A stretch of DNA of 20,000 bases from an uncultured virus (IMG/VR IMGVR_UViG_3300046170_000387) (lineage: Duplodnaviria; Heunggongvirae; Uroviricota; Caudoviricetes): IMG/VR virus record IMGVR_UViG_3300046170_000387; one strand, 5' to 3'. The position numbers were made by a program, and so were the translations under genes. This document shows, piece by piece, positions 1-20,000 of this stretch (its first letter is position 1; each line of letters opens with the position of its first letter). The notes beneath the pieces were generated by a model. That model was not told the DNA's origin and did not search any database. It worked only from the letters and a program-made list of their open reading frames with translations.

Positions 1-411
1 GTTGAAAGAATAGATAATCTTTTCTTAGTTCAAGTGTCTCATGATCTTGGATGTGTGGCAATAAATTCTCAAATGTAAAATCGAGATCATGTGAACTGTG
101 TGTAAAGCATACAGATATACCCTTCACTTAGTTCAGGATTGAAAGGCTGATACCAACCCTTTAATAGTAAAAGAGTTCCAAGGCTCTAATCCTTGTGATA
201 TCCAACTGTTCAGTTCCTCTAGGCGCTGAGCAGTTTTTATTATGTGCCTTTCATGTGCAACGGATTTTGGGATACATGTAAGTCTATCTTCATAGAAGAG
301 AGCATGTTTCCACATCAGTGTTCCATCTTTCAATATCAAACGAGAGGGATGAACCCGATCGTTAGAAGGAAGAGTTAACAGGCAGTCCGGTGCAATATGT
401 TTTGACATCAA
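1..411 (-). CDS. Peptidase M15-like (degenerate) protein, 3'-partial, with two apparent +1 frameshifts
   Basis: ORF 133..411. Removing one C from the runs at 157-159 and 120-122 extends the frame as ...FTIKGWYQPFNPELSEGISVCFTHSSHDLDFTFENLLPHIQDHETLELRKDYLFFQ past the window edge. W-x-x-A...RLTCIP...IIKTAQRLEEL...I-x-x-WY-x-P resembles cyanobacterial/phage peptidase M15A, but no S-x-H...A-x-D zinc motif is visible. Confidence 0.45.
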
Positions 412-1076
412 ATACTACCTTTGTTTTCTTCGTAGTATTCAAGATCTTTAATCCAACCATCTCCTGCATATTCACTGTAGATAACACGACCAAGATCTCT
501 AAAGCTGTCATAGAACAGAGAGACTTTGTCAATGTCAGTTAGTGCTTGACTAATTGGAGGACCATATACAATTAGATTCCAAGTAGAAGGTGATACAGGC
601 TCAAAGCCAGTAGCTGTGGCACGTAACTGCTTTACTCGTTTAAACGGAATACAGATTGGATAATCCCATACAACAGGTGCAGCCCGTAGTAGTTCTGAAG
701 CACTGCTGAATAAAACAAAACTATTAATATATCCATTGCGATATTCACTCAGTGTTTTGTTTAGCCAGATTCGGCAGTCACGTACAGCACCTTTGGGTGC
801 AACCCAAACATTTCCATGCCAATGCTCTTGCAAAGGATTGACTTCAATGCTCGGTACGGATGTTGCATCAACTAGAACCTGTTGAACAGGATCTGAAGTT
901 GGATCAAAGTCAATGCTGCCCATGACGGCACGCGCTCTATCAATGATCTGAGGTGTCGGATATAACGGTAGCTTTAGACCTTTAGCGGCAAGCTTATCCG
1001 ATAAATTCTTCTGCGAGCGCTCTAAGGCCCTCTTGGCACCGACCTGCTTCGACTGCAAATGTTCTTGTTCCAGCAT
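408..1076 (-). CDS. Phage DNA N6-adenine methyltransferase-like protein (Dam-like fold, catalytic NPPY replaced by APKG)
   Basis: LYPTPQIIDRARAVMGSIDFDPTS...NPLQEHWHGNVWVAPKG follows the phage Dam pattern WYTP..II..AR.V.G.IDLDPAS...GL...W.G.VW.NPPY; the downstream ICIPFKRVK matches the usual ICF...RI segment. Confidence 0.7.
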   Translation of the reverse strand: MLEQEHLQSKQVGAKRALERSQKNLSDKLAAKGLKLPLYPTPQIIDRARAVMGSIDFDPTSDPVQQVLVDATSVPSIEVNPLQEHWHGNVWVAPKGAVRDCRIWLNKTLSEYRNGYINSFVLFSSASELLRAAPVVWDYPICIPFKRVKQLRATATGFEPVSPSTWNLIVYGPPISQALTDIDKVSLFYDSFRDLGRVIYSEYAGDGWIKDLEYYEENKGSI

Positions 1077-1419
1077 CGCTAATTAATGTTATTAATACAT
1101 TTTTTGACCAGTCATTGGTTTCGATTTCTTCGGAGCAGATCACGTAGAAAGTCAACGATATCCTCGTCTTCTTCTCGCTCAGCTGTTTTTCAAATCGAAA
1201 CTCAATTGATTCAGGCCACATGAACGTCGTAGAGTCATTCATAAGGTTGATGACTAATGAGCCAGTTCCCCTTTTTTCAACACCAGTAAGTGCAATATTA
1301 ATCAGGTCAGAAAGAATCAACTCTGCAGTAGCCATGAGGAACTCCTGCTCTTGTTTCTTTTCAGGACCAAATTTCTTGGATGAAATTAGTTGTTGAATAA
1401 GATCGCTTCGTCTTGACAT
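994..1419 (-). CDS. Hypothetical protein (internal stretch probably mis-framed by three compensating +1 insertions)
   Basis: 141-aa ORF with ATG and AT-rich upstream region. Removing one base from the runs at 1198-1200, 1186-1190 and 1132-1133 turns RFEKQLSEKKTRISLTFYVICS into DLKTAEREEDEDIVDFLRDLL, a natural-looking amphipathic helix. Confidence 0.7.
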   Translation of the reverse strand: MSRRSDLIQQLISSKKFGPEKKQEQEFLMATAELILSDLINIALTGVEKRGTGSLVINLMNDSTTFMWPESIEFRFEKQLSEKKTRISLTFYVICSEEIETNDWSKNVLITLISDAGTRTFAVEAGRCQEGLRALAEEFIG

Positions 1420-1451
1420 ATTCTTATGACTCTTTACTAAGGATAGATTAA

Positions 1452-2249
1452 TTAAAAGTTTTCTGTGGTATTTTCCTCGTCATCTTTAAAAAGACTATTA
1501 GGATTTTGATTGGATTGACTTGGGTGACGACCACTCAGCATATCTTCTACAACAGCTTGGAATCTGTCAGAGAAATTTGAGTCAGGTTCGAACAAAAGAT
1601 TTGATCGATCTTCAAGCTCTTGTTGAGTAATCAGCTTCTCTTGTTCTTTCATTGCTTCTTCTAGGTTGTATTCAGCAATCTGCTGCTTAAGCGTATGTAG
1701 CTCACAAGCAAGCTCAAAACTTTCTAGATAAGAATCACAGTCAACAAAAACCCCAATTTTTTGGGGTATTAGATGAAAGGGATTACAGCAATACTTGTTA
1801 CCACAGGTTGACTTAACACCAGTGTATCCAAGGTCTCCCCATGTAAACCACATTGCTACACGTTGAGGGTGATGCTGTGTACTTGTACTAATACCTGGCC
1901 GCCTCCAGGGGAATTGAGGCATGCCATTGGTTTTACACCTGTAGCCAAGCCATTCCCAGCAGTCATCAGGTTGACCTATATCAACCTTTGACCAAAACTT
2001 TAAAGCACGTTTACGTTCTTTTTTGAGAAGTCGATCGATATTAAAAGAGATACGTCCTTCTCTTGCAGCAGCTACACAGCGCACACAAGCTTGATGACTG
2101 TCATAGCGCATTGATGATGAGCTAAACCTGCCTATCGAGTGACCGCTATAGAGACAGAGTGCTCCCTCTTCTGCGGTGTTAGACATATTCAAATTTCTAC
2201 GACCGTAGGTGTGGCCACCTACTTTCTTACTGGGCTGTGACTCAGGCAT
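1452..2249 (-). CDS. HNH-fold protein with N-terminal zinc ribbon and C-terminal coiled coil (catalytic His apparently absent)
   Basis: FWSKVD...DDCWEW.G...RVAMWFTWG...VKSTCGNKYCCNPFHL is the phage HNH_3-type pattern; N-terminal C...GH...RY....CVRC; acidic helical C-terminus. Confidence 0.75.
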   Translation of the reverse strand: MPESQPSKKVGGHTYGRRNLNMSNTAEEGALCLYSGHSIGRFSSSSMRYDSHQACVRCVAAAREGRISFNIDRLLKKERKRALKFWSKVDIGQPDDCWEWLGYRCKTNGMPQFPWRRPGISTSTQHHPQRVAMWFTWGDLGYTGVKSTCGNKYCCNPFHLIPQKIGVFVDCDSYLESFELACELHTLKQQIAEYNLEEAMKEQEKLITQQELEDRSNLLFEPDSNFSDRFQAVVEDMLSGRHPSQSNQNPNSLFKDDEENTTENF

Positions 2250-2485
2250 TAAAAATCACCATCAGGTTTTACATGACTACCACCGTGTGCTTTGTATTGA
2301 TATTCGACAGGCAGTAGATCTAGTTGATGATTGAGTTTGTATTCAAACCTAGTACTATTTTCAAACTTGATACGAACCAAGCGTGCACGGGGTGTGTAAT
2401 ACTCTGGCTTGCCTACGACTAGTGCAATTCGATTTTGTGGCGCAACAAATACTCGTTGACCAATCTTGATATCTGTGGATTTCAT
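2249..2485 (-). CDS. Hypothetical protein, possible SH3/KOW-like beta barrel
   Basis: 78-aa ORF; IKIGQRVFV...IALVVG...VRIKFEN pattern; TAATG stop/start overlap with the downstream gene. Confidence 0.7.
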   Translation of the reverse strand: MKSTDIKIGQRVFVAPQNRIALVVGKPEYYTPRARLVRIKFENSTRFEYKLNHQLDLLPVEYQYKAHGGSHVKPDGDF

Positions 2486-2523
2486 TTAACTTAAAAATAT
2501 GTATTTGCTTAATTAAAGTGTAG

Positions 2524-4771
2524 TTAGAAGTCGTTAAGAATGTGATCTTCTAATAGAGGATCATTCTTAGGACGTTGCCACACACGTACAGACTTGGACT
2601 TACCCGTTGCCGAATCTTTCCTGCTTGTTACTAGTCTTCTCCAACCCATAGATTGAAGAACATCAGCTACACGTCTGCCTTCTCTACGACCTTGATTACG
2701 AGGATCTAATTCGAGAGCATTTGTAAGTACATCTGCTGCAGTTACTTCCTCTCGGATAGCTACATAAGATGCGATCTTATCTAACCAAGGGTCTGGATCA
2801 CCAAACTCTTGGATGTATTCATATATAGCAGCGATCTCACCACTTGTAAACTCATAGCCTTCATTGTTGCGATACGCAGCTACTGCAGCTGCCCACAAAC
2901 TATCTCGTACATTGCACAGCTCTTTCCATGGAATTTGGAAGCCAGCTCCAAGTTCTAGAGGGACAAATCGACGGTTGCCTGTGCTATCAACTAAGAATTG
3001 ATTACGGTTCGTAGTACCAATAAATACAAAGCGCCTAGGTAGCTTGCTAGGTAGAGATGCGTATGGATAGCGCACTTCATCTACGCGAGTAGTAACTAGG
3101 TTTTTAAAGTTCTCAATGTTCCTTGTATTGAAGTAGTTATCAATTTCTGGCAGCTCTAGCAGCCATGCCACGTGCAATCGATATTGCTCACGCATGAGTG
3201 TATCTAAAGGTGTTGTGATCTCAGAGAACAGTGCAGGAGGCACAAGGCTTCTGGAGAACATTGATTTACCAGCACCTTGAGGGCCTACCAGGATTGGCAG
3301 CCAAGACATGGTGCAGCCTGGGTCATATGCCCTAGCTACAGCACCAATCATCATGCGCTGCATTGCAGTAGTAGAAATGTTGTGCTTATTTCCTAGGAAG
3401 ATTTCACCAATGTTGTCCCAGTCAGGATGTGGGTCAGCTGTGTCAGCACATTTGTCTAGGTAAGTCCGAATAGGACAATACCTATTTTGATTGGCGGCAT
3501 ATTGAATAGCTGATTTAATTCGCTGCTCAGGTATAAAGACTCCGTTTTCACAGGCAAGCTTAGTAGTCATAAGATCAAGATCTTGACCTTGGAGAAATAC
3601 AGCCTCACCACTTGGTTGCGTGTACTCAATAGCTCCTGTAAGTTCATTCTTTCGTAGGTTGAGAAGAATCTCTTTTACCTTTTGAACATCTGATTCACGT
3701 TGCTTAGCTAAGTCATCGTCATTCTTTTTTGGACGACCACGCTTTTTGACTTGGTTTGAATCAGGTAAAGGCTCTGGAACAATGGATTCATCTGAATTAT
3801 TCATTGATTTGCTACTACTCCTTGTTTGTAAATGATCTTGAACTATCTGATCAATATCTTGTACTGGATCAAATTCTGTATATCCAGCAGCTGAACCTAC
3901 TGCACCAAATCTAAGATGTGGTGGTAGCTTATGTGCCCAGTCTGCATCTTGCTTTTTAGCAAGTGAATACAGTGTAGTTGGGACCTGAAAAGTTTCCGAG
4001 ACCACGCCATTTAAATGGTTGTATATTTTCAGGTTTTTCACCGTGATGGCCTTTTAATACCCAGTTAACCCATGCGTCGAATACAGGCTCACCAATGCCT
4101 GCACAAGCTGCCATGACTGGTACATAGTAAGTTTCATACTGTCCATCATCAGAAGGCGTTAGAAAGCTTTCTAGTAACCACTGGCATCGTTGTACGTCTA
4201 CTTCAGTTACATCTGAGGAAACAAAGTTTGATGACTCGTCATATGCAATGTCATTGAGAAGAAACTCTGGGACTGGTTCAAATTCTGCATTCTTTTGAAT
4301 GTCAGCATTGGTGTTACCAAACCAAAGTCGTTCAGGCTTCTGCCCACAGTTGTCAGCAAGCTCATTGAGCTCTAGCTCTGCAAGTAAACGATTGACGATT
4401 AGCCAATAAGCACCCTTGTGTTCAGCAGTAGATAGAAGCTCTTTGCCAAGCGGGAACAAGGCTCTAAACCTGTGCTCACTTTCTGTATGACTAGCTGACG
4501 TGTAAGTGGCTACACACCATTGACGTGCAGTATCACTTGACCAAAATCTGGCAAGAGTAGTGTCGCCATCAAAGTCAATGACGACCATGTTCGAGCCCGC
4601 CGAGTTATCAGCTTTTCGATGACGAGCTTTGAAGTGTGTGGCACACCATCCATAGCCGTTTTGAACCCAACCTAGTAGCCAATCAATATCTTCTAATATA
4701 TTTTGCCAATCGCGTGCAGGTTTACTCTGCTTGTTCTTGCAACTTTTGTGTACTGCAATCCGTAGTTTCAT
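2524..4771 (-). CDS. Primase-helicase fusion: AEP-like primase + PriCT-like domain + VirE/VapE P-loop ATPase (one apparent frameshift at about 3981)
   Basis: ORF 3956..4771 has VVIDFDG, YTSASH, HRFRALF and ERLWFG. ORF 2524..4041 has Walker A GPQGAGKS, LLELPEID, RYPY and FIGTTNR...DSTGNRRF. Deleting one G at 3980-3982 joins them as GLGNFSGPTTLYSLAKK. An AT-hook-like KKRGRPKK sits in the linker. Confidence 0.88.
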
Positions 4772-5495
4772 TATCTATTTCATGGAATTGTTGACAACGT
4801 TTCAGGAAACGTGATTCATGCAACGCAAGTTGATCTCCATCGATGAAGATGCCTTGAGTTGTCTCAGGTGTTGAGACAATAATCAAGGCAACATCACAGA
4901 GAAAACCAGTTCTCTCGTTTAGTGCATATCTGTATGCAGCCATTTGCTGCGCACACTTCGTATATTTTCGGTAACCACCGAATCCAATTCGATCTCCACG
5001 ATCAGGAAAAGAAGCGCAGTAAGGAGCATTGCTAGTTTTGAAGTCAGCAATAACTCGTACTCCACCGATTTCACCAATGAGGTCAGGACATCCAGCATAT
5101 TTGTGCTCTGTACTCCAGACAAATGCGACTTCTCTATCATCACTTCTTAGATGGTTCCAATCGGGACGTAAAGGACGCTCCGACCAATGAATTGTATCAA
5201 ACCAATCAAGGTAAGTAGACATTCCATTCCAGAAATCTAGATAATCTTCAGGAACTCCTGGATCTAAACCACGGAGATAATTTTCACAACCTAAGTGAAT
5301 AGCCGAGCCGCGAGTTGATGCTGCCTCTAGCGCACCCGGATTATTCTTTTGCCAGTTGCGAAGACCAGCTTTGGACTTTTCGCTTTCAGTAGCCGAGAGA
5401 ACAGTAGTTACACTCGGCATATAAATGCCGGAGCATAGATACTTTCTATGTCCGGCGGAAGTTTGGATTCTGTATGGAAGATCAGAAGTCACCAT
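4722..5495 (-). CDS. PD-(D/E)XK (Cas4/RecB-like) phage exonuclease
   Basis: PSVTTVLS, RGSAIH...ENYL, YAGCPDLIG, IADFKTS and QQMAAY motifs. Confidence 0.88.
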   Translation of the reverse strand: MVTSDLPYRIQTSAGHRKYLCSGIYMPSVTTVLSATESEKSKAGLRNWQKNNPGALEAASTRGSAIHLGCENYLRGLDPGVPEDYLDFWNGMSTYLDWFDTIHWSERPLRPDWNHLRSDDREVAFVWSTEHKYAGCPDLIGEIGGVRVIADFKTSNAPYCASFPDRGDRIGFGGYRKYTKCAQQMAAYRYALNERTGFLCDVALIIVSTPETTQGIFIDGDQLALHESRFLKRCQQFHEIDNETTDCSTQKLQEQAE

Positions 5496-5829
5496 CTACA
5501 CCCTGTTGCGTTTGATAATTTGAGCTGTAATCTGTAGTTTCGGTTTGTGCTTGAAAGAGTTGGTATAACTCTCCTACAGCCTGACCAACAGCTTCTACAA
5601 CTTGACCAGTTGCAAAAACTTGTTGGGACAGCTGTGACACTTCTTGGCGCAAAGCAATCGTATGATCCATTAGGGAAGGAGCCCGTGTAGGAACTTGATT
5701 ACTTTGTACACCACTATTGACAGCAGTATTAGCTGTATTAGTAGGAACAATGGCATTCGCTTGTGTAAGGATATCGGCTAACCGTGCCTGCATTTCAGGA
5801 GGCAGGTTTTGAAGATTTGGGTTTGTCAT
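5482..5829 (-). CDS. Hypothetical Q/N/T-rich coiled-coil protein
   Basis: 115-aa ORF coupled to both neighbours; heptad-like central segment; ends DGDF. Confidence 0.75.
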   Translation of the reverse strand: MTNPNLQNLPPEMQARLADILTQANAIVPTNTANTAVNSGVQSNQVPTRAPSLMDHTIALRQEVSQLSQQVFATGQVVEAVGQAVGELYQLFQAQTETTDYSSNYQTQQGVDGDF

Positions 5830-6569
5830 TAGAATTCAGATTCTTCTTCTTGTTTTTTAGATGTTGCTTTAGTCGGAAGCACCGTGCTTCCTCGTTTGTC
5901 CACCCCACCAGCAGGGATACCTTTTTCGTCAGTTTGCTTCCCGTCAAAAGGATCCTTTCCTTCAAAGAAATTTGGAAGCCAGATCGTGTTCTTGGTATCG
6001 GCCCATTCTTTTGCAATTTTATCTGGTACTTTACGTACCTTCGGGAGAATGCTATATGAAGTTTCAAGGCCAGCACCTTTACGTGTGATCTTGATTGAGA
6101 AATTAGCCAGGCCATCTTCAGTCCAGGTATAGTCTTCTATTTCCTGTAGGATTTCAGTGAGTTGGTCACGCAAGGATTTCTGTTCGATAAACAGAACTTC
6201 CATTCGACTGCGAGATGCAGAAGTACCGACCCAAGCTAAAAACCGACGTGGCTTGACGTAGGAGCCATCAATTTTTGGTCGGTCGGGCTTAGACCAGTCG
6301 GTTTCACGAGCAATGTCGTCAGGGCTACCAGGATGAGTACGAGTGACAACGTAACCGTTGAACTTAAGTTCACCGTCATTTCCTCGTGCTTCGGATGCAT
6401 ATTGCCATCCCATGATTGCGTGTCCTGTTTCGTAGCATCCGAGCAAGCGGAACTCTTCACTTTCTCCATCTTTGAGTGAGCTAGGTTTCCAATATGGTTG
6501 GGGTTCTTTAGTTTCAATTCTGTCTTTAGGTGCCTCTAGAAGTTCAGGAGGCAATACTTGTAGGGTCAT
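5829..6569 (-). CDS. Putative phage single-stranded DNA-binding protein (gp32-like type)
   Basis: EEFRLLG...KPRRFLAWV...EVLFIEQKSL...FSIKITRKGAGLETSYSILP pattern, acidic C-terminus (QEEESEF), located in the replication module; likely start is the ATG at 6569 (MTLQVLPP). Confidence 0.65.
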   Translation of the reverse strand: MTLQVLPPELLEAPKDRIETKEPQPYWKPSSLKDGESEEFRLLGCYETGHAIMGWQYASEARGNDGELKFNGYVVTRTHPGSPDDIARETDWSKPDRPKIDGSYVKPRRFLAWVGTSASRSRMEVLFIEQKSLRDQLTEILQEIEDYTWTEDGLANFSIKITRKGAGLETSYSILPKVRKVPDKIAKEWADTKNTIWLPNFFEGKDPFDGKQTDEKGIPAGGVDKRGSTVLPTKATSKKQEEESEF

Positions 6570-6632
6570 ATGTAGTAAATATCGACCTTTCAAATATAGT
6601 TACTACAATAGTTAAATGTGAGATAATTACTA

Positions 6633-6827
6633 ATGCTAGTAAATCGATTTGCAGATCTTTCCGGTGGATTATTAGGTGAACTCACAGGTAAAAAAGACAT
6701 TGCATCTACTGGACTTGTAGGATTAATTCCAGGAGCACCTAATCCAAATAATGCATTTGGAGTAGCAGGGATGATTGCAGGACATGAAAAACCACTACAT
6801 GAATTACTGGGCTTGCCAGGTTTTTAA
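6633..6827 (+). CDS. Small Gly/Leu-rich hypothetical protein (only plausible plus-strand gene)
   Basis: 64-aa ATG-started ORF filling an otherwise empty gap, with AT-rich upstream sequence containing TACAAT at about 6604-6609. Confidence 0.55.
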   Translation: MLVNRFADLSGGLLGELTGKKDIASTGLVGLIPGAPNPNNAFGVAGMIAGHEKPLHELLGLPGF

Positions 6828-6871
6828 TTCATTGAGTAGTGGCTTACTTGGTTAGTTATTTATAGACCGGT

Positions 6872-6904
6872 GCATCCCAGCCAGTCTTACCTGACTGAAG
6901 ATGC
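6872..6904 (-). other. Long imperfect RNA hairpin downstream of the OB-fold SSB gene
   Basis: Minus strand GCATCTTCAGTCAG-GTAAGA-CTGGCTGGGATGC: 13 bp with two G-U pairs and one bulge; no U-tract follows. Confidence 0.5.
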
Positions 6905-6913
6905 CTGCTTCGA

Positions 6914-7573
6914 TCAATAGTCCGGCGTCGGATCCACCTCCGAGTAACCCGCCGCTGAACCGTTCGTTTGTGGATTCCGTTGAGTTCGCTCTTTATCCTT
7001 TCGAGTAGTGAAGTCAGAAGCGACGATAGCTCTATAAGGACTGTCACTCCCGTCTTTGCGATATTCGCGGAGATAGCCTTGAACGCAGATAGGGCGTCCG
7101 CTACGGATTCGATCTGTAAGTTTTTTGCGACGTGATTCATGTGTTTCAAGAAATAGCCATGTAACAATTTCTGAGTTATCTAGTGTTGTACCAATTTTGA
7201 CAGCGACTTGATCGTTCTTACGATCTTTGATTTCATTAGATCCAAAGAATGCATTACCAAGTACAACTTGATTGCAATAAACATTGTCTGGGATTGAGGG
7301 CTCAATCGTTGTGACAATGAGATCAAGAGGTTTAGTCACATCATCTGAGAAGACAATGTTGCCTGTAATCAATGCTCGTGTGCCTTCTTTCCATTCTTTG
7401 AAGAGTGATAGCTTGGCACCTTCTCGGTTGTAGCAGAGGATTCGAAGCTGGACCTCTGAAGCACCACTACCAGCGGGCACAACAGCGTTAGCCCCGCAAT
7501 AGTCAAGCCCATAAGCATTGATTGGATCTGAAATGAAGGATCGTAATTCAATCGTTGCAGCGATAAAGTTCAT
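6914..7573 (-). CDS. ssb: Single-stranded DNA-binding protein with two tandem OB folds
   Basis: Two SSB-like halves (MNFIAA...WKEGTRALITGNI and NQVVLG...TWLFLE...RIRSGRPICVQGYLR...IVASDF), then a flexible tail ending EVDPTPDY. Confidence 0.7.
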   Translation of the reverse strand: MNFIAATIELRSFISDPINAYGLDYCGANAVVPAGSGASEVQLRILCYNREGAKLSLFKEWKEGTRALITGNIVFSDDVTKPLDLIVTTIEPSIPDNVYCNQVVLGNAFFGSNEIKDRKNDQVAVKIGTTLDNSEIVTWLFLETHESRRKKLTDRIRSGRPICVQGYLREYRKDGSDSPYRAIVASDFTTRKDKERTQRNPQTNGSAAGYSEVDPTPDY

Positions 7574-7602
7574 TATGACTGTATGTTTTTCCAGTCTTCA
7601 TC

Positions 7603-8243
7603 TTAGAACTCATCCCCACATTGCGCGAGATATTTGTGGAAGTTCCGTATCAAGTATTTCGCCAACACTGCGAGCAATAGACATATGCTCTTTCTGAGTA
7701 CCATTATCACCACGCAGGGCGACATAGTGAAGCCAACTACGAATAGTACCTGACATATATAGCTTAGTAACTGTATTGATTGGAAGTACAGATCTAGCAC
7801 ACTCTTTAGCTACACCAGAATGCAACAGTGACTCATACAAACGTACTGACTCTCTGAAGTGATCATCAATACGTTGCTGATAATACTCTTGCGTTTCTTC
7901 TTCTAGATCATCAATAGAGTTTTGACGATTGTCATAGTCTTGACGCCTTAGTTCTGGAAGTACTGTAGCAAAAGTGTCAGTAGGGTATTGCATACCGTTG
8001 ACTAAATTCTTGAAAGGTAAACGAGCGATGACGCAAGATTTGTGGTGAAATTGCTCTAGTAGTATCAATTTGTACACACATAGATGCCATTTCGAATGGA
8101 CTCCAATGCTTGTGCTTAATTAAATACTTAATTAGTTTTTCAACTTCAGGATTTTCTTCATTGCTTGGGTTGGATACACGCGCAATTTTGCCTATTAAAG
8201 CTTCTGCATTTGGTGTAATCCAAACGAGTTTTGCTGAATGCAT
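7603..8243 (-). CDS. thyX: FAD-dependent thymidylate synthase ThyX (apparent frameshifts at about 7984 and about 7615)
   Basis: [23 protein letters not shown] (ThyX motif), [23 protein letters not shown]. Deleting one G at 7983-7985 joins ORFs 7977..8243 and 7610..8077; deleting one C at 7614-7617 gives the end ...MWDEF* at 7603. Confidence 0.95.
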
Positions 8244-8245
8244 GG

Positions 8246-8374
8246 TCAGTTGGGAAAATGTTTTGAGTGAAGTAGTTTTAATTGTCTAATAGTTAGTTTA
8301 TTAATCTTGGCTTCGATGCGAGCAAGCAATTCTTCGACATGCTCACTCTTTGTTTTAGCCTTTGATTTTGCCAT
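8246..8374 (-). CDS. Small basic hypothetical protein (42 aa, not in ORF track)
   Basis: [42 protein letters not shown]; fills the gap and stops 2 nt before the thyX ATG. Confidence 0.6.
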
Positions 8375-8639
8375 ATAAAATAGGTTTAATTCTTCCCAGA
8401 CCAGATCTTATATCTGTTATGGTTCCAATACTCTTAAGTTTATCGTAGTAAGCATCAAATATATCAACTTTTGTATAAGCTCGTACAGCATCGTAATATG
8501 TTTCTCCAGCCACTGTGTATTTAACGATATGAACATCTGTAGGTAGATCTTTATCGTTAAAAGTAGCTGGACAAATTTCTTGTTCTAGTATTTGAACTTT
8601 AAGTTTATCTGCAGGTAGAAATGTTAGTTGTGTATCCAT
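8355..8639 (-). CDS. Conserved cyanophage hypothetical protein
   Basis: DKDLPTDVHIVKY...YDAVR...KVDIFDAYYD...GRIKP.LYG resembles a small family I recall from marine cyanophages; not checked by search. Confidence 0.75.
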   Translation of the reverse strand: MDTQLTFLPADKLKVQILEQEICPATFNDKDLPTDVHIVKYTVAGETYYDAVRAYTKVDIFDAYYDKLKSIGTITDIRSGLGRIKPILYGKIKG

Positions 8640-8654
8640 AGTATTGCTTGAAGA

Positions 8655-9386
8655 TCAAGCGTATTGAGGCAGGTTTTGATTTGCAGTCTCAAAGAATGCA
8701 GGCATGCGGCTGGCACGAGTTTCAGCTAGTCCTTCAGCTTTACCTCGGGTGTATAGAGAATCTGAACTCGCAAGCCAGAAATTGCTGGATAGATGCTTGT
8801 GCTCACTTTCACCCTTGAGGGACTGTAAGCACCAAGCAACCGTAGCTCTCCTAAGGTTATTCAGCTTCTTGTCTGACTTAAGACCAAGCGCTTCACAGAC
8901 TAGTGTGTTAGCCGCTACATGAGTCTGCTCGTCTCGGCTGATGTCGGCACTTGTCGTGCGTAATCCTGTATCTCCTAGGAATCGGAAGATCGGTAAGAGA
9001 ACGAAGAAGACGGATCTCTCCAATACAACGGCTTTAAGGACAGGGTGCCTATCCAATTCAAGCCATGTTTTACAGATGTGCGCAGCTTCTTTCTCAAACT
9101 TAGGGGAGACTCCATGCGCAGCAGCTGCGAAATTGAGTGCAATATCATGATTTTCTTCATCAACAACGTTAGAAGCAAGTAGCTCCTTACAGCCTTTGAC
9201 GTCAGGTAGATCACCTTTCATAGCATCACTAATGAAGTCACCTACTGGGATTTCAAGACAACGAAGTGCAAGTGCACGTTGAATTACATCTTCACCACCA
9301 GTCAATAGTTGACCAGCAGATACTTGAACCGGGGTCCATGTACGCTTGCGCTGATGAAGATGAATGTAAGGAGTTTCTGCTTTCAT
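8655..9386 (-). CDS. nrdB: Class I ribonucleotide reductase beta subunit, minimal cyano-podo/siphovirus type
   Basis: Ferritin-like ligands LEIPV, DEENH, LERS and DEQTH; directly downstream of the alpha subunit; only 243 aa; Leu at the radical-Tyr position (DEENHDIAL). Confidence 0.88.
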   Translation of the reverse strand: MKAETPYIHLHQRKRTWTPVQVSAGQLLTGGEDVIQRALALRCLEIPVGDFISDAMKGDLPDVKGCKELLASNVVDEENHDIALNFAAAAHGVSPKFEKEAAHICKTWLELDRHPVLKAVVLERSVFFVLLPIFRFLGDTGLRTTSADISRDEQTHVAANTLVCEALGLKSDKKLNNLRRATVAWCLQSLKGESEHKHLSSNFWLASSDSLYTRGKAEGLAETRASRMPAFFETANQNLPQYA

Positions 9387-9404
9387 TTGTATAAATAATT
9401 AGGT

Positions 9405-10826
9405 TTACTCGGCGCACCCTACGCAGGATGCGGGGTCGTTAAAGACATCTAAAATGTCATCGTCGGCATCGTCATCATTGAATCCAAACATCTCACCGAA
9501 GTTGCCATCTAAAGCAGCAAGAGCATCGTCTTTTGCTTGAGTGTTTTGCATAACCTGCAATGAATAATACATAGAGGTTTGCGGTGAACTTAGCCAGGAT
9601 TCAATGAATTCATCGTCGTATTGAACTACGTCTGACCAACTATTGAAACTATATCCGTGGTTGAGGCCAGTTTTAGACAACATTGTCATGATGCCATTTA
9701 CTACTCGGTAGTAAGTGTCCCACCCAACAGATTCAGCTGTTTCAACATCACCGTAGTCAAATGTTTCGACACCGAATGTAGAGCTGTCCCTATCAACTGT
9801 ACGCCCGATTGGCGGTGCAAGTTCGGGGGTAGTTGTATAGCCTGCTCTGTCTTTGTAGCGATAGGAACAAGACGCCGTAGGTGCAATAGCAAAGCAACGA
9901 TCCATATTGGCTCGGCTTGCAATAGCAGCAGCGGAATCAATTCCTAATTGAAGTGCTTTAACTATATTACGTGCTTCAGGAGTCACGATGTAATCACCTA
10001 ATGGATAGAGGTGTTCATTCAATGCTTCTCCGAACTGAGCGTACGTAACTCCTTCCAGTGAGAGCAAATTGGCGAGGCCAAGCATTCCCAAGGCCGACTT
10101 GGCGATCTTCTTCTTGAGAAAGATACTCGCCAGTTTTCTCAACACCAGTTTTACCATGTAAATCAATTAGTTCTTCCATGCCACAGATAAATGCAGCAGG
10201 TAAATCTTCAGGACGACAAGCACCCTAAATTTATGTGCTCCAAGAGACAAGTACCCCTGCTACGCAGGAAGACCTCCAAGCACACGTTCGCGAAAATCCT
10301 TTCACCGTGTTGATCATGCCTAATCTTGGCTAGCCAGATGTCACCACGAGCAATACCTTTGATGATTGCATCTTTGACTGCAGGAATTGCCATATCCCAC
10401 ATTACGTTTGACAAGTTGACTGCAACGTTTTGCCCACGGAATTTCATGCCGAGGCATATTGACAAACTCAAGAATATCTTTGTGATTTAAATCAAGGTGC
10501 AGTACGACAGCACCATTTTTATATACACCACCTCTACGTAGCTGTTCATTCAAACAACTATAGATTTTGCCAAACGAACAAGGCCCAGAACTTACTAGCC
10601 CTTTACCGTTGTCATGACCAGCAGGGCGCAGATTGGATAGGTGTACAGCAACCCCTGCTCCATAACGCAGTCCGTGACTGACATAGCGCCAGCTAGCTTC
10701 AATCCCGTTTGGTCCTTCCATACTGTCTTCAACTACAAAAACTGTGCAGCTGACGGGCAGGCGACTTGTAGGATCGTCAATCCAATTTTGCACTCGACCT
10801 GTGCGAGCAATTACTTTATTTTCCAT
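9405..10826 (-). CDS. nrdA: Class I ribonucleotide reductase alpha subunit, minimal, no ATP cone (three apparent +1 frameshifts at about 10421, 10224 and 10088)
   Basis: VSCTV, NVCLE (thiyl Cys), TCLL, DRQVGLGMLGLAN after correction, AIAPTASCS, SMYYSLQ (YY dyad) and C-terminal CVGCAE; corrected length about 472 aa. Confidence 0.92.
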
Positions 10827-11256
10827 TTGTGTCGTAGTAGTTAAGTTGTGGACGTGGCAGACAATCAGCTAAGTCAGGTGGCACATAGTTAGGTCCTTTG
10901 AGCACCTTCCCATCTTCACGATAAATTGGCTTTCCTTGTTCATCTAGTTTACTGAGATTAGATTCAAAGACGAGGGTCATCGCCTTGTCTAAATCAATAC
11001 CATAAGTAGCTGCAAACTGATAACAAACAAAGACAAGATCGGATAATTCTTTGACAACTTCTTCACGTGCTGCAGGGTTTTCGGGATCAGCGAAACACTC
11101 TTCAGCTGCCGCTAAAAACTCATTAGATTCTTCTCTAATGAGACGAGTTTGCATGTCCCATAATTTCTTCTTAATGAAACCATAGCGTGAGATATTTGGC
11201 AAAATTTCTTGACCAAAGATTTCACGAAACTTACATGCTTGTTCTAGTAATGTCAT
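10816..11256 (-). CDS. mazG: MazG-like nucleoside triphosphate pyrophosphohydrolase
   Basis: LIREESNEF...KELSDLVFVCY...SNLSKL...YREDGKVLKGPNY.PPDL signature. Confidence 0.88.
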   Translation of the reverse strand: MTLLEQACKFREIFGQEILPNISRYGFIKKKLWDMQTRLIREESNEFLAAAEECFADPENPAAREEVVKELSDLVFVCYQFAATYGIDLDKAMTLVFESNLSKLDEQGKPIYREDGKVLKGPNYVPPDLADCLPRPQLNYYDTNGK

Positions 11257-11484
11257 TTATTTTTCTCTAAGTGTGATGCGTCCACGACCTAGGTCATATG
11301 GACTTAGTTCAACATGCACACGATCACCAACAAGAAGTTGGATTTTCCGTGTAATTAATTTACCAGAAGCTCTACATAAGCACTGATGTTCTGCTGGTTC
11401 ATCCAATTCAACATTGAAATAACCGTTGCCACTTTCTTTGAAGATTACACCTTTAGCTTCAACAATATTCGTTTTTTTGCTCAT
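11257..11484 (-). CDS. infA: Translation initiation factor IF-1
   Basis: 75-aa S1/OB-fold: VEAKGVI...NGYFNVEL...SGKL...IQLLVGDRVHVELSPYDLGRGRITLR. Confidence 0.93.
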   Translation of the reverse strand: MSKKTNIVEAKGVIFKESGNGYFNVELDEPAEHQCLCRASGKLITRKIQLLVGDRVHVELSPYDLGRGRITLREK

Positions 11485-11632
11485 ATGCTTTTACCGTTTT
11501 GAAATATAATTTGTTGTACTTAACAATCATTTCTTGAATAACTTCACGATCACTAGTTTGACCAACAGTTTGTAGATGTTGAGAGCAACCGTGAAGTTCA
11601 CCTATAAGTAATAGATACATCTCAGGAGGCAT
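11459..11632 (-). CDS. Small hypothetical protein (57 aa, not in ORF track)
   Basis: MPPEMYLLLIGELHGCSQHLQTVGQTSDREVIQEMIVKYNKLYFKTVKAYEQKNEYC*; TAATG overlap with the upstream gene. Confidence 0.65.
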   Translation of the reverse strand: MPPEMYLLLIGELHGCSQHLQTVGQTSDREVIQEMIVKYNKLYFKTVKAYEQKNEYC

Positions 11633-11847
11633 TAAAATCCTTTTACTTTCTTGTGTTTCTTTTTATCTTTTTTATAAAGATTTGGAGGTCCAATCTTGCA
11701 CAGTTGTTCATCACTTTCTCTAGCAAGTATAGTGCACATTTGGTCTACAGCCATAGCAAATATACCAGCATGGGAGAGCTTGCCAACCATATGACTAGAT
11801 AGATCAAAGATGAACTCTTCGCGTTCACTTTCAGTCATTTTATTCAA
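11632..11847 (-). CDS. Hypothetical protein with Lys-rich C-terminus
   Basis: 71-aa ORF tightly packed between its neighbours. Confidence 0.7.
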   Translation of the reverse strand: MNKMTESEREEFIFDLSSHMVGKLSHAGIFAMAVDQMCTILARESDEQLCKIGPPNLYKKDKKKHKKVKGF

Positions 11848-12079
11848 TCTCAGCGTGTGTGTGATTACTAAAGTATTTAGTTAGTATTTGTACACGTTCT
11901 TCTTCGTGAGCGATTACATCAATCTGATCTTGAATAGCGGCAAGCACATCAGGGTGTTCACCGATGCCAACAGGATTGTGTAAGTAAACTTCGGCATTCA
12001 TTCGTGCCTTCTGTATTTTGCCTTCGCTTTCAGCGATAAGGGCGTTGATAATATCTTTGCGTAGTGATCGGCAGGACAT
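11840..12079 (-). CDS. Conserved marine-phage hypothetical protein
   Basis: NAEVYLHNPVGIGEHPDVLAAIQ motif, familiar from marine phages; function unknown to me. Confidence 0.8.
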   Translation of the reverse strand: MSCRSLRKDIINALIAESEGKIQKARMNAEVYLHNPVGIGEHPDVLAAIQDQIDVIAHEEERVQILTKYFSNHTHAEIE

Positions 12080-12083
12080 TTGA

Positions 12084-12431
12084 TTAATCAGGATGTGCGT
12101 ATGTATATGCGTCTAATGTTGCTTGTAGATGTTTAATAATTGAGTTGGCACCTACAAAGCGTTCTACTGATTGTTCGACATAGTCACAATCTTCGTCTCC
12201 ATCGGCATCTAGCCGACAAGAGACTTCCTCGTGGACGACAACGAGCGTCGGTGACAGTTCCACCGATAAGTCCTCCGCCAGCGCTGTAAGGCTGCCTGAG
12301 GGTGCTTTAAGAGGCACAAAGTCAAGCTCAGCTGCTTCGTCTTGCGTGAGAGTTTTGACGTGGTCCTTGAGACGATCGCAAGGAGTACACCCGTCTTGGG
12401 TAAATACATAAAGCTTGTAGTTTTTCATCAT
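12084..12431 (-). CDS. Thioredoxin/glutaredoxin-fold protein (probable RNR reductant)
   Basis: KLYVFTQDGCTPCDRLK (CxxC), SPTLVV cis-Pro motif, ERFVG. Confidence 0.8.
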   Translation of the reverse strand: MMKNYKLYVFTQDGCTPCDRLKDHVKTLTQDEAAELDFVPLKAPSGSLTALAEDLSVELSPTLVVVHEEVSCRLDADGDEDCDYVEQSVERFVGANSIIKHLQATLDAYTYAHPD

Positions 12432-12434
12432 TAT

Positions 12435-12743
12435 TTAGGCAGGTGTTCCATCGGTGTAATAAAATCCGCCGATGCAATTGTCTTGATTAGATATTACTAA
12501 ATGCCTTGCGTGTTGATAACATCTCATACCCATATGATAGGAAATCATGACAGGATTACCTGGAACAACTGTATCTAATCGATCACAAAGAATCAAACGA
12601 GCAGCAGGAGCCTTACGTTTGTACTGGATCTCTGCCATGTAGGCATAATGAGGATCTTGTTCCTGTGTATCAGGATTAAATACCGTCATCATTGTGGGAG
12701 CAGTCTCGACGATTGCTTCCATCTCAGACATCATTTTGAACAT
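12435..12743 (-). CDS. Hypothetical protein
   Basis: 102-aa ORF, operon-like packing. Confidence 0.7.
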   Translation of the reverse strand: MFKMMSEMEAIVETAPTMMTVFNPDTQEQDPHYAYMAEIQYKRKAPAARLILCDRLDTVVPGNPVMISYHMGMRCYQHARHLVISNQDNCIGGFYYTDGTPA

Positions 12744-12904
12744 TAGTCGTTAAACATGGATTTGGGATAACAGCGAATGACACGACGACAATCGGGACAA
12801 AGCTCGATAGTGTTGGCAATCGCTGTGTTGACATCAATAGCGGTAACTTCAAAGTCTTGCTTGTCACCTTCTTTGTCTATATAAACTACGTCGTAGTCTT
12901 TCAT
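12743..12904 (-). CDS. Small hypothetical protein with CPDC motif (53 aa, not in ORF track)
   Basis: MKDYDVVYIDKEGDKQDFEVTAIDVNTAIANTIELCPDCRRVIRCYPKSMFND*; ATGA and TAATG overlaps at its two ends. Confidence 0.7.
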   Translation of the reverse strand: MKDYDVVYIDKEGDKQDFEVTAIDVNTAIANTIELCPDCRRVIRCYPKSMFND

Positions 12905-13098
12905 TCGTCAGCAAAAGTTATATTAATGAGTTGAGCTTCTTCAAATAGAAGTTCTTGTACAGCACCACTTTCGATTTCTTCTTCAGAGAAATGCCAATCT
13001 GCAAGATTTTCTAAGTAATAATTAACTTCATCGTGAATATTGTTATCTAAAGCAGAGCGTAAGAATGTACGGAAATGAGTCCGTTGTACTTCAGTCAT
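12901..13098 (-). CDS. Small acidic hypothetical protein
   Basis: 65-aa ORF with ATGA overlaps on both sides. Confidence 0.7.
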   Translation of the reverse strand: MTEVQRTHFRTFLRSALDNNIHDEVNYYLENLADWHFSEEEIESGAVQELLFEEAQLINITFADE

Positions 13099-13328
13099 GA
13101 GTTAGGTAAATGTAATTTCAAAGGTGGCAGATACTTCTTTTCAGCAAGGTACACTTCGACTTCCTTGCGCTGATCGCTAGTGAGATAACCAAACATGATG
13201 TTGAGTATCTGGTTGAGATAGACCGTAGGAAACTCTGGTGAGTCTTGGGCCAATGCTGCGTGACACAGCAATACGACATCGAGGACGTCATAGTCAGGAA
13301 CTTTTTCTAGTTGTGGATTGGTTGTCAT
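13095..13328 (-). CDS. Hypothetical protein
   Basis: 77-aa ORF, operon-like packing. Confidence 0.7.
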   Translation of the reverse strand: MTTNPQLEKVPDYDVLDVVLLCHAALAQDSPEFPTVYLNQILNIMFGYLTSDQRKEVEVYLAEKKYLPPLKLHLPNS

Positions 13329-13488
13329 TGAGAAGTTCTAAGTATTCATCGGGGTAAGCAGAGAAATGATCAAGCATTACAAGTAATGTTGCAACGCTTG
13401 TCTCAGTTGGTTGAATAGGTAGGTTAAGCATCATTGAAGTGATGTACCTACGTGTTGCTCGTAAGTGAGCAATTGAGTCCATGCTCAT
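13294..13488 (-). CDS. Hypothetical protein
   Basis: 64-aa ORF, ATGA overlap with the upstream gene. Confidence 0.65.
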   Translation of the reverse strand: MSMDSIAHLRATRRYITSMMLNLPIQPTETSVATLLVMLDHFSAYPDEYLELLNDNQSTTRKSS

Positions 13489-14027
13489 GAAGAGGTGGTT
13501 TCATCTGATTCTTCTAATTCATCTTCAAGTTCTTCATCATCATATTGACCCTCATTGTAGTTAGATACAATTTGGTCAATCTGTTCATAGACACTTGAGT
13601 AATCAAATTTATAAGTAACTAATTCAGCTAGATATGGAATTTCATCTTCTTCGAAACCATCAAAGTTTTCTTGAAGATATTCTTCTACGTCTACAAAAAC
13701 TAGTGAGTCAAGATCTTCTTCGTCTTGGTCATCATCATCATCTTCTTCTTCTTCTTCTTCCTCTTCTTCTGTATGAGAAGAATCCTCTAAAACAACATCT
13801 GGATCAGATTCTGCGTATTCGAAAACCCAATCATCGACCTGATCATGAATTGGATCATAATCAAAATCTTCGTCATTTTGACATAGATGCCAAACAGATT
13901 GTCTTTGCTTGGCTGTCAATGTTGGGAATTCTTTAATTAAATATTCATTTACATCAATAGTTAGAAACGGATCATATGTATCATCCGCTTCTAATAGCAA
14001 TGCACGGCGTTCAGCTGCAGCTCCCAT
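13485..14027 (-). CDS. Extremely acidic protein with an internally duplicated ~50-aa domain and poly-E/D linker
   Basis: Two copies of (I/V)DV.EYL...F...FDY..(I/V).(D/E)Q(V/I)D..V..Y separated by EEEEEEEEEDDDDDQDEED. Confidence 0.8.
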   Translation of the reverse strand: MGAAAERRALLLEADDTYDPFLTIDVNEYLIKEFPTLTAKQRQSVWHLCQNDEDFDYDPIHDQVDDWVFEYAESDPDVVLEDSSHTEEEEEEEEEDDDDDQDEEDLDSLVFVDVEEYLQENFDGFEEDEIPYLAELVTYKFDYSSVYEQIDQIVSNYNEGQYDDEELEDELEESDETTSS

Positions 14028-14668
14028 CAGAAGTCACCTCCAACTTTTTCTTCAACTTGAACATCAACGGCTTGAACAGCAGTGTCTGGTTCAATTGCAG
14101 TGTTCAACGTATCTTTCAATGTAGCAACAATGCTAGACATAGATAACTCATATGATTCCCATGCTTTCTCCTTGCGGTCAGCATTGAGAATTGCATACAA
14201 TTCTTTGTCAGAATAAACTTCACCACATCGAATAGAAGCAAAGATAGGCTTGCGTCCCATGTTGCCTCGATAGGAATCAAGGTTGAATGACTCAGTGATC
14301 ATTCCATTTTGGAACAATCCATACAAACCTGAGATGACACACATAGACCACCAAGTCTGGATACCTGAAGTAACCAAAATCTTGTTGCCGCTATGTAACT
14401 CAAGAATGACATTGAGCTTTGTGGCATTTTCTGTGCCAATTCCAGTAACAATATCGATATCGACAAGCTTGACATTTGCAAGACGAGTCAAAGGCTTTCC
14501 AGCTTTTGTCATCAAGGCAGCAGGCTTTTCATCGTTACCGATGTAGTGAAACAGTACAGCTTCGCTCTCTTTTACTACTCCGATGCCGATCATCATGTTG
14601 ATCTCAGGTGCTTCTCCACCTGATACGAGATCAGCAACAATTGCGGAACTATCTACGAGCATGGTCAT
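14027..14668 (-). CDS. Hypothetical protein (~213 aa)
   Basis: Long ORF; likely start is the ATG at 14668 (MTMLVDSS); TGATG overlap with the next gene. Confidence 0.8.
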   Translation of the reverse strand: MTMLVDSSAIVADLVSGGEAPEINMMIGIGVVKESEAVLFHYIGNDEKPAALMTKAGKPLTRLANVKLVDIDIVTGIGTENATKLNVILELHSGNKILVTSGIQTWWSMCVISGLYGLFQNGMITESFNLDSYRGNMGRKPIFASIRCGEVYSDKELYAILNADRKEKAWESYELSMSSIVATLKDTLNTAIEPDTAVQAVDVQVEEKVGGDF

Positions 14669-14702
14669 GTAATTTAGTAAGTAAGTGAACGCCCAAAAGG
14701 GC

Positions 14703-14735
14703 AAAGAAAGATACAGCCGCTGATAAGCGGCAGTA
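14703..14735 (-). terminator. Probable intrinsic terminator
   Basis: TACtGCCGC-TTATCA-GCGGCtGTA stem-loop followed by TCTTTCTTT on the minus strand, just past a stop codon. Confidence 0.55.
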
Positions 14736-14745
14736 TTGTTATTTG

Positions 14746-14905
14746 TTACGTGCAGGGTCTAATGCTGCTAAGTCGATTAGCTTGGTTCTGACATAAGTCA
14801 GCACAACGTTGATATATCAGCTTGTGGATCTTCAGCTTCATGCTGAATAATTAGTTGTTCTAGAAAATGCAAGAACAACTTAGAAAGTTCTTTTGTATCT
14901 TTCAT
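14746..14905 (-). CDS. Small hypothetical protein (apparent +1 frameshift at about 14826)
   Basis: MKDTKELSKLFLHFLEQLIIQHEAED, then after deleting one base HKLIYQRCADLCQNQANRLSSIRPCT*; TGATG overlap with the upstream ORF; ends just before the terminator. Confidence 0.5.
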
Positions 14906-15072
14906 CAAACAGCGGCTAGCTCTCCTTTGATCTCAGCAATCTTTGCTGTAGCTAGACATTCGACAAGTATCCAAGCTAGTTCGCCGGATACGACATGTTG
15001 ATCACAGAAGTACTGAACAGTATCTTCAATGACTTCTTGGATCTCTTGGCTTAGTTCTTTGGATATTTCCAT
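14905..15072 (-). CDS. Small conserved cyanophage hypothetical protein (55 aa, not in ORF track)
   Basis: MEISKELSQEIQEVIEDTVQYFCDQHVVSGELAWILVECLATAKIAEIKGELAAV*. Confidence 0.75.
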   Translation of the reverse strand: MEISKELSQEIQEVIEDTVQYFCDQHVVSGELAWILVECLATAKIAEIKGELAAV

Positions 15073-15114
15073 TGATAGATATATAAACTACGGAGCTCTG
15101 CTCCATTCCATAAA

Positions 15115-15138
15115 TATAGCCGCCAATCGGCGGCTATA
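15115..15138. terminator. Perfect 10-bp hairpin, probable terminator (possibly bidirectional)
   Basis: TATAGCCGCC-AATC-GGCGGCTATA, about 35 nt past the stop of 15173..16312, T-rich on both sides. Confidence 0.7.
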
Positions 15139-15172
15139 GGTTCTTTATTAGATTTGTTTAACTAATTAAAGA

Positions 15173-16312
15173 TTATTTGTTCCTACGACGTGCGCGACGA
15201 CGTGCTTGCCTCTTTTGGACTCTAGCTCTTGTTCTCATTGCAGCCATACGAACAGCTCTACGTACTACTCGACGTCTAGCTTTTCCAGTCACACCAGCTT
15301 TTTTAGCTTTCCGTCTTGCCATTCGTTTCGCTGTAGTCCTTGCCCGCTTAACAGCTACTCTCCGGCTTGCTGCCGCTGCTGCTTTTCTTGTAGCCCTTTT
15401 AGTGGCTTTAGACGAAGCACCAGATTTTTTAGAAATCCTTGCGGCTCGTTTTTTTGCCCGCATAACAGCTACTTTCCGTCTTGCCATATTTGCTGCTTTC
15501 CTTGCAGCTGATTTACGGTCTTTAGCTGATGCTCCAGATGCTTTTGCAGCTTTTCGTGCCGCACGTTTTGCTCTCTGAACTTTTGCCATCAACCTCGTCA
15601 TCATTATTTTACGACGAATAGCTTTTTTCGCTTTTCCTGTAGTAGCAGACTTTAATGCGTTTTTGAGCATCATGATTTTTCTGCGAATTTGTCGCATCAT
15701 CATGTTTTTATTAGCTGTAGTGCTACTGCTTCCACCTGAGGAACCACTTTTATTATCTTTGGGTTTAGTGCTACTGCTTCCACCTGAGGAACCACTTTTA
15801 TTATCTTTGGGTTTAGTACTAGTCCCTCCACCTGAGGAACCACTTTTATTATCTTTGGGTTTAGTACTAGTCCCTCCACCTGAGGAACCACTTCCATTTG
15901 AATTACCTGGCTTTTGATCAGCTGGTGTATTTTTCCCACCGGTAGTTCCTTTACCGCCACCAGTTCCTTTACTTCCACCAGTTCCCTTACCGCCACCAGT
16001 TCCCTTACCGCCACCAGTTCCTTTACCATCACCGGTTCCTTTACCACCACCGGTTCCTTTACCACCACCGGTTCCTTTGCCACCACCGGTTCCTTTGCCA
16101 CCACCGGAGTTGCCTGTACCTGCAGCACCCATCATCATCATCATTGATGAAGTGTTTCCTGAGCTAGAAGACTTATTATTAGAAGTGTTTCCTGAGCTTT
16201 TTGAACTCGAACTAGAATTACCTACATTACTAATAGTAATGCTATTTTTATTTACAGTACCCGTTTTAGCGACTCCACGCATACCACGGGTATTTTCTGC
16301 TGCTGCTGACAT
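15173..16312 (-). CDS. Very basic low-complexity protein: Gly/Ser/Lys repeats plus Arg/Lys/Ala-rich histone-H1/protamine-like C-terminal half
   Basis: 379-aa uninterrupted ORF; repeats vary at synonymous positions, as expected for this frame being translated; no aromatic or Cys residues; very few acidic residues; followed by a terminator. Confidence 0.85.
   Translation of the reverse strand: MSAAAENTRGMRGVAKTGTVNKNSITISNVGNSSSSSKSSGNTSNNKSSSSGNTSSMMMMMGAAGTGNSGGGKGTGGGKGTGGGKGTGGGKGTGDGKGTGGGKGTGGGKGTGGSKGTGGGKGTTGGKNTPADQKPGNSNGSGSSGGGTSTKPKDNKSGSSGGGTSTKPKDNKSGSSGGSSSTKPKDNKSGSSGGSSSTTANKNMMMRQIRRKIMMLKNALKSATTGKAKKAIRRKIMMTRLMAKVQRAKRAARKAAKASGASAKDRKSAARKAANMARRKVAVMRAKKRAARISKKSGASSKATKRATRKAAAAASRRVAVKRARTTAKRMARRKAKKAGVTGKARRRVVRRAVRMAAMRTRARVQKRQARRRARRRNK
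15719..15892 (-). repeat. 48-bp coding tandem repeat, about 3.6 copies (SGSSGG[G/S][T/S]STKPKDNK)
   Basis: ccacctgaggaaccacttttattatctttgggtttagt recurs with a 48-nt period. Confidence 0.95.
15926..16105 (-). repeat. 18-bp coding tandem repeat, about 10 copies (GGGKGT)
   Basis: gttcc(t/c)tt(a/g)cc(a/g)ccacc(a/g) units encoding GGGKGT x4, GDGKGT, GGGKGT x2, GGSKGT, GGGKGT, TGGKNT. Confidence 0.95.
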
Positions 16313-16353
16313 AATGCAATATAAATACTACACTTAGTTTAACAATGTAATAT

Positions 16354-16479
16354 TTAGTCTTCTTTAGATGCTGGAGTTGTATCTTCTACTTTTGCTGGTG
16401 GAGTAGGAGGTTGTACAGGAATTACTTCTCTACGATCACCACGAGTGTTCCGTTGTGCTGCTTCGTCACCTAATGCCAT
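16354..16479 (-). CDS. Small Pro-rich peptide (41 aa, not in ORF track)
   Basis: MALGDEAAQRNTRGDRREVIPVQPPTPPAKVEDTTPASKED*; a relatively GC-rich ORF between AT-rich spacers; TATAAT about 33 nt upstream. Confidence 0.65.
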   Translation of the reverse strand: MALGDEAAQRNTRGDRREVIPVQPPTPPAKVEDTTPASKED

Positions 16480-16523
16480 TGTATTTTCTCTGAATAATGT
16501 ATTTAATAATGATTATAAGTTAA

Positions 16524-16715
16524 TTACCAAATACCTGGGATGATTTGGCCGGTAAGAGCATATGCACCAATAGCAGCAATTACTCCTAGCATTGCAATTC
16601 GACCGTTTAACATTTCAGCTTTTTCGTTGTGTGTCACAGTGATCTCCATTACTTGCATTTGTGGTTCTTTGGCAAAGACGTTTTGGCGTCCTTGATCTTC
16701 ATTAGTTACAGTCAT
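16524..16715 (-). CDS. hli: High-light-inducible protein (HLIP)
   Basis: AEMLNGRIAMLG chlorophyll-binding motif, one TM helix, TGQIIPGIW C-terminus. Confidence 0.96.
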   Translation of the reverse strand: MTVTNEDQGRQNVFAKEPQMQVMEITVTHNEKAEMLNGRIAMLGVIAAIGAYALTGQIIPGIW

Positions 16716-16716
16716 T

Positions 16717-17391
16717 TTATTTATATTCCTTAATAAAGTTTACACTATTGCACTTAATTTGTGCGATATCTTGTTCAAAGATTTCTAATCCAGCATCAGT
16801 AAGAATATGCTTATACATATCCTCAAATACTGAGGGAGGCATAGTCACAACATCAGCTCCGTTATAGAAAGATCTGACTGCTCTATGCACACTACGAATT
16901 GAAGCAGCTAGAACTTGTGTGTCTACATGTTTTGCCGCATACAATCCTTTGATACCTCTTACAACTTCAAGACCAGACACTTGTTGGTCATCTAGTCTTC
17001 CAACAAATGGTGATACGTATGTTGCTCCAGCCTTTGCTGCAAGTATTGCCTGAGGAATTGTAAAAACTAACGTGACATTAGTTCTGATGTGATCTTTTGA
17101 TAGCTCTTTACAAGCAAGCAATCCACATCTAGTCATCGGTAGTTTGATTGTGGCAACGCCATTAAATTCGTGAGCAAGCTGTTTGCCTGTCTCATACATT
17201 TCATGAGCACTACCATACACTTCCATGCTGATATCACGTACACCTATTTGAGAGAGTTCTTTGTAGACATCAGTTGGTTCTTTGCCAGACTTTCTGATCA
17301 ATGTTGGATTAGTAGTAACTCCATCAATTAATCCAGTAATAAAGTGTTTGGCTACATCTTCGATGTTTGCGGTATCAAGAAAGATTCGCAT
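16717..17391 (-). CDS. talC: Transaldolase, phage TalC type
   Basis: IFLDTA, DGVTTNPTLI, TIKLP (Schiff-base Lys), TNVTLVF, YVSPFVGRLDD, VLAASIR. Confidence 0.97.
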   Translation of the reverse strand: MRIFLDTANIEDVAKHFITGLIDGVTTNPTLIRKSGKEPTDVYKELSQIGVRDISMEVYGSAHEMYETGKQLAHEFNGVATIKLPMTRCGLLACKELSKDHIRTNVTLVFTIPQAILAAKAGATYVSPFVGRLDDQQVSGLEVVRGIKGLYAAKHVDTQVLAASIRSVHRAVRSFYNGADVVTMPPSVFEDMYKHILTDAGLEIFEQDIAQIKCNSVNFIKEYK

Positions 17392-17527
17392 TATGTTTTT
17401 CTTTTGCTAGTAGCTTTAATATATTTGAATAATCCTCATAGCGAGGATTGTTGATGCTTACATGATGGTATTGATAGTACCTGACTGCATGCATCACATC
17501 TTGTAGTTGTTCAACTGACAAGTCCAT
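17375..17527 (-). CDS. Small hypothetical protein (50 aa, not in ORF track)
   Basis: MDLSVEQLQDVMHAVRYYQYHHVSINNPRYEDYSNILKLLAKEKHNANLS*; fills the gap before talC. Confidence 0.65.
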   Translation of the reverse strand: MDLSVEQLQDVMHAVRYYQYHHVSINNPRYEDYSNILKLLAKEKHNANLS

Positions 17528-17696
17528 TATCTAGATCCTGCTGAGGCATATTTTTCTGTTGCAACTTTAACAAAAGCTTTGATGAAATTACAGATGGATC
17601 TTTGGTTAATGCGCGTACACGCATACGGACAGATCTAGTCTTCCACATGCCAAGTGACATGGCAAGACATTTGACTTCTGGAAGAAGTTTAATCAT
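17511..17696 (-). CDS. Small basic hypothetical protein
   Basis: 61-aa ORF overlapping both neighbours by a few codons. Confidence 0.55.
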   Translation of the reverse strand: MIKLLPEVKCLAMSLGMWKTRSVRMRVRALTKDPSVISSKLLLKLQQKNMPQQDLDNGLVS

Positions 17697-18018
17697 TTTT
17701 ATTTTCGTATGTATCTAGGCAATCAAGTACTTTGTGAGCACGGCGATCTCCGAGGAGAGGAAGCATCTTTAAAACAATTCGAGTAACTTCAGTTTTACGG
17801 GAACAAGTCCAGCGATAACAAGCTTTGCGTCCAGTAAGGATACGACTTGGTTGACTACTTTCATCGTGAATTTTGCCACCAGTGCCCATGACATCTGCAA
17901 ACATTTGAACAACGTCTTTATCTGTCATACGCATTTGTAATGTCCAAGTATTACTACGTTTGTCTTTATAGAGTGATCCTTCTCCTTCGAAGAGCCCTAC
18001 GGCCCATTCGAAAGACAT
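17689..18018 (-). CDS. Free-standing single-motif LAGLIDADG homing endonuclease
   Basis: N-terminal WAVGLFEGEGS motif, then LQMRMTDKDVV..F, YRW and LPLL..RR, matching the LAGLIDADG alpha-beta-beta-alpha-beta-beta-alpha layout; 109 aa. Confidence 0.85.
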   Translation of the reverse strand: MSFEWAVGLFEGEGSLYKDKRSNTWTLQMRMTDKDVVQMFADVMGTGGKIHDESSQPSRILTGRKACYRWTCSRKTEVTRIVLKMLPLLGDRRAHKVLDCLDTYENKND

Positions 18019-18044
18019 AAAAAAGGAGGTTTATTAGACCTCCT
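18019..18044 (-). terminator. Intrinsic terminator after psbA, abutting the endonuclease start codon
   Basis: AGGAGGT-CTAATAA-ACCTCCT-TTTTT then immediately ATG. Confidence 0.8.
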
Positions 18045-18081
18045 AAATCTAGCCAATGCGCCAGTAAATTGTGAGAATTAA

Positions 18082-19165
18082 TTAACCAATAGATGGTGCA
18101 GTTAAGGCTACAGATGTAGTCTCAGCAGCTGCCAAGTCTAACGGAAAATTATGAGCATTTCTTTCGTGAATTACTTCGAGTCCAAGTCCAGCGCGATTAA
18201 GAATATCGCCCCAGGTATTGATAACACGCTTGTTGCTATCAAGGATTGACTGGTTGAAGTTGAAGCCGTTCAAGGTTGAACGCCATGGTTGACACGCCAA
18301 GGGCAGTGAACCAAATACCAACAACAGGCCAGCTTGCTAAGAAGAAGTGCAGTGAACGGGAGTTGTTGAATGAGGCGTATTGGAAAATCAGGCGACCGAA
18401 GTAGCCATGTGCTGCCACGATGTTGTACGTCTCTTCTTCTTGACCGAATTTATAGCCATAGTTCTGTGACACTTGCTCTGTGGTTTCACGCACGAGAGAT
18501 GATGTAACAAGAGAACCATGCATAGCAGAAAATAAACTTCCACCGAAGACACCAGCCACACCAAGCATGTGGAACGGATGCATGAGGATATTATGCTCTG
18601 CCTGGAACACCAACATATAGTTGAATGTACCTGAGATGCCCAAAGGCATTGCGTCAGAGAAGGATCCTTGTCCAAAGGGATAGACAAGAAACACGGCAGA
18701 TGCTGCTGCTACAGGTGCGCTATATGCGACGAAGATCCATGGGCGCATACCTAACCGGTAGCTAAGTTCCCATTCTCGTCCCATGTAAGCGTAGATACCG
18801 ATAAGGAAGTGAAAGACGACGAGTTGGAAAGGACCGCCGTTGTAGAGCCATTCGTCCAACGAAGCCGCTTCCCAGATTGGGTAAAAATGCAGTCCGATTG
18901 CGTTTGAAGACGGGACAACTGCTCCTGAAATAATGTTATTTCCGTAAAGGAGCGATCCAGCAACTGGTTCACGAATGCCATCGATATCAACAGGGGGTGC
19001 GCCAACGAAGGCGATAATGAAACAAATAGTCGCTGCGAGGAGCGTAGGGATCATGAGGATTCCAAACCAACCGACATACAGACGGTTGTTGGTACTCGTA
19101 ACCCACTGACAAAACTCTTCCCAGTTACTCTTAGCGCCGGAGCGCTGCATAACAGTTGAAGCCAT
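18082..19165 (-). CDS. psbA: Photosystem II reaction centre protein D1 (one apparent +1 frameshift at about 18273; no intron)
   Basis: [53 protein letters not shown]; deleting one base at 18272-18275 restores [13 protein letters not shown] and a 360-aa product. Confidence 0.99.
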
Positions 19166-19218
19166 TTGATTAATAGTGCGGTGTATTTGTGGGTATTACT
19201 CAGCTTAAAAAGCCTACT

Positions 19219-19224
19219 AGTATA
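19219..19224 (-). promoter_or_regulatory. Candidate sigma70-type -10 element of psbA
   Basis: TATACT in an AT-rich intergenic region about 55 nt upstream of the ATG; no well-spaced -35 element. Confidence 0.4.
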
Positions 19225-19265
19225 TATTAAGTTATGAAACAAACATATACTGTAGGCATATGTGC

Positions 19266-19424
19266 TCAATATTCTTGAGCGGGAATAAATGCAAGTCCAG
19301 TCAAAGTTTCGATGTCAGTCAACATACGTGCTTTACCTTCCCTTGCTTCTCTACGAATCTTGCGAAGCTTGCTTACTTGATCAAGAAATCCTTGAGTCTT
19401 TTCGTGCTTGACAGATCTAGACAT
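19266..19424 (-). CDS. Small basic hypothetical protein (52 aa)
   Basis: Likely start is the ATG at 19424 (MSRSVKHEK), preceded by GGAG; helical K/R-rich sequence. Confidence 0.65.
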   Translation of the reverse strand: MSRSVKHEKTQGFLDQVSKLRKIRREAREGKARMLTDIETLTGLAFIPAQEY

Positions 19425-19506
19425 AATTTCTCCGATTGACGTATAGCCTTCTACAAAAGTGTAAATAGGCTTGCATTTACTATATATTGAAATCAACAAA
19501 TTTGTG

Positions 19507-19851
19507 TCAGATATGGCTGACAGAAACATAGTCAACTCCTGGTTTGATTAGTCCGATTGCTGATGCTGCTCCGAAAGAGAGATCAAGCTCACGACTGCCA
19601 ATGTAAGGACCACGATCGTTAATACGTACGTCCACGCATCCTTGATAGCAGACACGTAGCTTTGTACCGAAAGGTAGCGTTTTATGTGCGGCGGTAAGTC
19701 CGTACATATCGTAAGTTTCACCGTTCGCTGTAGTCCTGCCGTGGAAATATCCACCGTACCAGGAAGATAACATTGAGTTTGTGGCACTAGCTGATGTGCT
19801 GACACTGAGGAGGACAGCAGCAGCAATAGTGCTGATTGATTTAATAAACAT
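19507..19851 (-). CDS. rlpA: RlpA-like (DPBB) lytic transglycosylase with signal peptide
   Basis: SWYG..FHGRTTANGETYDM...TAAHKTLPFGT...VRINDRGPY...RELDLS signature; hydrophobic leader ending ASA. Confidence 0.92.
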   Translation of the reverse strand: MFIKSISTIAAAVLLSVSTSASATNSMLSSWYGGYFHGRTTANGETYDMYGLTAAHKTLPFGTKLRVCYQGCVDVRINDRGPYIGSRELDLSFGAASAIGLIKPGVDYVSVSHI

Positions 19852-19895
19852 ATAAGGTTATTCTTAGCTTGCATGAAGATATAAGGTAACAATTA

Positions 19896-19917
19896 GAGGG
19901 CACTCATGCGTACCCTC
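19896..19917 (-). terminator. Hairpin after the upstream gene (weak terminator or processing stem)
   Basis: GAGGGTAC-GCATGA-GTGCCCTC 8-bp stem with one G-U pair, followed by TAATTGTT. Confidence 0.45.
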
Positions 19918-19921
19918 AATG

Positions 19922-20000
19922 TTAACGATCAGGCTGAATAAGTTGATCGTTATTTTCGTCGAATACACAAGTATTCTCTGGAGAAGACTCACGCCACGCA
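19922..20000 (-). CDS. 3' end of a gene entering from beyond the window
   Basis: Open frame ...AWRESSPENTCVFDENNDQLIQPDR* ending just before the hairpin. Confidence 0.45.
   Translation of the reverse strand, partial: AWRESSPENTCVFDENNDQLIQPDR

Follow-up and report, generated by a model that had tools for sequence, protein, structure and literature searches.

Enzyme-derived genes without canonical catalytic residues across a lineage of S-EIV1-related cyanophages

Three neighboring genes in the genome of an uncultured tailed phage encode homologues of a His-Me finger (HNH) endonuclease, an N6-adenine methyltransferase and a peptidase M15A, and are here called HNH*, Dam* and M15*. They are of enzyme ancestry, have lost the canonical catalytic residues across the phage lineage, evolve under purifying selection and occupy fixed neighborhoods. 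Judged from sequence comparison, they appear to be real, selected, lineage-wide pseudoenzymes. The three proteins lack the residues that their ancestral activities need and probably act as binding proteins, and we favor, with a probability of about one half, the reading that they are non-catalytic DNA-binding accessory factors for phage replication or transcription.

Results

Phage lineage and genomic setting

The window, by which we mean the whole stretch of DNA analyzed (20,000 nucleotides; IMG/VR record IMGVR_UViG_3300046170_000387), encodes a ribonucleotide reductase, an exonuclease, a primase-helicase and thyX, together with psbA, talC and an hli-like gene that were identified from their translations. 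Most of these genes are on the minus strand. The window appears to derive from an S-EIV1-related marine cyanophage, the placement in the BAC21E04/S-EIV1 group being by gene content only. Beyond the content of the window, a complete close relative (G005; 80,569 bases) encodes capsid, terminase, integrase, endolysins, a sigma factor and a split DNA polymerase. A published group of marine cyanophages, uncultured and related to BAC21E04, is described as closest to S-EIV1 (10.1101/325100); its members resemble the phages studied here in gene content, having in common psbA, talC, ribonucleotide reductase, exonuclease, integrase, a split DNA polymerase and a genome of ~80 kb. The pseudoenzyme genes go unmentioned in the accessible portion of that report.

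The related loci form three clades: clade A includes the window (131 loci, mutually dependent), clade B comprises S-EIV1 and its relatives (47 loci), and clade C comprises 64 loci in which Dam* is at most 36% identical to that of the window. An hli-like match was found in two of five clade C genomes, below the cut-off. A Dam tree built from 51 selected rows has clades A and C as sisters (100/100), and in it clade B together with four outside homologues that lack the motif-IV aromatic residue joins them in an unresolved group (93/95). A search started from the divergent L334 returned L334 itself only. True endolysins are present elsewhere in the genomes of this lineage, canonical M15 domains occur in three of five clade C genomes, and no RNA polymerase gene was seen in these phages. 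GATC shows no notable avoidance or enrichment, and complete avoidance of some hexamer palindromes persists in G005, the clade B genome G008 and S-EIV1. RNA-library contigs of relatives (runs X2, X3 and X8) span the genes, which is no proof of transcription or co-transcription.

Gene layout and neighborhoods

The features of the region are as follows.

Primase-helicase (VirE-type ATPase), 2524..4771, minus strand: upstream gene, a single 748-aa ORF in L002 but broken by a frameshift in the window
S78, 2249..2485, minus strand: 78-aa ORF that precedes HNH* in clades A and C
HNH*, 1452..2249, minus strand: 265 aa, His-Me finger of the His-Cys box type with two conserved zinc sites (phrog_826)
X, 994..1419, minus strand: 140-aa orphan, neighbor of Dam* in all three clades
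Dam*, 408..1076, minus strand: 222 aa, homologue of PF05869-type N6-adenine methyltransferases that retains motif I but not motif IV (APKG)
M15*, 1..408, minus strand: homologue of peptidase M15A (Hedgehog/DD-peptidase fold) without zinc ligands; intact relatives have 137 aa, and the window copy extends 8 bases beyond the window edge

The three enzyme-fold genes lie where a preliminary description of this DNA had placed them, directly after the primase-helicase and the 78-aa ORF. Their packing is operon-like, with overlaps of 1 base between S78 and HNH*, 83 between X and Dam* and 1 between Dam* and M15*, and a gap of 32 bases between HNH* and X. Gene order is collinear in all 128 tallied loci, which are mutually dependent; the arrangement is therefore not a product of chance, and the synteny on which the preliminary description depended is conserved.

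In clade A the order is S78, HNH*, X, Dam*, M15*, a DUF3310 gene, a deaminase-like gene and the polymerase. Strict adjacency was found in 33 of 38 loci chosen through M15* rather than through Dam*, and the other five have the identical order with a mechanically extended start. Clade C has the order deaminase, S78, HNH*, variable genes, X, Dam*, M15*, with ~1-3.5 kb of variable genes usually lying between HNH* and the X-Dam*-M15* trio. Two clade C loci are rearranged to X, M15*, Dam* with the trio still together, and in one of these HNH* lies 9 kb off on the opposite strand. In clade B, X adjoins Dam* in 43 of 47 loci and HNH* is far away; M15* was undetected in this clade, including five of its genomes, in a search without a positive control. 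The three enzyme-derived genes, proposed to be one co-expressed module, are not a fixed module. The loci contain two units: X and Dam* are adjacent in all clades and accompanied by M15* in two, and HNH* travels separately. HNH*, X and Dam* are among the 20 of 129 G005 ORFs that are matched in G008, a marine versus freshwater comparison.

Sequence errors and catalytic-site changes

Two window-specific extra bases occur in M15*, in the runs at 120-122 and 157-159, where L001 and L003 have no counterpart, and those at 120 and 157 are missing too from contigs of two other runs; by these comparisons, the M15* frameshifts are errors of the window. Similarly, the window copy of X has extra bases at ~1197-1198 and 1133 that L001 and L003 lack, and its frame is locally shifted between them. 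The catalytic substitutions, on the other hand, are identical in error-free orthologues, some of them 100% identical in protein. Since L001-L003 encode identical Dam* proteins and identical HNH* proteins, the catalytic-site changes are not errors, in agreement with the preliminary description, which had held that they were not base-insertion artifacts.

Dam* and its partner gene X

Neither Pfam nor PHROG recognizes the window Dam*, and PDB sequence searches returned nothing usable for Dam* or X. The ancestry of Dam* is indicated by tblastn to a phage methyltransferase (best E 3e-8), by the S-EIV1 orthologue, which matches phrog_111 at 1e-18, and by the lineage Dam* profile, which recovers PF05869 members with E from 1e-16 to 1e-30. 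Three PF05869 homologues (L129, L131 and L209) pass the cut-off and align with Dam* over the whole protein. Compared with PF05869 'Dam' methyltransferases (PHROG 111; Vibrio phage 1.185.O and Anabaena phage A-1(L)), Dam* has the same motif order, DxDP motif and length, but has lost the motif-IV Asn and aromatic residue and has an N-terminal helix, a C-terminal extension (clades A and C) and a fixed partner gene, X. A structural model of Dam* built with 19 sequences was poor (pLDDT 43), and the fold search with it was uninformative (best Z 5.2).

Motif I (DxDP) is retained in the window and motif IV reads APKG instead of NPPY, which departs from the catalytic pattern (D/N/S)PP(Y/F/W). Across the lineage, motif I is DD in 154 of 156 Dam* sequences and ED in two. 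The motif-IV Asn, present in 76/76 outside homologues, is found in 0/156 aligned lineage sequences, its position being occupied by Ala (49) or Ser (27) in clade A (2 gaps), by Phe (27) in clade B (3 gaps) and by Gly (34), Ala (15), Ser (2) or Phe (2) in clade C. In clades A and B, motif IV has no Asn or Asp and no aromatic residue at position 4. The closest outside homologues already lack the motif-IV aromatic residue (NPPG, NAPG, NPPC), which indicates that this branch of Dam tolerates odd motifs. The clade-specific nature of the replacements (A/S, F and G/A) suggests that the catalytic requirement was lifted, rather than that one site was rebuilt.

The C-terminal extension of Dam* is 25 residues long in clade A and similar in clade C. 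Clade B proteins have no extension, and all 20 distinct ends stop three residues after G-R/K. As clades A and C are sisters, the correlation between this tail and M15* amounts to a single contrast.

Dam* starts inside X, within its last 83 bases, and the ATG is kept in 81/81 X genes, as is the GAT codon for the Asp of X at this point (81/81, versus 512/836 of the other Asp codons). No family was found for X in Pfam, PHROG, PDB or the ESM Atlas. A search for longer proteins containing X yielded one fusion with the upstream 164-aa gene of clade B (P0303), and in L069 a single X-Dam* ORF stands beside another frameshift; either may be an error. Complex prediction for Dam* and X gave an uninformative score of 0.00.

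HNH*

HNH* matches phrog_826 (E 3.9e-11) and aligns with annotated phage HNH proteins; a PDB sequence search returned nothing usable. The match supports a predicted His-Me core, beta-beta-alpha with a zinc loop, and HNH* has the conserved W..V..CW.W and C..C.NP.H zinc loop of the PHROG 826 His-Me endonucleases, the latter in 119/119 sequences. Both zinc sites are kept in all clades (69 and 70 of 70 sequences in clade A, 4 and 4 of 4 in clade B, 40 and 45 of 45 in clade C).

The active site of His-Me fingers is defined by a catalytic His and a helix Asn/His, as set out in the part of the literature account accessible to us (PMC5714182). In the window HNH*, the zinc ligands are retained, the general-base His is replaced by Ser, and the helix position has neither Asn nor His. 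At the general-base position, the end of strand 1, Ser or Thr occurs in 75/75 clade A sequences and Arg in 7/7 of clade B; clade C has a residue other than His in 32/44 and His in 12/44. The metal-binding Asn of the helix lies at +9 in 3/3 controls, and Phe is found there in the eight commonest clade A strings. The same account presents Smad MH1 as an inactive His-Me finger that, without the catalytic His, continues to bind DNA, and PacI as an enzyme in which a loop Tyr is the substitute nucleophile (PMC5714182). HNH* resembles Smad MH1 in its lack of the catalytic His and differs from it and from PHROG 826 proteins in being encoded by a core gene of phages and in carrying an additional C/H/C/C site at its N-terminus. 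Unlike that of His-Me endonucleases, its helix is without nuclease residues, and its DNA binding is putative. A loop Tyr (Y153) is nearly invariant among 19 clade A sequences and absent from clades B and C. Only in clade A does HNH* have an acidic tail, which in most sequences terminates in Phe or Tyr; the tails of the SSB-like, primase and S78 proteins of the window resemble it.

M15*

Pfam and PHROG scans gave no family match for 43 M15* members, a PDB sequence search and the ESM Atlas gave nothing usable, and a clade A profile search of 1.84 billion representatives returned 64 proteins, of which the aligned ones were all lineage members. Among solved structures, the model of the intact L001 orthologue (pLDDT 94.7) is most similar to the zinc DD-peptidase 1LBU (108 aligned, Z 9.9, rmsd 6.4), with Hedgehog, VanY-type and phage endolysin domains ranking next; its best viral match (BFVD) is a peptidase M15A (TM 0.67, rmsd 2.6, E 9e-4). 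Foldseek against the PDB gave nothing at E 0.001, with Hedgehog domains at the top of the list. In hhalign, a two-clade M15* profile matched ten canonical M15 domains with a probability of 90% (E 1.5e-6), compared with 14% for clade A alone and less than 1% against only three canonical domains. The fold calls of the preliminary description hold for all three proteins, by the PHROG match for HNH*, the tblastn and profile links for Dam*, and structure and profile-profile comparison for M15*.

With peptidase M15A/M15_3 endolysins (PF08291; 1LBU; Hedgehog N-domain), M15* shares the fold and the xYRP and GxAxD strand register at 7-13% identity; it differs in lacking the zinc ligands (His-x6-Asp and C-terminal His), in a shortened loop and in its position amid replication genes. 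In the window, Leu and Cys stand in place of the first His and the Asp of the ligand set, and no His is found in the C-terminal strand. The canonical ligand motif occurs in 0/79 and 0/56 sequences (0/135), three of the 135 being outside the position pattern. The first-His position holds L/Y/F/M (77) or W/F (55), and the Asp position holds Y/C/N/F/E/T or L/R/V/I, never Asp. An invariant His/Glu/Cys set near the C-terminus of clade A M15* is not preserved in clade C. Taken over the three proteins, the lack of catalytic residues first noted in the window is seen in orthologues from three distant clades.

S78 and a deaminase homologue

No family was found for S78. Just past the window edge, relatives encode a dCMP-deaminase homologue in which the HAE or CxxC motif occurs in 0/61 clade A sequences; in clade C, both motifs are present in 33 of 41 and neither in 8. 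The zinc site has thus apparently been lost twice, and on this sequence evidence the deaminase appears to be a fourth, younger pseudoenzyme case. For Dam* and M15*, by contrast with the deaminase, the lineage yielded no active form.

Selection

Median pairwise dN/dS was computed over unsaturated pairs from 26 dereplicated clade A loci with all eight genes (of 43), the loci having been found via Dam* or M15*, which may inflate the apparent conservation of these two. Medians were 0.051 for HNH*, 0.144 for X, 0.069 for Dam* and 0.210 for M15*, compared with 0.103 for the deaminase-like gene, 0.065 for the primase and 0.062 for the polymerase; the highest value for a single pair was 0.41. In the same loci, mean identity was 83% for Dam* and 81% for the polymerase. 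HNH*, Dam* and M15* are under strong purifying selection. With the folds right, the canonical residues lost, the synteny conserved and dN/dS far below 1 (medians 0.05-0.21), none of the outcomes that the preliminary description had named as refuting it was observed; that description is supported in part, its co-expressed module and the proposed functions being hypothetical.

Discussion

If the proteins are non-catalytic DNA-binding accessory factors, HNH* would be a two-zinc DNA-binding protein by analogy with Smad MH1, and in clade A it may dock on the replisome via its acidic tail ending in an aromatic residue. Acidic, aromatic-ended tails are known at the replisome of phage T7, in gp2.5 and gp4, and the resemblance of the clade A tail to these points to the replisome. 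X and Dam* would make up a core complex in which Dam* provides a DNA-binding, probably still SAM-binding, scaffold, and in the two clades that have it, A and C, M15* would be an added subunit that the C-terminal extension of Dam* may hold in place. Most likely, the proteins would control phage DNA replication or a transcription switch. The primase-helicase of clade B belongs to a different family, yet HNH*, X and Dam* are kept, which argues against the helicase as a partner; sigma-70 is present in G005 but in 0/5 clade C genomes, so a sigma partner would not be general. Counting against the accessory-factor reading are the His kept in 12/44 clade C HNH* proteins, the conserved loop Tyr of clade A, which recalls PacI, and the Ser at motif IV in 27/76 clade A Dam* sequences, Ser being the residue of m4C-methyltransferases. 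In a more ambitious and tentative form of this reading, which we consider rather unlikely, X, Dam* and M15* would be a lineage-wide, SAM-sensing and DNA-binding heteromeric machine of dead enzymes that, with HNH*, couples replication to late transcription by the host RNA polymerase, further enzymes such as the twice-lost deaminase being recruited likewise.

These proteins might instead perform new chemistry, with Dam* still a SAM-dependent transferase acting on another substrate, or its site completed by X, and with rebuilt sites in HNH* and M15*. The almost invariant motif I, the conservation of Dam* at the level of the polymerase, the presence of X alongside the Asn loss in every clade, the nucleotide-metabolism neighbors (dCTP deaminase in clade B; DUF3310 and deaminase-like genes in clade A) and the invariant His/Glu/Cys of clade A M15* are all in keeping with such activity. 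We nevertheless regard it as doubtful: the clades have no common replacement residue at motif IV, the His/Glu/Cys set does not extend to clade C, and a rebuilt site would be required separately in three unrelated folds. Anti-defence decoys, dead copies that shield phage DNA from host restriction, nuclease or deaminase defences or poison them, were among the examples offered in the preliminary description and are the less likely of these. Each of the folds corresponds to a class of defence enzyme, and the loss of deaminase zinc ligands in clade A and in part of clade C is what repeated recruitment predicts. The persisting avoidance of some hexamer palindromes runs counter to this, as do the place of HNH*, X and Dam* among the few ORFs shared between G005 and G008 and an evolution as slow as that of replication genes, since a core distribution in marine and freshwater phages and slow evolution are atypical of counter-defence genes; we judge decoys improbable.

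A role in virion structure or assembly has a precedent in the orthopoxviruses, where, according to the available part of the study, exapted inactivated enzymes serve as viral core proteins, including the replication factor A20 (10.1101/2022.11.22.517515). The present genes are alike in deriving from enzymes with disrupted catalytic sites, and differ in belonging to a tailed phage, in their folds and in bringing three or four cases together in one gene block. In S-EIV1 the X-Dam* pair is positioned after the structural region; against this, the genes of clades A and C lie amid replication genes, with ~40 kb separating them from terminase and capsid in G005, and a virion role seems quite improbable. 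Least credible of all is the view that these genes encode conventional working enzymes, are pseudogenes in decay or reflect sequence errors. The window does contain many single-base insertions, and Pfam recognizes none of its three proteins, but the folds are confirmed and the substitutions are common to whole clades. Error and decay, in particular, are ruled out by intact orthologues with the same substitutions and by the low dN/dS.

Implications

Our literature searches found no account of these genes, with thin coverage of subscription papers and with the S-EIV1 genome paper outside it. Such genes would be annotated as methylase, endonuclease and endolysin, or be missed, and each of these labels is probably incorrect. 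HNH*, X and Dam* are three of about twenty genes common to an abundant cyanophage lineage and have no known role; because the cultured S-EIV1 carries all three, their function is testable. If the heteromeric dead-enzyme machine were true, it would add a new type of regulatory apparatus to those of phages. The clades offer a graded series, from NPPY through NPPG to APKG, FPPN or GAPT in Dam and from an intact to a dead deaminase, of the conversion of enzymes to non-enzymes in viruses.

Loci in and around the window

Relatives of the window carry a dCMP-deaminase homologue just beyond its edge, which, like the genes surrounding the orphan protein X and Dam* (the Dam-like protein without canonical catalytic residues) in clade B, was compared across the lineage.

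Coordinates of the loci and open reading frames
L002:7483-8049, dCMP-deaminase homologue, ~570 bases past window base 1 in relatives
L081:21491-22726, X-Dam* surroundings in S-EIV1 (clade B)
L137:13481-14428, RpoD-like sigma factor in G005, a clade A genome (phrog_351, E 1e-80)
window 11257-11484, 75-aa ORF
window 15173-16312, 379-aa low-complexity ORF

None of the 61 clade A sequences of the dCMP-deaminase homologue retains the zinc ligands, and of the clade C sequences 33/41 are intact and the other eight degenerate; the ligands have apparently been lost two times. Clade C genomes also encode endolysins with a C-terminal canonical M15 domain (L335-L337), and that of L337 shares a shortened loop with M15*, the window's M15-like protein, but unlike M15* keeps its ligands.

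X-Dam* in clade B lies downstream of a conserved 164-aa protein of unknown function and an HTH protein, and upstream of a dCTP deaminase; loci of clades A and C yielded neither of the two preceding genes. The RpoD-like sigma factor was found in none of five clade C genomes. The 75-aa ORF resembles translation initiation factor IF-1, and its G005 orthologue matches phrog_30201, of unknown function. The 379-aa ORF, of which G005 has a shorter version, comprises Gly/Lys/Thr repeats followed by a C-terminal part very rich in Arg/Lys/Ala.

Several minus-strand window proteins, including S78, the 78-aa product preceding HNH*, close with acidic residues and a terminal Phe, tails reminiscent of the polymerase-binding tails of T7.

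Acidic tails with final Phe in the window
1452-1465, minus, HNH* (HNH-like protein)
2249-2260, minus, S78
2524-2540, minus, primase
5482-5495, minus, 115-aa ORF
5829-5850, minus, SSB-like protein
14027-14040, minus, 225-aa ORF

Assembly quality and palindrome content

The window is an error-prone assembly: further extra bases and frameshifts (3956-4041, 10090, 10420, 14772, 14819, 18271-18334), affecting the primase-helicase, ribonucleotide reductase and psbA genes, are lacking in other runs or relatives. Lineage contigs L196-L203 and L261 sit in unrelated bacterial and archaeal MAGs of the genome collection, probably through contamination.

Some hexamer palindromes are wholly missing from G005 (GGCGCC) and from the clade B genomes G008 and S-EIV1 (KJ410740; GACGTC in both), which suggests restriction avoidance.
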